NCBI GenBank assembly: GCA_050486305.1
Contig: JBJHDA010000001.1
Span: 435,071-499,070, forward strand
Direction of reading: 5' to 3'
Length of the DNA stretch: 64,000 nt
Source of the DNA: Candidatus Saccharimonadota bacterium
Lineage (GTDB): Bacteria > Patescibacteriota > Saccharimonadia > Saccharimonadales > SLHW01
The notes below the pieces were generated by a model. It ran no database searches. It saw nothing but the letters and a program-made list of their open reading frames with translations, and had not been told where the DNA came from. Below are positions 1 through 64,000 of this stretch, piece after piece. Position 1 is the stretch's first letter. Each line of letters starts with the position of its first letter. Position numbers and translations under genes: made by a program.

Positions 1-2
1 GA

Positions 3-539
3 TGGTTTACGCTATCCTCTTCTCCTTCTGAAGAACATATTTCGATCACAACAAAGCTGGCAGAAAAACCAAGCAGCTTCAAAAAACATTTGTTCACTTT
101 AACTCCCGGAGACCCCGTTGCGATATCAGATGCAATGGGTGATTTTGTTCTACCTAGAGACACATCAAGACCAATTGTATTTGCTGTCGCAGGCATCGGC
201 GTAACACCCGCTCGTAGTATGCTTACTTGGCTGCAAAAGCAACGCTTACCATACAAGATTCATATGTTGCTTGCAGCTAAAAAACGCTCAGAAATCCCGT
301 TTCTTGATTTATTTGCAAACACTGTCGATGAGCTTAAGTTATTTTTATCCTCAGCAGACAATAAAAGATTGACTGCCCAGCACGTTATTGAAGAAATCGA
401 GCAGCACAAGTCCGCAAATTGTCTCATCTTTATCGCCGGGCCAGAGCATTTTTCTGAAGTTATGCGCGATGACCTAGTCACGCTAGGTGTGCCAAGCCAA
501 CGGCTTATCATTGACTATTTTCACGGCTACGAACAGTAG
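3..539 (+). CDS. FNR-like FAD/NAD(P)-binding oxidoreductase, C-terminal part (5-prime end lies outside the window)
   Basis: Frame 3 is open from the window edge (WFTLSSSPSEEHISITTK resembles the FAD-binding RxYS-type segment). It is followed by the NAD-binding-like GIGVTPARSM and FIAGPEHF. The ORF-track start at 90 (TTG) is probably internal. Confidence 0.55.
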   Translation, partial: WFTLSSSPSEEHISITTKLAEKPSSFKKHLFTLTPGDPVAISDAMGDFVLPRDTSRPIVFAVAGIGVTPARSMLTWLQKQRLPYKIHMLLAAKKRSEIPFLDLFANTVDELKLFLSSADNKRLTAQHVIEEIEQHKSANCLIFIAGPEHFSEVMRDDLVTLGVPSQRLIIDYFHGYEQ

Positions 540-558
540 GCAGCTTCGATTCTCGCCC

Positions 559-1581
559 CTAATTGACTGCTGTTGCACGCGCTTTCGGCGCTGCAGCAGT
601 TGGAGAGTACGTACGCTCATGCTCCTCAAGATATTTTCTAATCATCAAGGCAGCAGTGGCGCCCTCACCAGTGGCACTCGCAATCTGCATCGTTGCTCCA
701 CTCCGAACATCACCCGCACAAAATACACCTGGCATGGATGTTTCGAGCTCATGGTTCGTTTTAATCATGCCGATCTCATCAAGCTCAATACTGCCATCCT
801 TTAGAAACGCCGTATTTGGCAAAAGTCCGATAAAGACAAAAACACCGTCTGTTTTGAATTCTACTTTTTTATTGGTGGACTTATCGGTACCGATCACCTT
901 GGATACGAGTGCATCATCTCCGACAATTTCGTCTGTGGTAGTGTTGAAGTGAACGGTAATCTTGTCGCTATTTTGCTCAAGCTCGCTTTGCAGAATCTCA
1001 CTCGCACGGAGCTTGTCTGAGCGAACCAGCATGTCGATCTTTTTCGCGAACCGCGTCAAGAATAATGCCTCCTGTACTGCTGAGTTGCCGCCGCCGACTA
1101 CCACCAAATGCTTGTCTTTATAAAATGCGCCGTCACAAGTAGCACAATAGTGTACGCCACGGCCATAGTATTTTTCTTCTCCGGGCACACCGAGCTTCCT
1201 GTAGTCGCTCCCGGTAGCTATTAACACTGCTTTTGCATACACGTCGCCATCAGTCGTTTCCAACTTCTTGTACTCGCCCTCATCTTCGATTCGCATCACT
1301 TCGCCGAGCCGGATATCAGCACCAAAACGTTCAGCCTGCTTTCTTAGGCCTTCTGACAGGTCTAAGCCGGACAGCCCTTTCGGAAAGCCAGGGTAATTGT
1401 CCACCCAGTCAGTGATCGCAGCCAAGCCGCCAATAACGCCTTTTTCGTATAGTACAGTCTCTATCTCTTCACGTGTGGTGTAGATCGCTGCTGATAGCGA
1501 CGCCGGTCCGGCGCCAATCATAACGACATCGTGAACTTCTCTGGCATCACTAGATTTTTGCTCTGACTCTTTAGCTGACAT
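559..1581 (-). CDS. trxB: Thioredoxin-disulfide reductase
   Basis: GAGPA dinucleotide motif, redox-active CATC, second GGGNSA motif, C-terminal FCAGDV. I moved the start to the internal ATG at 1581 (MSAKESEQ), which is preceded by AAGGAG. The longer 369-aa ORF adds an implausible basic extension. Confidence 0.9.
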   Translation of the reverse strand: MSAKESEQKSSDAREVHDVVMIGAGPASLSAAIYTTREEIETVLYEKGVIGGLAAITDWVDNYPGFPKGLSGLDLSEGLRKQAERFGADIRLGEVMRIEDEGEYKKLETTDGDVYAKAVLIATGSDYRKLGVPGEEKYYGRGVHYCATCDGAFYKDKHLVVVGGGNSAVQEALFLTRFAKKIDMLVRSDKLRASEILQSELEQNSDKITVHFNTTTDEIVGDDALVSKVIGTDKSTNKKVEFKTDGVFVFIGLLPNTAFLKDGSIELDEIGMIKTNHELETSMPGVFCAGDVRSGATMQIASATGEGATAALMIRKYLEEHERTYSPTAAAPKARATAVN

Positions 1582-1700
1582 AAATAAAACTCCTTTTACT
1601 GCTCGTTGCGCTAGCGAAGACTCTTCAGCAGAAGATCTCCTGCATCTCACTGGTTTATCTCTATACAAAGCGCCTTGAAAAAGCTATCCCTGCAATTTAC

Positions 1701-1949
1701 TTACGCAACAGCTGGCGCAAGCTTGCCAAGATTATACCCTACAATGACTTCTCGGCTGTCATCTTGCTTTGTAACCACGGTTACGGGCACCGTCAAAGCG
1801 CCACTCAACTCAAGTGCCTCTTTTTGCCGTTCTGGCGATTCGTCAAGATTAACCTCTTCGTAGGTCATGCCTTTTGCACCGAGCCATTTTTTTACCATGA
1901 CGCAATAAGCACAAGTGTTTGTGGTAAATATTGTTATGTTTTTTGGCAT
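1701..1949 (-). CDS. Glutaredoxin-like / NrdH-type small redoxin
   Basis: 82 aa with an N-terminal CAYC (CxxC) in a beta-alpha context and a TVP cis-Pro motif. Adjacent to trxB. Confidence 0.75.
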   Translation of the reverse strand: MPKNITIFTTNTCAYCVMVKKWLGAKGMTYEEVNLDESPERQKEALELSGALTVPVTVVTKQDDSREVIVGYNLGKLAPAVA

Positions 1950-2036
1950 TGTATTTTTCCTTCTTACCCTTTCGTTTTTTATCTATATCTTATTGTATAT
2001 AGCGTAGTTTTATAAATCAATACGCTATATGTTGTG

Positions 2037-2603
2037 TTATTGTACGCCAAACAGCTCAATGTCGAACACGAGTGTTCCAAGCGGGCGACCACCATCTCCT
2101 GGCGAGTAGCCATCAGGGGCTTCACCGTACGCGAGCTCGCCCGGTATTATAAGCCTTCGGGTTCCGCCCTCTTTCATCCCGGGTATACCCTCTTGCCAAC
2201 CTGCTATAAGACTATCTAGCGGGAAAACAGCAGGCTCGCCAGAGTCACGGGAGCTCTCAAAGATTTCACCGTTTACCGCATATGCCCCTGTGTAATGGGC
2301 GACAACAGTATCACCTGGCTGCACCTCGGCGCCATCGCCCTCAACCAAATCGACAACCTCTATCTCAGACACATCGCCTGCGATCGGTTCAAAATCGCTT
2401 AAACTTGTTCCTTGTAGCATTTCTCTATCCTCATCAAACTCATTAAACTCATCTGCAAACTCAGCCGGGTCTATCTCTGCCGTCGAATCATTTGAATTAT
2501 CCGCAACGACCGAATAAATCACTATTCCGGTGAACGCGATTGTCGACAGCAGAAAAACGCCTACAATCACTATAATAAAAATTCTCTGTGTGTTTTGCGC
2601 CAT
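2037..2603 (-). CDS. FKBP-type peptidyl-prolyl cis-trans isomerase, membrane-anchored
   Basis: N-terminal TM helix. C-terminal FKBP signature (VVAHYTG, NGEIFESS, GWQEGIPGMKEGGTRRLIIPGELAYG, LVFDIELFGV). Confidence 0.85.
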   Translation of the reverse strand: MAQNTQRIFIIVIVGVFLLSTIAFTGIVIYSVVADNSNDSTAEIDPAEFADEFNEFDEDREMLQGTSLSDFEPIAGDVSEIEVVDLVEGDGAEVQPGDTVVAHYTGAYAVNGEIFESSRDSGEPAVFPLDSLIAGWQEGIPGMKEGGTRRLIIPGELAYGEAPDGYSPGDGGRPLGTLVFDIELFGVQ

Positions 2604-2667
2604 GAACCCTCCTTTTTTGTCTCTCTAAAATGACGTCTTGGGCCGTAGTATAGCGCATTTAACGGGC

Positions 2668-3114
2668 TTATGCAGTACGGAAATGTTCCGGCTTTTTTGG
2701 GAACCCCTTTTTACAGCCATCGATTATATGCTGCTTTAATTTTTCCGAAACAAATGGACGATCAGCAAGCTCATTAATCGCCAGCCACATCGGTTCGTGT
2801 ATATTCTGACCGAGTTTATTTATCGCCGCCTCTTCGCTATCTGGAGACAGTGCCGGTTGACCTCCAAGATACTCGCAAAGAAAGATGTGTTGTGTTCCAT
2901 ACGGGTCTCCAGCCTCTTCGATAAAAACCAGCTGTACGTCTCCAACCGTAAGACCGGTTTCTTCGCGCAGCTCCCTCCTTACTGCCTCCTCAGCCGTTTC
3001 GCCCAGCTCAATTCTGCCGCCAGGAAGTGTGTCGTACATTTTGCCAAATTTATTACGATTGATAACGAGAATTTTATCTTCATTAAGTACGATTGCTCTG
3101 GCTGCTTTTCTCAT
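2668..3114 (-). CDS. NUDIX hydrolase
   Basis: Nudix box GGRIELGETAEEAVRRELREETGL. Confidence 0.85.
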   Translation of the reverse strand: MRKAARAIVLNEDKILVINRNKFGKMYDTLPGGRIELGETAEEAVRRELREETGLTVGDVQLVFIEEAGDPYGTQHIFLCEYLGGQPALSPDSEEAAINKLGQNIHEPMWLAINELADRPFVSEKLKQHIIDGCKKGFPKKPEHFRTA

Positions 3115-3147
3115 AGTAGTGCAGTATACCAGTCGTCAGCCGGCTTT

Positions 3148-4920
3148 TTATAAGACATCGTATTTTTTCAACGCTGCGGTGAGCTTTTTCGGGTCAGTGC
3201 TCCGCTGTATTTCAAGTAGCTTCTGGTACAACCCACCGCTTTTTGCAAGTTCTCCCGGTGAGCCGACCTCGTCGACCTGACCTTTCTTGATCGTAATGAT
3301 TGTATCGACGTGCTGAATCGTGCTCAACCTATGCGCGATAATGAGCGTTGTGCGCTCCTTCATGAGCCGCTCAAGCGCCTCACGTACCAGAACTTCACTT
3401 TTGCTATCAAGGCTGCTTGTCGCCTCGTCCAATAATAATATTGGTGCGTCTTTCAAGATTGCCCGGGCAATTGCAATCCGCTGCTTCTGCCCGCCAGACA
3501 GCTTTAAGCCTCTTTCGCCAATTTCAGTGTCATACCCTTCGGTAAATGCTGATACGAACTCATGCGCATTGGCAGCCTTTGCTGCTCGTACCACCTCGCT
3601 TTTGCTTGCTTTCGGATTGGCGTATGCAATATTTTCCCATATCGTCCCGCTAAACAGAGCAGGCTCTTGAAATACCGTCGCGATGGATGTATGCAGGCTG
3701 TTCCGGTCTACTCCGGCAATATCCTGGCCGTCAATCAGAATGCGTCCCTCGTCCGGCGAATATAGCCGCATCAGCAGGTTTGCAATCGTCGTTTTTCCTT
3801 CACCGCTCTCGCCTACGAGCGCTGCTTTTTTGCCTGCCCCAACCTCAAACGTAATGCCGCTGATTACCGGGTTTCCTTTTTCGTACCCAAACGAAACCTC
3901 TTCGAATTGAACTGTACCGTCATTCACCTGTATCGGTTTTCGCTTACTCTTATCAACCTCTGCAATTTGCTTATCCATTATGTCGAAATAATCTTTGCTG
4001 TCCGTCACGGCACGCTGGGTGTTCTCAACCAAGAAGCTGATCGTAAATATCGGAATACGGATCTGCATGGCATACAGTATCAGCGCCACCGCCTGCCCCG
4101 GTGAAATAATACCCTGTGCTCCTTGTATAAAAATCAGCATAAATACACCAAAAAAGATTAAGTTTAGCGCCACACGCCGCTGAAAGTCTTTCACATGCCA
4201 ATACTTCGATTGCGGCTTCGTCAAGCCGATAACGGAATTAACATGTGAGCGAAACGATGCCAGCTCACGCTTTTGCTGAAGGTAATTTTTTACGACCTTT
4301 ATCTGAGTAATCACCTCTGCAAACCTACCGCTAGCAATATCAAGGTGCTCGTTTTTCTTCTCTTGATAGCGCTGCCATTTCGGACTGCTGCGAAATGTCA
4401 TATAAACGTAGATCGGATACAGCAGGAACAATAGTGCGGCAACCTGCCAACTATAAACAGCGACAGCTATGAGTGAAAAGACCGTCGTAAAGATAAACTG
4501 CAAAAAATTATTGCTGAACATCTGCATGAAGTTTGTAATCTGCTGTATCGAGCGATTCAGGCGGTTGATAATCTTTCCGGACTGCTCAGTATCAAAGTAA
4601 GTCTGCGGTAAATTCAATAAATGCTGGTAATAGTTGCTGCTCAGTGATTTATACATTCGTGCCGAAGCGACATCGCCAAGATAACCGCTCCAATTGCTTA
4701 AGATGTTCTGCATGAAATCAAGTGCAAATATAGCAAAGGCTAACCAGGCAACATAACCAATCCTTGCGTCCGTGCCAGCCTGCATTTCATCTATCGCCCA
4801 GCCAGAAATAAGCGGTGTCAATAAAGACATAAGGCTGAGCAATACGGTAGCAATGCCAATAACGGCGTATGTCTTCCATAAGCCTCTTGTGGTAATTATG
4901 AGCCGTACAATATTTTTCAT
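3148..4920 (-). CDS. ABC transporter, fused permease/ATPase (MsbA/multidrug exporter type)
   Basis: Six predicted TM helices. Walker A GESGEGKTT, signature LSGGQKQR, Walker B ILLLDEATS. Confidence 0.9.
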   Translation of the reverse strand: MKNIVRLIITTRGLWKTYAVIGIATVLLSLMSLLTPLISGWAIDEMQAGTDARIGYVAWLAFAIFALDFMQNILSNWSGYLGDVASARMYKSLSSNYYQHLLNLPQTYFDTEQSGKIINRLNRSIQQITNFMQMFSNNFLQFIFTTVFSLIAVAVYSWQVAALLFLLYPIYVYMTFRSSPKWQRYQEKKNEHLDIASGRFAEVITQIKVVKNYLQQKRELASFRSHVNSVIGLTKPQSKYWHVKDFQRRVALNLIFFGVFMLIFIQGAQGIISPGQAVALILYAMQIRIPIFTISFLVENTQRAVTDSKDYFDIMDKQIAEVDKSKRKPIQVNDGTVQFEEVSFGYEKGNPVISGITFEVGAGKKAALVGESGEGKTTIANLLMRLYSPDEGRILIDGQDIAGVDRNSLHTSIATVFQEPALFSGTIWENIAYANPKASKSEVVRAAKAANAHEFVSAFTEGYDTEIGERGLKLSGGQKQRIAIARAILKDAPILLLDEATSSLDSKSEVLVREALERLMKERTTLIIAHRLSTIQHVDTIITIKKGQVDEVGSPGELAKSGGLYQKLLEIQRSTDPKKLTAALKKYDVL

Positions 4921-4985
4921 GCCATTTAAAACCCTACCTTAAGAAACGTGTTTCCCCTAATTCACTCTTACGTCACTCCGCTCGG

Positions 4986-7502
4986 CTATAGCCGTACGGC
5001 ATCCAGCTCCGCAGCTGCTGCATCGGCAATAGTATCCAAGATTTGGCCTAACTCTGGGCTGGCCATTGTTTTCCTGTCCGACCATGCCGTAATACGGAGT
5101 GCAATATGCTTGCTTGATGCATCTCGCTCCGACTGGTATATGTCAAGCGGACTAATCGTATAGCGCAGGTGATCCACCTTTGCTAAAACGTTATCCGCAA
5201 CCGAATAAACATCCTGATACGTGATGCCGCCTGAAACCTTTAGAGAAATATCCTGTTGTATCTTAGGATACTTCGACAAAGGCTTGTAGCGATTTATTCG
5301 CGGAGCCAGCCTCAAGGCATCAATATCTACTTCAAATACGGCGGTCGATGCAGGCAATTTTAATGCCTTGCTAACAGCCCGCTTCGCCTCTCCCACTACA
5401 CCGACTAGCTTATCGCCAATCATAATGGCTCCGGACCGGTTTGTGGCAAACGGGGCAATCATTTGCTTTTCTGCAAGACTGTCGCCAGTTAAATCATCAG
5501 TTAAAGGAACAATATCGTACGTAATGCCAAGCCGGCTGAATAGGTAATCTGCATAGGCGCGTGCCTGATAGAATGCCGAGCCGGTGCCAATCTGCTGCCA
5601 TGTCTTTTCGTCTGCGGAATACACGAAGGCTAACCGGTTGTGCTCTGCCGGTACGGCAGGTTCATCATCGCTCATTACTGACGACACGTGGGATTTTCCA
5701 ATTTCAAACAGCGCGAGCTCGCCATAACCTGCCTTGATATTGGCATGTACTTTCTCTAATAAGCTAGGGCTTAGGCTCAGCCGATAGTACTGCAGGTCAG
5801 GACTTAGCGCATTTGATAAGCAAAATGCTTTTGATGTGTCCTGTGTAGCCTTTTCAAGGAGGCCTCCGTGAACAAAACTATACGTCAGCGCCTCATTCGA
5901 GCCAGCTGCCGCTAATATATTGCGTATAGAATCACAGAAATCGAGCTGTGCGTTGCGCTCAACAGGAGCTAAGCTCCGTGTGGGCAGCTCTTTCGGCAGT
6001 GTATCAAAGCCCATAAGCCGGCCGACCTCTTCGACGATATCCTCAGGTATCGCGATGTCAGTGCGCCAAAACGGCGGCTGTACCACCAACGCATCAGCTT
6101 CAGGCCGAACGATAAACTCGACGGCTTCGAGGTGATTTTGTATATCGTTGGCTGATGTGTGTATACCCAACCTATCGGATACAAACTGGGGCGCAACGGT
6201 AATACTTGGCTGTGGCTGGAGTTCATCCACCTCATCTACGATGTTGCTAGCTACGGTGGCGCCAGAGACATATTCCAGCATAGCGATTGCTTCGCCGATA
6301 ACCCGGTCATTCTGATGTGGTGATTGCCCCTTATTGAATCGTGTGACCGCGTCAGTAAATAACCCAAGCCCCATGCTCGTACGACGTATCGCGTACATAT
6401 CAAAGTTCGCGCACTCTAGAACGATCCGTTTCGTGTTCTCGTCAACTTCCGTATCAATTCCGCCCATAACGCCGCCGATTCCGACTGGAGTATCGTGTGA
6501 CGTAATTAAGATTGTCGAATCATCTTCAAAAGCCAGCTCTTTGCCATCGAGCAGCGTAAGCCTGTCACCTTTTTTGGAGTATCTCGTTTCAAGCTGCAAG
6601 TCTTTTTTGTTGGTGACTTTTTGTAATTTATCAGCATCATACGCATGTAGCGGCTGACCAGTCAGTGCCATTAAGTAGTTGGTGGCGTCAACGACATTGT
6701 TTATTGGCCGAATACCGACTCTCGCTAAATACGCCTGAACCATAAGCGGGCTTTGCTTCACCGTAATTGAATCAAGCAATACGGCCATAAACCGCGGCAC
6801 AACGCCTTGGATCTCGTTTCGTACGGTTAATTTAGTTTTCGTTTTTTCAAGCGAAGCGATAGCAAGACGCTGGCGATACCATTCCGGTGACGCAAACTGC
6901 AACCCCTGTATGCCCGCAATCTCCCTGGCAACCCCAAGAATGCCGAAACAATCAGGACGATGCGTAAACATCTTGTTTTCTATATCAATGACGGTGTCGT
7001 TCAGGTCATATACTTCGGCAAAATCGGCCCCAGGCTGAGCCTCGATATCCACCGTTACAATACCGCCATGATCGTCCCCAATCGCCAATTCCTGAGCGCT
7101 TGCTAGCATACCATTGCTAACTTCACCGCGGATTTCACGTGCTTCAAGCACAAACGGCTCCGAGTCAAAGCTTTTTGGCACAGTTGAGCCTGGGGGCAGC
7201 CAGGCTGCCAACATGCCCTCTGTAACATTTGGTGCTCCACAGACAACTTGCACATGGCCGGAGTCGTTCCGCTCCACACCATTTATCTTTCCTCCATCGT
7301 CAATCAAGCAGACCTTGAGCTTATCAGCGTTCGGATGGCTCTCGGCAGAGACGACCCTGACGACAACTATACCCCTGTACCGGGCTGATAAGTCGACAAC
7401 TTCCTCTACCGCCCCCAATTGTTCACCAATTTTGCGGATTATGTCTGCGTCAGAGGTTGTAATATCGGTAAACTGCCTTACCCAATTTAGACTTACTTTC
7501 AT
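4986..7502 (-). CDS. pheT: Phenylalanine--tRNA ligase beta subunit
   Basis: 838 aa. N-terminal tRNA-binding domain (HPNADKLKVC), B3/4 and B5 regions, C-terminal anticodon-binding-like domain. Overlaps pheS by 4 nt. Confidence 0.92.
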   Translation of the reverse strand: MKVSLNWVRQFTDITTSDADIIRKIGEQLGAVEEVVDLSARYRGIVVVRVVSAESHPNADKLKVCLIDDGGKINGVERNDSGHVQVVCGAPNVTEGMLAAWLPPGSTVPKSFDSEPFVLEAREIRGEVSNGMLASAQELAIGDDHGGIVTVDIEAQPGADFAEVYDLNDTVIDIENKMFTHRPDCFGILGVAREIAGIQGLQFASPEWYRQRLAIASLEKTKTKLTVRNEIQGVVPRFMAVLLDSITVKQSPLMVQAYLARVGIRPINNVVDATNYLMALTGQPLHAYDADKLQKVTNKKDLQLETRYSKKGDRLTLLDGKELAFEDDSTILITSHDTPVGIGGVMGGIDTEVDENTKRIVLECANFDMYAIRRTSMGLGLFTDAVTRFNKGQSPHQNDRVIGEAIAMLEYVSGATVASNIVDEVDELQPQPSITVAPQFVSDRLGIHTSANDIQNHLEAVEFIVRPEADALVVQPPFWRTDIAIPEDIVEEVGRLMGFDTLPKELPTRSLAPVERNAQLDFCDSIRNILAAAGSNEALTYSFVHGGLLEKATQDTSKAFCLSNALSPDLQYYRLSLSPSLLEKVHANIKAGYGELALFEIGKSHVSSVMSDDEPAVPAEHNRLAFVYSADEKTWQQIGTGSAFYQARAYADYLFSRLGITYDIVPLTDDLTGDSLAEKQMIAPFATNRSGAIMIGDKLVGVVGEAKRAVSKALKLPASTAVFEVDIDALRLAPRINRYKPLSKYPKIQQDISLKVSGGITYQDVYSVADNVLAKVDHLRYTISPLDIYQSERDASSKHIALRITAWSDRKTMASPELGQILDTIADAAAAELDAVRL

Positions 7503-8524
7503 GATGTAAACTGCCTTAAAAAATCTAGTTTTGCGGACTCAAAATGCCGTATATCCTCGATGTTGTTTTTCATCATAACCAGCCGCTCAATGCCACCGCC
7601 CCACGCAAAACCGGTATACGTCTCTGGATCAATATCCGCATGACGAAGTACGTTCGGGTGGATCATGCCACAGCCCAAGAGCTCCAGCCACTTCTGCTCC
7701 TCCGAATCATCCTTCCTTAATATCTCTGGCCGCTCAATCGCCAGCTCAAAGCTCGGTTCAGTAAACGGAAAGTAAAACGGCTGTATTTTTGCCTTTAGCT
7801 CCTCGCCAAAGTATTCACTTAAAAATGTCTGCAGTGTCGCAACCAGGTTACCGGCGTGAATCCCCTTACCTACAACAACTCCCTCCAGCTGGTAAAACGT
7901 ATGCTCGTGCGTTGCGTCAAGATCCTCGTTCCTAAAAACCCGCCCAGGTATCACGACTCGAATATCCTCGCCCTGCTCAAGCGAAGATTTGTACTGTTTT
8001 AATACCCTATTTTGCATTGTGCTGGTGTGTGCAGGCGCGATGAAGCCTTCTTTTGTCATAAACGTGTCGTAATCATCGCGCGCTGGGTGATCATCCGGAA
8101 AGTTCAAGCTTTCGAACATATGATAATCATCATCAATTTGCCGGGACTCTACTGCGTTAAATCCCATGCGATAAAAAATGTCGAGTATCGCACTAATCTC
8201 TGTCGTTAAGGGGTGTTTGCTGCCGACAGTCGCGGGCAATACATGTGGCTGCTTTTCTCTCGGGGTGTTCACGTCAAACGGCGCAGTCACATCGATGGGT
8301 GGCAATTCTTCTGCTGCTTCCTCCGCCGACGCGGCAGCCTGGAGCTCATTTTTAAGCTCATTTACTCTGCGTCCAAAATCTGCCCGCTCACCTTCAGGTA
8401 GTGTCGGGATTTGCGAATAGAGTGCCCGAAGCTCTGTCGAGCGGAGCACCTGGCTGATAGGTTCACCCGCTTTGAGCCGCTTTTTCAGCACATTTCTAGC
8501 ATCAGTAATAGAATCCTTGCTCAT
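7499..8524 (-). CDS. pheS: Phenylalanine--tRNA ligase alpha subunit
   Basis: Class II aaRS motifs (FRNEDLDATHEHTFYQLEG, GFAWGGGIERLVM) and an N-terminal coiled-coil. Confidence 0.92.
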   Translation of the reverse strand: MSKDSITDARNVLKKRLKAGEPISQVLRSTELRALYSQIPTLPEGERADFGRRVNELKNELQAAASAEEAAEELPPIDVTAPFDVNTPREKQPHVLPATVGSKHPLTTEISAILDIFYRMGFNAVESRQIDDDYHMFESLNFPDDHPARDDYDTFMTKEGFIAPAHTSTMQNRVLKQYKSSLEQGEDIRVVIPGRVFRNEDLDATHEHTFYQLEGVVVGKGIHAGNLVATLQTFLSEYFGEELKAKIQPFYFPFTEPSFELAIERPEILRKDDSEEQKWLELLGCGMIHPNVLRHADIDPETYTGFAWGGGIERLVMMKNNIEDIRHFESAKLDFLRQFTS

Positions 8525-8569
8525 AATACTTACCGTTAGTATAACAGATGTGTTTGCTATAATACCGCC

Positions 8570-9193
8570 ATGCGTGTGACAAAGTATCCACAGAGCTGTT
8601 TTCGGGTAGAAAAGGACGGCAATGCCCTGTTAATCGATATTGGCAATTTTGCAACCAGTCAATTCAGCCGAGCAGACATCAAGCCATTTGACGCTATTTT
8701 AATTACCCACCAACACGCCGACCATATCGATCCAGAGCTGTCAGCCTGGCTTGACGATAAAGCCATCCCTATCTACAGCAATCAAGACGTCGCAGATAAA
8801 TTCCCCGAACTAAACATACGCGTTATAGACGACACTCAAACCGAGCGAATTGCCGGCTTTGACGTTACTGCCCGTGATTTGCCGCACTGTAAAATGCCAG
8901 ATGGAAGCGATGGCCCGCCTAATACGGGCTTTGTTATTGACGGGCACTTTTTCCACCCAGGCGACGGTATCGCAATCTCTAGCTTGAGTGTAGACACACT
9001 CGCCGCACCAATTGCCGGGCCAAGCGTATCGGTTTATAGCGCCGTTCAGCTAGCCAGACAGGTAGATGCAAAAACGGTGATTCCAATGCACTACGACAAC
9101 CCGGTCTTCTTTAATGATCCGAGCGTATTAAAAGAGCGCTTTAGCGAAGCAAACGTTATCGTGCTAGCAAACGGCGAGGAGGCGGACATATAG
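8570..9193 (+). CDS. MBL-fold metallo-hydrolase
   Basis: HxHxDH motif (THQHADHID) and beta-lactamase-fold length. Confidence 0.75.
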   Translation: MRVTKYPQSCFRVEKDGNALLIDIGNFATSQFSRADIKPFDAILITHQHADHIDPELSAWLDDKAIPIYSNQDVADKFPELNIRVIDDTQTERIAGFDVTARDLPHCKMPDGSDGPPNTGFVIDGHFFHPGDGIAISSLSVDTLAAPIAGPSVSVYSAVQLARQVDAKTVIPMHYDNPVFFNDPSVLKERFSEANVIVLANGEEADI

Positions 9194-9195
9194 CC

Positions 9196-9693
9196 ATGGC
9201 TAATTTTTCATTTGATATCGTCAGCGAATTTGACAAGGCAGAAATGAACAATGCGTACGATCAAGCCCAGCGAGAGATCGTTAACCGCTACGACTTCAAG
9301 GGGACACCCGCAGCCATCGAATGGCTCGGTGACGATAAAGCCGGGCTAAAGATAACCGGTAATAGTGACTGGCAAATTGATGCACTGCTCGACATCTTCC
9401 GAAAAAAGCTCGCCAGCCGAAACATCAGCCAGAAAGTACTCGACACCAGCAAGCCGGCAGAAACTTCAAACCTGAAAACAACAAAAGAGGTCCCCTTTAT
9501 ACAAGGACTCGACCAAGACAAAGCCAAGCAGCTTACCAGGCAAATACGGGATCAGTACCCAAAGGCAAAAACCCAGGTACAGGGCGACGCCGTCAGAGTA
9601 ACCAGCAATAAGAAGGACGAGCTACAAGCTGTCATGCAGTTGGTGCGCCAACTCGACCTGCCGTTCCCCGTTAGTTTTACCAATTTCCGCTAG
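9196..9693 (+). CDS. yajQ: YajQ-family nucleotide-binding protein (UPF0234)
   Basis: N-terminus SFDIVSEFDKAEMNNAYDQAQREIVNRYDFKG is characteristic of YajQ. 165 aa. Confidence 0.85.
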   Translation: MANFSFDIVSEFDKAEMNNAYDQAQREIVNRYDFKGTPAAIEWLGDDKAGLKITGNSDWQIDALLDIFRKKLASRNISQKVLDTSKPAETSNLKTTKEVPFIQGLDQDKAKQLTRQIRDQYPKAKTQVQGDAVRVTSNKKDELQAVMQLVRQLDLPFPVSFTNFR

Positions 9694-9710
9694 CGGTTTA
9701 TACTGGTCAT

Positions 9711-11033
9711 ATGCAGCAAGGCCATCGGGAGCTTACAGAAGCCGCCAAAATCGTCCTTGATGAAAATAACCGAGGCAATTTTACCGTGCCAGCTGAGCCG
9801 CTCTATCCGCACCAATGGCTGTGGGACAGCGCTTTTATCGCCATCGGGCTTCGGCACTACGACGTCGACCGGGCCAAGGCAGAATTGCTCCACTTGCTTG
9901 AGGGGCAATGGGCAGATGGTATGATTTCGCACGTTATCCATGCTGGTAAAAAGAGTGCACGCGACGCAAACATCTGGCGAAGCTGGATGAACCCGAATGC
10001 ACCGGATCATACTTCAACCAGCGGCATCACACAGCCGCCCATCTTAGCCGAGGCAGTTACCCGAGTTGCTAAAAAACTGCCCAAGCATGAACGAAAAAGC
10101 TGGCTCAAGCTCGTTTACCCCAACCTCATTCGCTATCACGAGTGGCTTTACCGCGACAGAGATCCCCATAACGAAGGTCTGGTTCTGCAAATCCACCCGT
10201 GGGAAACTGGACTTGATAACAGTCCGCCCTGGATGAAAGAGCTGCACGATCACCAGCTGCCTATCTGGATACAAGTTATCCGCTCACTGCGGCTCGCCCC
10301 GCTGTTCAACATGTTCAGAAACGACACAAAAATTATTCCTGCCAAGCAGCGCATGAGCACTATCGATGCCCTCGCACTTTACAGCGTACAGCGGCGGTTA
10401 CGTCGGAAAAACTACGATATAAAACGGATCCTCGCGCACTCCTTATTTGCAATAGAGGACCTCAGTTTTAATGCGATCTTTATCCGTAACAATCAACTGC
10501 TAAAAGACATCGCAAAAGAACTTAAAGAAGACCTGCCGGAAGAACTGCTAGAAAACATGAAGTCGACTGAAGCAGCGTTCGAGCAGTTATGGGACCCGTA
10601 CGCCGGGCAATATTACTCCCGTGAATTCGTCAGCCATCGACTTATCAAAGAATCGTCTGTCGGCACATTAATCGCGCTGTATGCAGGTGTCGTTCCGAAA
10701 GAACGAGCAGAGCAATTAGTCCGACTGCTAGAAGATGAGCAGCAATTCGGCACAAGCTTCCCGGTGGCTTCTTGTCCGGTCAGCAGTGATTGGTTTAATC
10801 CAGAGCGGTATTGGCAAGGGCCCGCCTGGGTTAATGTGAACTGGCTCATTATCGACGGCCTAGAGCGACACGGCTTTCATGACCACGCCGATGCGCTGCG
10901 CGAAACAACCATTGAGCTTATCGAACAGCACGGGTTTTACGAGTACTTCAGCCCGATTGATGGCGCGCCCGCAGGAGCACAGAACTTTAGCTGGACAGCA
11001 GCGCTAACAATCGACTTACTAGAGAAAAAATAA
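9711..11033 (+). CDS. Six-hairpin glycoside hydrolase (GH63 / MGH1-like glucosidase family)
   Basis: QWLWDSAFIAIG near the N-terminus, HPWETGLDNSP, and WQGPAWVNVNW near the C-terminus. These are typical of (alpha/alpha)6 GH63-like enzymes. Confidence 0.65.
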   Translation: MQQGHRELTEAAKIVLDENNRGNFTVPAEPLYPHQWLWDSAFIAIGLRHYDVDRAKAELLHLLEGQWADGMISHVIHAGKKSARDANIWRSWMNPNAPDHTSTSGITQPPILAEAVTRVAKKLPKHERKSWLKLVYPNLIRYHEWLYRDRDPHNEGLVLQIHPWETGLDNSPPWMKELHDHQLPIWIQVIRSLRLAPLFNMFRNDTKIIPAKQRMSTIDALALYSVQRRLRRKNYDIKRILAHSLFAIEDLSFNAIFIRNNQLLKDIAKELKEDLPEELLENMKSTEAAFEQLWDPYAGQYYSREFVSHRLIKESSVGTLIALYAGVVPKERAEQLVRLLEDEQQFGTSFPVASCPVSSDWFNPERYWQGPAWVNVNWLIIDGLERHGFHDHADALRETTIELIEQHGFYEYFSPIDGAPAGAQNFSWTAALTIDLLEKK

Positions 11034-11066
11034 ACCGCCCAATCAGCGGTTCTTTAAGACGAACAC

Positions 11067-11089
11067 CTTCTGACTATTTAAGTCAGAAG
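11067..11089 (+). terminator. Hairpin downstream of the glycosidase gene
   Basis: cttctgact-attta-agtcagaag, a perfect 9-bp stem about 30 nt after the stop codon. Confidence 0.5.
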
Positions 11090-11095
11090 TAAAAT

Positions 11096-11113
11096 TACTT
11101 GCGGCCGCAAGTA
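11096..11113. repeat. 18-bp perfect palindrome TACTTGCGGCCGCAAGTA (copy 1), probable bidirectional terminator
   Basis: Perfect palindrome centred on GCGGCCGC, lying between the convergent glycosidase and giant-protein genes. The identical core recurs at 16084-16109. Confidence 0.7.
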
Positions 11114-11196
11114 TTTCATAATTCTACCTGCTTTAAACAGTGATCAAGATTATGGGAGTTAGCAATGAATTAAAAATTAAAGTACCGTAAGGCGCA

Positions 11197-14100
11197 TTAC
11201 CAATAAAATGGCCTGTTCTGTTCTGCCGTATCAAACCACCGGCCATGCCGCATGAGCTGTTGCTGACGCGGCGGAGTTCCGAGTTCAGGTACATATGTAT
11301 AGTCATCTAACAACGAACCGTCCGCCTTGACAACCCGGAAGCAGTAGTTGCCACCAAGATCCGAGTTGTCATACATTGAGAAGTTGAACATAGCCGTAGC
11401 CCCTCTTGAGGTTTCGTTCACTAATTGAAAGTTATTACTTTTTACATAAACCTGGTTGACGGTACCACGTTCGTTGCTGGGATCGTTTTCACTGGGTGCG
11501 GCAGGACTATTGTTGGAAGTTTCGGAATCGCTATAGAAAGTTATATTGCCGCCGCCTTCCTGGAACTCATAATACACTCTTATGCCTATGTGGCTTACGC
11601 TAATAGTAGTATCATCGAATGAATATGCGGTAAACAACGCTCCAAGCCCAGCATTATTTATGTCCGCCGGCTCCCAGCTCTGTCCCCATAGGTCGTTTTC
11701 GTCTCCAACAATTAAAGTATCGCCCTCCATTCTGCTACCTGCTGTGTCTGACAGGAGAGTGCCATCCCTGACAAGATGACCAGCAGGCATAATTACGGCA
11801 CTATTAGTAACCGTATGGCTAATGTGAGCCTCAATACCTTTAATCGTGGCCTCGTTCGATATAGCAAAGCCGAAATCACGCACGATAAGACTTTCTGTCC
11901 CCTCAGTTGACAATAAACTTGCTTCCGCAGAATCAGGTGAAGTAGTCAGTGCATTAGATATACTAGACCAGGGAACCGTACCAAAACCATCTGGGTCGGT
12001 CTCTGCGACAGAACCTGACGCAACTCCAGTATCCGCTTGACCCCCTTCACCACCTTGGACAAGTAAATCCTGATAGTTCTGTCCAGAGAAGTCAATGCTA
12101 CAAACATCACCGAGGCGAGGAGCGTACTGGAGCTTGAAATCCCCGGCAGTTGCATCTTTATCGTCGACATCTATTAGCATACGTAAGCTCACAGGCTGGT
12201 TCGGCTCATCAAGCGTAGCCGTTTGGTTCTGAGCCGCAATCGGGTTTTTGGCTCCTCCAGGGTCGTGATAATAAACATTCATTGCGATATGATCAACACT
12301 GGCTGTCATAGTTGTAGCCGGATCCATAACCAAAAATACCGACAAAGCAAAGCCAAAATCACTCGAGTTGATGTCGTCAGCCGTCCATGATTCACCCCAT
12401 AAGTCATCGTCCCCTCCGTACACAGCATTGCCAGGGCTATCTGACCACCCTCCGCCGCCGCCAGCGTAATTATCACCTATGGTATCTTCATCCTTTACTA
12501 AATATGCCCTAGACTCATCAATATAGCCTGAACCGGAGCCTAGGTTAAAATACCTCGACACTTCTACTTCTATACCTAAAATTTCAGCTCCATCAGGAAT
12601 ATTAAAGTTAAAGTCTGTCGCCATCAGATAATTCGTCAACACGCTGGTCTGGGATGCGCCTCCGTTCTGAGCAGCAGCATCTGCGGTCTCACCATCATCA
12701 TGTATGGCATTTTCTGGATTAGCCCAGTTAAGGAATCCGACTGAGTCTTCATTAACAACGCTGTTTGAATGCACGTAGTCATCAACCCCATCTACACCTT
12801 CTACGTTATCGAACCACCGGAAATCAGACTGCGTAAATGTTGGCGGAGGAATGCGTAATTCGGGGATAACAGAGTATGTATCCAGCTCACTCCCGTCTGC
12901 ATTTACGATACGGAAGCAATACGTCGCCTCCGCCGGAGCATCGTTATCCACTAGCGCAAAATCCCATATGCCGTAGTCCCCGTTTGGAATGGTGTTTGTG
13001 TTAGTAAAGTTATTGCTCTCCACATAACTCTGCATCACGGCGTTGCCCGAGCCTGGGTCAGGGTCGTCAGAGCTCGGAACAATACTCGAACCATCCGGGA
13101 TTTCAGAATTATCGTAAAAAGTTAGTCTATCAGAAATAGAATAGGTTATGCCTATCTCTACATAATGAATCTGACTGGAGGAGTCCTCTGCATATACTGT
13201 TGGACTGAAAAAGTCCTTGATACTCTGCCACGTTCTATCTAGTATGGTGCTTGACTGACATACCGGCACACAAGGGTCCCCTCCAGAAGAGTGTGTATGA
13301 TTAGCGCGAATCATCACTCCAAACGTTTCGCTGTTAATATCTCCTGGATCGAGTGTCGTGTTCCACATATCAGACTCACCACCGACAGTAGCAGTGCTTG
13401 GGGTTCCGGAGTTGGGCAATTCAAGAGATTTCAATGTCGAGCCACTTATTGGTGAGCCGTCTTGAGCCAAACGTATGGTGTGAGTATTCACTGAAGTTTC
13501 ACTTGATTCAAAGTCAATGATGGCCTGGGCTCGACCATTAACCCTTACGGTGATGCCCTCGATTTCCGCGTTTTGCGGTATAGAAAAGTTGAAATCTTCA
13601 GCAAAAATATCACTTCGCTCCCCAGAGTCAGACAGCGTAACGCTAGCATGGTCAGAGGTAGCTGTAATGTTCATCGGCGAACTCCAGGTAGTGGTAGATG
13701 GCGACACTGGCTCGGAATAAGCATCTGCAGGCATAACATAATCTGAGGTGCCATCGAATGGATCAATGACGTCCGTATATTCCTCTCCACCAGAAAAGTC
13801 TGCGGTACAAACAGCATCCGGCCCAAGCTCGGCGTATTGGAGCTTGAAGTTACCCGATTCAGCCGGCAAATCGCCTTGGTCAGCCGAAACCGTCGCTCGC
13901 AACCGAAACGGCGTACCTTCGGTCAGCGCCGTGGCGGGTTGATCCTGTGCGCCAAGCGAATCATTAACAGCAGCACCAAATTGATACACACTAACCCTCG
14001 GGTTAGTATAGCCGGTAATTCCGATCTGTTGCTTATCATCCTGAGCAAAGGCGGTACTGCTCGCCCCGCCCGGCAAGTCACCCGGGTCCGACAGTTTGGT

Positions 14101-15954
14101 AAATGTATCGGTAGTGCTATCTACGGAATAAATAGTAAGGTAAGGGCTTTCATCGTGAGCAACCGACATGTAGTTGCCGTCCGGCGAAAAGGCAACCCCT
14201 CGGCCATCCCCAGTTGGTAAATCACTTGGATCCGGCAGTTTGGTAAATGTATCGGTCGTGCTATCTACGGAATAAATAGTAAGGTAAGGGCTTTCATCGT
14301 GAGCAACCGACATGTAGTTGCCGTCCGGCGAAAAGGCAACCCCTCGGCCATCCCCAGTTGGTAAATCACTTGGATCCGGCAAATTTGTAAAAGTATCCTC
14401 GCTCGAATCCACTTCCTGTACAGTCACGAAAGGGCTGACTTCATGAGCAACCGCGTGATACTTGCCATCCGGCGAAAAAGCAGCACCATTAGCCCACCCC
14501 TCAACGGCATCGACACTCCCTGGCGCTACTCTGACGAGCAGATTATCTGCCTCGAAAACTGCTACAAGTGAACTCTGCTGTACGGCAGAAACATAATGGC
14601 TGTCAGCAGAAAACGCTACACCATACGGATTTGATGTGGGCGGATTACTTGGATCAGTAGTTCTCGTAAACGTATCTGTTTCCGTATCAATCTCGAATGT
14701 TACTAAGCGAGGACTACTAGTATATCCAAGCGCAAGGTACTGTCCGTTCGGGCTAAAGGCAACACTCAGTCCGGCACCACAGCCCGTCGGAGCATTGATA
14801 GGATCAGGGAGCTTAACGTATGAGCTAGTTGTGGTATCAAATTTATAGATGCTTAGAAATGGACCGCAGCCCGCTTCATGGGCAATAGCCATATAGTCCC
14901 CCTCCGGACTGAATGCAATCTGCCGACCGCCACCTCCAGGCTCTATATCAACGTCATCAAGTTTAGCCAATTTTTGAGACTCATTCTCAAACCAGCGATA
15001 ACTGCTCTGCTCAGTTTCAACGAGTGAGGTATAGGTTACTTCGGTGCTCAATGCCGCAACGCGGACGTCATCGCGCTGGTTGGTGGGGTTGCCGCCCCCT
15101 TGCACGATACGTGTTAAGCGTACTTGGGCATCGTCTAGCTGGGCCTGGCTCCACGAGCCGTTGAACGTCGCACTGAAGACTCCCCAGGAATTAAATGACG
15201 GTGTCACCCGCGTAGCGCCCTGCAATGAGCCGCCGATGCGCAGGTCAATGTCTATGTCGTCAAGCGTACCACCATTAGCGTTGGTAGCACTCTGCGCCAG
15301 GATATATACGGTAATACTGGTTGCCTCATCAACATTGGCAACATTCGTTAACCCGAACTCAACCGATACCGTGCCATCGCTAGAGCCAGTCGGCCCAGTA
15401 CCAATGTGCGTACTGGTAGTTGGCGACCCGTTTACATCCTCATTTATATATGTATAGCGGTCGGACGAACAAGTACCACCATTACATTGTGACCATTCGG
15501 TTGTAATGTCTTGGTTCGGCAGGGTAACGGCAGTTGCGGCCTGAACACCAAGCGCAATAAACGGTACGAACGCCACCGCCAACAACAGGCCAGCCAGTGC
15601 AGGAAAGAAATTCTTTCGCACAGATCGCCTATAATCAGCACGCCTTGCGTGTCTGGCCACCCAAGAAAAAGGAGCGATACCGTTCTGTTTAATAACACTA
15701 ATAAAGCGCTTGATAAGTGAAGACTTAGGCTTATCAATAGCCAGCCTCTGCTCTCCACGCGGCAGAACAGGTCGATGCTGTTCGTTTATGTTGATCGAGG
15801 TACGGCTCTCGCTGCGATTAACTGCTCCAATGCGCCGTGAGGAGCGCTCGTTGGATACCCATGAGGACGCCGATTGCCTTGAGTGTCGAACAGCCGGGCG
15901 AAAATCACGGCTATCTGAAGCTTTCATCTGTACGCCTCTTTTGCGAACCGACAT
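11197..15954 (-). CDS. Giant (1585 aa) membrane-anchored surface protein with a 7-blade beta-propeller-like region and three repeated C-terminal super-modules
   Basis: Basic N-terminal region followed by one TM helix (FFPALAGLLLAVAFVPFIALGV). Seven (A/V)FSP(D/E/N)G-type blades. Three repeats of a unit containing FKLQYA..C..DFSG, FNF(S/N)IP..AEI.GI.V and YCFR(I/V)V(N/K)ADGS..D.Y..(I/V)PEL followed by (Y/F/G)RWF(E/D). Exact start is uncertain (M1 or M10). Confidence 0.8.
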   Translation of the reverse strand: MSVRKRGVQMKASDSRDFRPAVRHSRQSASSWVSNERSSRRIGAVNRSESRTSININEQHRPVLPRGEQRLAIDKPKSSLIKRFISVIKQNGIAPFSWVARHARRADYRRSVRKNFFPALAGLLLAVAFVPFIALGVQAATAVTLPNQDITTEWSQCNGGTCSSDRYTYINEDVNGSPTTSTHIGTGPTGSSDGTVSVEFGLTNVANVDEATSITVYILAQSATNANGGTLDDIDIDLRIGGSLQGATRVTPSFNSWGVFSATFNGSWSQAQLDDAQVRLTRIVQGGGNPTNQRDDVRVAALSTEVTYTSLVETEQSSYRWFENESQKLAKLDDVDIEPGGGGRQIAFSPEGDYMAIAHEAGCGPFLSIYKFDTTTSSYVKLPDPINAPTGCGAGLSVAFSPNGQYLALGYTSSPRLVTFEIDTETDTFTRTTDPSNPPTSNPYGVAFSADSHYVSAVQQSSLVAVFEADNLLVRVAPGSVDAVEGWANGAAFSPDGKYHAVAHEVSPFVTVQEVDSSEDTFTNLPDPSDLPTGDGRGVAFSPDGNYMSVAHDESPYLTIYSVDSTTDTFTKLPDPSDLPTGDGRGVAFSPDGNYMSVAHDESPYLTIYSVDSTTDTFTKLSDPGDLPGGASSTAFAQDDKQQIGITGYTNPRVSVYQFGAAVNDSLGAQDQPATALTEGTPFRLRATVSADQGDLPAESGNFKLQYAELGPDAVCTADFSGGEEYTDVIDPFDGTSDYVMPADAYSEPVSPSTTTWSSPMNITATSDHASVTLSDSGERSDIFAEDFNFSIPQNAEIEGITVRVNGRAQAIIDFESSETSVNTHTIRLAQDGSPISGSTLKSLELPNSGTPSTATVGGESDMWNTTLDPGDINSETFGVMIRANHTHSSGGDPCVPVCQSSTILDRTWQSIKDFFSPTVYAEDSSSQIHYVEIGITYSISDRLTFYDNSEIPDGSSIVPSSDDPDPGSGNAVMQSYVESNNFTNTNTIPNGDYGIWDFALVDNDAPAEATYCFRIVNADGSELDTYSVIPELRIPPPTFTQSDFRWFDNVEGVDGVDDYVHSNSVVNEDSVGFLNWANPENAIHDDGETADAAAQNGGASQTSVLTNYLMATDFNFNIPDGAEILGIEVEVSRYFNLGSGSGYIDESRAYLVKDEDTIGDNYAGGGGGWSDSPGNAVYGGDDDLWGESWTADDINSSDFGFALSVFLVMDPATTMTASVDHIAMNVYYHDPGGAKNPIAAQNQTATLDEPNQPVSLRMLIDVDDKDATAGDFKLQYAPRLGDVCSIDFSGQNYQDLLVQGGEGGQADTGVASGSVAETDPDGFGTVPWSSISNALTTSPDSAEASLLSTEGTESLIVRDFGFAISNEATIKGIEAHISHTVTNSAVIMPAGHLVRDGTLLSDTAGSRMEGDTLIVGDENDLWGQSWEPADINNAGLGALFTAYSFDDTTISVSHIGIRVYYEFQEGGGNITFYSDSETSNNSPAAPSENDPSNERGTVNQVYVKSNNFQLVNETSRGATAMFNFSMYDNSDLGGNYCFRVVKADGSLLDDYTYVPELGTPPRQQQLMRHGRWFDTAEQNRPFYW
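14092..14380. repeat. Near-perfect 144-bp tandem duplication inside the giant gene (two identical 48-aa propeller blades)
   Basis: Unit beginning cagtttggtaaatgtatcggt at 14092 repeats at 14236. I see one mismatch (gtagtgc vs gtcgtgc). It encodes GVAFSPDGNYMSVAHDESPYLTIYSVDSTTDTFTKLPDPSDLPTGDGR twice. Confidence 0.9.
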
Positions 15955-16083
15955 TTTCCCCTACCTTCAGTGTTTTAATTTTTCTATACACCCGAGTGAC
16001 AATAAGCACAATAACTATACTATAACTTAAGGAGTGCAACAGAGCAAAAGGCGTATTTTTAGTTCGTGGTTTGCTCATCGTAA

Positions 16084-16109
16084 AAAATACTTGCGGCCGC
16101 AAGTATTTT
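16084..16109. repeat. Palindrome AAAATACTTGCGGCCGCAAGTATTTT (copy 2), probable rmuC terminator
   Basis: Perfect 26-bp palindrome overlapping the rmuC stop codon. The core is identical to 11096-11113. Confidence 0.7.
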
Positions 16110-17169
16110 AACTCTCTATCTGTTTATCTGCCTTTTTGGTATCTAGCTGCATATCTGATTGATTGCTAATCTGGTCAACCACCTTTGTCAGCTGTCGGCT
16201 TCTTGTGCCCTCTACTTCGTGGTAGGTTTTCTGCACTGTTTCCAGCTGATTCCCCAGCTTTTCGAGGCTGCTGCCGAACTTCTCATACTCATCCTGGAAC
16301 TTGGAAACCAGGCCAAAAATTTCCTGCAAATTCTTCTCGTACCCGAAGTTCTTATATGCCTGCATCACTAAACGAAGTACCGCCGTAAAGCCAAAAGGGC
16401 CTGCCAGCACGACCTTCCGCTGGGCACAATACTCGTTTATTTCCGGAAGTTTTTCGTAAATAAAGCTAAATATCATCTCGTTCGGAATGAACATCACCAC
16501 GAAATCCAGCGTTTGATCCTCCGGATTAATATAATCCTTCGAGGTAATGCCCTTTACCTTCATCTTTATGGAGTTGCCGAACTTTTTCAGCGCCTGCTTT
16601 TTCGCAGCTTCGTTTTCAGCCGCCTGGTACTCCATCAGATCATCAAACGGAAACTTGGCATCAACGTTGAGCTTAGAGCCATCTGGCAGTTTAATCGTAA
16701 AGTCAGGCCGGCCCTCTTGGGTCTGCGCTTGTTTTAAAAATGTGACGTTCTCAACAAAACCGGCTGCTAGCAGAAGATCCTCGGCCACTTGCTCCCCCCA
16801 CTCACCGCGCAAGCGATTATTAGAAAGTAAGCTTTTTAGCCCTTCAGTTGAAACCTGCAGCTCTCCGGTTACTTTTGCCGTATTTAATAACTGTTCTTTT
16901 ATCGCGGCGTTTTGTGTCCTTAGGTTACCAACCTCTTTTTGGCTGGACTCAAGCTTTTTCTCCAGGCCGCTGATAATCTCCTTTAAAAGCACGCGGTTAT
17001 TCTCCAGCACATCTTTTATGCCGCCTTCTATCTCGTCTTTGCTGCCTTTTCGCTGCTCTTCGTTCGATTTAGTAAGCTGCAGTGTAAACTTCTGGGCAAG
17101 AATGTAGAGCACCGCCCCTAAAACAGCCGATGCGATCAACGCTGCAATAACTATTTCTCCAATATTCAT
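16108..17169 (-). CDS. rmuC: DNA recombination protein RmuC
   Basis: N-terminal TM helix, long coiled-coil, and a C-terminal RmuC nuclease-like region (RGEWGEQVAEDLL, PDFTIKLPDGSKLNVDAKFP, VVMFIPNE). Start moved to the ATG at 17169 (MNIGEIV). Confidence 0.85.
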   Translation of the reverse strand: MNIGEIVIAALIASAVLGAVLYILAQKFTLQLTKSNEEQRKGSKDEIEGGIKDVLENNRVLLKEIISGLEKKLESSQKEVGNLRTQNAAIKEQLLNTAKVTGELQVSTEGLKSLLSNNRLRGEWGEQVAEDLLLAAGFVENVTFLKQAQTQEGRPDFTIKLPDGSKLNVDAKFPFDDLMEYQAAENEAAKKQALKKFGNSIKMKVKGITSKDYINPEDQTLDFVVMFIPNEMIFSFIYEKLPEINEYCAQRKVVLAGPFGFTAVLRLVMQAYKNFGYEKNLQEIFGLVSKFQDEYEKFGSSLEKLGNQLETVQKTYHEVEGTRSRQLTKVVDQISNQSDMQLDTKKADKQIES

Positions 17170-17466
17170 AAATATAAAGACCCTTACCCACCAGAATAGG
17201 CGTGTACCTAATTTCAAATTGTGCGTAGACTCGCTCCAGTTACAAGTCTACGAGAGGGCCTCGACACCGTTCGCTCTCTACAACAAACGATGAAATCGAA
17301 TGCTAGATTAGTTACTTGGCTCGCGTTTTCCAACATGCCCAGGTTCTAAACATTACGCACTTGACGGTTAGGGATTTCATAAATGCGATGTAACCGTAGA
17401 GAGAGACTGGAATACCTCTCATTCGCGCCTTTCATTTAGCACCTACATTTATTCTATCATATAGGC

Positions 17467-18339
17467 TTAGTGGTCGTCTTCGTCATCATGATGGTCATCG
17501 TCGTCGTGGTGATCGTCATCTTCATCATGGTGATCGCGCTGCTCAGAAGAAGAGTGTCCATGCCCATGTCCGTGTCCATCATCAATATATTCGTGGGCGA
17601 GAACGATTATGAACGAGACGATAACCGCGCCAAAGAATAATGCGACTGCCTGGAGGTCAAATAATTTATGTTTCTTGTTGTTCTTGTTTATGAACGGAAT
17701 AATATCACTCATGGCGATGTAGAGTAAGAACCCAGCGCTCACTCCTAAAATTATCCCGAGCGGAAGTACTTCGCCCGAACCAAGGTAGTAGGTTATTGTT
17801 GCAGTGGCTGCCGTTGCAAACGAACTGACAACATTTACGAGCAGCACCCTTGCCCGGGACATACCCTTCGACAAAAGCAAGCCAAAGTTTCCGATTTCTT
17901 GCGGGATTTCGTGCGCAACAACCGCGACTGTCGTAGCAATACCGGTTGGGATGCTTACTAAAAATCCAGCAGCTATCACGATGCCATCTATAGCGTTATG
18001 CAGCGCATCCCCGGCAATAACTAAAAATCGATTCGGGTCTTTGTCCAGGTGTTTTCCGTAGCGATGATGATGAAAGTAATGCAACCACCGCTCCAGCAAA
18101 AAGAACACCAGTATGCCAACCATCGCTGATGTAAACACCGTTTGTGCAGCGGCCTCGTGAATGCCCTCTGGCAATAGGTCAAAAAATACTGCCGCTAACA
18201 AAGCACCGGCTGCAAACGGAGTCGCATAATAGGCAAACTTTTTCGCAAACGCTCGTTTACTTAATAAGATCAGCCCGCCCACGAGTGAGAGCAAGCCGCC
18301 AAAAATTGAAAAAACTAAAATATAACCAAGTACTGACAC
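17467..18339 (-). CDS. ZIP-family divalent metal (zinc) transporter with a His/Asp-rich C-terminal tail
   Basis: Multi-TM ZIP motifs (HNAIDGIVIAAGF, HEIPQEIGNFGLLL). Tail GHGHGHGHSSSEQRDHHDEDDDHHDDDDHHDDEDDH. I prefer the GTG start at 18339, preceded by AAGGA; the ORF-track start at 18411 would leave no promoter space. Confidence 0.8.
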   Translation of the reverse strand: MSVLGYILVFSIFGGLLSLVGGLILLSKRAFAKKFAYYATPFAAGALLAAVFFDLLPEGIHEAAAQTVFTSAMVGILVFFLLERWLHYFHHHRYGKHLDKDPNRFLVIAGDALHNAIDGIVIAAGFLVSIPTGIATTVAVVAHEIPQEIGNFGLLLSKGMSRARVLLVNVVSSFATAATATITYYLGSGEVLPLGIILGVSAGFLLYIAMSDIIPFINKNNKKHKLFDLQAVALFFGAVIVSFIIVLAHEYIDDGHGHGHGHSSSEQRDHHDEDDDHHDDDDHHDDEDDH

Positions 18340-18405
18340 AATACATCCTTTTTTACTTTTTGCTGGATACAAATGTAGAGGACAGCCAGCTTTTTTGCAA
18401 CTTTG

Positions 18406-18430
18406 TCGCAATTTTGTGCTAGAATTGCGA
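18406..18430. promoter_or_regulatory. Inverted repeat TCGCAATT-N9-AATTGCGA, candidate Fur/Zur operator
   Basis: Perfect 8-bp arms directly upstream of the fur-family ATG (18432), in the divergent intergenic region shared with the ZIP transporter. Confidence 0.4.
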
Positions 18431-18431
18431 A

Positions 18432-18857
18432 ATGAACAAAGAAGATGACTTAAAGCAAGTGCTCCACCGTAATGGCTTTAGTATGACAAAAGCTCGCTCT
18501 GAAGTGTTTAAGGCTTTGCGAGCGTACGGGCCTTGCCAGATCCATGTTTTGCAAAATAAACTTAAGCCCGCTGTGCATCGCGCCAGCTTATATCGGGTTA
18601 TTGCACTTTTTGAATCTCTTGGTGTCGTAAACCGAATACCATACGGGTGGAAGTATAAGCTTGAGCTTAGTGACATGTTCACAGACCACCATCACCATGC
18701 TCACTGCACAGAATGCAACACAATACTTAAGCTAGACGAAAACGAAGATGTCGAGGGCATGATTGAGCAACTCGCCACAGACAGCGAACTGCAGCTGACT
18801 TCCCACAGCTTGGAAATACACGGAATCTGTAAAGATTGCCAGTCAGGCAAAAAATAG
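18432..18857 (+). CDS. Fur-family metalloregulator (probably Zur)
   Basis: Winged-helix N-terminus, HHHHAHCTEC and C-terminal CKDC (paired CxxC structural Zn site). Divergent from the ZIP transporter. Confidence 0.8.
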   Translation: MNKEDDLKQVLHRNGFSMTKARSEVFKALRAYGPCQIHVLQNKLKPAVHRASLYRVIALFESLGVVNRIPYGWKYKLELSDMFTDHHHHAHCTECNTILKLDENEDVEGMIEQLATDSELQLTSHSLEIHGICKDCQSGKK

Positions 18858-18952
18858 ACCCCGAACGTATCGTTCAGGGTCGGTGGAAGCCTCACACTTC
18901 CGCTTAAATAATAGCGCTTACCCCTTGTTGCTAGCAATGACATTCATCACAC

Positions 18953-19624
18953 TTACGGTGTGCGATCACGGACGGTCACGTGCCTAAATAGCATTGCGGA
19001 CATCCAGCCGATAGCTGCCCCGCCCACGATATCAAGCGGTGTGTGCACACCTAGGACCATTCGAGATATGCCGGCCAAAATGGTCATAATGATAATCGGG
19101 ATATGCCACTTCTTCGGCGTGTGATTATAAAGAACGATGCCAATCGCTACCGCCATTGCAGTATGACCGGAAGGAAACCCCGGACCGCGCACCATTACAT
19201 CGTGAAATACAATGTTATCAAACAGCTCGTCTGGCCTGCCCCGTCCAAACAAATCCTTACCTACTCCAGACAGCAGGTACGCCAATGCGCCAGCCATCAG
19301 AAGCCGCAGTACGATAATATAGTTCCGCAAAAACAGATACAGCAGCGAAAGTGTGGCAAAGAAGTACACGCTGCCGAGCTGCGTTAAAACAAAGAAAATA
19401 GGTATTAAGAACCCTGTCTCAATATAAAAGAACGAAAATATCGCTTCTTCTAATGCGGTTGCTTCCTCCGGACGGGTCAACAATGCAGCAACGATGAATG
19501 TAGCCAGCGCAACCAGGACATGCCAATCTGATTTTTGGAAATAATTCCTTTTCTTTTTTTGCGGCTTCTTTTTAACAGTTCGACTGCTGCTTCGAGCTGG
19601 TTTGCTCTTTTTTGCTTGTGGCAT
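18953..19624 (-). CDS. PAP2-family phosphatase (undecaprenyl-diphosphate / lipid phosphatase type)
   Basis: PAP2 motifs KDLFGRGRP, PSGHT and SRMVLGVHTPLD, in a multi-TM protein. Confidence 0.8.
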   Translation of the reverse strand: MPQAKKSKPARSSSRTVKKKPQKKKRNYFQKSDWHVLVALATFIVAALLTRPEEATALEEAIFSFFYIETGFLIPIFFVLTQLGSVYFFATLSLLYLFLRNYIIVLRLLMAGALAYLLSGVGKDLFGRGRPDELFDNIVFHDVMVRGPGFPSGHTAMAVAIGIVLYNHTPKKWHIPIIIMTILAGISRMVLGVHTPLDIVGGAAIGWMSAMLFRHVTVRDRTP

Positions 19625-19672
19625 AGTTAGAGGTATTCTACCCGCTTATGCTAAAACGAGTCAACCAGCTAC

Positions 19673-20566
19673 TTACTGGGCTGCCTGTCGAACAAGCCTA
19701 TCGACTAGCTCAGGCATACTGATCCCGGCGGTAAGTGCGGCCTTTGGAAACAAGCTCTGCTCGGTAAAGCCAGGTAGCGTGTTGAGCTCTAGCGCAAACA
19801 GCTCGTCATTTTTGATCATGAAATCTACCCTGGATAAATGGCGCACCTGCAAAGCATTATGAATATTCACCGCTATGGACTGTGCTGCCTCCTGCAGCTT
19901 CGCATCAATGTTTGCTGGCGGACACAGCTCCTGAGTTTTACCGTTATATTTGTTTTCGTAATCAAACTCTCCAGACTCAGGCGGGATAATTTCTATCACC
20001 GGAAGGGTCTGCCCGCCTAAGACCGCAACAGTTATTTCGTCTCCATCAATCAGCTTTTCAAGCAGCATCTTTTCGTCATGTAAGAATATAGCATCGAGAT
20101 CAAGCTGCGTTTCTGTTGGGCTGCGGACTATGTGGGTATTAATGCTCGACCCGCCAGTAACAGGCTTAAGAACATAGGGCTTTGTCAGCATCGGATCATT
20201 CTCAATCGACTGGCGTGTCACAACTCGCCACTGCGGCGTTTTTATTCCAAGCCGAACAAGCTCTTGCTTAAATAAGTCCTTATCAAAACACAGACGAGAC
20301 ACATCCGCCGTCGCACCGACGTACTTCATTCCTAGCTTGTCTAAGACTTCCTGAATCGAACCGTCTTCACCGCCAGCTCCATGTAACACCGGAAAAACGA
20401 CATCCACATTTTCCCAATACTTACCAATTGCATCTGTGTCATCCTTCGTGTCTAGCGAAATAACGTCGTGCCCAGCCTGCGTTAGCATCTGGGCTACAAA
20501 CGCAGCGGAGCGGAGTGAAACTTCCCGTTCGGCTGAGTTGCCGCCTTTCAATACTAGTATTTTCAT
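19673..20566 (-). CDS. ddl: D-alanine--D-alanine ligase
   Basis: MKILVLKGGNSAEREVSLRSA N-terminus, ATP-grasp core, and C-terminal LELNTLPGFT. Confidence 0.88.
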   Translation of the reverse strand: MKILVLKGGNSAEREVSLRSAAFVAQMLTQAGHDVISLDTKDDTDAIGKYWENVDVVFPVLHGAGGEDGSIQEVLDKLGMKYVGATADVSRLCFDKDLFKQELVRLGIKTPQWRVVTRQSIENDPMLTKPYVLKPVTGGSSINTHIVRSPTETQLDLDAIFLHDEKMLLEKLIDGDEITVAVLGGQTLPVIEIIPPESGEFDYENKYNGKTQELCPPANIDAKLQEAAQSIAVNIHNALQVRHLSRVDFMIKNDELFALELNTLPGFTEQSLFPKAALTAGISMPELVDRLVRQAAQ

Positions 20567-20625
20567 GCGCTTCTGCTTCTTAGGTTACTACGTCTAATCT
20601 AAATTAAATTATCTCAGCAACTTCA

Positions 20626-21732
20626 TTATACGATTTTTTCCCATGGAAGGTCAGGCTTGCCAAAATGCCCATAAGCAGAGGTTCCTTTGTATATTGGGCG
20701 ACGCAAGTTAAGCCCGTCAACGATGCCCTTTACTGATGTCTCAAGGAGTGAATCAGCAAACGCTTCAAGCTCTGCTTGCTCAACTTTTGACGTCCCCTGG
20801 GCGTCAATTGTCTTCATAAGCGGATTCGGCTGACCAATTACATAGGCCAAGCCGACTTCACATCGATCCGCCAGTCCTTTCGCCACAATGTTTTTTGCGA
20901 TATACCGTGCTGCATATGCGCCTGATCGATCAACTTTGCTCGGATCTTTCCCACTAAAGGCACCGCCGCCGACTCGGGCGTATCCGCCGTAGGTATCCAC
21001 AACGATCTTTCTGCCTGTCAAGCCGGCGTCAGATTCCGGGCCGGGTATATGCCATACGCCGGTACCGTTAATTACGATGTCCTCGACTTCCGGCAACGAG
21101 AATCCGTACCTGTCTAACACTGGCGTAACGATGCCTGTAATAGCATCTTTTTGAACCTGCTCGGGTGTCGTAGTCTCATCATGTGCAACGGCCAAAACCA
21201 GCTTTTCCACCCCGATTGGTTTGTCGCCCTCATAACGGACTGTTACCTGTGCCTTCCCGTCTGGCCGTAGCCAAGCAAGTTCACCGGATTCGCGAGCCTC
21301 ATCAATTTGCCTAGTGAGGGCATGTGCCAACGTTATTGGCAGCGGCATCAGCGTTTCTGTTTCCCGGCAAGCAAATCCAAACATCATGCCTTGGTCGCCC
21401 GCCCCGTCTTTGTCAACGCCGACAGCAATTTCAGGTGACTGTTGATGTATGTAGTTATGGAGCGTAGATTTGTCAGAAAAGCCCCACTTTGGGTTAGTAT
21501 AGCCGAGCTTGCGTATCGTATCTCGCGCGATGGTTTCGTAGTCTAGCGTTGCATCAGATTTTATTTCTCCGAGCAAGACGATTCTATCCGCCCCGACAAC
21601 AGCTTCAATCCCGGTGCGCGAGTTTGGGTCGTGCTTGATTGCCTCGTCAACAATTGCATCGCTGATTGCATCGCAAATTTTATCAGGATGCCCAGCGCAA
21701 ACGCTCTCACTTGTAAATAATGTGCTACTCAC
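20626..21732 (-). CDS. metK: S-adenosylmethionine synthase
   Basis: GHPDKICDAISDAIVD, GAGDQGMMFGFA and GGGAFSGKDPSKVDRSGAY. GTG start preceded by GGAGGG. Confidence 0.93.
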   Translation of the reverse strand: MSSTLFTSESVCAGHPDKICDAISDAIVDEAIKHDPNSRTGIEAVVGADRIVLLGEIKSDATLDYETIARDTIRKLGYTNPKWGFSDKSTLHNYIHQQSPEIAVGVDKDGAGDQGMMFGFACRETETLMPLPITLAHALTRQIDEARESGELAWLRPDGKAQVTVRYEGDKPIGVEKLVLAVAHDETTTPEQVQKDAITGIVTPVLDRYGFSLPEVEDIVINGTGVWHIPGPESDAGLTGRKIVVDTYGGYARVGGGAFSGKDPSKVDRSGAYAARYIAKNIVAKGLADRCEVGLAYVIGQPNPLMKTIDAQGTSKVEQAELEAFADSLLETSVKGIVDGLNLRRPIYKGTSAYGHFGKPDLPWEKIV

Positions 21733-21903
21733 TTAAATGCCCTCCATCTCAAAACTAGTTTTTTGTATTACCGATGCGCCCCTACTGGCCTGCACCTCTG
21801 CTCCAGCTGAAGCTATCTCTCCTATTATTGCGACGACTGCCACATCATCGCGTACACTTCTTTCGCATAAATCTGCGGGCAACTCTAGTTGTACTTCTCT
21901 CAT

Positions 21904-21941
21904 AAAAAATATCCTTTCTGGCAGGTAGCCGGAAAGGATAT
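21904..21941 (-). terminator. Rho-independent terminator in the metK leader (expression platform)
   Basis: On the minus strand, ATATCCTTTC-(13-nt loop)-GAAAGGATAT is followed by TTTTTT. The 5-prime arm can alternatively pair with the upstream GGAAAGATAT (antiterminator-like). Confidence 0.65.
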
Positions 21942-22055
21942 CTAAGAAGCAAAATATCTTTCCCGGTTTACAGCCGGGCTTGGATGGAGCACCTTTTCTG
22001 CTGTTAGCAGCTAGGTTGCCGGTAGGTCTGAAAGCCAAGTCTCTCGCTACACTCT
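21942..22055 (-). promoter_or_regulatory. SAM-I-clan-like riboswitch aptamer candidate upstream of metK
   Basis: Minus-strand read: GAGAGACUUGGCUUUCAGACCUACCGGCAACC, a hairpin (CUGCU-AAC-AGCAG), AAGGUGCUCCAUCC, then a hairpin (CCCGG-CUGUAAA-CCGGG). The GGCAACC and GGUGC(N)AUCC junctions match SAM-I/SAM-IV core junctions. I could not identify P1 or P2 convincingly. Confidence 0.45.
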
Positions 22056-22113
22056 TTATATCTTTAAATTGTTAACGTTTAGTACTATACGGCACCCATC
22101 GAAAACACGCAAC

Positions 22114-22491
22114 CTAGGCGCTTTCAGGAAATCGCGCGCAATCCAATAAGTTGCTGCCAAGATTGGCTATTCTCGAAGAATCTGCAGGATAAAACCCACG
22201 CTCTTGCTTGTTATGAACTGTGACTGTGCCATCAGGGTCTGCGCGAAGCCACTCGTTATCTATATGAAAAAAGATTGGTGGGTCAGATTCGTCTTCGTCG
22301 ACAGGAGCAATAGTGCCAACCCGCAACTCATGTACTGTCCCTTCAATTACAAGCGGAACAGTGACAACTGCCCCAGTTGCATCTGGCGACTGCGCCTCTA
22401 CAGTTTGGCGGATCTGAACCAATTGATCATAGGCAGTTGGCTGCTGTGTGTGCTCACTTTCGGGTCCAATTTCAAAACTCATAATAAACAC
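22114..22491 (-). CDS. Hypothetical protein
   Basis: 125-aa ORF with no recognisable motif. Confidence 0.5.
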   Translation of the reverse strand: MFIMSFEIGPESEHTQQPTAYDQLVQIRQTVEAQSPDATGAVVTVPLVIEGTVHELRVGTIAPVDEDESDPPIFFHIDNEWLRADPDGTVTVHNKQERGFYPADSSRIANLGSNLLDCARFPESA

Positions 22492-22621
22492 CTTTTCATT
22501 TTAAATCCGTGTACTCTACATATTATTGTACAGAGCAAGCAAATTGTTTACAATTCAGTATCCCTGGAATAAGCCTCATTAATACGTTATAATCACCACG
22601 TCTTTTAATTTTCCTATACAG

Positions 22622-22695
22622 TGGGATGTAGCCAAGCGGTAAGGCAACGGGTTCTGGTCCCGTGATCGGGGGTTCGAATCCCTCCATCCCAGCCA
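22622..22695 (+). tRNA. tRNA-Gln (anticodon CUG), CCA encoded
   Basis: Manual cloverleaf: acceptor TGGGATG/CATCCCA, short D-stem GCC/GGC, anticodon stem ACGGG/CCCGT with loop TTCTGGT, T-arm GGGGG-TTCGAAT-CCCTC, discriminator G, CCA. A hairpin plus T-run follows. Confidence 0.9.
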
Positions 22696-22850
22696 ATATA
22701 AAAACATCGGCAAACGTCGGTGTTTTTATATTGTTGGGATATAGGCGACCGAGAACCACGCGAGTGAGCAAAGCGAACGTGGGTTCGGTGAAGCGAAAGC
22801 TCACGCAGGAGCTAGCTCCGAGTAAGCTTGAGCAGAAGAGGCTTGCCGAT

Positions 22851-22868
22851 ATCCCTCCATCCCAGCCA
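22851..22868 (+). repeat. Copy 2 of the tRNA-Gln 3-prime end (ATCCCTCCATCCCAGCCA), att-like direct repeat
   Basis: 18/18 identical to 22678-22695. Followed by its own hairpin plus T-run (acaccac-cttg-tgtggtgt-ttttt). Confidence 0.85.
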
Positions 22869-23016
22869 TGAAATGACACCACCTTGTGTGGTGTTTTTTC
22901 ATGGCTCTGAGAGACTTCTAACCCCCGCAGAATGAGCGCAAGCGAATGTGGGGTTCGGGGCTTGAACCTCACGCGCAGGTGCTCGCATCGAGCATGAGGC
23001 GAAAAGCCACTATGTC

Positions 23017-23034
23017 ATCCCACCATCCCAGCCA
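23017..23034 (+). repeat. Copy 3 of the tRNA-Gln 3-prime end (ATCCCACCATCCCAGCCA)
   Basis: 17/18 match. The preceding ~110 bp is recognisably homologous to the segment preceding copy 2. Confidence 0.8.
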
Positions 23035-23181
23035 CGAACTATTCGCTTCGCTCGAGTTCATGGCAGCACCATTGGAATAATGAATATCGGAACGGAGAAG
23101 CACATAATTTAATTTTCTAACGGCAATCAATTGCTCTAATCAGTATCGACTGGTATATTTTCATTAAGCAAGCCAGGTGTT

Positions 23182-23499
23182 ATGGAAAACTATCCGCCCC
23201 AGAACGAAACCCATAGAATGCGCTCATCTGAAGTAGATGCAGCTAGAGAAAAACTGCAGATTGAACATGCAGCACTCACCCCTGAACAGCAGCAGAAATG
23301 CGAACTATATGTACGCAAACATGGACAGCCTATTAATGGAACTATAATCGATAACCCAGACAGGTCTGGGCTGAAGTTTGGATCTGATACGGCGCCCTTT
23401 TACGATAAGGGTACATTTGGATTGCCGGCTGATTTATTTGCCGAAGAAGCAGCCCATGCGATGATTAGGCTCGAACAAATGCTTGGAAACCCTGAGTAG
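23182..23499 (+). CDS. Hypothetical protein (inside the segment between att-like copies 3 and 4)
   Basis: 105-aa ORF with no recognisable motif. Confidence 0.45.
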   Translation: MENYPPQNETHRMRSSEVDAAREKLQIEHAALTPEQQQKCELYVRKHGQPINGTIIDNPDRSGLKFGSDTAPFYDKGTFGLPADLFAEEAAHAMIRLEQMLGNPE

Positions 23500-23569
23500 T
23501 GCTACAGTGCCGCAACAATATCACATCAGCACGTCACTTTAGCCTGTAGAGCGCAGCATGCACGAGATC

Positions 23570-23587
23570 ATCCCTCCATCCCAGCTA
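23570..23587 (+). repeat. Copy 4 of the tRNA-Gln 3-prime end (ATCCCTCCATCCCAGCTA)
   Basis: 17/18 match, 553 bp after copy 3. Confidence 0.8.
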
Positions 23588-23666
23588 ATACAATAGCGTG
23601 GCATTTTCCACTGCAATAAATACCCTGTCATATACCATTTAGTGATTTACGGGGGTTTTTACGTTT

Positions 23667-24329
23667 ATGAGATCAGTGGTGCTGTCAACTGTGCTGGCAA
23701 TCGAAAATATTAAGTTTGAAGTTTTTCTCGTCTATATCCTCGCACTCATCGCAATTCTTTTGCAGGTCGTCTCGTTGCATGCTGCAGATAGCTCAAGTTC
23801 CAGCCTAGCCCGGCCAGCGAGTATACAAAACGGCCAACCGTTAATGGCAGCAGCAGAGGAAGAGCCCGCCCCAGAGGTTAACCAAGCTTCAGCCACAGTG
23901 CCAGAAGAGCCTGAGCAAGCAGAAATCACTAAAAAAGTTTGGCCGATGAACGGCAGAGTTACTGTTGAGTTCGGCGTGCCTCATCGGCCATGGCAAAACA
24001 GACACACTGGAATCGACATTATTAGCGACAATCGCTCCGGCGCGGCCTCAATTACTCCTTTTACAGACGGAACTGTTTCGGAAATTATCCGTTCTGGCCG
24101 TGGCCTTGGAAACCACGTGATTGTCGACCACGGAGAGGGCATTTCTTCCGTTTATGCACATTTATCTAGAATTAACGTGCGGATAGGCCAAGACGTAAAA
24201 CCCGGCGATACACTTGGATATGAAGGGAGCTCCGGAGCGACTACGGGTCGGCACCTGCACTTTGAAGTGCGGGTAAACGGCGTGCCAAAAAACCCACGAA
24301 ACTTTATATTTGGGAACCCCAACGACTAG
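23667..24329 (+). CDS. M23-family peptidoglycan metalloendopeptidase
   Basis: HTGIDI, and SSGATTGRHLHFEV (HxH). N-terminal membrane/signal segment. Confidence 0.85.
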   Translation: MRSVVLSTVLAIENIKFEVFLVYILALIAILLQVVSLHAADSSSSSLARPASIQNGQPLMAAAEEEPAPEVNQASATVPEEPEQAEITKKVWPMNGRVTVEFGVPHRPWQNRHTGIDIISDNRSGAASITPFTDGTVSEIIRSGRGLGNHVIVDHGEGISSVYAHLSRINVRIGQDVKPGDTLGYEGSSGATTGRHLHFEVRVNGVPKNPRNFIFGNPND

Positions 24330-24446
24330 CTGGCTCACTCGGCGGCATCCCGTAAATTATTCAACTGCCATTTTCTCGAGTTTCGTTAATGTATGAGCAT
24401 ACCGCCTACATTGCTGTGGGCGGATTTGTGTGAGAGGTAAAAAGAG

Positions 24447-25580
24447 GTGAAGAAAATATACGATGTCAGTATCGTCCGCAGGTACAAAGTAAAGCCAAGT
24501 GCGGACAATATTCAGGGTATAAAGCGGCGCAAACAAGCGGAGGCTAAGGACTCCTTAGTGCTGCCACTAAAAGAGAAGCAGCGGCCACATGCAGAGAAAA
24601 CTCCCAAGCAAAGCACAAAAAAGGAGCCCTTAAGCTCGTATATGATTGATCCCGATTATCTTGACTACATCACAGGTGAATCAACACCAGATGACATGCA
24701 ACCTCAGCAGCAAAAACCAGCAAGCGATGAGTGGGAGCTCGGCCCAAAGGAGACAGACGGCAAGCTTGAATTACTGATCTCAAAATTATCAGCAGCTTGG
24801 GGTGCTACAGGAGCTGTGGCCAAACAAGCGATCGACCGGGCAGCGGAACTCTGGCGCAAACACGTTTCCCGAGCAAATGCAGCAAAATACTGGAGTGCGA
24901 CCAAAGCTGCTCTCTTTAAGCTAAGTATTGCAACTTACGATAAGCTCGCCGTATTACGAAAGAAGGCATTGCGTTACCTAAAGGTGTTGCTGGCCTTGCG
25001 CATCCCTGCTACTTATACCGCTGCCAGAGGGGTCATCCCTACTAACGTACGCAGGCTTAAATTCTTTGCCAAAATCGCACTGCCTGTACTCGCGATTGTT
25101 TTACTGCTTACGGCAGGAGTGTTCACAACGAACGACACGAATGGCACGACCACTGACATTCCGGTTGTCACTACCACTGATGACGATGAAGATGACGAAC
25201 CTGATGAGCCGGAGGCAGACAACAACAGGAACGGCGAAACTCCAGAGGGTAACGCAACAGAAATAAGCGATACTGCTACGCCACAGCAAGGTAATAACGG
25301 TAGCGAGGGCAGCACAACTGGCACGAGCACAAGTCAACAGCAGGCACAAGACGATAGTGAGGACATGGGGCCCATAGGTGGTGGTGACGACTCAGCTTTC
25401 ACTCAAAACGGCCGGACCAGTAGTGAGTCAAGCGGTACCAACGGTACTAGCAACGGCACAAACAATCAGGAAGATGACCAAACAGATGATGTAACATCAT
25501 GCACTTTGATCGAAAATACGCTCAGGGAAGTAAGCGGCTTACTAAAGCCTGGCGAAGAAAGCGAAAACTGCACACCTTGA
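24447..25580 (+). CDS. Hypothetical membrane protein with a T/N/G/D/E-rich low-complexity ectodomain
   Basis: GTG-initiated 377-aa ORF with one TM helix (FFAKIALPVLAIVLLLTAGVF) followed by an acidic Thr/Asn/Gly-rich tail. Confidence 0.55.
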   Translation: MKKIYDVSIVRRYKVKPSADNIQGIKRRKQAEAKDSLVLPLKEKQRPHAEKTPKQSTKKEPLSSYMIDPDYLDYITGESTPDDMQPQQQKPASDEWELGPKETDGKLELLISKLSAAWGATGAVAKQAIDRAAELWRKHVSRANAAKYWSATKAALFKLSIATYDKLAVLRKKALRYLKVLLALRIPATYTAARGVIPTNVRRLKFFAKIALPVLAIVLLLTAGVFTTNDTNGTTTDIPVVTTTDDDEDDEPDEPEADNNRNGETPEGNATEISDTATPQQGNNGSEGSTTGTSTSQQQAQDDSEDMGPIGGGDDSAFTQNGRTSSESSGTNGTSNGTNNQEDDQTDDVTSCTLIENTLREVSGLLKPGEESENCTP

Positions 25581-25614
25581 GGCTGTTGAGAAGCCTGCCC
25601 CCCGCCTAACTACA

Positions 25615-25998
25615 TCAACTCAGTATATCGGCCACCATCTCATCAATCTGGTTGTCTGATAGATTCGCCTTTACGGCGTACCCTTCTATACCAAGTTCAC
25701 GCAGCGTCGGCGGTGCATCGGCCTCGCTTAAGTTAGAAATAATCAACACCTTTATGTCCTTGCCCCAGTCGCTGTTACGAATTGTCGTGAGAACTTGCTC
25801 GCCGGAAATATCCGGTATCATTAGGTCCAGCAACACTAAATCTGGTATTTCTTTTTGTATAAAATAAAGAGCTGTTATGCCGTTGTACGCAATGAAGCAG
25901 GTGTAGCCAAGCAGCTCAAGCCGTGTTTTATAAATCTCCGCCAAACTTGAGTTGTCTTCTACGATGACTATCTTTTTAGAATCTGCGTTTTGTTCCAT
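25615..25998 (-). CDS. Stand-alone response-regulator receiver domain (CheY-like)
   Basis: IVIVEDN, LVLLDLMIPDISG (phospho-acceptor Asp) and conserved K in YAVKA. There is no output domain and no kinase gene in the window. Confidence 0.8.
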   Translation of the reverse strand: MEQNADSKKIVIVEDNSSLAEIYKTRLELLGYTCFIAYNGITALYFIQKEIPDLVLLDLMIPDISGEQVLTTIRNSDWGKDIKVLIISNLSEADAPPTLRELGIEGYAVKANLSDNQIDEMVADILS

Positions 25999-26092
25999 GT
26001 GCTGATTTTAATACATCTACGATGGTAATACTAATTATCAGTAACTCGCTAAATGTAAGGTATAGTATAAGCATAACCAAATAGGAAAAGAC

Positions 26093-26665
26093 TTGACCGG
26101 AAATCTGGAAAGAGATCCCAGCCTAGACTTCGGCGGAGAGCTGATAGAGCTCCGCCCATATACCAAGCACGTAGAGCAGAGCCTGGCGGCTGAAGCCTTG
26201 GCTCAAATCTACTTTTATAGCCCGACAGACCGTAATTTTACACAGGGCTGGTCATTTGAAGAGCTAGATATGCTCTCATTGCGCGAGCCAGCTGTAAACT
26301 TTATGCTCCACATGAAACCGTTCGACAACCAAGACAGGTTTTACTGCCTTCGTGACAGCGAATCCCGCTTTGTTACAGTCGGCAAATTCGTTACCGAGCT
26401 CAATCAGCCGTTCGTAGGCGACAAGGTTGAGGCCCACTCAGGCATGCCAATAGTAACCGATACGAATACGGGGTTAGGTGTGATACTCCGCGAGCGAGAC
26501 TCAGTCTTCAGCTATTTTGATAACCATGAAGAGGCACCTCCTTGGTGCCCAATCGATGCGCGCCTAAAGGAACTTATGTTGACAGATGAAATACGACGGA
26601 ATATAGACGGTACCCTTTTCGTATCCGAAAAAAACGCCCTCAAACCGCCTGGCCAAACTTTTTAA
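26093..26665 (+). CDS. Hypothetical protein
   Basis: 190-aa ORF (TTG start) with no recognisable motif. Confidence 0.4.
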   Translation: MTGNLERDPSLDFGGELIELRPYTKHVEQSLAAEALAQIYFYSPTDRNFTQGWSFEELDMLSLREPAVNFMLHMKPFDNQDRFYCLRDSESRFVTVGKFVTELNQPFVGDKVEAHSGMPIVTDTNTGLGVILRERDSVFSYFDNHEEAPPWCPIDARLKELMLTDEIRRNIDGTLFVSEKNALKPPGQTF

Positions 26666-27435
26666 TCAGCCCCCGACCCGACATAAATCGGCTCTAGCTC
26701 GGCAATCTGTCCTAGCAATTCCACGCCTACATCAAGTGCCTGTACTTTGTGCTCAATAAACTCATACGACCCAAAAGGAGCAACAGACTCATTTTTGCCT
26801 TCTACTGGGATAGCAACAGCTGGTGTAAATACCTGGAAGTTTTGCGATAGGGTTATTTTGTCATCTTTGAGATTAAATAATGGTACAAGCGGTATCGGAC
26901 TCTTGCCATCCGCTACTTGCTGCATTTTTTCGCTGCCAGGTATCATCTCCATCTCTGGATAGTTGGGGCTTTCCAGGTCAAATACACCGACAAAGTATTG
27001 GGTGTCGTCAACTTCATCCGCGGTAAAATCAATTGCTAGCCATTTATCGTTCTCTTCTGTGTTTATCAGCTCGTTCGTGATAATACGAATACTCTGCTTG
27101 CAATCAACAGCTTCGCCAGGCTCTGCAGTGCGCATTACACAAACCATCGTTTGCAAAATACTTGATGGTTGGTCGGGCTCAAATACCTCCTGTTGGAAAA
27201 GTGCAACCCCGACACCGTCAGATAGAGCACCGTGCTTAATAAGTTTACTCTTTACGCTCATACGAAAGTGACTAAGCTCGGTCTGGAATTTAGCCTCAAT
27301 AATACTCTGATTGATTTCCGCCTCGCGTCGAATTTCGCCAGAATTAGCGAAATCATGATGTCCGACCCAAGAACGATTATCTCTCATGTCAAGTATCCTT
27401 ATCACTGATTGTACTGTATTTGCGTAATCACACAA
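26662..27435 (-). CDS. Hypothetical protein
   Basis: 257-aa ORF with no recognisable motif. Its 3-prime end overlaps the convergent ORF by 4 nt. Confidence 0.45.
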   Translation of the reverse strand: MCDYANTVQSVIRILDMRDNRSWVGHHDFANSGEIRREAEINQSIIEAKFQTELSHFRMSVKSKLIKHGALSDGVGVALFQQEVFEPDQPSSILQTMVCVMRTAEPGEAVDCKQSIRIITNELINTEENDKWLAIDFTADEVDDTQYFVGVFDLESPNYPEMEMIPGSEKMQQVADGKSPIPLVPLFNLKDDKITLSQNFQVFTPAVAIPVEGKNESVAPFGSYEFIEHKVQALDVGVELLGQIAELEPIYVGSGAD

Positions 27436-27486
27436 ATAATTGTCATATTTTATAGTGCTAGGTGATTTGCAGGAAAACGAAAACCA

Positions 27487-28092
27487 CTAGTCTTCTATAT
27501 AAAAACAATCCCAGCACACAGGGTTATACAGATATTGCGGATTACTCGGATCTTCCGGAACGATCTCCGGCAAGCCTTCTCGAATAACCTCATTTGTCTG
27601 AGCATTGCGTATTTGCGTAAATCGCGCGTTCATATCAGAGCAATCATCGCCAGCACAAACAGCCTCATGCTGTTGAACTTTCGGGCCAGCCTCAAGCAAT
27701 TTAGTGTAGGTAGACATTGGTTTACCCATACCAGAAAGATCCAGCGTTGCCGCTAGCACAACCTTACCTTTGCTTCGCCATTGCTGGACACACTTGTAGG
27801 CGTCATCCGCCTCAAACATAAATGCCTCGTCTACGCCGATAACATCCACGTCATCAAGGGCAAAACGCGCCGTCCATTCGCTCAGTTCTTGCAGCGAATA
27901 CGCTCTGATTTTTTCGCCATTACGAGACGCAATCCCGTCATCCCTCAGCTCAGCGCCAGGCTTAAGTCCAATCACGTTATAGCCCGCATACGTGTACTTC
28001 TTCATATCGGAAATCAGGGCTGCCGATTTTCCGCTCATCATCGGCCCAACGTGCAACACGAATTCGGGTGTTTGTTTTTCTGTTTCCCCCAT
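27487..28092 (-). CDS. tdk: Thymidine kinase
   Basis: P-loop GPMMSGKS, VIGVDEAFMF, and C-terminal Zn-binding cysteines (CAGDDC, CWDC). Start moved to MGETEKQ. Confidence 0.85.
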   Translation of the reverse strand: MGETEKQTPEFVLHVGPMMSGKSAALISDMKKYTYAGYNVIGLKPGAELRDDGIASRNGEKIRAYSLQELSEWTARFALDDVDVIGVDEAFMFEADDAYKCVQQWRSKGKVVLAATLDLSGMGKPMSTYTKLLEAGPKVQQHEAVCAGDDCSDMNARFTQIRNAQTNEVIREGLPEIVPEDPSNPQYLYNPVCWDCFYIED

Positions 28093-28214
28093 AATTGCTA
28101 TGTAGTATAGCAACCAATTTCTGAAATTATAAAATTAATTGCCCCGTTTTTCGCGAACCGTTTATTATCGAATGTTATACTGGAACTGCACATCATCTCA
28201 GTTATTTTTGCGTT

Positions 28215-28622
28215 ATGAAGTATATATTTATCATCGGTAGTTTAGCCATTGTAACGATAGTGACCTTCCTGATACTTCAGCCAAATAGGAGTAATGAGGA
28301 GCAGCCTACCATGGAGCAACCAGACATCACGTTCGATACTATCCTCCGCGAGCTAGAAAACGACGAGGCAGTACTGATCGACGTACGTACACCAGCGGAG
28401 TATGAAGACGGGCATGCAGCCCCGGCAGTGAACGTGCCCTTGCAGGATATCCAGGACGGGGCCACGCCTGACGCAACGACAGACCAACACGTTTATCTGT
28501 ATTGTCGAACCGGCTCACGCTCAGCACAAGCTACCAGCGAACTACGACAAGCAGGCTACAACGTTACGAATCTTGGAGGCTTACAAAATATGATTGCTAT
28601 CGGCGCAGAAATCACCCCCTAG
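28215..28622 (+). CDS. Rhodanese-domain sulfurtransferase, membrane-anchored
   Basis: N-terminal TM helix. Active-site loop YCRTGSRS. Confidence 0.8.
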   Translation: MKYIFIIGSLAIVTIVTFLILQPNRSNEEQPTMEQPDITFDTILRELENDEAVLIDVRTPAEYEDGHAAPAVNVPLQDIQDGATPDATTDQHVYLYCRTGSRSAQATSELRQAGYNVTNLGGLQNMIAIGAEITP

Positions 28623-28773
28623 ACCTAGCGCTCTATGCTGGAGTGATTCCGCAGATTGCGACTGACATGCTTTCATATGCAACTACCAGCAGCGTTAAAC
28701 TGGAGTATTTTTGTTTTAATCAATAACACTCATGGTTGCGGATAGCGCAAGAGAGCATTACCATTAATAAGCT

Positions 28774-29142
28774 ATGAGTGAGGCCTATAACATACAGCAT
28801 AATCAGCCGGAACTGGCTGAAGCACCAAAGCCAGTCGAGCAAGTCCGTATCCACTCACTACGATCAAAACTTGTATTAGGTGAGTGGGCCGCGGAAGCTG
28901 CTTGTGCAGAAATGGATTCAGACATTTTCTTCCCAGACGAACAGCGCAACTCCCGTATAAACAAGGAGTTGACTGCTGAAGCAAAACAAATCTGCAGCGA
29001 ATGCCCGGTCCGTGAAGAGTGCCTCGACTATGCTCTCGAAAATCACCGAGAAATGCTCGGTGGCATCTTCGGCGGGTACACTGAAAAAGAACGAAAACGG
29101 CTACTTGGCTTGCGCCAAAGGACTCGACGGACGAAACCATAA
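28774..29142 (+). CDS. WhiB-family (Wbl) Fe-S transcriptional regulator
   Basis: Four Cys in the Wbl pattern (C-x29-CSECPVREEC) plus a GIFGG turn and a basic tail (KERKRLLGLRQRTRR). Confidence 0.8.
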   Translation: MSEAYNIQHNQPELAEAPKPVEQVRIHSLRSKLVLGEWAAEAACAEMDSDIFFPDEQRNSRINKELTAEAKQICSECPVREECLDYALENHREMLGGIFGGYTEKERKRLLGLRQRTRRTKP

Positions 29143-29310
29143 TAATGCAGCGAACTACCCGGGCTTACTTTACTTTTTGAAACTTGGAAAACTAGGGCTT
29201 CGGGATGTCGGCAACCAGCGACAGGGCGCAATAGATAAACGAAGGGCCGCAAAAAAACCAAGCGGTAATTGAATGGTGCAATATTCAATATGCGAGCCGA
29301 CTTGCCTTAT

Positions 29311-29964
29311 TCATGTTCGGCTGGTAATCGACGGCATATAGCTGGTGTATGAAGAAATGTCATAAACAGCTCTGAAGTAATCATTAAGTTGCGTGTGCGA
29401 CATCGTGGTAATCGTGTTTTGTTTATAGGGCGACTGTAAGTACGCTAGATAACGCTTATCACCTGCATGGCCTGCCCAAAAGCGCTCGACCACCGTGCTC
29501 AGCCACTCAGCGACCTCACCGGATTCTTCCGGCGAAAAGACAATAGCCTCTTCTTGCGGGAAGTAGCCGTAATCATCCGCCTCCTCGTATTCCAACAATA
29601 GCGGGTCTATGCCAAACGGCTTTAAAAACTGACTATACGTCGGGTCAACTAGGTATGTCGAGTCACCTTCTTGTATGTTAAGTAGCACGTGCCCGCTCGT
29701 CTTGAAATGACGGTAGCCGAGCTGCGCATTTAATGCATCATCAATTTCCGGCTGAATCAGCTGGCGGGTTTTTACACCTTGCTCGTCTAGGATTTTTTGT
29801 AACTCAAAGCAGCTCAGGCCACATAACGGCATACGAAACTCAAGGCCGCTGTAGGCGTCTCGGAACAGGCTGCGTCGTTTCCCGATTTGTTCTCGTACAG
29901 CAGGTAACGCTGCCTCGACCATTTCAGTGAGCTCAGACCACTCCCTCTCCATTTGTTCTGGCAT
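29311..29964 (-). CDS. Hypothetical protein, possible transglutaminase-core-like cysteine protease fold
   Basis: Ordered Cys...His...Asp candidates (LCGLSCFELQ, SGHVLLNI, YLVDPTYSQF) resemble the C-H-D triad spacing of transglutaminase-like enzymes. Weak. Confidence 0.35.
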   Translation of the reverse strand: MPEQMEREWSELTEMVEAALPAVREQIGKRRSLFRDAYSGLEFRMPLCGLSCFELQKILDEQGVKTRQLIQPEIDDALNAQLGYRHFKTSGHVLLNIQEGDSTYLVDPTYSQFLKPFGIDPLLLEYEEADDYGYFPQEEAIVFSPEESGEVAEWLSTVVERFWAGHAGDKRYLAYLQSPYKQNTITTMSHTQLNDYFRAVYDISSYTSYMPSITSRT

Positions 29965-30062
29965 AATGCACTATTCTGTACTGTCTCACCACCCCAAGCA
30001 AGCACTACCGCCATATATGCCGCTAGAAAACTGCGCAAGTAGTAACGAATCGTAGCGGTTGA

Positions 30063-30701
30063 TTACCTGGCTTGTGGGCTTTCGGGATCCAAATGCAGCG
30101 TGTCCATGCTCGCGTAAATTTCATCAATCGATATGCGCACTTCGTTCAGCCCGTCGCCTGCGTAGAAGCTCTCTTCCGGCTCCTCGCCAATGACTTTTGG
30201 CAAAGCTGCCCACTCCTGCGAGAGGTTATAGGCAAACTCTTCACGGGTTATATTGCCATCCATGTAGTCGTGAACGCCTCGGCGCTCAATCAGCGCTATC
30301 GCCAGCCTATCTTGCAGTTCGGCCGTAAACACCTCGGAGCCATCTATCCCCTGTTCTTCAATCAGCCCTTCCAACGTCGGCCGGATAAACTGGTATCTGC
30401 CAACGGCGCTGCTTGGGCTGCCGTTTTCAACGTAATCACGCTGCCACGCCAGCACATCGTCTACACTCATAGATGTAAAATCCGGCTCGTCAGAATTACC
30501 CGCGTTACCATAGTAGGCATTGTAGTTGCCGCTGCTTTCCCCTTTCGCGATGGTCTCCAGCATCTCGGTATAGTTATAGTTTCGTGTGATAGTTCCCCCC
30601 TGATAAATTAAAAACGCAGCAGCCAGTATCGCAACAGGTAAGATAACCCGCTTCGACAAAAAGCGAGGCTTTTTCTTCCCTCTCATACGGTTTGTGAACA
30701 A
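30063..30701 (-). CDS. Membrane-anchored lysozyme-like / transglycosylase-like protein
   Basis: N-terminal TM anchor. GESSGNYNAYYG and GRYQF resemble the catalytic Glu and G-x-Y-Q motifs of the lysozyme-like superfamily. Confidence 0.45.
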   Translation of the reverse strand: MFTNRMRGKKKPRFLSKRVILPVAILAAAFLIYQGGTITRNYNYTEMLETIAKGESSGNYNAYYGNAGNSDEPDFTSMSVDDVLAWQRDYVENGSPSSAVGRYQFIRPTLEGLIEEQGIDGSEVFTAELQDRLAIALIERRGVHDYMDGNITREEFAYNLSQEWAALPKVIGEEPEESFYAGDGLNEVRISIDEIYASMDTLHLDPESPQAR

Positions 30702-30874
30702 ATAAAATTTGTAGATAAACTTGTTAATTGCTTGCGCCCTCCCGCACCGTTAGAGATTAGTGTATCGTGGCTCCGTGCGCAAGCTAAATTCACACACGTT
30801 ATTAGTAAAGATTGCACATAGCAGACCAGAAGTTAACCACCCGGCCATCTGAAGACGGCTGGTATAATGAGCCC

Positions 30875-32659
30875 ATGTTAAAACTTATAAAAATGATGCT
30901 GGTGCTCTTTGCCCTGCTCATTGTCTTGCCAGCTGCCGATACAAGTGCGCAGAGTGTCGAAAATTTCGAGTTTCGCTCGTTCGAGGCAGAGTACTTTATA
31001 AGCCGCGATGATGAAGGGCGCTCCAGTATGCATGTAGTCGAAACACTCGTCGCCGAGTTCCCGGAATTCGACCAAAACAAAGGCATTATCAGAGAGATAC
31101 CCCATAGTTACCAGGGGCAACCGCTCTCGTTCGAGCTGCTATCGTTAGAGCGGAACGGCGAGCCCGAGCCTGTCTATGACGAGTCTAGATCTGGTGAATT
31201 TATACGGGTCAGCACCGGCACGGATGACTATCTTCACGGCACGCAAACCTACGAAATCACCTACCAGTTGCGTGACGTCGTACGAGATTTTGATGAGCAC
31301 CAGGAATTATTCTGGGATATAAACGGCACCAGCTGGCGTCAGCCATTCGGCTCGGTCAGTGCAACCGTGCATCTGGATAACGATGTTGCGGATAATTTCA
31401 CCGGAACCGTCACATGCTACGAAGGTCCGGCTGGCTCACGTGACATGTGCGACTACCAGGTCGAGGATAGCCAGGCAGTATTTACCTCTACCCGGCCATT
31501 CAGCGCCAGAGAAAACCTTTCTATCGTAATGGAGTTTGAGCCTGGTACCTTCGAGCCGTATGCAGAAGGAACCGGCGGGACAGTTCGTGCCGTAATCGCA
31601 GCACTATCTGCAGTGCTCTCCATCGCCGGGATTATCACCGCCGTACACCTCAAACTACGAGCCCGCAACCATCCTGGCCGCGGTGTAATCGTCCGTCAGT
31701 ACCTCCCACCAAAACACACCTCGGTGCTTTGGGCAGCTATGGTTAATCAGCGTAAAAAAATCATGCAAAAAGCTGTCACCGCACAGATACTTGAACTGGC
31801 CGTAAATCGAAAAATAAAAATCGTTGATACTGGCAAAAAGCAAGCCTTCGGTCTGGGTAGAACCATCTACGAGTTAGAGATCATCGACTTGACCGATATC
31901 TCGCTTGAAGGCGAAAAGCTCCTGCGAGCGCTTTTTGGCACGGAATACCAACTCGGCAAGCGGCATAAAGTCAATGATTCCAGTAGCCAGGTAGGGCTCC
32001 GCATGGCAGCTTTGCAAAAGAAGCTTAAAAAAGAAGTCATCCGCCACAGCTACCGCAGAAAAACTTCTGGTAAGTGGGTGCCGGCCGTACTCTCCATACT
32101 CGGCTTCAGTACCGGGCTTTGGGTTCTTGTTTGGCTCGAAAGTCTCGGGCTCCAAGTTGATTTTACAAACGATTGGCGGACCTGGGGCTTCCCGATCGGA
32201 TTATTGAGCGCAACTGTTACATTCCTTATTCTTGGCAGCAATCTAAACCCGCTGACAAAAAAGGGCCGCGAGCTATCTGACTACCTAGAAGGCATGAAGG
32301 AGTACATATCACTGGCAGAGACAGAGCGGCTTCGCTTTGCCCAAAGCCCGGACGGTGCCCAGCGCACAAAGATAAACACCAATAACACGGAGGAGGTCAT
32401 CAAGCTCTACGAACGGCTGCTCCCCTACGCGGTACTCTTCGGCAAAGAAAAAGAGTGGTTCAAGCAACTTGGCAACTATTACGAACAGTCTAAGCAAACA
32501 CCGTACTGGTACGCTGGCACCGGCCATTTTAGCGCCCGCAGCTTCTCTAGCGCGATGAGCCAGGTCAGCTCTGCCGCCTCGTCAAGCAGCAGCAGCGGCT
32601 TTTCTGGTGGCGCCGGTTCCGGCGGCGGCGGAGGAGGCGGTGGCGGTGGCGGCCGCTAA
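30875..32659 (+). CDS. DUF2207-family membrane protein
   Basis: Signal peptide (MLKLIKMMLVLFALLIVLPAADTSAQS), large ectodomain, several TM helices, and a C-terminal SSSSSGFSGGAGSGGGGGGGGGGGR tail typical of DUF2207. Start moved to the ATG at 30875. Confidence 0.7.
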   Translation: MLKLIKMMLVLFALLIVLPAADTSAQSVENFEFRSFEAEYFISRDDEGRSSMHVVETLVAEFPEFDQNKGIIREIPHSYQGQPLSFELLSLERNGEPEPVYDESRSGEFIRVSTGTDDYLHGTQTYEITYQLRDVVRDFDEHQELFWDINGTSWRQPFGSVSATVHLDNDVADNFTGTVTCYEGPAGSRDMCDYQVEDSQAVFTSTRPFSARENLSIVMEFEPGTFEPYAEGTGGTVRAVIAALSAVLSIAGIITAVHLKLRARNHPGRGVIVRQYLPPKHTSVLWAAMVNQRKKIMQKAVTAQILELAVNRKIKIVDTGKKQAFGLGRTIYELEIIDLTDISLEGEKLLRALFGTEYQLGKRHKVNDSSSQVGLRMAALQKKLKKEVIRHSYRRKTSGKWVPAVLSILGFSTGLWVLVWLESLGLQVDFTNDWRTWGFPIGLLSATVTFLILGSNLNPLTKKGRELSDYLEGMKEYISLAETERLRFAQSPDGAQRTKINTNNTEEVIKLYERLLPYAVLFGKEKEWFKQLGNYYEQSKQTPYWYAGTGHFSARSFSSAMSQVSSAASSSSSSGFSGGAGSGGGGGGGGGGGR

Positions 32660-32665
32660 GGAGTA

Positions 32666-33166
32666 TTACTCTGGCCTTCTTGAAATGATGTGGTCAAAGT
32701 TCATTAGCATCGCTATCGCTCCCTGCCGGCTTGATTCGTGCCGAAGCGGTTCTATCAGCCCTTTCGCAATGTCGGGACGATCACTCACAAGTGCTCCGTA
32801 CCGAGCAAGCAGAGCGGCTCGATCGCGGAACGTCTCAGCCTCAATCTTTATAATCGGCAGCCCGAAGCCCCGCCCAATCGCCAGCCTGTCTAATGCTTCA
32901 TAGGCATAAAAGGCACCGATGCACATTCGCCTTGGCACCATTTCATCGCGTTGGCCGCTCCCATAAAGCATACCGGTCATAAACTCGGCCAGATCATGCT
33001 GCCCAGCTGCTTCTAGCTTGGAGCGTTTCTCGGCAAACACATCATCAAACTCGCGCACACCGTTACTTAGCTCGGCGTTAATTTCCTGGTAACTGCTTAA
33101 TACCTCTTGAGCGCAAGCACCAAGTGTTACCTCATGACGTGTCCGTAATTGCTCCATCGCTTCCAT
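32666..33166 (-). CDS. Hypothetical protein
   Basis: 166-aa ORF with no recognisable motif. Confidence 0.45.
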   Translation of the reverse strand: MEAMEQLRTRHEVTLGACAQEVLSSYQEINAELSNGVREFDDVFAEKRSKLEAAGQHDLAEFMTGMLYGSGQRDEMVPRRMCIGAFYAYEALDRLAIGRGFGLPIIKIEAETFRDRAALLARYGALVSDRPDIAKGLIEPLRHESSRQGAIAMLMNFDHIISRRPE

Positions 33167-33264
33167 AACAAATTTACTATATTAAATCACAAAATATACG
33201 ATTGTGCTACTGTCGATTGCAGCAATATCGGAGTATAATATATGTGTAAATAGGAGGGTCAGTC

Positions 33265-33762
33265 ATGAAGATTCTTATCGCCGTCGCAAGCAAACACGGT
33301 GCTACTGCCGGGATTGGCAAAATAATCGAACGGACGCTGGCTGAGCGTGGCCACGAACCGCACTTCCGTGAGCCGAGCGACGTAGACGACTTGTCGATGT
33401 ACGATGCCGTTATACTCGGCAGCGCGATATATGCCGGTAACTGGCGTCGCTCAGCCCGGAAATTCGCTGCTAAACATGGCCAAGAGCTACTCGCTCTCCC
33501 GCTTTGGGTGTTCTCTAGTGGTCCACTTGGGTTATCAAAAGATGATGATGAATACACTGGGCCGGTTATCGAAAATCTAGTCGCCCAGCTTGAACCGGTA
33601 GAGCACAAAGTATTTAGCGGAAAGCTAGACCCATCGCAGCTAAACCTTGGCGAAAAGGCCATCATCAAAATGGTAAAAGCTCCCCAGGGCGATTATCGAA
33701 GCTTTAACGAAATTGTGGATTGGGCAAAATCAATCAGCGATTACCTTTCGGATATGGAGTAG
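33265..33762 (+). CDS. Flavodoxin-like protein (HemG / flavodoxin_5-like)
   Basis: MKILIAVASKHGATAGIG N-terminal FMN-binding-like loop. 165 aa. Confidence 0.65.
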   Translation: MKILIAVASKHGATAGIGKIIERTLAERGHEPHFREPSDVDDLSMYDAVILGSAIYAGNWRRSARKFAAKHGQELLALPLWVFSSGPLGLSKDDDEYTGPVIENLVAQLEPVEHKVFSGKLDPSQLNLGEKAIIKMVKAPQGDYRSFNEIVDWAKSISDYLSDME

Positions 33763-33767
33763 TCTGC

Positions 33768-34808
33768 GTGGCCGAAACTCATCTAGACATGCTCAACCAA
33801 GTCCAGGCCATATTTAACGAGCAAGTGTATTTAGTTGGCGGAAGCGTCCGCGATGTCTTGCTTGGAAAGCAGCCGACTGATTATGACTTTACCACCACGC
33901 TCTTGCCCAATGACATCGAGCAAGCAGTCAGAGCCGCAGGGCTAAGGGCGCATACATCGGGCAAGCGTTTTGGTACTATCGGTTTTCGCTTAAACGGACA
34001 TCATGTTGAGGTCACGACGTTCCGTACTGAGGAGTATGATGGCCGGAGCCGTAAGCCGCAGGTTGAGTTCGTCCGTGATATCACCGCCGACCTTGCGCGC
34101 AGAGATTTTACGATCAACGCCATGGCTATCCGCGATGGAAATCACATTATTGACCCTTTCGGCGGTCGGGAGGATTTAAACAACAAACTTATCCGGGCAG
34201 TCAATAAGCCATACGAGCGGTTTCACGAAGACCCGCTGCGCATGCTCCGGGCGGGTCGATTTTCTGCTCAGCTCGGCTTTGCCATCGATCCGGATACGCA
34301 ATCAGCCGCCTCTAAAAACGCAATCGAAATATTGCGCATATCTAAAGAACGCTGGGTGCGCGAGCTAGACCTTATCTTAATGAGCCCGTCGCCAGCAACG
34401 GGGATGCGCTACACTGCCAACACCCGCCTGCTGCACTACATGATGCCAGAGTTGGCCATTCAAATTGGATTCGACCAAGATAGTCCCTACCACGAACTAG
34501 ACTTGTGGGAGCACAGCCTCAAGACACTGGAGCTGTCACCAGCAACTATCGAGGCCCGCTGGGCTGCCTTGCTCCACGATATCGGCAAACCGTACGTACG
34601 CACCGTAAATCAGCACGGCTACAGCAACTACGTCGATCACGAATTCGTCGGAGCCGAAATGGTTTGGAAGATTGGCAAATATCTGCGCTGGGGGAATAAG
34701 CGGTTAGACCACGTTGTGCAGCTAGTGCGCGAGCACCTTTCAGATGATGATAGCCCAATTGCCGAGGCAGATTCAGCGGGGCGCTATCGCAATAGCAGCG
34801 AAGCATAG
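33768..34808 (+). CDS. cca: CCA-adding enzyme / tRNA nucleotidyltransferase with HD domain
   Basis: GGSVRDVLLGKQPTDYDFTT, RRDFTINAMA, EDPLRMLRAGRF, and an HD region (LLHDIGKP). I prefer the GTG at 33768, with GGAG 8 nt upstream. Confidence 0.85.
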   Translation: MAETHLDMLNQVQAIFNEQVYLVGGSVRDVLLGKQPTDYDFTTTLLPNDIEQAVRAAGLRAHTSGKRFGTIGFRLNGHHVEVTTFRTEEYDGRSRKPQVEFVRDITADLARRDFTINAMAIRDGNHIIDPFGGREDLNNKLIRAVNKPYERFHEDPLRMLRAGRFSAQLGFAIDPDTQSAASKNAIEILRISKERWVRELDLILMSPSPATGMRYTANTRLLHYMMPELAIQIGFDQDSPYHELDLWEHSLKTLELSPATIEARWAALLHDIGKPYVRTVNQHGYSNYVDHEFVGAEMVWKIGKYLRWGNKRLDHVVQLVREHLSDDDSPIAEADSAGRYRNSSEA

Positions 34809-34906
34809 CCCGTCGTTACCTGCTAGAGTTTATTACAATAGTAGGGGTTGATATTTTTGCTATTCTGTGTAATAATAGTGGTCTATTTAACGGGAGGTGA
34901 GCTACG

Positions 34907-35899
34907 GTGAGCAACGAAAAAATGGAACAAGAACCTGGTTATAAAGCAGAGGAAATGCCCGAAACGGAAGCGCCCTTATTTGAGCAGTCCGGCGAGACAG
35001 ACGTCCAGGAGTTCGGTGAGCAGCCTATCGATGCAACAACCGAAGAGCACAATGATAAACCCGAAGAGCAAGAAGCCGAAAGCAGCGCAATCGAGTACGA
35101 AGTTAGCTATCGCTGCGAATCTACAGAAACGTGGCAGTTTACTATCGATGCCACAAACGAAGGCGACGGCATATTTACCAGCACGGTAGCCCCGCATGGC
35201 GGACCTGACCCTGAATCTGATGAGTTCAACCCAGACGTCGTGCACCCCTTCAATCTCGAAGCCGGAGAGTCAGACTCCCTAACCGTAGGCGAACTGCCGC
35301 GAGATATCGCTTGGTACGAGTGGGCCACCGAAGACGAATTAGTAGAAGAGCTGCGCGATGAAACGGTAGATTATACCGGGTGCGAAACAGCAGAACCAAA
35401 GCCAGACAAAGAGCCAGAAGCAGAACTCGGGCCGTTGCCGATGTCGGTATCAATCGGTTGTGTCACAGAAGATACGTGGGAGTTTACGATAGATGCAGGC
35501 TGGGCTGGCGAAGGTACTTTTGAAAGCATTGTTGCCCCGCATGGCGGACCTGACCCTGAGTCTGATGAGTTCAACCCAGATGTCGTGCACCCGCTTAATC
35601 TAGAGCCTGGCGAGACCGGCTCAGTCACGGTAACTGATTTACCAGAAGTTGCACACTATGAGTGGACGACGGATGATGAAGTACTGCTATCGCTGCAAGG
35701 CAGCCAGGTAGACTTTTCTGCTTGTGCCCCTGAGCAAGTAGTAGAAGAAGAAAAAGAAGAAGAAACTATTGCAGAAACCAAAGAGCCAGAGGAGCTGCCT
35801 GAAACCGGCATGCACGCTGCTCCAGAGATCGCTGCGCTGGGGTTTGTTGCCCTCGCGGCCGGTAGCTACTTGGTTTACCGGGGCCGCAAACACGCTTAA
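34907..35899 (+). CDS. LPXTG-anchored acidic surface protein with two ~115-aa internal repeats
   Basis: C-terminal LPETG, hydrophobic helix and RGRKHA sorting signal. Internal duplication (TWQFTIDA...VAPHGGPDPESDEFNPDVVHP repeated, DNA ~35186-35262 vs ~35531-35607). No N-terminal signal peptide is visible, and an in-frame TGA lies 9 nt upstream of the GTG start. Confidence 0.75.
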   Translation: MSNEKMEQEPGYKAEEMPETEAPLFEQSGETDVQEFGEQPIDATTEEHNDKPEEQEAESSAIEYEVSYRCESTETWQFTIDATNEGDGIFTSTVAPHGGPDPESDEFNPDVVHPFNLEAGESDSLTVGELPRDIAWYEWATEDELVEELRDETVDYTGCETAEPKPDKEPEAELGPLPMSVSIGCVTEDTWEFTIDAGWAGEGTFESIVAPHGGPDPESDEFNPDVVHPLNLEPGETGSVTVTDLPEVAHYEWTTDDEVLLSLQGSQVDFSACAPEQVVEEEKEEETIAETKEPEELPETGMHAAPEIAALGFVALAAGSYLVYRGRKHA

Positions 35900-36093
35900 A
35901 GTGTTTCACCCTTTTTGTTGAGTCTGGGAGTAGCTCAAAAACAGCGGGAACTTTACTCACCTAGCATGTTTTTATGTTCACAAGCAAACTCTTCCTGCTG
36001 TAAAACAACACTCAGCCAAACATCAGGTAAATAGAGTTGTGTTGTCATTATGGTTTTGCTTACTTGGCAAAAGTAGTATTAGATAGAATATAT

Positions 36094-37569
36094 ATGAGTC
36101 AAAACCCAGAAATACCTCACTCCTTATACCCTGTGGCGTTCGGAAACGAAGAAGAGACCGGTATGCTGATCGACCACGGTGAAGGGTTTGATGAGCCGTA
36201 CGGTCTCGTGCAAGGCATCGAGTACTACGTACCAGAAAATCTCCGTGGCCATAAAAGCTTCCTTACGAACGGGGCAAAGATTTATGCTGGCGGTACAGGT
36301 GATGAAACCGAAGGGCTGACGAACCTTGAGCGCGCCACCGCGGAGTGCTCGACGCTAGATCAGCTCGTCGCTCGTATCCGCGCGAACGAGAAACTACTTA
36401 TTGACGTATCCAGCACCTACGCCAAAAAATACGCTGATACGCACGATACACCGGTGCATGTACGCATTCAGCGGCGTGTCGTCGACGGCCACGGTAGCCG
36501 CAAAGGCTGCCACGACAACTTCTCTGTCAATGGTAAAGACATTAACGATCCGAGCGAACGCACCAGCTTCCGTCTGCACCCGATGGTGCTAGGGCATATC
36601 GTTACGAGGTCGTTCGTCAGCGGTGCCGGGCATTTTACAGATAACGGTACGCATTACGGTCAAAAAATCGGCGGTCTAGTACAAACCGAAGGTCGTAGAT
36701 ACGGCGGTACGGTATATCGGATTACATCAGGCGGTGCCAACGAACGGCTAGAAGTCCGCTCGAACGATATCAACATCTCCGACTGGGCTATCCGGAGTCG
36801 TGTGGGCAGCACCGCCCTCGCGCTTGCGGTTGCAGGTACTGAGCTGGCAGATGGTTTTTCTGCGCACGCCAGTCACAACCAATACTTCGCCATGGCAAAT
36901 TATTTCAACGAGCTCAACCTACACCGTGACGGCAGCATCGAAGCGTCCGGTGCACAGCACGAAGCACTCGATTTCCAGATGCGACTCGCCGAGGTGGCGC
37001 TGTTCGAGCTCGAGCATATCGCTGGACCGTTGCCAGATGATCTGCGCACCGCCGCCGAAGAGCTTTACTTCTTTTGCCGCGATTACAAACAAGTCCTCGA
37101 TCAGGACGCCAGCGTTCGGTTGTTGGCCGATCGCGCTGATTGGGCTGCCAAGGCAGCGTATGTGCTAGACCGTATCGATGCCGACCAAAATAACGGTGTG
37201 CTCCGCAGCACTCACGATATCCAGGCCCAGGCAGATGATCTGCGCTACGATCATATCGCGCTGCGAGCAGTACCAGGCCTTAAGTCGCCTCGGGTGACGC
37301 ACGGCTATGGTTATAAACACCGTGATGCAGGTAATCTCAAGCACTCCGCATCGGAAAAAGATGTCGCTCGCGCTTACTGGCAGGCTCCGGAAACGACACG
37401 TGCCCATGAGCGCGCCAGGATATTAAAGGAAGACAAGGTCACCCATTGTGACTGGCACACCGTGAACCACATCCAGTCAGACGGCACGTACCGCTACACA
37501 ACCTTGCCGAATGCCGCCGGTACGCCAGTCGACATGCAAAAAGTCGTTGAATTCTCCAGCAAGATCTAG
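36094..37569 (+). CDS. Pup-ligase/deamidase-family protein (PafA/Dop-like), orphan
   Basis: FGNEEETGM (cf. GIETEYG), FLTNGAKIYAGG...ERATAEC (cf. NGARLY.D.GSHPEYATPEC), GCHDNFSV (cf. GCHENY), and C-terminal DWAAKAAYVL (cf. DWV.K). Start moved to the ATG at 36094 (MSQNPEI). Confidence 0.7.
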   Translation: MSQNPEIPHSLYPVAFGNEEETGMLIDHGEGFDEPYGLVQGIEYYVPENLRGHKSFLTNGAKIYAGGTGDETEGLTNLERATAECSTLDQLVARIRANEKLLIDVSSTYAKKYADTHDTPVHVRIQRRVVDGHGSRKGCHDNFSVNGKDINDPSERTSFRLHPMVLGHIVTRSFVSGAGHFTDNGTHYGQKIGGLVQTEGRRYGGTVYRITSGGANERLEVRSNDINISDWAIRSRVGSTALALAVAGTELADGFSAHASHNQYFAMANYFNELNLHRDGSIEASGAQHEALDFQMRLAEVALFELEHIAGPLPDDLRTAAEELYFFCRDYKQVLDQDASVRLLADRADWAAKAAYVLDRIDADQNNGVLRSTHDIQAQADDLRYDHIALRAVPGLKSPRVTHGYGYKHRDAGNLKHSASEKDVARAYWQAPETTRAHERARILKEDKVTHCDWHTVNHIQSDGTYRYTTLPNAAGTPVDMQKVVEFSSKI

Positions 37570-37699
37570 CCGAGCCAACCGTTCACTGCCACTTTCGTAA
37601 CGCTTTTTAATTGGTTGCATATGTTTTTAGTGAGCCTGGGAGGGCTCAGGCTGAAGGCTGCTGACTTGTTACCTCTATGTACTGGCTGCTATCGGAATT

Positions 37700-38455
37700 T
37701 TACGTTAGTTTCTCCCACAAAATCTGAAAGGCCATCTTGTGCATGTTTACCACGCCTTCGTCTTCTAGTAAGACGCCATACGGCTCCTTGGTTTTTGATA
37801 TAGAAAAGATCGCTATTTTATTGGCGTATATAACCGTATAGCTCGTTGGGTCTAGTACGGTCTCCTTTACATACTTGCGTTCAGAAAACTCAGACTCTCC
37901 CCCGCCTTCTCCTACAGCAATCACGTGGGCATAAATGCCATACCGCACCCGACGCTTCGTATAATCTTCAAAAAACCGATACAGCTCCTGCCGGATTGAT
38001 TGGGAGGCATACACCCGTATTAGCTTTTCCTCTTCTTTTCTCATTGTGTTTAGAACATCTCGGAGCAAGGCTGTAATGCCATCATAGCCCTCGTACACGC
38101 CAATGCTTGCCTTGCCGAGCGCGGTCGATTTTATGCCTTTTAGTAATGGGATGGTGTTCTTCACATCACTTTTGGCGTATGTTAGCTCGTTTTCTTTCTG
38201 GCTAGCCAGCCGCATAAGAAACGAAGGGTCTTCTGCAGTGTAGCGAAGCTGCTTATTTGTCGGCTGGGCCTTCACAAGCCCCATATCTTGTAGCTTAATC
38301 AGCGAATTATAAACAACTCCACGATTCAGATTGGTTTGCTTGGCGATTTTCCGTACCGAAAGCTGCTCATATTGCAGTAACGCATAATAGACGCTAAAAT
38401 CCCTCGGCTCTAGGCCGAGAAACTGCAGTGTTGAGGGCGAAATAATATCATTCAT
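37700..38455 (-). CDS. TrmB-family transcriptional regulator
   Basis: N-terminal winged helix (FSVYYALLQYEQLSVRKIAKQTNLNRGVVYNSLIKLQDMGLV) plus a TrmB-type C-terminal domain. Confidence 0.7.
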   Translation of the reverse strand: MNDIISPSTLQFLGLEPRDFSVYYALLQYEQLSVRKIAKQTNLNRGVVYNSLIKLQDMGLVKAQPTNKQLRYTAEDPSFLMRLASQKENELTYAKSDVKNTIPLLKGIKSTALGKASIGVYEGYDGITALLRDVLNTMRKEEEKLIRVYASQSIRQELYRFFEDYTKRRVRYGIYAHVIAVGEGGGESEFSERKYVKETVLDPTSYTVIYANKIAIFSISKTKEPYGVLLEDEGVVNMHKMAFQILWEKLT

Positions 38456-38551
38456 TTTGTAACGTTTTACTATAGTTACTTCTTTGTTTTTGTCAATAAA
38501 TATATGCCATTTGTTATTGTACTTTACTAGCTACTCTCTCACGCTACATAT

Positions 38552-39466
38552 ATGGAGCGAGAGAACTCCAGGGAGACATACGACGGGAGGCGGCCGGGCT
38601 TAACGCAGCGGCAATATGTTACTGGTGGCGAAGAAGAATCAAACCTAAAGCGCCGCTGGCGGGCATACGACTTTATGATCGGCGGTAACACTTTCACCGA
38701 GGAGTACTTAGGCGCCCTTGAGGTATCACCCAACGAATCTGTTGCAGATATCGGCTGCAACGAAGGGCGAGACCTCGCCTACCTAAGACAGCTCGGGCAT
38801 GTCGGGCTATCTATCGGTATAGATGTAGACCCGCAGATCTTCGAAACGTCCCCGCACTACCGCAGCCAAGCACCAGAGCGACCCATCCAATTTATTAGCG
38901 CGCGTGCCGAAGCACTTCCGCTCGAACCGCGCTCGCTAGATGTTATCACCGCTTCTTTTATGCTTTATCACGTTGCCGAGCCAGACAAAGCACTACGCAA
39001 CATGAGTGAATGCTTACGGCCTGGCGGGCGGCTCGGCATCACAACAAGCGGCCCAAATAACAAGCCGAGACATAGAGCATTCGAACGCAAGATCGCTCAG
39101 CACCTCGGCGTAACGCCGCCGCCGCTGTTTAACGCATCCTTTGATAGCCATAAGTTACGTGACATCTACAGGAGCTGGCCAGGCCCAGCAACTGTGCACG
39201 GACTCGCCACATCAGAGTTCGATGACATGAAGCTACACGAAGAAAACAAAGCAATTCGCTTTACGAACGAAAGCTACGGTGCGTACATTGACTCGCTAGC
39301 GAGCATGCGCAGCGAATTTAACCCATCACTTGCAGATGACGACAGCGTCTGGCGCGAGGCAATCGAGGCAGTCGTTGAGCCAGAAATTACCGAGGCAATC
39401 AAATCTGCGGGGTATTTTGAAGATAGTGTAGAGCGAGCCTACTTAATTTGCAGAAAACGCACGTAA
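38552..39466 (+). CDS. Class I SAM-dependent methyltransferase
   Basis: Motif I VADIGCNEGRD and post-I/II motifs (ITASFMLYHV, LRPGGRLGITT). Confidence 0.75.
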   Translation: MERENSRETYDGRRPGLTQRQYVTGGEEESNLKRRWRAYDFMIGGNTFTEEYLGALEVSPNESVADIGCNEGRDLAYLRQLGHVGLSIGIDVDPQIFETSPHYRSQAPERPIQFISARAEALPLEPRSLDVITASFMLYHVAEPDKALRNMSECLRPGGRLGITTSGPNNKPRHRAFERKIAQHLGVTPPPLFNASFDSHKLRDIYRSWPGPATVHGLATSEFDDMKLHEENKAIRFTNESYGAYIDSLASMRSEFNPSLADDDSVWREAIEAVVEPEITEAIKSAGYFEDSVERAYLICRKRT

Positions 39467-39491
39467 AACTTGCTCCATCCGCCTCCGGCGG

Positions 39492-39551
39492 GAGCCTGGA
39501 AGGGCTCAGGGAGGGATGAAAAATGAATGCACCAGTCGACTGGTGCATTCA
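39492..39551 (+). repeat. Composite post-gene element: GAGCCTGGAAGGGCTCAGG mini-hairpin plus TGAATGCACCAGTCGACTGGTGCATTCA palindrome
   Basis: The mini-hairpin motif recurs at 35920, 37632, 54384 (inverted) and 56007 (inverted). The 28-bp palindrome recurs with one mismatch at 55942-55969. Confidence 0.75.
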
Positions 39552-39568
39552 TGATTTCATATCAAATA

Positions 39569-39898
39569 TCAATTATCAGATAGGCGGTACGCGACTGATT
39601 GTCCCGCATCGCCTATCTGCTGCGCCTTGCCCTCGGCTTCTAGTTCATTCATATACCGCACTACGGTATTTCGCGATACGCCTAGGGCATCACGAATGTC
39701 TTCGTTCCCCATTTCACCGTTTTCTTGCAGCAGCTCCAGTACCCGCGCCTTGCGCGCTTCTTTCTAGCTGGTCCGCTCCAGCGCCACCGCGCAAACCCCC
39801 ATCACATCACTGCTAACCTGCTTCACCCTCTCCTTCGTCGGCCGATGCACCAGCAAAAACAGAACGGCTACAGCCAGAGCAATAACAAGATAAATCAT
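39569..39898 (-). pseudogene. Small membrane-anchored winged-helix HTH regulator, interrupted by an in-frame TAG (copy 1, full length)
   Basis: Minus-strand translation: MIYLVIALAVAVLFLLVHRPTKERVKQVSSDVMGVCAVALERTS-TAG-KEARKARVLELLQENGEMGNEDIRDALGVSRNTVVRYMNELEAEGKAAQ... The TAG at 39764-39766 aligns with CAG (Gln) in the paralog at 41768-42010. Confidence 0.65.
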
Positions 39899-40006
39899 GG
39901 TTTGATTATACCAATCAATAAAAAGTATTGACTTATCGTTCATATTGTAGTATTGTAGTAGAAGGTTTCAAAAGTACCCCCTCCAAGTAACAACGAGGAG
40001 GATACT

Positions 40007-40672
40007 ATGTCTGAAAGACATACCACCAAAGCGCACATCAACCAGTCTCCGCAATCAAGCGGAGATTTTTTTGTGCCCAAAACCAAAGACCCAACCGAAC
40101 AACAAAAAAGCATCGTCATAACTGGCGGCCCATCAACTGGCAAAACCACCGCGCTCAAACACCTAAAAACAAAGCGCTCGGATCTCGCCTACATAGGCGA
40201 GGCAGCAACTATGGTACTATCAAGCGGTTTCCCAACGCCCGATGAAGAAAGGCCCTGGACGCAACGCTGGCAAAATTCGTTGCAAATCGCGATAGCCGGC
40301 ATGCAGCTCGGGCTCGAATCAGCCACACATGAATATGCATCGTCACCAGTCATACAAGACAGAGGTCTGCTCGACGGCGCCTCTTACCTTGAGCGAGGGG
40401 TCGATGAATTCGAAGAACTCATCGGCATAGACAGGCAGACCATGTTAAAGCGCTATCATGCAGTCATCTACCTCGGCTGGCTTACCACGCGCACATACAG
40501 CAATACCAACAACCCGCAACGGTTTGAAGATGAAAGCCGTGCAAAACACCTATCGGAGAAGGTCAGGCAATGCTGGGGAGGACACCCAAACCTTATCGAA
40601 ATACACGACCAAGACAATCGGGCGGCAAAGATCGAGAAACTACTCCCTGCTCTGCTAGGTGAACGACAATGA
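40007..40672 (+). CDS. AAA_28/NadR-like P-loop NTPase
   Basis: Walker A GGPSTGKTT, then VIQDRG (Walker B-like). 221 aa. Overlaps the next gene by 4 nt. Confidence 0.6.
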   Translation: MSERHTTKAHINQSPQSSGDFFVPKTKDPTEQQKSIVITGGPSTGKTTALKHLKTKRSDLAYIGEAATMVLSSGFPTPDEERPWTQRWQNSLQIAIAGMQLGLESATHEYASSPVIQDRGLLDGASYLERGVDEFEELIGIDRQTMLKRYHAVIYLGWLTTRTYSNTNNPQRFEDESRAKHLSEKVRQCWGGHPNLIEIHDQDNRAAKIEKLLPALLGERQ

Positions 40673-41799
40673 AGCCAAACAGCAAGCCAAAAAAGCTGCT
40701 GTGGGGTATCTGCGGCGTCGGTATGGGGCATGCCCACAGGCAGCTCCCTCTAATCCAGTACTTTTCAGTAAATCATCAAGTTGTAATTATCACATGCGGT
40801 GATTCGTATCACATGTACAAACAAGAGCTTAAAGGCAACGCGAAAGTCACCGTTGTGTACGCCCAACCGCCATATTTACCTGATGGGGCTTCAGGAATCG
40901 GTTTTAAAGAAGCGATTAACTTAGACCGTAATCAAAACATTGATTTTTTCAAAACTAGTGCCGAGGCATTTACCACACTGAACAACGTCATCAGTAGGCC
41001 AGACCTGGTGATTGGCGACTATAAGCCATATTGCGCCCAATATGCTTATGCTCACAATGCTCCCGTTATAACGTTCGACCAGCAGAGCAAGTATTTGTCA
41101 GGTGACTTCCCAGACTCAATTAGAGGATGCAGCTACTCCGGCGAAGTTATGCGACTACAAATGTTCTACCCAAAAGTAGAAGAACGGATTGCAGCCTCGT
41201 TCTTTAAGTTCAAATCGAAGCCTAACGCACCTGAAGTGACCATAGTGCCGCCGATAATCCGACAGAGCATTCAAGCAATCAAGCCTCAGAGAAAAAACGA
41301 CGGATCGTTGCTGGTATATTTATCTGAATACCCTGATTTGCTCAATGCCGTACAGTTACTAGAAGCACTTTCAAGACAGCACGATACAACAATAAAACTA
41401 TTCGCGAAAGGAGCCAAAAAATATAAGCACAAGTGTAGAAATCTAAAGCTCAGAGAACCAAACAATCAGGCGTTTGTTAATGCACTGAAAACATGTAGTG
41501 GCATAATCTGTACTGCCGGACATAGTTTATTGTCTGAAGCAATGTACCTCGGCATACCGGTCTATGCGCTCCCGCGTAAACAATACGAGGCACTCATGTG
41601 CGCTCGCGTCATTGCTGGCAACGGATTTGGTACAACCTCAACAATGCTCAATCAATCAAGCATAGCTAAGTTTATAAACAACCTGCATACATATCGCCAA
41701 TCAATTCATCAAAACTCAAACAATATATTACTGCGAACTGACGGCACCAGTGAAGTTATAGATATAATTAACCGCCACCTAGGACCTTGGAATAGTTAA
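40669..41799 (+). CDS. Glycosyltransferase (GT-B, MurG/GT28-C-terminal-like, TIGR00661-like)
   Basis: N-terminal GICGVGMGHAHR motif and C-terminal ICTAGHSLLSEAMYLGIPVYALP, typical of GT1/GT28 nucleotide-sugar binding. Confidence 0.6.
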   Translation: MKPNSKPKKLLWGICGVGMGHAHRQLPLIQYFSVNHQVVIITCGDSYHMYKQELKGNAKVTVVYAQPPYLPDGASGIGFKEAINLDRNQNIDFFKTSAEAFTTLNNVISRPDLVIGDYKPYCAQYAYAHNAPVITFDQQSKYLSGDFPDSIRGCSYSGEVMRLQMFYPKVEERIAASFFKFKSKPNAPEVTIVPPIIRQSIQAIKPQRKNDGSLLVYLSEYPDLLNAVQLLEALSRQHDTTIKLFAKGAKKYKHKCRNLKLREPNNQAFVNALKTCSGIICTAGHSLLSEAMYLGIPVYALPRKQYEALMCARVIAGNGFGTTSTMLNQSSIAKFINNLHTYRQSIHQNSNNILLRTDGTSEVIDIINRHLGPWNS

Positions 41800-42010
41800 T
41801 GTCTCTAGGAGGTGTAAGGGTTATTTCATCGTTTTCTTGCAGGAGCTCCAGCACCCGCGCCTTGCGCGCTTCTTTCTGACTGGTGCGCTCTAGCGCCACC
41901 GCACAAACCCCAACCACATCACTGCTAACCTGCTTCACCCTCTCCTTCGTCGGCCGATGCACCAGCAAAAACAGAACGACTATCGCTAGCGCAATTACGA
42001 TATAGATCAT
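41768..42010 (-). pseudogene. Truncated copy 2 of the TM-HTH gene (5-prime 188 bp conserved; the HTH part is replaced by unrelated sequence)
   Basis: 41823-42010 aligns with 39711-39898 at high identity. The ORF MIYIVIALAIVVLFLLVHRPTKERVKQVSSDVVGVCAVALERTSQKEARKARVLELLQEND then diverges and runs antisense into the 3-prime end of the glycosyltransferase gene. Confidence 0.6.
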
Positions 42011-42065
42011 ACCTCGAGTTTAACATTTACAGAAACTCAGCGATGCCAATACCTGATGATTGATA
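42011..42065 (-). repeat. Upstream/promoter segment U (copy A) of the TM-HTH gene
   Basis: About 55 bp, nearly identical to 43475-43529. On the minus strand it contains TTGGCA, then a TAAATG/TAAACT-like box, then GAGG before the ATG. Confidence 0.6.
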
Positions 42066-42140
42066 TCAGATGTTTGATGCTATGCTGTCGATATGAGTCT
42101 AGATGTAAATCAGATCATCTCATTCAGAGATACGTGTAAT

Positions 42141-43367
42141 CTAAGATGACATGTCGATTTCTTTCAAGTCTAGCTGAACCCTGTATTCCTTTAACTGAAT
42201 AATTTCACCTACAGGCTTGATGGCAGAGAGGAGCGTTTTATCGGCTTCACCTACGATGATGAGACCTCTTACTTTTTTACCGTTGGCTAACTGGTCTTTC
42301 ACCCAGCTTATGTAGTTAAGTATTTGGCCAACTACTTTATAACCTGATGAATCACGCTTGAGCTCAATTACAACGAAGTCACCGTTTTTATCTGTTGCAA
42401 GAATGTCAATTATGCCTACATCTGTTGTGTATTGTTGACCTGTATTTCCAACATCATCAACATACATTGATAAATCTTCACCAAAATTAATATTTGCCCA
42501 ATTATTAACAACGTACTCTTCCAGGTGTTCTTCTAGTGGCATAAAGCCGGTATAATCATCACTTACAGCGGATTTTAGTCTTGTGCTGTCGGGTTCAATC
42601 TGAATTTCATTTGAATCTTCTGGGTTTACTTCTTCAGCTTTTGAGTGTGAATACTGCCTAGCGGTTACAAAGATAACGTCTTGAGTAACCCATCTGAATT
42701 CTGAGTCTTTAAACTCTAGGCCATCAGTGAGCGATTCACGAATTTCTTTAAACTCAGCTCTTTGTTTAACTAATTTCCTAAGACCTTCAATATATTCGTT
42801 ATAAAGTTTGTATTGTTCACCTGGCGGAGTCTTATGAGGGATCTTGAATTCTGGGTTTATGAATCGTGAAAAGACCTTCCATTCTGCTGGCTTTAATGGA
42901 TTGTATAAGTCTGGGTACTTGAATCCTAACAGCAAAGATATAAACCGTAGGTTTATATAAGTATTAGCTGGAGGATGTCCATTTTTTTTGCTTCGTTTCT
43001 TTTCAAGTTCATCGAAAGCAGTCTTAGTTCTATTGATTCGTTCAGCAACATCTACATTGTTGTCAAACAGATGTTTCAGTATTTCGCGTGTTTCATCTGG
43101 GTAGTCTTCTGCATAGTGCATCAACATCCGTTTAGGAAAAAACATTGATCCCGCAACGAGGTTATTATTAAGTATTGAGTCGTCGATATTGCCAGCTAAA
43201 TCTAGAGATTCAATGTCAAAGTGTGTTTGAAAGTGATTTACTGATTCAAACTTATAGCCCTCATGCTGCTCAACGTGTTTCTGTATGCCGTGTTTACGAA
43301 CGTGATTAAGAAATATTCTTAGCCAATCGTTGTAGCGACTTGCCTCATCTTCCTTCACTGTATTCAT
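42141..43367 (-). CDS. PD-(D/E)xK nuclease-domain protein (NucS/DUF91-like C-terminus) with an unknown ~300-aa N-terminal region
   Basis: C-terminus TDVGIIDILATDKNGDFVVIELKRDSSGYKVVGQILNYISWV matches the D...(D/E)xK...Q..Y pattern of NucS-like nucleases. I do not recognise the N-terminal part. Confidence 0.6.
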   Translation of the reverse strand: MNTVKEDEASRYNDWLRIFLNHVRKHGIQKHVEQHEGYKFESVNHFQTHFDIESLDLAGNIDDSILNNNLVAGSMFFPKRMLMHYAEDYPDETREILKHLFDNNVDVAERINRTKTAFDELEKKRSKKNGHPPANTYINLRFISLLLGFKYPDLYNPLKPAEWKVFSRFINPEFKIPHKTPPGEQYKLYNEYIEGLRKLVKQRAEFKEIRESLTDGLEFKDSEFRWVTQDVIFVTARQYSHSKAEEVNPEDSNEIQIEPDSTRLKSAVSDDYTGFMPLEEHLEEYVVNNWANINFGEDLSMYVDDVGNTGQQYTTDVGIIDILATDKNGDFVVIELKRDSSGYKVVGQILNYISWVKDQLANGKKVRGLIIVGEADKTLLSAIKPVGEIIQLKEYRVQLDLKEIDMSS

Positions 43368-43393
43368 ACTAATGTCCTCTCAAATTAATAGTT

Positions 43394-43474
43394 TTATCGT
43401 ACTATACTATTCTCCGGCCGATGCAAAAATAAGAATGCCTCCACCAAAGCCAAAGCTACTAATAGATAAATCAT
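43394..43474 (-). pseudogene. Copy 3 remnant of the TM-HTH gene 5-prime end (26 codons), now a leader ORF upstream of the nuclease gene
   Basis: MIYLLVALALVEAFLFLHRPENSIVR-stop. It shares the MIY...LFLLVHRP start and the CGGCCGATGCA DNA segment with copies 1 and 2. Confidence 0.5.
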
Positions 43475-43529
43475 ACCTCGAGTGTAACAATAACAGAAAC
43501 TCAGCGATGTCAATACCTGATGATTGATA
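43475..43529 (-). repeat. Upstream/promoter segment U (copy B)
   Basis: acctcgagtgtaacaataacagaaactcagcgatgtcaatacctgatgattgata compared with 42011-42065. A few mismatches. Confidence 0.6.
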
Positions 43530-43624
43530 GCTATTCCGGTAGAGCAGATTATCTAAGGTGCTGGCGATTCAATACTGTAATCTGAATTGCTTATAATACT
43601 AAGCAGAAAGGAGGACATACAAAA

Positions 43625-43717
43625 ATGAGTGATATTGATAACAGCTACGAACTACAAAAGATTCGTGAAGCACTGCAAAGTATTGCTAGCACACTGAGCT
43701 ATATCGCGCACAAATAG
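43625..43717 (+). CDS. Small ORF (30 aa) with a strong RBS
   Basis: AAAGGAGGA lies 8 nt upstream of the ATG, with a TATAAT-like box at ~43592. Peptide MSDIDNSYELQKIREALQSIASTLSYIAHK. Not in the ORF track (under 60 aa). Confidence 0.35.
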   Translation: MSDIDNSYELQKIREALQSIASTLSYIAHK

Positions 43718-43740
43718 GATATTTTATTATTACGGATTTA

Positions 43741-46700
43741 TCATTTTGCCACTTCGCGGCTCCAGTCGTCGCCGAAGAGGTTGGCCTGTTCGAGTACTAG
43801 GTCGGTGGCCATTTTTTGTTGATCTGGTGGATAGCCGTATTGGTTGAGTAGCTTCTTTACTTCAATGCGTAGGCGGGCTTGGGCACTTTCACGAACTTGC
43901 CAGTCTACACTTACGTTCTTGCGGATTTTTTGTACCAGCATTTGAGCAAGCTCACGTAACTGAGCGTCTTGCATGACTTCTTTGGCGCTTTCGTTCATGA
44001 TAAGCGCATCGTAAAAGGCTACTTCGTCTTCGTTGAGTCCCTCTACCCTACCTGCTTCGCTTTCTGTACGGATCTTTTTGGCTAACTCTATAAGCTCTTC
44101 GATGACTTGGGCAGCTTCGATAGTTTGGTTACGGTACCGGGTCAGAGTTTCTTCAAGCATTTCCGAGAATTGCCGTTCACGCACTGCGTTTTTAGAGAAT
44201 TTGGCCTTAACTTCATCATTTAGTAGTTTTTGCAGAGCTTCGACGGCAAGGTTTTTGCGCTGCATGCTCCGCACTTCTTCTAAGAATTCATCAGATAATA
44301 TCGATAGGTTTGGCTTATCAAGTCCAGCGGCCGAGAATATATCTACGACGCCTACGGGAGTAATGGCTTTATCTACAATCTGCCGTATGGCTAGACGGTA
44401 ATCATCATCTGTTGGTCCGCCTCTGCGATCAACTTTATCTAGTCGAGCCTTTACTGCCTGGAAAAATGCGACTTGTTCGCGAATAGCTACTGCTTCTTCG
44501 TGTGGCATGGCCAGTGCAAAGGCCTTGCTTAGCTCCAGTACATGTTGCTTCAGCCGCTTCATGCCGTTTTCTTGCGCGAGTATGAATTCTTCTGCGTCGA
44601 GAATAATCTGCAGCTGTTCATTAGTGTCTGCCGTGAAGTAACGCATATAGTCGAAGCCATAAAAGAGATTTTGCACAATCTCAAACTTTTGTTTCATCAG
44701 CGCCACTGCCTCAGTGATATCGAGCGCTGGCTGGCCTTCGCCGCCGCTTTCGGTGTAATCGTTGAGCGCTTCTCGCAGTGCAGCCGCTACTCCCAGGTAG
44801 TCCACGACTAGACCTCCTTCTTTGCCAGGATATACGCGGTTCACTCGGGCGATGGCCTGCATGAGCGTGTGGCCTTTGAGCGGTTTGTCTAGATACATAG
44901 TGTGGAGGTTCGGCACGTCAAAGCCAGTTAGCCACATATCACATACAATCACCAGCTTTAGGTCGTTGCTCGGGTCTTTCATTCGCTCTGCCAATCGGCC
45001 TAGCTTGTCTTTGCTATGGATGTGCTTTTGCAGGCTGCCTTCATCATCTGCCGAGCCAGATATTATTACCTTGATAAAGCCTTCGTCTATGTCGTCTTTG
45101 TGCCACTCGGGTCGTAGCTGAATGATCTTTTCGTATAGATCAGCAGCAATACGGCGACTCATGGTTACGATCATTCCTTTGCCATCTATGGCTTCGAGTC
45201 TACCCTCGAAGTGCTTAATAATATCTTCTGCTATCAATTGCAATCGGTCACTATCGCCGACGATGGCTTCTTTTTGTGCAAACTCAGCTTTGAGTTTTTG
45301 CTGGCGGGTTGCTTCTTCGCCTTCTAGCAGATCGCCGACTTCTTTGTCGAGCCATTGCTTGGTTTCTTCGTCCAGGCCGAGGTCGATTAGTCGGCTTTCG
45401 TAATAAATAGGCACAGTTGCCTTGTCTTCTACGGCTTGGTGTACGTCATAAATGTCTACGTAGTTACCAAACACTGCTGGGGTAGAGCGGTCATCTTGTT
45501 CGATCGGTGTACCAGTAAAGCCGATGTAGCTGGCCTCTGGCAAGGCGTCACGCATATACTTGGCATAGCCATACACTAGCTGTGCGTCGCTTTGGCGGAT
45601 GCGAGCTTTTAGGCCGTACTGGCTGCGGTGTGCCTCGTCTGCGATCACGATGATGTTGGTACGTTCACTCAGGGTTGGTAGATGATCTTCATCCTCGCCT
45701 GGCGAGAACTTCTGGATAGTCGTAAAGATCACGCCGCCGGCATCGCGGTCTAGTAGTTCTCGTAGCTGCTTGCGAGTAGTTGCCTGTTTCGGCTTCTGGC
45801 GGAGTATGTCTTGGCAGCTAGCGAATGTGTTAAACAATTGACCGTCAAGGTCATTACGGTCGGTCACGATCACGAGCGTCGGATTCTTTAGCTCGCTAGA
45901 GAGGATGAGCTTGCCAGCATAGAACACCATACTAAGTGACTTGCCTGAGCCTTGGGTGTGCCAAACCACACCAGCACGGTGGTCGCTGTCTGGCTGAGCC
46001 GACTTTTTGGTGGAAGCAACGGCTTTGTTGACCGCCCAGTATTGGTGGTATGCGGCGACTTTTTTGATGTACTTTTCTTCTTTGAGTCCTTCGCGCTCAA
46101 AGACGATGAAGTGTCGGACTATATCAAGTAGCCGCGACTTATCAAATACGCCGCGGAGCATTACGTCTAGTTGCGGTACGTTGCTCTTTAGTTTTTCGCC
46201 CTCTATCGTCTTCCACGGCATAAATCGTTCCAGCTGGGCGGATATTGTGCCGAGCCGGGCTTCGTGCCCGTCGCTGATAACGCATAGTTCATTAAAGCGG
46301 AATAGTGAGCCAATCTGGTCTTTATATGTTTGTATTTGGTTGAACGCGCGCTTGACGTTTGCCTTTTCGCTGGCGGCATTCTTTAGCTCTATCACGACCA
46401 GTGGCAGACCGTTTACAAATAGCACGATGTCTGGGCGGCGATTGTGTTCACCCTCCACTACGGTAAATTGATTGACTGCCACAAAGTCGTTGTATTGCGC
46501 CTGATCAAAGTCAAATAGCTTAACTACTTGAGTGCGGATCGTTCCGTCGTTATCGCGATACTCTACATGCACTCCGTCTATTAGTAGCTTATGAAAGGCG
46601 TGATTATCTAGCACGAGGTCTGGGCTGTTACTGCGCAATGTTTTTTTGATAGCTTCTTGTCGGTCGGTTTCGGTTAGACTCGGGTTTATCCGCGCAACGG

Positions 46701-46845
46701 CATCATCTAGCCTGCCAACCAATGCCACCTCGCTGTATTCTCGCTCTCCAGAGCCATCTGGCCCGATGTCTGGCCCAAACAGCACTTCCCAGCCAAGCTC
46801 ACGTAATGTATCTAGTGCTGATTGTTCAATCTTGTCTTCTGTCAT
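43741..46845 (-). CDS. hsdR: Type I restriction enzyme, R subunit
   Basis: 1034 aa. N-terminal PD-(D/E)xK region (DIVLFVNGLPLVVIELK), helicase motifs HTQGSGKS and VIADEAHRSQ, and a typical C-terminal helical domain. Confidence 0.92.
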   Translation of the reverse strand: MTEDKIEQSALDTLRELGWEVLFGPDIGPDGSGEREYSEVALVGRLDDAVARINPSLTETDRQEAIKKTLRSNSPDLVLDNHAFHKLLIDGVHVEYRDNDGTIRTQVVKLFDFDQAQYNDFVAVNQFTVVEGEHNRRPDIVLFVNGLPLVVIELKNAASEKANVKRAFNQIQTYKDQIGSLFRFNELCVISDGHEARLGTISAQLERFMPWKTIEGEKLKSNVPQLDVMLRGVFDKSRLLDIVRHFIVFEREGLKEEKYIKKVAAYHQYWAVNKAVASTKKSAQPDSDHRAGVVWHTQGSGKSLSMVFYAGKLILSSELKNPTLVIVTDRNDLDGQLFNTFASCQDILRQKPKQATTRKQLRELLDRDAGGVIFTTIQKFSPGEDEDHLPTLSERTNIIVIADEAHRSQYGLKARIRQSDAQLVYGYAKYMRDALPEASYIGFTGTPIEQDDRSTPAVFGNYVDIYDVHQAVEDKATVPIYYESRLIDLGLDEETKQWLDKEVGDLLEGEEATRQQKLKAEFAQKEAIVGDSDRLQLIAEDIIKHFEGRLEAIDGKGMIVTMSRRIAADLYEKIIQLRPEWHKDDIDEGFIKVIISGSADDEGSLQKHIHSKDKLGRLAERMKDPSNDLKLVIVCDMWLTGFDVPNLHTMYLDKPLKGHTLMQAIARVNRVYPGKEGGLVVDYLGVAAALREALNDYTESGGEGQPALDITEAVALMKQKFEIVQNLFYGFDYMRYFTADTNEQLQIILDAEEFILAQENGMKRLKQHVLELSKAFALAMPHEEAVAIREQVAFFQAVKARLDKVDRRGGPTDDDYRLAIRQIVDKAITPVGVVDIFSAAGLDKPNLSILSDEFLEEVRSMQRKNLAVEALQKLLNDEVKAKFSKNAVRERQFSEMLEETLTRYRNQTIEAAQVIEELIELAKKIRTESEAGRVEGLNEDEVAFYDALIMNESAKEVMQDAQLRELAQMLVQKIRKNVSVDWQVRESAQARLRIEVKKLLNQYGYPPDQQKMATDLVLEQANLFGDDWSREVAK

Positions 46846-47885
46846 TCTATCTCTCTCAGTCCATAGTATACATCGAAGCGCTCCTTCTCCTTATCATCTA
46901 GTTGGCCTATGAAAAAACTAAACAACTCTAAGGCAAGAGATTTTACATCCTCGTCTAATCCTATACCGTAGACCTGATTGTTTGTCATCATTGCATCCTT
47001 GATCGCAGCTAATTCTTCTTGTCGGTAAAAATCTAGGCTATCGTGAATTCTGGTAACTACATTGTGAGTTGAACTAAAACTCCCTGAAGCCTGCAGGCTG
47101 CTTGGATCTTCAATGAGCAAAGAATCCGATGTTTTTATAATCTCTTTACTTGTAGCGTCTTGAAGCACAAGTGTTGAATATTCTTCATAGTCAAACTGGC
47201 TAACAACATCAGTGTTTCTGTTGACCCAATTATCCCTCAGTATAGCCTCAGGTTGCTCTAACTCATTTCTAATAGCACCGACTGTGTAGTCATCAAAAAA
47301 CACCCTGCTTAGTTCTTTCGCTATCTCATCCGGGCTTAAGCAAATTATTTCTTGCCTGTTTTTGTAATACTCTTTAAGTCTACCGTCCATGCAAGCTAAA
47401 TAGTATACATCGTATGTTTTTTGCTTCAAAAAATCATCGATTGTGCATGCTATAAGAGCATCTTTTATGCCTTTGTCGGAGTTATTTTTACCATTACTGT
47501 TTCGCATATTAAACGGTGGATTGCCAGGAATTACCCATTTGCGAATTTTCTTGTACGCCTCCACAGGATCTTTGATGTCAATCACCTGGTACGGTATATC
47601 CTCCATGATTTGTAGTTTACGAACATGTTCTTGCTCGTTTACAGTCTCCAGTGCAGTCGTGTCAAATCCGAGCATTGGTAGCAAAGAATTTCGCTTCAAT
47701 ATATTTAAATTTTCTTGAATACCCTCGGTCTTCTGCTGCACTAATTCATCGATAACAATTTGAGGCATGTATATCGTTGCCCGCTGGGATATTTTGATTA
47801 GTGTATCTCTTCGGCCGAAAAAAGCTTGCTGCGTACGATCTGCGTAACATGAGTTGGTATCAAAGATGACTGCAATTTTCGACAT
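46842..47885 (-). CDS. PIN-like (DUF4935-like) domain protein embedded between hsdS and hsdR
   Basis: N-terminal IAVIFDTNS, QIVIDELVQQ and DKGIKDALIACTI give the ordered acidic residues of PIN-like nucleases. The C-terminal ~170 aa is unknown. It overlaps hsdR by 4 nt. Confidence 0.5.
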   Translation of the reverse strand: MSKIAVIFDTNSCYADRTQQAFFGRRDTLIKISQRATIYMPQIVIDELVQQKTEGIQENLNILKRNSLLPMLGFDTTALETVNEQEHVRKLQIMEDIPYQVIDIKDPVEAYKKIRKWVIPGNPPFNMRNSNGKNNSDKGIKDALIACTIDDFLKQKTYDVYYLACMDGRLKEYYKNRQEIICLSPDEIAKELSRVFFDDYTVGAIRNELEQPEAILRDNWVNRNTDVVSQFDYEEYSTLVLQDATSKEIIKTSDSLLIEDPSSLQASGSFSSTHNVVTRIHDSLDFYRQEELAAIKDAMMTNNQVYGIGLDEDVKSLALELFSFFIGQLDDKEKERFDVYYGLREIE

Positions 47886-47891
47886 GTTTTT

Positions 47892-49055
47892 TCATACCTT
47901 TAATTCCCCGGATATTAAGCGTGGTAAAAGTGAATCACGTAAGCTTGAGAGAATAGCTATATTATTTATATTCAAAATAATCTGATCTACGATATCATCG
48001 AGTTGGCCAACTTCTTGTTTTTGCTCTTTTGGTATAAAAATCTTCATATGATCAATAGACTTTCCAGCGTGTTTAATTGTAGTACCCGTTGAATACACGT
48101 CTATCACCCTTTGAGTAGTCGGTGATTTCATATAAAAATATATGTACCCGCTAGAAATGCTTTCGTGCTTTGAGGTAATTTTTTGAATCCCACTAGAGTA
48201 AGCTCCTTCATATCCAACCCTGACCATACCGGGTGCACCATCAAATGAAACTAGTACATTGTGTTTATTTACAAAGCAGCCGTTTGCTATATCTTTTTTT
48301 ATGTAAACTTCGGATCCTTTATTTGTTAAATCACCTACTCGGTAAAAACTAATTGTGTCTTCGTGGGGCTCCGCTTCATATTTTTTTGAGCCAGGCTCAA
48401 TCCCTCGTTTAAAATTTAATACATCTTTTGCGGGCTTACCTTCAAGCTTCTCAGTCTCAGGATTGTCGATGAAGTAGTGCTTGAAGAGGGCTTGGCCCAT
48501 TTGCTCCAGCGTTTCATTCATTTGCCGATTCAATTCAATCTTTTCATTAATCTTGCCTAGAATTTCTACAATCTTTTGCTGCTCTTGTAGTTTGGGGAGA
48601 ATAATCTTAATAGTCTTTACGGCCTTGGTCGGGGTAGCTATCGATGGTACACCAACCTGTGCAGCATGCTGCATTAACTCATGCTGACCAATTGCGGATT
48701 TCATATAATAAAGTAGGTATCTCGGATTTACCTTGTTCTTATTTAGAGACATCCGTAACTGTGATTGTGAAGCTAAATAGTAGGGATACTTTCCATGCGG
48801 GACAATACTCACTTGCCCAAGAGTTCCACGATGGGTAACAACAATATCATCAGGATATGCAAGGCTACGTTTTAACGATCGCGCCTTCTCTTCGCTAACA
48901 AATGAGAAATCACCACCTACTTCATATCCGTAAAGATTCCCGCCTTTAATAACAGGAACACCCGCCTCAATGAAGTTATCTGCTTTGAGATTTGATCCAA
49001 AAGGACCCATCGCAAGATCGACAAGCAAATCTCCAAGCAAAACAGTCTGAGTCAT
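47892..49055 (-). CDS. hsdS: Type I restriction enzyme, S (specificity) subunit
   Basis: Two target-recognition domains separated by conserved helices (LPEQQKIVEILGKINEKIELNRQMNETLEQMGQALFKHYF and a C-terminal LRDSLLPRLISGEL). Confidence 0.88.
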   Translation of the reverse strand: MTQTVLLGDLLVDLAMGPFGSNLKADNFIEAGVPVIKGGNLYGYEVGGDFSFVSEEKARSLKRSLAYPDDIVVTHRGTLGQVSIVPHGKYPYYLASQSQLRMSLNKNKVNPRYLLYYMKSAIGQHELMQHAAQVGVPSIATPTKAVKTIKIILPKLQEQQKIVEILGKINEKIELNRQMNETLEQMGQALFKHYFIDNPETEKLEGKPAKDVLNFKRGIEPGSKKYEAEPHEDTISFYRVGDLTNKGSEVYIKKDIANGCFVNKHNVLVSFDGAPGMVRVGYEGAYSSGIQKITSKHESISSGYIYFYMKSPTTQRVIDVYSTGTTIKHAGKSIDHMKIFIPKEQKQEVGQLDDIVDQIILNINNIAILSSLRDSLLPRLISGELKV

Positions 49056-49444
49056 CTTGACACCCTCCCTGCTTTCTTGGCGAGCTTTGTAAATTTCTTC
49101 TGTTCGTCCATAAGTACTTCTGGATTTTTTACATAATGACTTGCTTGACGTTCGTGTTGCTCAAAGTCGAGTGCAGTTTCTATCCCACACTGACGGCAGA
49201 AGTGGCTTAGTGTACCTGCAGGCTTATAGTACAAAGAACGAACTTCGAATTCCTTACCCTCCAGTACAATAAGTGCAAAATGTGGGCACGCGTTTTTGAG
49301 TTTGATTAGGTTGTTCGAATCACGTCTTTCGAGAAATTTATTTATGTCAAAAGATATCCTGATTGCAATTATTGATACGACCGTCAAAATGAACAGCCCG
49401 ACGAACTGCCAAAAAGTCAGGCCCGTATTAAAGATCCCGTTCAA
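49052..49444 (-). CDS. Small membrane protein with a Cys/His cluster (embedded in the R-M operon)
   Basis: N-terminal TM helix (LTFWQFVGLFILTVVSIIAI), then ACPH...HFCRQC (Zn-ribbon-like). Overlaps hsdS by 4 nt. Confidence 0.5.
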   Translation of the reverse strand: MNGIFNTGLTFWQFVGLFILTVVSIIAIRISFDINKFLERRDSNNLIKLKNACPHFALIVLEGKEFEVRSLYYKPAGTLSHFCRQCGIETALDFEQHERQASHYVKNPEVLMDEQKKFTKLAKKAGRVSR

Positions 49445-49472
49445 AGCTTACTCCCGCGCAAAACAGTCTGCG

Positions 49473-49976
49473 TCATTTTTTCTTCTCCCATTTCTTCGTA
49501 GGAAATTGACTAAAATACGGTCCACGCAAATCAGATAATTTATCAAGTTCAGCATGGATTCTAATTTGCTGCTCGGCATGATTTTCTGCTTGTTCGCCGA
49601 CATCAAAAAATTCCCCACCGTACAAAATACCTTTACCTCCAATGTATGTACCGTGCGCAAACATGTTACGAATTTTTAACCAGTTCTTAAACAATGACTT
49701 ATTCAGCTTGTTTTTGTCACCGAGCAAGCGTTTATAGATTTTGGCCAAGATGTTTATTTTGGTATCTAGTGATATGCCTCGGCCGTTCATCAAATCGTAC
49801 ATAAATGCTAAATAAATAGGCTGGTAGTCCGCGTTTGGGCAGCGCGTATAAAACTCTGCCACATAAGCGTTTATCATGTGTTCTATGGATGTAGCTTGCG
49901 TTATAACCCTTCCGATTAATGCCTGATCCATAATAAGCTTGGAGGTTAAATCATCTGACAAGTCAGCCTTGGTCAT
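49473..49976 (-). CDS. HEPN-motif protein (Abi-like, putative RNase) embedded in the R-M operon
   Basis: Rx4H motif in KIRNMFAHGTY within an all-helical-looking ~167-aa protein. I prefer the ATG at 49976, with GAGG 6 nt upstream, over the ORF-track start at 50015. Confidence 0.5.
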   Translation of the reverse strand: MTKADLSDDLTSKLIMDQALIGRVITQATSIEHMINAYVAEFYTRCPNADYQPIYLAFMYDLMNGRGISLDTKINILAKIYKRLLGDKNKLNKSLFKNWLKIRNMFAHGTYIGGKGILYGGEFFDVGEQAENHAEQQIRIHAELDKLSDLRGPYFSQFPTKKWEKKK

Positions 49977-50511
49977 TTTTCGCCTCGATACTGTTACGGT
50001 GAGCATTTTTTGCACTTAACAGAAGACTGTACTCTTTCGGCTTCACTTGAACGTCGTAATCGTTGATAAGGGGCCTCATGAGGCGAATTGCTCCGCTTCT
50101 CAACCCTCGATTAGATAATCCAATATCCCGCCTCATCTCTCTGAATACATTGGTCATTAAAACCATGGTGTAAAATCCATTGCCGGGCTGATCGCTCCTA
50201 TATGTATTTTGCAGCATATCGGAATATGCGTTAATTACTCTCGGCGCAGAGTAAAGCACTGCGGTTTTGTGAAAGTCTTTCATTCTCTTAACGATATCTT
50301 TTTGTTGCTCTGGTGTAGCTCCTGTTTTTTGATCTTGTACGTCGGCTAGAAACTGCAAGATAAAGTTTACATACTCCTGGTACATCTCTCGTTTAATCTC
50401 AGCATTCCTAGAGCTGAACTGCGCCTTCTTGTCTAGCGAATACTTAATCAAGTAACCAACTATACCACTTGATATAATGCCGACAAGAGTGAGCCAATTT
50501 TCTGTTGTCAT
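49963..50511 (-). CDS. Single-pass membrane protein of unknown function (embedded in the R-M operon)
   Basis: N-terminal TM helix (WLTLVGIISSGIVGYLI). The remainder looks helical with no known motif. ATGA overlap with the upstream gene. Confidence 0.5.
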   Translation of the reverse strand: MTTENWLTLVGIISSGIVGYLIKYSLDKKAQFSSRNAEIKREMYQEYVNFILQFLADVQDQKTGATPEQQKDIVKRMKDFHKTAVLYSAPRVINAYSDMLQNTYRSDQPGNGFYTMVLMTNVFREMRRDIGLSNRGLRSGAIRLMRPLINDYDVQVKPKEYSLLLSAKNAHRNSIEAKNDQG

Positions 50512-51188
50512 TCGTTGCCTCTTTTCCTAAACCTGACACTAAGAAAGCCAAAACTCAATTCTGGAGTAATCTCAATTTTTCGTAACAGTCGAAATTTTCT
50601 TTTTGAGTCTTTCACGCTGCTACGAGTTACGTTCAGCAAAGTTTCTGAATTATAACCTTGGGTTGTTATTGCTCCTGATTCGACTGCTCCAAAATCATTG
50701 CCGGCATATTTTATCTTGTGCCTCTTTAGCTCGGATTTTTCGATACTTCCAAATACGAGCATATGGCCATAACCAAGATCATCAAACGCCGCCTTAATGC
50801 CAGCGAGGAATATACCGCCTATATCTTGGCGGTAGATATCCGGAATATTTTTTTCTGTAGAAGGTAGCGTTGAAACATAGCGCATGTGTTTGGCTATTGC
50901 GGCACACAGTTCAATAAACCTTTTGGGGCTTGGCTCGATTTCTAATCGCTCGAATACTAGAGCTGTCTTGCTGTGATTATCGAGCTCTTTAGTGTTTTTA
51001 GTCGGGCATTTTTCACCCATTAATCGCCAAACGTTTTGATACGATGCGCTGATAACATCTGCGAAACGTCCGTAATCGAGCAATGAATATTCATTAAAGA
51101 GCGAGTTCTTGATTCGCTCGAATGCATCAGGCGTCATCGGATTATTGACAGGTTGGCTCGGTAAGTCTGCAATTTTTTTATAAATCAT
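50508..51188 (-). CDS. Hypothetical protein (first gene after hsdM in the R-M operon)
   Basis: 226-aa ORF overlapping the hsdM stop by 11 nt. No recognisable motif. Confidence 0.5.
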
Positions 51189-52668
51189 AACCGATCTTCT
51201 TCAGGCTGTCTTTTATCTTCTGCTCTAGCTCATGGCTTTGTTCGAATTGCTGCTTTAGGTCGGTTGTGAGACGCTGCATTTTCTCGTTGAATGCTTCGTC
51301 GTCTTCTTCTACTTCGGCCGCGCCAACGTAGCGCCCTGGGGTGAGTACATGGTCGTGTTCGCGGATCTCGTCGAGTGTGGCAATTTTGTAGAAGCCAGGG
51401 ATGTCTTCGTACTTATCATTTTGGTCACGGAAGTTGTGATACACCTGGGCGATTTCGGCTATTTCATCTTCTGTAAGCTGGCGGTTGCGGCGATTGATCA
51501 TCTCGCCTTTTTCGCGGGCATCTATAAATAGTGTTTTGCCAGAGCGGTTGGTGCGATCTCTAGCGACAAACCATAGACAAGCAGGAATACCTGTGTTGAA
51601 GAAGAGTTGTGGCGGTAGAGCTACCATGCAGTCAACGAGGTCAGCCTCAACAAGGTTCTTGCGAATCTCACCCTCCCCTGATGTGTTGGAGCTCATAGAG
51701 CCATTAGCCAAGACAAACCCTGCTATACCCTTAGGGCTTAAGTGATGGATGAAGTGCTGTACCCAGGCAAAGTTGGCGTTGCCCTTTGGCGGGGTTCCGT
51801 ATTTCCACCGAGAATCGTTTTGCAGTAATTCGCCACTCCAATCACTCACGTTAAATGGCGGATTGGCGATGACGTAGTCGGCCTTTAGATCTTTGAGCTT
51901 ATCGTTGTGCAGGGTATCGCCATACTGAATGTCGGCATCTATGCCGCGGATGGCCATGTTCATCTTGGCGAGCTTCCAGGTGGTCTGGTTCGACTCCTGG
52001 CCATAGACAGCTATGTCGCCCAGACGGCCTTCGTGCTCCTCAATAAATTTTTCGCTCTGTACAAACATACCACCGCTGCCACAACACGGGTCATAGATTC
52101 GCCCTTTGTAGGGCTGGAGCATTTCGACTAGTAGCTTGACGATGCTTTTTGGTGTATAAAATTGACCGCCACGCTTGCCTTCTGCATCGGCAAACATGCC
52201 AATAAAGTATTCGTAGATACGGCCAAGCATGTCTAAGTTTTTGTGGCCGGTGCCATTTAGACTGACGCTACTGAACGTGTCTATAAGCTCACCGAGGCGA
52301 CGCTTATCCAACGCTTCGCGGGCATAATTTTTCGGCAGTACACCTTTGAGCGAGGGGTTTTCGCGCTCGATAGCATCCATGGCATCGTCGATTAGTACTC
52401 CGATATTGGGTTGTTTGGCATTGTCTTTGAGGAATGACCAGCGGGCCTCTTTTGGCACCCAAAACACGTTTTCGGCAGCGTACCAGTCGCGATCTTCAGG
52501 ATCGTAGTCTTCATCTACGGCTTGTTTATAGCGTACTTCAAACGAGTCTGAGATATATTTAAGAAAGATGAGGCCCAGCACCACGTGCTTGTACTCGGCT
52601 GCATCCATATTGTTGCGCAGCTTGTCTGCTGATTGCCAAAGTTGCTTTTCTATTTGCTGTATATCCAA
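51178..52668 (-). CDS. hsdM: Type I restriction enzyme, M (N6-adenine DNA methyltransferase) subunit
   Basis: HsdM N-terminal domain ([32 protein letters not shown]), SAM motif [10 protein letters not shown], and catalytic NPPFN. I prefer the TTG start at 52668, with AGGAG 7 nt upstream. Confidence 0.9.
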
Positions 52669-52781
52669 CGTAATACTCCTGGTTATAAGTCGCTCAGTCA
52701 ATCTGACGTTGCAGTGTAAGAATTTTAACATCTTATAAGGTGTTTTTCCACGCTCAGAGGCTAGCCTTAGTTTGTAGTAGA

Positions 52782-53498
52782 ATGAACCTAATGGATAAGT
52801 TATCAAAATCTGCTCATCAATGGGTCAGAGAAAATCGTAAAAAACTACTACAAGAATTTTGCTCCGACACTATTTATAAATCTCAGGGACAGCCTTCAAC
52901 CATATTCATGGCTGGTACTCCTGGAGCGGGAAAAACAGAATTCTCAAAAAAATTGATCGAAGAGTTCCCGGTAAAGATGGTACGTATTGACGCTGATGAA
53001 ATCAGAGAGCTAATGCGCGACATCGGCTATAACGGTGCAAACGCAAAAGTATTTCAGACTGCTGCAACGAAAGGCGTTAACCAACTTTACGATCAAGCGT
53101 TAAAGAAAGGATATAGCGCAGTCGTTGATGGGACATTTTCATATGGGAGCTGGAGAGAGAACATCGATAGATCTTTAGGTAGAGGCAGACTAGTTGAGAT
53201 TTATTACTTATATCAAGAACCGGAAATTGCTTGGGATTTTGCAAAAAGGCGCGAAGCAAATGAAGGTCGAGCAGTCCCAGCAGAAACATTTATCGATGCA
53301 TATATTAAATCAATAAGAAATGTAAATGAAGCGAAGCGCATATTCGGGAACAAAGTCAAAGTAAATTACGCCGAGAATGACTATCGAAAAAATGTCAAAA
53401 AAATCGAGCTTGATATCGATAATGTTGAAAGATATCTACCTAAAATATATAATGAAGACGAGTTAAAAGGTTTGTTGCATGAAAGAAGCAGTTCGTAA
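52782..53498 (+). CDS. Zeta-toxin-family P-loop kinase
   Basis: Walker [15 protein letters not shown] followed by RIDADEIRE, typical of zeta toxin/AAA_33-like kinases. Start uncertain (52782 or 52791). Confidence 0.65.
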
Positions 53499-53637
53499 AC
53501 TATTTGGAAAGCGCAATCAGTATTATTCTTATACTGATTTTTCTTTGCATGCCTCAGATTCCGAAAAAAAGCGCTTGATGGAGAAAACTCTACAAGAAGC
53601 CAATAAGCTACAAAAAGAAACGGCCGGAATTAAATAA
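53479..53637 (+). CDS. Small ORF (52 aa) overlapping the 3-prime end of the zeta-toxin-like gene
   Basis: An ATG at 53479 overlaps the zeta gene end by 20 nt in another frame. Peptide [52 protein letters not shown]. Not in the ORF track. Confidence 0.3.
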   Translation: MKEAVRKLFGKRNQYYSYTDFSLHASDSEKKRLMEKTLQEANKLQKETAGIK

Positions 53638-54283
53638 TATTCTTGTGTGATTTTTTGGTGACAATAATGTGATAGGTGAGCTCGATGCCGAGTAGCTCAG
53701 CAGCTTTTTCTAGTTTTCTAGAAATCGTTTCATCAGCAAAGCTTGGTGTTGTGTCGCCGCTTGGGTGGTTGTGGGCGACGATAATGCTGGCTGCTCGATC
53801 AGTAATTGCATCAGCGAAGACTTCGCGGGGGTGGACTAGGCCGCTAGTGAGTGTGCCTATGGTGATCGTGCGCTTCTCAATCAATCGATTGGCGCCGTCT
53901 AGTGTCATGACGACAAAGTGTTCTTGTCGCTTGTCCCGAATATCAGCCAACTGTTCTACTGCTTTGTCTGTGCTGTCAATAATCGGCTTGTCACCATCGA
54001 CTAAATATCGCCTGGACAGCTCTATTGCCGCCAGAATTTCAGTAATCTTTGCCGAGCCAAGTCCAGTCACGTTATTAAGCTGCTCGTAAGTAATGGTTGC
54101 GCCGTGTTTCTGGAACAACTTTAGTGTATCTTTAGCAATTTTACCAACATCTGCTTGCTTATTCCCGCTACCAATTAGCGCCTGCAGAAGCTCAAGATCA
54201 GATAAGTTTTGCGCACCCTTCGCAGCAAGCTTCTCCCGCGGACGGTCACTTTTATATAAATCAACAATACGCTTATGCTTCAC
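53630..54283 (-). CDS. radC: RadC-family JAB/MPN domain protein
   Basis: N-terminal HhH region and JAMM motif HNHPSGDTTPS. Confidence 0.85.
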   Translation of the reverse strand: MKHKRIVDLYKSDRPREKLAAKGAQNLSDLELLQALIGSGNKQADVGKIAKDTLKLFQKHGATITYEQLNNVTGLGSAKITEILAAIELSRRYLVDGDKPIIDSTDKAVEQLADIRDKRQEHFVVMTLDGANRLIEKRTITIGTLTSGLVHPREVFADAITDRAASIIVAHNHPSGDTTPSFADETISRKLEKAAELLGIELTYHIIVTKKSHKNII

Positions 54284-54321
54284 ACCCTCGACTATATCGA
54301 ATAAACCGTCTCACCCAAAAC

Positions 54322-54406
54322 TAAACACGCAAGTCGACTTGCGTGTTTAATAAAAATAAAATATAAAGATAAAATTATCGAGCGAGCCCTGAGCCTATCC
54401 AGGCTC
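54322..54406 (-). repeat. Composite post-gene element (inverted orientation): TAAACACGCAAGTCGACTTGCGTGTTTA palindrome plus GAGCCTGGATAGGCTCAGGGCTC motif
   Basis: Palindrome at 54322-54349, centred on AGTCGACT like the one at 39524-39551. The mini-hairpin motif at 54384-54406 (minus strand) matches 39492-39510. Confidence 0.7.
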
Positions 54407-54689
54407 GTAAAAACCGATGCAGCCAGTCAGGCTACTAGCGAATAAAGCCGGAATCACGGTCTTTTTGCTCCGCTAAAGAATTCAAAAAGACCAATCCCTT
54501 TAGGGTTGTTGTTTCGGCGCTTTAGTAGCCTGGTGCTTGGTTGCAATAGGGTTTTTACGTCGCCTGTCGACTTTGGTGCTACCGTTTGACGAAACAAATG
54601 GTAGCTAAAATTGTCGCCTGCGTGGCGAAACCCCACAACAGCCCTAGGGTTATAGAAGAAACTATTCTCGCTCGTAGAGCGACCCCTAG

Positions 54690-55856
54690 CTATTTCTTGA
54701 CAACCGAAGCCACACGCTGGTGGCGGACGGCGGCAGATAGGCGGACCACGAGGGCACCAAGACCCAGTGCACCGATTACCAGCGAAGCAAATACCGATAC
54801 AACCGGTATGAGGTTAATTGCATACAGCGCAACCAGCCCGACAATGAAGCTGACAAACAGGCTTGGCGTCTTTTTATTACCGAAGCGGGAGAGAAGAATC
54901 CATCCCAGCGCGATACCAACGATGAACTTACTGATGTATAGCCCGACCGCAAAGGCAACCCATAACAGGATTGCAAGCGGAATACCAAATACCGTAACCA
55001 TCAATAGTGTGCCGAGCGGTATGGTAACCAGCATGGCAACCAAGCCCCAGCCAAAGCTAGCGAGCGGACGGTTCCGTACAACTGCTGCAACATCGGCTAG
55101 CGGCCGCCGGGCAAGCAACAGCAACACTGCCCCGACTAACAGCGCCGAGATGAATGACCACAGCGTAAAGACGTAGCGACCAACGCGCCAATCACCTACA
55201 CCGCCGAACCGCTCAAGCCCGCCTGCACGCGTCAACTCACCAGCAACTTGCGCGCCATCGGCAACCTCTGCATCTTGATCTGACCGATACTCGACATCAC
55301 CTGAAATAACTGCGCCTTCGTTTATGCGTAGCCGCTCTGCAGAAATCTTTGAATCGGTACCGATTGCACCGTTAATAGTAACCCGTGAACCGAAGCCGGT
55401 TACGCCGTGCGTAACCGTGCCGTTTACCGTAATGCTCTCGCCAAAGTAGACGAGCCCACGGCCAATCGTGCTATCGGACGCCAGACTCATGGTAGAGCCA
55501 AAGAAGGTAACGCCCCCGCCAACTTCTGCCGAGGAAAGGCTAAGTGATTGCCCGGCAGCGCGCACGCTCCCGCCGACATCGCCGTTAACCGTTATGGTAG
55601 AGCCGGCTACAATCAAATCACCGCCAATCTGCCCGTTAACGGTTATCTGCTGCCCTGCAGCATACACGTCTCCCTCAACATCACCGTCTATCTGCAGAAT
55701 GTTTCCTGCTATGAATAAATCGTCCTCGATAACTTCATCGCTGCTAACGGTAACGTTATCGTTTGACCGGTACTCTGCCGCCCGAGCCGTGCTAACAAAC
55801 CCGATAAACCCTAATGTAACCACTGCAAGAACCGTCAGAACCAAGAATTTCTTCAT
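54690..55856 (-). CDS. Membrane protein with an N-terminal bactofilin-like beta-helix repeat ectodomain and a C-terminal polytopic domain
   Basis: Signal/TM segment, then many (V/I)NG.(I/V).GD(L/V) repeats (polymer-forming cytoskeletal / DUF583-like), then about 5 TM helices. Start moved to MKKFLVL (55856), with GGAGGG upstream. Confidence 0.6.
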   Translation of the reverse strand: MKKFLVLTVLAVVTLGFIGFVSTARAAEYRSNDNVTVSSDEVIEDDLFIAGNILQIDGDVEGDVYAAGQQITVNGQIGGDLIVAGSTITVNGDVGGSVRAAGQSLSLSSAEVGGGVTFFGSTMSLASDSTIGRGLVYFGESITVNGTVTHGVTGFGSRVTINGAIGTDSKISAERLRINEGAVISGDVEYRSDQDAEVADGAQVAGELTRAGGLERFGGVGDWRVGRYVFTLWSFISALLVGAVLLLLARRPLADVAAVVRNRPLASFGWGLVAMLVTIPLGTLLMVTVFGIPLAILLWVAFAVGLYISKFIVGIALGWILLSRFGNKKTPSLFVSFIVGLVALYAINLIPVVSVFASLVIGALGLGALVVRLSAAVRHQRVASVVKK

Positions 55857-55941
55857 GCCGCCCTCCTTCATGTAAATGTAATTTGTCTTATTTATATTTT
55901 ACACCATTCGTCCATCATTACCCCTATAAACAGCCCAAAAA

Positions 55942-56023
55942 TGAATGCACCACTCGACTGGTGCATTCAGAAAACAGCAACCAGCAACCAGGAAGCAGCA
56001 GCAGCCGAGCCCGTTCCTGGCTC
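55942..56023 (-). repeat. Composite post-gene element (inverted orientation), near-identical palindrome to 39524-39551
   Basis: TGAATGCACCACTCGACTGGTGCATTCA (1 mismatch) at 55942-55969. The motif GAGCCAGGAACGGGCTC (minus strand) is at 56007-56023. Confidence 0.75.
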
Positions 56024-56281
56024 TCCAAAAACAGATGACTCATACCGCTAACGTGCTGAGATAAAGCTGGCACTTGCTCCGCTTCAACTTAAATAATAAA
56101 AGCGGAGATGCTTGTCACTGTGCCAGCGTCAGTACGGTAGTGAGGATGAGGCAATATGTTTTTTGGAGCCGCCAGTCGTTTTTTGGGTTCCGTTTTGGTC
56201 GACACAAAAATGGAACAAGATTTGGTTCTTTCCAAAAGAACACCCCTACCATTTTTATAAAAAATATACCTATACGCCTGC

Positions 56282-57340
56282 CTACAAGCTTGGTATAGCT
56301 TGCATATCCGCATTGGACCCCTGCCCAAACACAAACGTAGACTCACGGTCATTCACTGCCCGCTCCATCGCCAAATCTACCAAGTTATAAATAACAGCCT
56401 CATAATCCATCCCCATATATAACTGACAAGCCTTCGGGAACGTTCCATAACCGCCAATCAAACTCGGGATCAGGTTTGCCTCAAGAAAATGCGGTGTGCC
56501 ATCGGCATCAAGCCGTATGTCGACCCGCCCGTAGTCACGTGCGCCGAGGGCGTGGAATGCACCGAGGGCTAACTGGCTTACCCGATGACGCACGCTCTGG
56601 TCAGTCACTGGTATGACTTGTTCATTGTTTGCTGATTTCGCCGCTGCACCGAGCACACGGTGCCCGCGTTTATCCGCCTCGGCAATGAGCTCTACCGGCA
56701 TAATCGATAGCTCGTCACTACGATACTCGCGCATGACTGCGACACTAAACTCCCTGCCTGGCAGATACCGCTCGATCAGCGAGTCGGAACCGTGCTGATG
56801 AGCGATAGAGGTGACCTTGGCTTGCAGCGCAGCAAAGTCGTATACGACTGAGTCACTGCCGATACCCAATCCGCCGCCGCGATTAGCCGGTTTTACGAAT
56901 AACGGGTACGGCGCAGTGACAGCAGCCTGCGTTAACGGAGTATGTTGCCGGGCAATATAAAACGGCGATGTCTGAAGCCCGGCTGTTCGTACAGCTTGCT
57001 TTGCCAGCGTTTTGTCGCAGTCAAGCTCGTGTGCCACGCTAGCGGAACCAGTATGGGCGATGTCGTTGTCTTCTAAATAGCTACTGAGCCATACCCGGTT
57101 CTCGTCGTCTAACCCCAAAGATGGATTACGTGGCACAAATTTGGAACCTAAAAACACCAAATCTGGCTTTTTGGCAACGAGATCATGCAAGTCTGCCACG
57201 TTATCGATAAGACTAATGCCTACCCGTGCATATCGCCTGGATAGGACGTTATAAATGGCCAAGCGTGAGGGCTTGCTCATAGAGCTAAGATAACTCTTTG
57301 AAGAGCTGACAATTTCTATATGTTTATTCTGTTTTATCAC
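56282..57340 (-). CDS. D-alanine--D-alanine ligase-family ATP-grasp enzyme (second paralog)
   Basis: ATP-grasp motifs (PLFVKPANRGGGLGI, IERYLPGREFSVAVM, GRVDIRLDADGTPHFLEANLIPSL). Clearly divergent from the ddl at 19673-20566. Confidence 0.7.
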   Translation of the reverse strand: MIKQNKHIEIVSSSKSYLSSMSKPSRLAIYNVLSRRYARVGISLIDNVADLHDLVAKKPDLVFLGSKFVPRNPSLGLDDENRVWLSSYLEDNDIAHTGSASVAHELDCDKTLAKQAVRTAGLQTSPFYIARQHTPLTQAAVTAPYPLFVKPANRGGGLGIGSDSVVYDFAALQAKVTSIAHQHGSDSLIERYLPGREFSVAVMREYRSDELSIMPVELIAEADKRGHRVLGAAAKSANNEQVIPVTDQSVRHRVSQLALGAFHALGARDYGRVDIRLDADGTPHFLEANLIPSLIGGYGTFPKACQLYMGMDYEAVIYNLVDLAMERAVNDRESTFVFGQGSNADMQAIPSL

Positions 57341-57638
57341 AATTTTAACCGTTCTACAGACTGTGTCGTCGCCTGTTATACATAATTTAATACTGTCGTT
57401 ACCTCTGGAGATTCGGTTCCGCCGACAACAAAAAATATATTGTATACGGCGCTGGTATGGCTGAGGTAACTTTTAAAACGAAGAGATATAAGTAACCGTT
57501 CGCTTGCATCTAGTTTAACACGCCACCCCTGATTCGGCTACAGCCGCTTCTCTATCCACAAATATATAGAGCTAATAAATATAAAAAATAGAGCGGGCTG
57601 CTTTGCCCGCTCTAATACGCTCAGAATTTGGTTTGTAC

Positions 57639-57890
57639 CTACGCTCGCCGCACTGCCCGGACAATAGCCAGCAGTATAACCGCACCTAACGTGGCTACGA
57701 TTAAGCTCCATAACGTAAACCCGGTCACTCCTTCGCCGCCGAACATTCCAACAACAAAGCCGCCGATCAAAGCTCCAACGATACCAACCGCAACGTTCGC
57801 GAGAACTCCTTGCTGCTCACTCGTGCCCATAATTAACGAAGCCAGCCATCCTGCTAAACCGCCTAATATAATCCATGCTAGTATGCCCAT
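57639..57890 (-). CDS. GlsB/YeaQ/YmgE-family stress membrane protein
   Basis: MGILAWIILGGLAGWLASLIMG plus Gly-rich TM helices. 83 aa. Confidence 0.8.
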   Translation of the reverse strand: MGILAWIILGGLAGWLASLIMGTSEQQGVLANVAVGIVGALIGGFVVGMFGGEGVTGFTLWSLIVATLGAVILLAIVRAVRRA

Positions 57891-57952
57891 TCTTTACTCC
57901 TCGTTTACGTTCTTGTTTGCTATCTATTGGCTAATCGTTTCTTGCTGTCAGG

Positions 57953-58054
57953 TTAGTGATGGTTTGCCCTTCCATCATCGGCTAAGTCTGGATATTGCCG
58001 GTACTTCCTGTCTAGAAACGTGTCGATACGATCGTTTAGTTCGTTTGTTTGCAT
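57953..58054 (-). CDS. Small ORF (33 aa) with a strong RBS upstream of the GlsB-family gene
   Basis: AAGGAGGTG lies 9 nt upstream of the ATG. Peptide MQTNELNDRIDTFLDRKYRQYPDLADDGRANHH. Confidence 0.35.
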   Translation of the reverse strand: MQTNELNDRIDTFLDRKYRQYPDLADDGRANHH

Positions 58055-58213
58055 AAAGATAAGCCACCTCCTTTTGCTTAAGCTTAATCATTGTGTACGG
58101 AGCCTGCTTCGTGCGACCTCCCCGTATAAGTACCCATGATATTGGCTGAGCGCAAGTCTGGCTGTAAGACAGTTAACGCAAAGCGTGTTAGATAATTAAC
58201 ATTACTGCTACGC

Positions 58214-59986
58214 TTACTCTGGAAGTATGATGCTGCCAGCTGAAGTCTGGTTTCGCTGCTCGACACCAAGCTGCGCTTCGCGACCGTCCTCTGAAATAAC
58301 GATAATGCCGGCATTGCCGAATATCGTCCCGCCAGTAAGTCCATGCCCTTTTTCGCTCAGCCCTTGCCGAAGCGCCTCTGGAAAGTCATCCTCTACCTCC
58401 AGCGTATTTTCTACTTCGTAAGGAAAAATGGTGGACGGGAACGCATTACTAACAAAACGCGGCCGATCCACGGCTTCTTGTGCCGTGTAGCCGAACTCAA
58501 CGATATTGATAAATTGCTGAAGCTGGGCTTGAGCCTGCGTGTCTGCGCCAACATTACCGCCGAGCATATATAAGTTGCCATTGTTAGTAACGAGATACGG
58601 GTTCGAGGTATGCCGTACCTTATAGCCAGGCGACAGAACGTTCGGGTCGTCCTCATCCAGCGCCATGAACCGCATGCGGTTGTTTATGTGAATACCTGTA
58701 TCGCCAATTACTAGAAATTGCGCACCGAGGCTCGTGGTGACGGCAGCAGCATTCCCTTCCGTATCGACGATATGAAACGTAGTAGTGTTGCTTGCTTCGC
58801 CATCGAGCGGATCCTCAATCGGCCAGACCGCCGTCTCATCAAGGCTGATGTTCTCCCGATGGCGCTCGGCGTGCTCCTCCGACAAGATGGTATCGACCGG
58901 TACGTCTACTCGGTCGGGATCGCCCACGTGATAATACCTATCGGCAAACGCGCGCTTTAATGCCTCGATCTGCAGGTGGACCGCGTCCGGGTCATTTGAG
59001 TCATACTGGGAAAAGTCATAACCCATTAGGATATTGAGAGCGGACAGCATGGTAATACCTTGGCTGTTTGGCGGATTCTGGTAGACGGTGAGCCCATCCC
59101 GGTAGTCAAGGCTTAAGGGTGTCACAATCTCTGCCTCAAAGCCCCAAAAATCATCGATGGTTAAGTAGCCGTCGTCTTGATCGGAGTACGCAACGATTGC
59201 CTCCGCAATCGGTCCGCGGTAGTAATAATCCCGGGCTGCCTGAACAGCCTGACTACGCTCCCCGTCCTCCAGCGCCTCAGCGTAGGCATTGGCAAGTGAC
59301 TCGAACGTATCTGCCATGTCGTGTTGGTGCACGGTGTCGCCCTCGCTTAGCAGGTTGCCGTTTCTTAGATAAATCTCGCCCGTTTCATCGTAATTAAAAA
59401 CTCTGCCGGAGGATGTATTGAGCCACTGCTCCATATCTGCGCTTACTTCGTACCCCTCTCTGGCTACTCTAATGGCAGGCGCTAACACCTCGTCTAGGTC
59501 GAGCTCGCCGTACTCATCGAGCCATAGCATCCAGCCGTCCCAGGCGCCCGGCACGTTCGCTTGATGCATGCCGAACGAACCTGCCCTGCCGCGGTAATTT
59601 TCTACTGAGGCGTTGCTGCCTGTTGGGCCAACTCCATCCAGGCTCGTTACCTGGTTTTCATCCGCATCGTAATAAAGCGCCCAGGTGCCACCGCCAAGCG
59701 CGCTGGAGAACCACGGCTCGACAACACTCAACGCTGCAGCCACCGCTACTGCAGCATCCGCTGCCGTTCCGCCAGCCTCCAGAATCTCTATCCCGATGTC
59801 CGTCGCTTTATCATGGGCAGTCACCACCGCCGCAACATGAGCTTGCTGGCCTTGTGTCGTGTTAACTTCTTGTCCTGCTTCTTCGGCATTATTGTTTCCA
59901 TACACGAGATATAAAACACCAGACACCAGTACTCCAGCGATGAGTACGGCCAAAAGGCCAATACGCGGGTTACGGAAATTCAACAT
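58214..59986 (-). CDS. ggt: Gamma-glutamyltransferase
   Basis: N-terminal anchor. The autoprocessing site region SNTTTFHIVDTEGNAAAVTTSLG and the C-terminal GGTIFGNAG are typical of GGT. Confidence 0.88.
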   Translation of the reverse strand: MLNFRNPRIGLLAVLIAGVLVSGVLYLVYGNNNAEEAGQEVNTTQGQQAHVAAVVTAHDKATDIGIEILEAGGTAADAAVAVAAALSVVEPWFSSALGGGTWALYYDADENQVTSLDGVGPTGSNASVENYRGRAGSFGMHQANVPGAWDGWMLWLDEYGELDLDEVLAPAIRVAREGYEVSADMEQWLNTSSGRVFNYDETGEIYLRNGNLLSEGDTVHQHDMADTFESLANAYAEALEDGERSQAVQAARDYYYRGPIAEAIVAYSDQDDGYLTIDDFWGFEAEIVTPLSLDYRDGLTVYQNPPNSQGITMLSALNILMGYDFSQYDSNDPDAVHLQIEALKRAFADRYYHVGDPDRVDVPVDTILSEEHAERHRENISLDETAVWPIEDPLDGEASNTTTFHIVDTEGNAAAVTTSLGAQFLVIGDTGIHINNRMRFMALDEDDPNVLSPGYKVRHTSNPYLVTNNGNLYMLGGNVGADTQAQAQLQQFINIVEFGYTAQEAVDRPRFVSNAFPSTIFPYEVENTLEVEDDFPEALRQGLSEKGHGLTGGTIFGNAGIIVISEDGREAQLGVEQRNQTSAGSIILPE

Positions 59987-60159
59987 ATGTGCTCCATTGC
60001 CAAACTATGGTAAACGCGAGCACGTATTTATTAAGTGAAATAACTAACTGCTCAAATCGCTTTTGCTTATATGTGCAGAACGATGGCCCTGTAAGTAAAC
60101 TAACTGCTCTATCCGCTAATGATTGTTACCGTTACGCTAGCAGTAATGGAGATTTAGAC

Positions 60160-60387
60160 GTGCCATACGATACAACTAATGAATTGCCCGACAGTGTAAA
60201 AAGCGTACTGCCAAAACATGCCCAGGAAATATATATGAAATCATTTAATAGTTCTTGGGAGCAGTACAAAGATCCGGAAAAACGACGTGACGATGCCGAT
60301 AGGGAGGAAGTAGCCCATCGTGTCGCCTGGAGCGCAGTAAAACAAAAATACGAAAAAGGCCAGGATGGCAACTGGCATAAGAAATAA
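60160..60387 (+). CDS. chaB: ChaB-family protein
   Basis: ELPDSVKSVLPKHAQEIYMKSFNSSWEQY...EEVAHRVAWSAVKQKYEK matches ChaB. I prefer the GTG at 60160 (GGAG upstream) to the 132-aa ORF-track start. Confidence 0.75.
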   Translation: MPYDTTNELPDSVKSVLPKHAQEIYMKSFNSSWEQYKDPEKRRDDADREEVAHRVAWSAVKQKYEKGQDGNWHKK

Positions 60388-60401
60388 GCGAGACACCACA
60401 T

Positions 60402-60433
60402 AAAAAAAGAGGCTGCAAACAGCAGCCTCTTTA
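60402..60433. terminator. Bidirectional terminator between chaB and the KGG gene
   Basis: AGAGGCTGC-aaaca-GCAGCCTCT flanked by an A-run and a T-run. Confidence 0.7.
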
Positions 60434-60462
60434 ATTTCTACGCTTCCGCAACCTCGATTAAG

Positions 60463-60627
60463 CTAAGAGCGCTTTCCGCCTTTTTTACCAGCCCGCCTTG
60501 CTTTGTCCGGATCGTTCGCAAAGTTTGCTGGATTGTCCTCCTTGCCTTGCGACTTACCGCCTTTGCTCGCGATGTCTCGCTGCTTATCTTCGTCCATTGA
60601 AGCGAATCCTCTATCGGAATCAGCCAT
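60463..60627 (-). CDS. KGG-repeat general stress protein (54 aa)
   Basis: MADSDRGFASMDEDKQRDIASKGGKSQGKEDNPANFANDPDKARRAGKKGGKRS contains KGG stress-induced repeats. RBS GGGAGGG. Not in the ORF track. Confidence 0.7.
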   Translation of the reverse strand: MADSDRGFASMDEDKQRDIASKGGKSQGKEDNPANFANDPDKARRAGKKGGKRS

Positions 60628-60814
60628 GTATACCCTCCCTATTCATTAGTTTGCAAGCGTTGATTATATGGATGGCTAGGAAAGTTTCTATGCAATAAGT
60701 TACATACAGCCTTCGAACATTTTCATTATATTCGTAGTAGTAAAATACTTCACTGTGATGAAAAAAACTGGCCTCATACTAAGCATTGCTAATGTTAATG
60801 CAAGGGGGTAGTTT

Positions 60815-61024
60815 ATGTTTAGCACACCAATAAGTGAAGATGAACTTGACGCGATGGCGATGGATTACGAAGGCCATGTAAGTTATGCCAACAGCGAATC
60901 AGATAATGATTTAGGAGGCGAAATATCGCAGCGGATTCGTGAAGCTGAGGTGGATGACACCCACCCCCGAACCGATACCGATATGGACGTACAGGAACTA
61001 TACGACGCAGGTCTGTTCGCTTAA
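60815..61024 (+). CDS. Hypothetical acidic protein
   Basis: 69-aa ORF, with GGGGTAG (weak RBS) upstream. Confidence 0.4.
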   Translation: MFSTPISEDELDAMAMDYEGHVSYANSESDNDLGGEISQRIREAEVDDTHPRTDTDMDVQELYDAGLFA

Positions 61025-61102
61025 ACCGCGCTCAACTCAAGATTCGCGCTGACGTTTTTGGGTAATGTGCTGGCCAAGAAGCAGTCAGCACTACACCCCG
61101 GG

Positions 61103-62266
61103 TCAGCGCGACATGTTATATCGAAGTATCGCCTTGACGTTTATTTTGCTCGACGGTTGCCCGTTGTTCTCTTTATAGGTAGCGGTAATTTCTCCCGCCT
61201 GTGCTTTGACGCTTGAAACGACCTTTTCTAGCATGCTGATATCCTCTGGGAACTCGTACCGCTTCATTGCTACATTCTCCTCTTGCACACTATCTCTCGT
61301 CTGGCGAAGCGCTTCAACAAAAAGGTGATCAACGTTACCGATAGAACTGGCGGACATAACGTTATCCATCCCTTCAGCTGCGAGCCCGTTTCCGCGCGCC
61401 TCCTCAAAGCGCTGCAACGCTTTGGTCCTTTCATCATCTTGGATGGATTCCAACAGGCTACGTACTTCTTTTTGCAGAGCAGGAATTGTTCTCGGGCTTT
61501 CGTGGTTTCCTCTTATCTCCTTGTCCAGGGTGTGCTTGTAACGAAGCAGGCTCCGTACATGCGCGACCCTCTCCTTGGTTCCGGCCAAAATGAGCGGGTC
61601 ACTATATTTTTGCAAAAAGGTGTCCGCCCGTTTTGCCAACAGGTGTAAGTAGTTATTAATGTCAACGTCTTTGTTGTCGTCAGCGGCACCGTGCCCATGA
61701 TACATCGCTCTCCCACGGCTGGCACCAGTATGAAACTGTTGGTTTTTTTGGAATTCATCTAGGCGGAGAGCGTCCTCGATATTCTTAGGTAAGTTGCTGT
61801 CTTCGATTTGCTCCATCGTGGCCACGTCAACGCGGAATAGCTTTGGTCGATCTAGGTTTATTTCGAGCAGAAAATAGTTTTTTAGCGCTTTTTGCATAAT
61901 GTGTAATGGCGCTAACACGAACGAATCATCGACACTGTGGATTACATTCACCTCATACGGAAGCTTTACATAGCGCATCCTGTCGGGGTCCACGAACAAG
62001 GCCAGCCCGTACTTTTGATGCCGCCAAAAATCGGCATCATCAATAAGATCCCATACACGCCGCAGGCTTTTATCTGCCGTATCACTTACTCGGATTGCTG
62101 GATTGCTTTCGATTTTATGCAGTATGTTTTTTAAGCGGATTGAGTCCTCCTCAATCGTATTGCTCCGGCTTTCTGGATGTGTCGGCATATATAAACTTAT
62201 GCGGTCTTGACCCTCTGCACCAGATCGTAAATCTGCCGGTATAATACTTTTTAGCTTGAGCTCCAT
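61103..62266 (-). CDS. Hypothetical protein, possibly baeRF-family (bacterial archaeo-eukaryotic release-factor-like)
   Basis: The N-terminal RISLYMPTHPESR...IRLKNILHKIE pattern and overall length resemble baeRF families as I remember them. Not verified. Confidence 0.3.
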   Translation of the reverse strand: MELKLKSIIPADLRSGAEGQDRISLYMPTHPESRSNTIEEDSIRLKNILHKIESNPAIRVSDTADKSLRRVWDLIDDADFWRHQKYGLALFVDPDRMRYVKLPYEVNVIHSVDDSFVLAPLHIMQKALKNYFLLEINLDRPKLFRVDVATMEQIEDSNLPKNIEDALRLDEFQKNQQFHTGASRGRAMYHGHGAADDNKDVDINNYLHLLAKRADTFLQKYSDPLILAGTKERVAHVRSLLRYKHTLDKEIRGNHESPRTIPALQKEVRSLLESIQDDERTKALQRFEEARGNGLAAEGMDNVMSASSIGNVDHLFVEALRQTRDSVQEENVAMKRYEFPEDISMLEKVVSSVKAQAGEITATYKENNGQPSSKINVKAILRYNMSR

Positions 62267-62624
62267 GAAAAATACTCCTTTGGCAACGTTATAAATCAGT
62301 ACATATGACTGCTACTTGCGGCTAGCTAGCGCCACCTATGCTCAAGCTGATATGACGAGTCAGGGCCAAATCTGCTGTTATATTTTTGCTTTGCCTTTCT
62401 TTTTTGCTGGTATCTTGCTTGTCTGTACTCTTTTGTAAAACTGCTGTTGTATTTCAACATCCCCTCCTTATTGTGTTAGCAAACTGTACGGTCTTTGCTC
62501 CTTTTTATCAGTAGTATTTTTCATTGCTACGCTGCAATAAACCGCGGATAGTACCCATGTTGCTTCCTGGAGATTTTCTGGTTGGCGCTAACGCTCGAGC
62601 CAAAAACCAGGCAGCAGATAGATT

Positions 62625-63809
62625 ATGAATATACTCGATGGCATTATTATTGTTACGGTTACTCTGTTTGTTTTGCGCGGAGTTCATATTGGGCTGACCC
62701 GTCGGGTATTTTCTTTTACCGGATTTTGGCTCGGCTTCTTTGGCGGTGCATATGCCTCGATTTATCTCATCCCGCTTTTTCAGGAACCCGTTATCCGCTT
62801 TATGAGTGGTGTTATCGTTATATTAGGGAGCGCAGTATTTGTCGGTGCTTTCGGTAAAAAAATCGGAGACTATTTTGCCAGCCGTGTAAAAGACGTAAAG
62901 CTTCGCGGCGTAGACGTCGTACTAGGCGGACTATTTGATGCACTGTTAATTATCGGTATTTTCTGGCTGCTGTCGTCAGTATTTAGCGGCGTCCCTGTCT
63001 ATGACGTTAACCGACATATCAGTCAATCTTCAATTATCCAGGCTGTACATAATCGGTTTCCGCCGGCACCGGAAGTGCTCGCCCGGGTAACCCGTTATAT
63101 CAACTCGGAGGCGTTTCCTCCGGTTTTTATCGGTCCTGAGCCGCGGCCGGTTGGTCCTCAAAACCCGCCAGAAACTGAAGAGGTAGCAGCTGCCTTGGCA
63201 ACAGCTGGAACGTCAACGGTACGGATAGAATCAGCGGGGTGCGGTGGCATTGTTTTTGGGTCTGGCTTTATTGCTGCGGATGATGCAGTGGTGACAAATG
63301 CGCATGTGGTCGCCGGCATAAGCAGTCTGAGTATCGTTGACATTGAAGATAGGCATAGTGGAGAAATTGTATATTTTGACCCGGCGATGGACATCGCAAT
63401 AATCAGAGTCTCTGGCCTAGCTGGCGAACCGCTTGAGCTGGACACAGATCGGCAGCCAGCAGGAACCACTGCCACAACGCTTGGTTATCCATCGGGCGGT
63501 GAGCTAGAGCCATCGCCGACGGTAATCCTCAGGCAGCTTGATGCACGAGGGCGCGATATATATGACAGCTCGCGCACTACTCGCTCAATTTACGAACTGC
63601 AGACAAGTGTGACAGTCGGTAACTCTGGCGGACCAGTCGTGCTGCGTGATGGCAGTGTAGTCGGCATGATATTTGCCCGCTCTGACGCACACCGCAACAC
63701 CGGGTACGCCATAACAGCCGATAAAATTGCTGAGAAATTAGCGGAGGCAGCGGCCAGCGACGAAGCAGTAGATAACGGGGTGTGTGTTCAGCCGCAGTAC
63801 AGAAGGTAA
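62625..63809 (+). CDS. CvpA-domain / trypsin-like serine protease fusion (MarP-like)
   Basis: Four N-terminal TM helices (CvpA-like). Protease triad contexts TNAHVVAG, DIAIIRV and GNSGGPV. Confidence 0.8.
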   Translation: MNILDGIIIVTVTLFVLRGVHIGLTRRVFSFTGFWLGFFGGAYASIYLIPLFQEPVIRFMSGVIVILGSAVFVGAFGKKIGDYFASRVKDVKLRGVDVVLGGLFDALLIIGIFWLLSSVFSGVPVYDVNRHISQSSIIQAVHNRFPPAPEVLARVTRYINSEAFPPVFIGPEPRPVGPQNPPETEEVAAALATAGTSTVRIESAGCGGIVFGSGFIAADDAVVTNAHVVAGISSLSIVDIEDRHSGEIVYFDPAMDIAIIRVSGLAGEPLELDTDRQPAGTTATTLGYPSGGELEPSPTVILRQLDARGRDIYDSSRTTRSIYELQTSVTVGNSGGPVVLRDGSVVGMIFARSDAHRNTGYAITADKIAEKLAEAAASDEAVDNGVCVQPQYRR

Positions 63810-64000
63810 AGGCTTTTGGCTTTTTTGAGCATATATGGTGTCTCAGTACGGCGCTGTGTATAAATCATGCCTTGTATAGCTCTACCTGTTAAATAATTAA
63901 CACTCCCTCTATACTATTTACCGTAGACTACGTTCATGGACAAGCTAGACCTATAATAGATAAGCTGGGGGTAGAATGCTTGAACACTTTAAACCATTAT

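Follow-up and report, generated by a model that had tools for sequence, protein, structure and literature searches.

The locus and its gene

We analysed a 64,000-nucleotide stretch of a Candidatus Saccharimonadota genome, hereafter called the window, in which a single gene for a 408-residue protein lies at the 3′ end of a type I restriction–modification (R-M) operon, on the same strand (Table 1). The reading frame is not a chance ORF, because the protein has 262 database homologues, the best 120 of which are full-length and 45–87% identical to it; judged by this homology, the gene is real. The same 408-residue product is present in the public collection (P0001), and an independent assembly, the Logan contig L030, is identical. 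In our comparisons, the assignment to Saccharibacteria is based solely on 55–69% identity to MAG loci. AlphaFold yields a confident model of the full-length protein (pLDDT 90, pTM 0.83), and the two-domain architecture is kept across the 120 homologues. The GC content of the cassette is 0.39, as compared to about 0.48 in the surroundings. This low-GC, single-gene character indicates horizontal acquisition, which we count in favour of a defence function.

Table 1. Positions of the genes, domains, motif codons and repeats at the locus, in window coordinates
Feature	Positions	Strand	Remarks
Type I R-M operon	43741..52806	minus	upstream of the nuclease gene; Pfam
hsdM	51178-52806	minus	Pfam
Weak HEPN-like ORF	49473-50015	minus	embedded in R-M operon; Pfam
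hsdS	47892-49055	minus	Pfam
PIN_12 gene	46842-47885	minus	embedded in R-M operon; Pfam
hsdR	43741-46845	minus	Pfam
Repeat copy 3	43410..43529	minus	leader and first ~20 codons of the small gene ("promoter segment U" of the earlier note); 76% identical to copy 2
26-codon remnant ORF of the small TM-wHTH gene	43394..43474	minus	MIYLLVALALVEAFLFLHRPENSIVR, then stop; diverges from the other copies after ~codon 20
Shine-Dalgarno-like GAGAGGA	43375..43381	minus	7 nt upstream of ATG; read from sequence
Sensor-nuclease CDS	42141..43367	minus	408 aa; ATG start; complete with stop codon
N-terminal all-alpha domain, residues 1-240	42648..43367	minus	11 helices; AlphaFold pLDDT 93.5, pTM 0.89
Acidic variable linker, residues 241-275	42543..42647	minus	~35 aa; pI 4.2; low-confidence model, disordered
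NucS_C-type PD-(D/E)xK (RecB-like) nuclease domain, residues 276-408	42144..42542	minus	Pfam, PDB, alignment
E279 codon	42531-42533	minus	motif residue
D321 codon	42405-42407	minus	motif residue
E335 codon	42363-42365	minus	motif residue
K337 codon	42357-42359	minus	motif residue
Q348 codon	42324-42326	minus	motif residue
Y352 codon	42312-42314	minus	motif residue
Repeat copy 2	41823..42065	minus	directly downstream of the nuclease gene; same leader and ~64 codons of the small gene; ORF 41768..42010
Repeat copy 1	39569..39953	minus	full-length small TM-wHTH gene; in-frame TAG at codon 45; repeat part 39711-39953

The flanking repeats are real, and they are nested 5′ fragments of a small gene for a membrane-anchored wHTH protein. 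When the in-frame stop of the full-length copy is read as Q, the rebuilt protein matches HTH_24 at 2.3e-8. Copies 1 and 2 have the coding part in common (87% identity), but not the leader, and the 3′ end of copy 2 is cut by a convergent cassette of AAA_28 and glycosyltransferase genes. An earlier note on this DNA had described the remnant ORF and the repeated upstream segment, both of which we found, and had proposed that the nuclease gene is driven by a duplicated promoter and leader. The duplication stands, but the duplicated copy is a truncated 5′ fragment of the TM-wHTH gene, and the repeated leader was not picked out by a consensus promoter scan. In copy 3, this leader contains a perfect TTGACA (43513-43508) and a poor −10 element. 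Promoter-like sites are not in excess in the region, with 7 found versus 9.1 expected from the shuffled sequence.

The C-terminal nuclease domain

The NucS-like PD-(D/E)xK assignment made in the earlier note for the C-terminus is borne out. The Pfam model NucS_C matches this domain (E 1.6e-9, 38.2 bits, cutoff 24), and the solved NucS/EndoMS chains 2vld and 5gke are matched both by sequence and by fold (Foldseek E 8e-6). Residues 318–355 read GIIDILATDKNGDFVVIELKRDSSGYKVVGQILNYISW. Among the 120 homologues, E279, E335 and K337 (E-x-K), and Q348 and Y352 (Q-x3-Y) are invariant, and D321 is kept in at least 90%. By the alignment, the catalytic motifs of a NucS/RecB-type nuclease domain are all intact. 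In Foldseek, the domain also resembles the nuclease domains of Card1/Can2 (6xl1, E 3e-3; 8q42, E 1.7e-2).

The PADLOC matches of the protein are PDC-S02, PDC-S11, PDC-S18 and PDC-S28 only. The PDC-S02 model PDLC04824 matches residues 265–402 at 4e-32, and the homologues P0016 and P0112 show the same match of the nuclease module. The match spans positions 170–306 of the 308 in the profile (137 positions), as compared to 3–307 at 1.2e-159 for the control WP_058952590.1, an example of this uncharacterised PADLOC candidate from Acinetobacter plasmids. The two modules are 40% identical over residues 256–402. The N-terminal ~170 residues of PDC-S02 are unrelated to the helical domain described below, whose HMM gave no match to PDC-S02. 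By these comparisons, the protein is not a full PDC-S02 member, and only the nuclease module is common to both. Both are single-gene systems, and both have been found within or beside type I R-M operons. The same module occurs with other N-termini in PDC-S02 and in DUF7669 fusions; on sequence grounds, this reuse is a modular sensor-plus-effector pattern.

Two other families raised in the earlier note were rejected. For Shedu (DUF4263), SduA_C (PF14082) did not match at E≤1, and no Shedu model was among the PADLOC matches. For DUF1016, YhcG_C scored 19.1 bits, under its 32.5-bit cutoff. Some homologues carry a precomputed PF06250 match overlapping NucS_C.

A widespread helical domain at the N-terminus

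The N-terminal part had been described as an unassignable domain of 300 residues. In the AlphaFold model, it is a folded all-alpha domain of about 240 residues, followed by an acidic linker of about 35. The pLDDT falls below 50 at linker residues 260–272, and both the length and the sequence of the linker vary across the homologue alignment. The helical domain indeed matches no Pfam or NCBIfam model. Foldseek gave no significant fold (best E 1.2 against the PDB and 0.57 against BFVD), and similarity to a known modified-base reader or DNA-binding fold was not detected in these two collections. The domain profile found only chance matches among the PDB sequences. Since the protein is acidic (pI 6.8 for the helical domain and 4.5 for the nuclease domain), its charge gives no pointer to DNA binding.

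The domain is not an orphan, however, but a widespread module common to McrB, GmrSD and EVE-containing type IV restriction proteins. The profile search retrieved 1,459 clusters at 50% identity; the 150 best matches listed have E-values between 6e-99 and 4e-21. The residues conserved in this wider family are E36, Y38, K39, F46, N69, L70, P78, R110, P152, K159, D221 and D230. Among the 62 longer matches, AAA_5 occurs in 42, EVE in 8, MrcB_N in 5, and GmrSD_N and Mrr_N in 2 each. By NCBIfam NF008457 (down to 1.3e-98), the proteins with AAA_5 are true McrB. In most cases, the domain thus forms the N-terminal part of true McrB GTPases; it also stands beside EVE, McrB-N and GmrSD_N. In McrB and GmrSD-like proteins, the homologous domain holds the same N-terminal position and conserves E-x-YK, NL, R, K-P and D. 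The 565-residue protein P0137 consists of this domain and the McrB GTPase, with no further Pfam-recognised domain. McrB specificity domains are located at the N-terminus (PMC11090510), and in P0137 the helical domain therefore stands where they sit.

In contrast to McrB, the 408-residue protein has a fused PD-(D/E)xK nuclease as its effector and neither the GTPase motor nor the McrC partner. It contains no AAA_5 domain, and no McrC-like neighbour was found in the window; only the N-terminal domain is common to the McrBC system.

What might the helical domain do? Tentatively, and with less than even confidence, we propose that it is a new and widespread module that provides specificity or sensing in type IV-like restriction systems. 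Its target would be a phage cue or a type of DNA modification outside those covered by EVE, SRA, McrB-N, wH and iEndoIII. The NucS-like fusion would then be a minimal, one-protein version, with an enrichment in the very small genomes of Patescibacteria. Because the domain lies upstream of an established reader (EVE or McrB-N) in several McrB proteins, its role may instead be accessory or regulatory, and not that of the reader itself.

Genomic context and distribution

The nuclease gene lies 373 nt from hsdR, and the gap holds a separate leader segment. Beyond the genes in Table 1, the R-M operon also includes unknown ORFs. A type I R-M system adjoins the gene in five of 20 distinct loci (the window, L004, L009, L019 and L024), with differing R-M gene orders; in L004, the start codon of the nuclease gene directly follows the hsdR stop. 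This adjacency recurs across unrelated lineages. The other 15 loci show no complete type I R-M set beside the gene in the fetched flanks, and two of these (L020 and L025) show only an HsdM-like match at the locus edge. Elsewhere among the loci, we found Mrr, SocA-Panacea, type III enzymes or methyltransferases. Full-length homologues are rare and sporadic, with 14 full-length matches in 185,579 species genomes, and those in the 45–87% identity range are mostly from Patescibacteria.

A predicted one-protein restriction enzyme

As predicted from these comparisons, the protein most likely acts in restriction, as a single-protein enzyme of a recurring family, and not in repair. We interpret it as a single-polypeptide sensor-nuclease against foreign DNA, most probably a type IV-like (modification-dependent) restriction endonuclease, a reading in which our confidence is evenly poised. 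We favour it because the active site is intact, the two-domain architecture is kept, the helical domain has type IV partners, the nuclease module is reused, the gene lies in an R-M context and is low in GC, and TgvAB provides a precedent. TgvAB, a GmrSD-like type IV system of Vibrio cholerae, is embedded in the type I cluster of VPI-2 and complements the type I system (PMC11411939). The genomic logic is the same, with a modification-dependent function (predicted for the 408-residue protein) placed by a type I R-M system. The proteins are unrelated, however, and TgvAB comprises two GmrSD-family genes, as compared to one gene in the window.

The earlier note had suggested a stand-alone sensor–nuclease fusion in a defence island, possibly of type IV restriction-like character. 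The first suggestion agrees with the two-domain protein beside the type I R-M operon, and the second with the domain common to McrB, GmrSD and EVE proteins, with modification dependence as a prediction. Type IV enzymes combine a specificity domain with a nuclease and lack a dedicated cognate methyltransferase. The architecture and the partners of the helical domain fit this description, and the island of the window contains no methyltransferase other than the type I subunit HsdM. Several homologues, however, adjoin DNA methyltransferases, an arrangement that is also compatible with a methylation-sensitive enzyme.

How would such an enzyme act? The helical domain would recognise its target, either modified or otherwise non-self DNA or a phage cue. 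This recognition would license the nuclease domain, which, by analogy with NucS, is probably dimeric, to introduce double-strand breaks. The enzyme would thereby be a complement to the type I system next to it, whose target is unmodified DNA.

Alternative explanations

Is the protein an independent enzyme, or does it serve the adjacent HsdRMS? As an accessory or guard nuclease, it would work with the type I complex or watch over it; it may be activated when phage anti-restriction proteins disable HsdRMS, or be recruited to stalled HsdR. PrrC, which is held by EcoprrI, offers an analogy. The same-strand position directly downstream of type I R-M in five of the 20 loci, with their differing gene orders, agrees with this idea, as does the immediate succession of the two genes in L004, and canonical PDC-S02, which has the same nuclease module, resides inside an hsdM-hsdS-X-abi-hsdR operon on Acinetobacter plasmids. 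Nevertheless, we consider a guard role unlikely. The remaining 15 loci lack a complete type I R-M set in the fetched flanks, the gene in the window is separated from hsdR by the gap with its own leader segment, and the other partners of the helical domain, McrB and GmrSD, are autonomous type IV machines. Moreover, independent defence genes are known to settle in type I clusters (PMC11411939).

A second possibility, to which we give a low probability, is that the protein belongs to the END nucleases. Its N-terminal domain would then be an EndoIII/Ogg (HhH-GPD) sensor that has diverged strongly and lost its activity, and its targets would be phages whose DNA carries hypermodified bases, modified guanine among them. 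The iEndoIII sensor is fused to a NucS-like PD-DExK nuclease and to the McrB GTPase (Yee et al. 2025, bioRxiv, PMC12191111), the same two partners as those of the helical domain. END-Mag, which combines iEndoIII with the NucS-like nuclease, protects against phages with modified G, and its reported top HHpred match is 3fhg, the Ogg of S. solfataricus (PMC12191111). The protein described here likewise joins a sensor that also occurs on McrB to a NucS-like effector in one polypeptide, and modification-dependent restriction is shown or proposed for END nucleases and predicted for this protein. The highest TM-score (0.32/0.36) among the listed PDB Foldseek matches of the helical domain also belongs to 3fhg. 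However, this match falls short of significance (E 3.6, rmsd 11 Å), and the 50 matches listed include no further HhH-GPD chain, even though more than 60 distinct HhH-GPD sequences are present in the PDB. Ten diverse versions of the domain gave no HhH-GPD or OGG-like Pfam match (PF00730, PF21790), even at E≤10, and an HMM search against E. coli Nth did not show homology. In hhalign, the 132-sequence profile of the domain aligned with an EndoIII-family profile of 11 sequences, from E. coli and plasmid records, with a probability of 0.3% (P 0.21). PLD-nuclease fusions are absent among the closest relatives of the domain. The iEndoIII identity is thus unsupported by Foldseek, Pfam, the Nth search and hhalign, and our domain differs from the END-Mag sensor in that EndoIII/Ogg homology was not detected by these comparisons. 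END-Mag (MDV2503288.1) was also sought by accession among the homologues, without a match; the Nitrososphaerota protein P0112 is MEM1990306.1.

The fold likeness to Card1/Can2 raises a third idea, that the N-terminal domain binds a small-molecule signal and switches on the nuclease for abortive infection, in the manner of Card1/Can2 or Cap4. We regard this as very improbable, since no cyclase, CARF, SAVED or other signal-generating gene is adjacent in the window or the annotated loci, and neither McrB nor GmrSD, to which the domain is fused in other proteins, is known to depend on activation by a signal.

Finally, we attach almost no weight to a housekeeping nuclease of the NucS/EndoMS type that repairs mismatches or branched DNA: the NucS_C match and the database name "endonuclease NucS domain-containing protein" of the homologues are outweighed by NucS equivalogs far under their cutoffs (NF003270, 49.5 bits versus 216; NF002876, 22.9 versus 252; both covering only residues ~309–374), by an all-alpha N-terminus without a match to the NucS N-terminal domain at E≤1, by the sporadic spread, and by the low-GC cassette within a defence island. 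The earlier note had named a clear match to a housekeeping family as grounds against its reading, and these scores give none. The archaeal and actinobacterial mismatch endonuclease NucS/EndoMS has the same catalytic fold and the D, ExK and QxxxY motifs, while its N-terminal DNA-binding and dimerisation domain is absent here, and the family, context and distribution differ.

Significance

If the helical domain recognises the target, it would be an unstudied sensor of well over a thousand McrB-, GmrSD- and NucS-type clusters; it has neither a Pfam model nor a solved structure, though it spans at least the 1,459 clusters found. For finding the target of this domain, no member is smaller or more tractable than the 408-residue protein. 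Should the protein instead prove to be a diverged END nuclease, it would extend the family described in 2025 and could provide a reagent to detect hypermodified phage DNA. If the restriction reading is true, it would supply a function for the nuclease module of the PADLOC candidate PDC-S02, and a compact defence gene would join the short list from Saccharibacteria and other CPR bacteria.

The putative sensor-nuclease gene and its three-part product

The sensor-nuclease ORF is a real gene, because an identical protein is present in a public collection, an independently assembled contig carries the same sequence, and 262 homologues were found. The contig (L030, 1834 bp, from Logan SRR31311414) is base-for-base the same as the window at about 41949-43782, and its two ends fall within the 3′ end of hsdR and within repeat copy 2. 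The best 120 homologues are full-length, with 385-429 aa and 45-87% identity. Reading the sequence, we found a GAGAGGA ribosome-binding site 7 nt 5′ of the start codon.

We divided the protein into three parts on the basis of the homologue alignments and two AlphaFold models, those of the full-length protein (pLDDT 90, pTM 0.83) and of the N-terminal domain alone (pLDDT 93.5, pTM 0.89). The earlier note had described a 300-aa N-terminal domain. The domain is real, while the stretch divides into a helical domain of about 240 aa, hereafter called the “N-domain”, and an acidic linker.

Features of the sensor-nuclease locus and protein (window positions unless residues are stated)
Feature	Position	Strand	Description
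hsdM	51178-52806	minus	
Genes embedded in the R-M operon	46842-51188	minus	PIN_12, weak HEPN-like ORF, ORFs without Pfam match
hsdS	47892-49055	minus	
hsdR	43741-46845	minus	
Small ORF MSDIDNSYELQKIREALQSIASTLSYIAHK	43625-43717	plus	30 codons, strong GGAGG Shine-Dalgarno
Repeat copy 3	43410-43529	minus	about 20 codons, then diverges into 26-codon remnant
Sensor-nuclease ORF	42141..43367	minus	ATG start, 408 aa
N-domain	residues 1-240		all-alpha, 11 helices
Acidic linker	residues ~241-275		variable sequence and length, low model confidence
Nuclease domain	residues 276-408		
Repeat copy 2	41823-42065	minus	about 64 codons; 3′ end cut by the convergent AAA_28 and glycosyltransferase cassette
AAA_28 and Glyco_trans_1_3 cassette	40007-41799	plus	between repeat copies 1 and 2
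Repeat copy 1	39569-39953	minus	full-length gene, in-frame TAG at codon 45

Genomic setting and distribution

In the window, the gene lies downstream of a type I R-M operon on the same strand. Within this operon, a PIN_12 gene (product of 347 aa) separates hsdS from hsdR; also embedded are a weak HEPN RiboL-PSP-like ORF (180 aa) and three ORFs (130, 182, and 226 aa) with no Pfam match. The island is bordered by ordinary genes, such as those for RadC, Ddl-like, and Pup-ligase-like proteins. The GC content is 0.39 over the nuclease cassette (window 42001-44000), as compared to about 0.48 across the greater part of the window, and is somewhat low (0.40-0.45) in the R-M operon; the low value of the cassette would fit horizontal acquisition. 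The 30-codon ORF is on the opposite strand, in the gap that separates the hsdR stop from the repeated leader, with a promoter-like site nearby at 43524-43552.

We compared 20 distinct loci with full-length homologues, and in five of them (the window, L004, L009, L019, and L024) type I R-M genes are immediate neighbours on the same strand. The R-M gene orders vary among these five, and in L004 the homologue start codon immediately follows the hsdR stop. The gene is located in a defence island, and its linkage to type I R-M genes is recurrent. That the nuclease is coupled to the type I R-M system, or guards it, is a possible but rather unlikely reading of the protein. In the other loci, the neighbours are Mrr-type nucleases, SocA-Panacea toxin-antitoxin pairs, a type III-like enzyme or DNA methyltransferases, and in a Saccharimonadales genome a homologue (P0016) and a DUF2130 gene interrupt the conserved str-operon region, with fusA on one side and tuf on the other (L005/L006, 8001-10510).

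A search of 185,579 species-representative genomes yielded only 14 full-length copies (11 in Patescibacteria, 2 in unclassified “bacterium” MAGs, and 1 in an Acidobacteria MAG), and 3 further Saccharibacteria loci that match the nuclease domain alone. One homologue bears an NCBI name from a Nitrososphaerota archaeon. Several window ORFs share 55-69% identity with Saccharibacteria MAG loci, and the host is probably a Saccharibacterium (CPR). The window proteins looked up are all singletons at 90% identity, on one 629,769-bp contig.

Around the gene, the earlier note had seen a duplicated promoter and leader. The duplication is real: a small gene for a protein with a transmembrane helix and a winged-helix domain is repeated there as nested 5′ fragments, and its reconstructed product matches HTH_24 at 2.3e-8. 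The leader, which has a perfect −35 hexamer TTGACA (43513-43508) and a poor −10 element, was not called as a promoter by the consensus scan, and promoter-like sites in the region were not in excess. It is common to copies 2 and 3, while copy 1 has only the coding part in common. The 26-codon remnant at copy 3 ends 24 nt short of the nuclease start codon. In the convergent pair between copies 1 and 2, the stop codon of one gene overlaps the start codon of the next; the products are a P-loop protein of the AAA_28 family (221 aa) and a GT1 glycosyltransferase (Glyco_trans_1_3, 376 aa), and the pair could be another defence or modification module. This cassette is flanked by ~200-nt repeats of 87% identity, and the nuclease cassette (about 42066-43409) by ~120-nt direct repeats of 76% identity. 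This pattern, in which two unrelated cassettes are each bracketed by repeats, suggests successive cassette recombination at one hotspot gene, rather than fresh target-site duplication. The three progressively shortened copies look like the trace of a recombination hotspot collecting cassettes beside hsdR.

The N-domain

What is the N-domain? It has no Pfam or NCBIfam model, its profile gave chance matches only against PDB sequences, and Foldseek found nothing significant in the PDB (best E 1.2) or BFVD (best E 0.57). A profile built from 18 N-domains and searched against 1.84 billion representative proteins matched 1,459 clusters at E<=1e-3, of which 786 also pass E<=1e-10; the proteins are 250-1,250 aa long. 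By this measure, the N-domain is widespread and far from an orphan. The partner domains counted in 62 of the longer matches are AAA_5 (42), EVE (8), MrcB_N (5), GmrSD_N (2), and Mrr_N (2), and those with AAA_5 are true McrB GTPases, which match NCBIfam NF008457 at E-values down to 1.3e-98. In the closest relatives, the N-domain is joined to the McrB GTPase, to EVE and McrB, to the McrB-N reader and McrB, or to GmrSD_N and HEPN; the helical domain also occurs in type IV restriction machinery. Because it is often upstream of established readers (EVE, McrB-N), the N-domain may be accessory or regulatory rather than a reader itself. It also matches the N-terminal part of a 952-aa hypothetical protein (27% identity, E 7e-11) of the gut Caudoviricetes phage NatCom_35866 (L045, PV036449.1, 3935-6793). 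A DNA methyltransferase adjoins this phage gene.

A 2025 preprint on END nucleases describes inactivated EndoIII/Ogg-like (iEndoIII) sensors fused to a PLD nuclease, a “NucS-like PD-DExK nuclease” or McrB; END-Mag, the NucS-like PD-DExK fusion, restricts phages with modified G (PMC12191111). This partner set is strikingly like that of the N-domain, and therefore we tested the N-domain for iEndoIII identity. In Foldseek, 3fhg (S. solfataricus Ogg) was the only HhH-GPD chain among the 50 matches listed, while over 60 different HhH-GPD sequences are present in the PDB. Its TM-score of 0.32/0.36 was the highest among the PDB matches listed, with E 3.6 and an rmsd of 11 Å. Moreover, 10 diverse N-domains had no HhH-GPD or OGG-like Pfam match at E<=10, and hhalign gave a probability of 0.3% between a 132-sequence N-domain profile and an 11-sequence EndoIII-family profile. 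On these results, membership of the iEndoIII sensors is not supported, and despite the similar partners, the protein is unlikely to be a diverged END nuclease.

Across 132 diverse copies, the conserved N-domain positions (E36, Y38, K39, F46, N69, L70, P78, R110, P152, K159, D221, and D230) are polar and aromatic in character, a pattern that would suit a binding pocket or active site more than a purely structural role. We consider it very unlikely that the protein is a ligand-activated effector.

The nuclease module

The C-terminus had been assigned to a NucS-type PD-(D/E)xK core from the peptide at residues 318-355, and this assignment holds. Pfam NucS_C matches residues 311-371 (E 1.6e-9; 38.2 bits, gathering score 24), phmmer aligns residues 316-373 with the solved NucS (2vld) and EndoMS (5gke), and chains of these two are the only significant PDB matches of the AlphaFold model (Foldseek, E 8e-6 to 5e-4). 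In the 120 homologues, E279, E335-L-K337, and Q348-x3-Y352 are invariant, and D321 is kept in at least 90%. Since all RecB/NucS-type motifs are kept, the catalytic residues are not missing, and the catalytic domain is intact. The protein belongs neither to Shedu, which the earlier note had considered, nor to DUF1016. That it is a housekeeping NucS is barely credible, and we rejected this identity: the protein lacks the N-terminal domain of NucS, and the NCBIfam NucS equivalogs cover the C-terminal domain only, at 49.5 bits (cutoff 216) and 22.9 bits (cutoff 252).

The PADLOC models of PDC-S02, a candidate single-gene system, match residues 265-402 only (profile positions 170-306 of 308), whereas the true PDC-S02 protein, a 311-aa “endonuclease NucS domain-containing protein” of Acinetobacter plasmids, matches the same model end to end (1.2e-159). 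The latter is 40% identical to residues 256-402 of the sensor-nuclease, while its N-terminus is unrelated to the N-domain. On Acinetobacter plasmids, canonical PDC-S02 lies within an hsdM-hsdS-X-abi-hsdR operon (L033, NZ_CP087717.1 264733-277149), and therefore the type I R-M link of the nuclease module reaches past the sensor-nuclease family. A Pseudomonas plasmid protein has the same module fused with DUF7669. As the module occurs in both proteins with other N-termini, it is a reusable effector paired with exchangeable N-terminal domains; both halves of the sensor-nuclease are reused.

Proposed function

Target recognition: We propose that the N-domain would recognise a target or infection cue, and thereby license the fused nuclease to cut DNA. 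The nuclease would probably act as a dimer, as NucS does.

Restriction: The outcome would be a one-protein type IV-like restriction enzyme complementing the type I system, a reading to which we give an even chance. TgvAB of V. cholerae, which is modification-dependent, lodged within a type I cluster, and complements it (PMC11411939), is a precedent for such a function placed in a type I R-M cluster. A caveat on the type IV reading is that some homologues adjoin methyltransferases. The broader claim, that the protein is a defence nuclease, is quite probable.

The observation of a fused NucS-like nuclease gene is confirmed, and its interpretation is partly supported. The sensor-nuclease fusion is borne out, and the protein is probably a modular restriction enzyme of the modification-dependent type, or a PDC-S02 relative. 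The most valuable element of the finding is the uncharacterised yet widespread N-terminal module.
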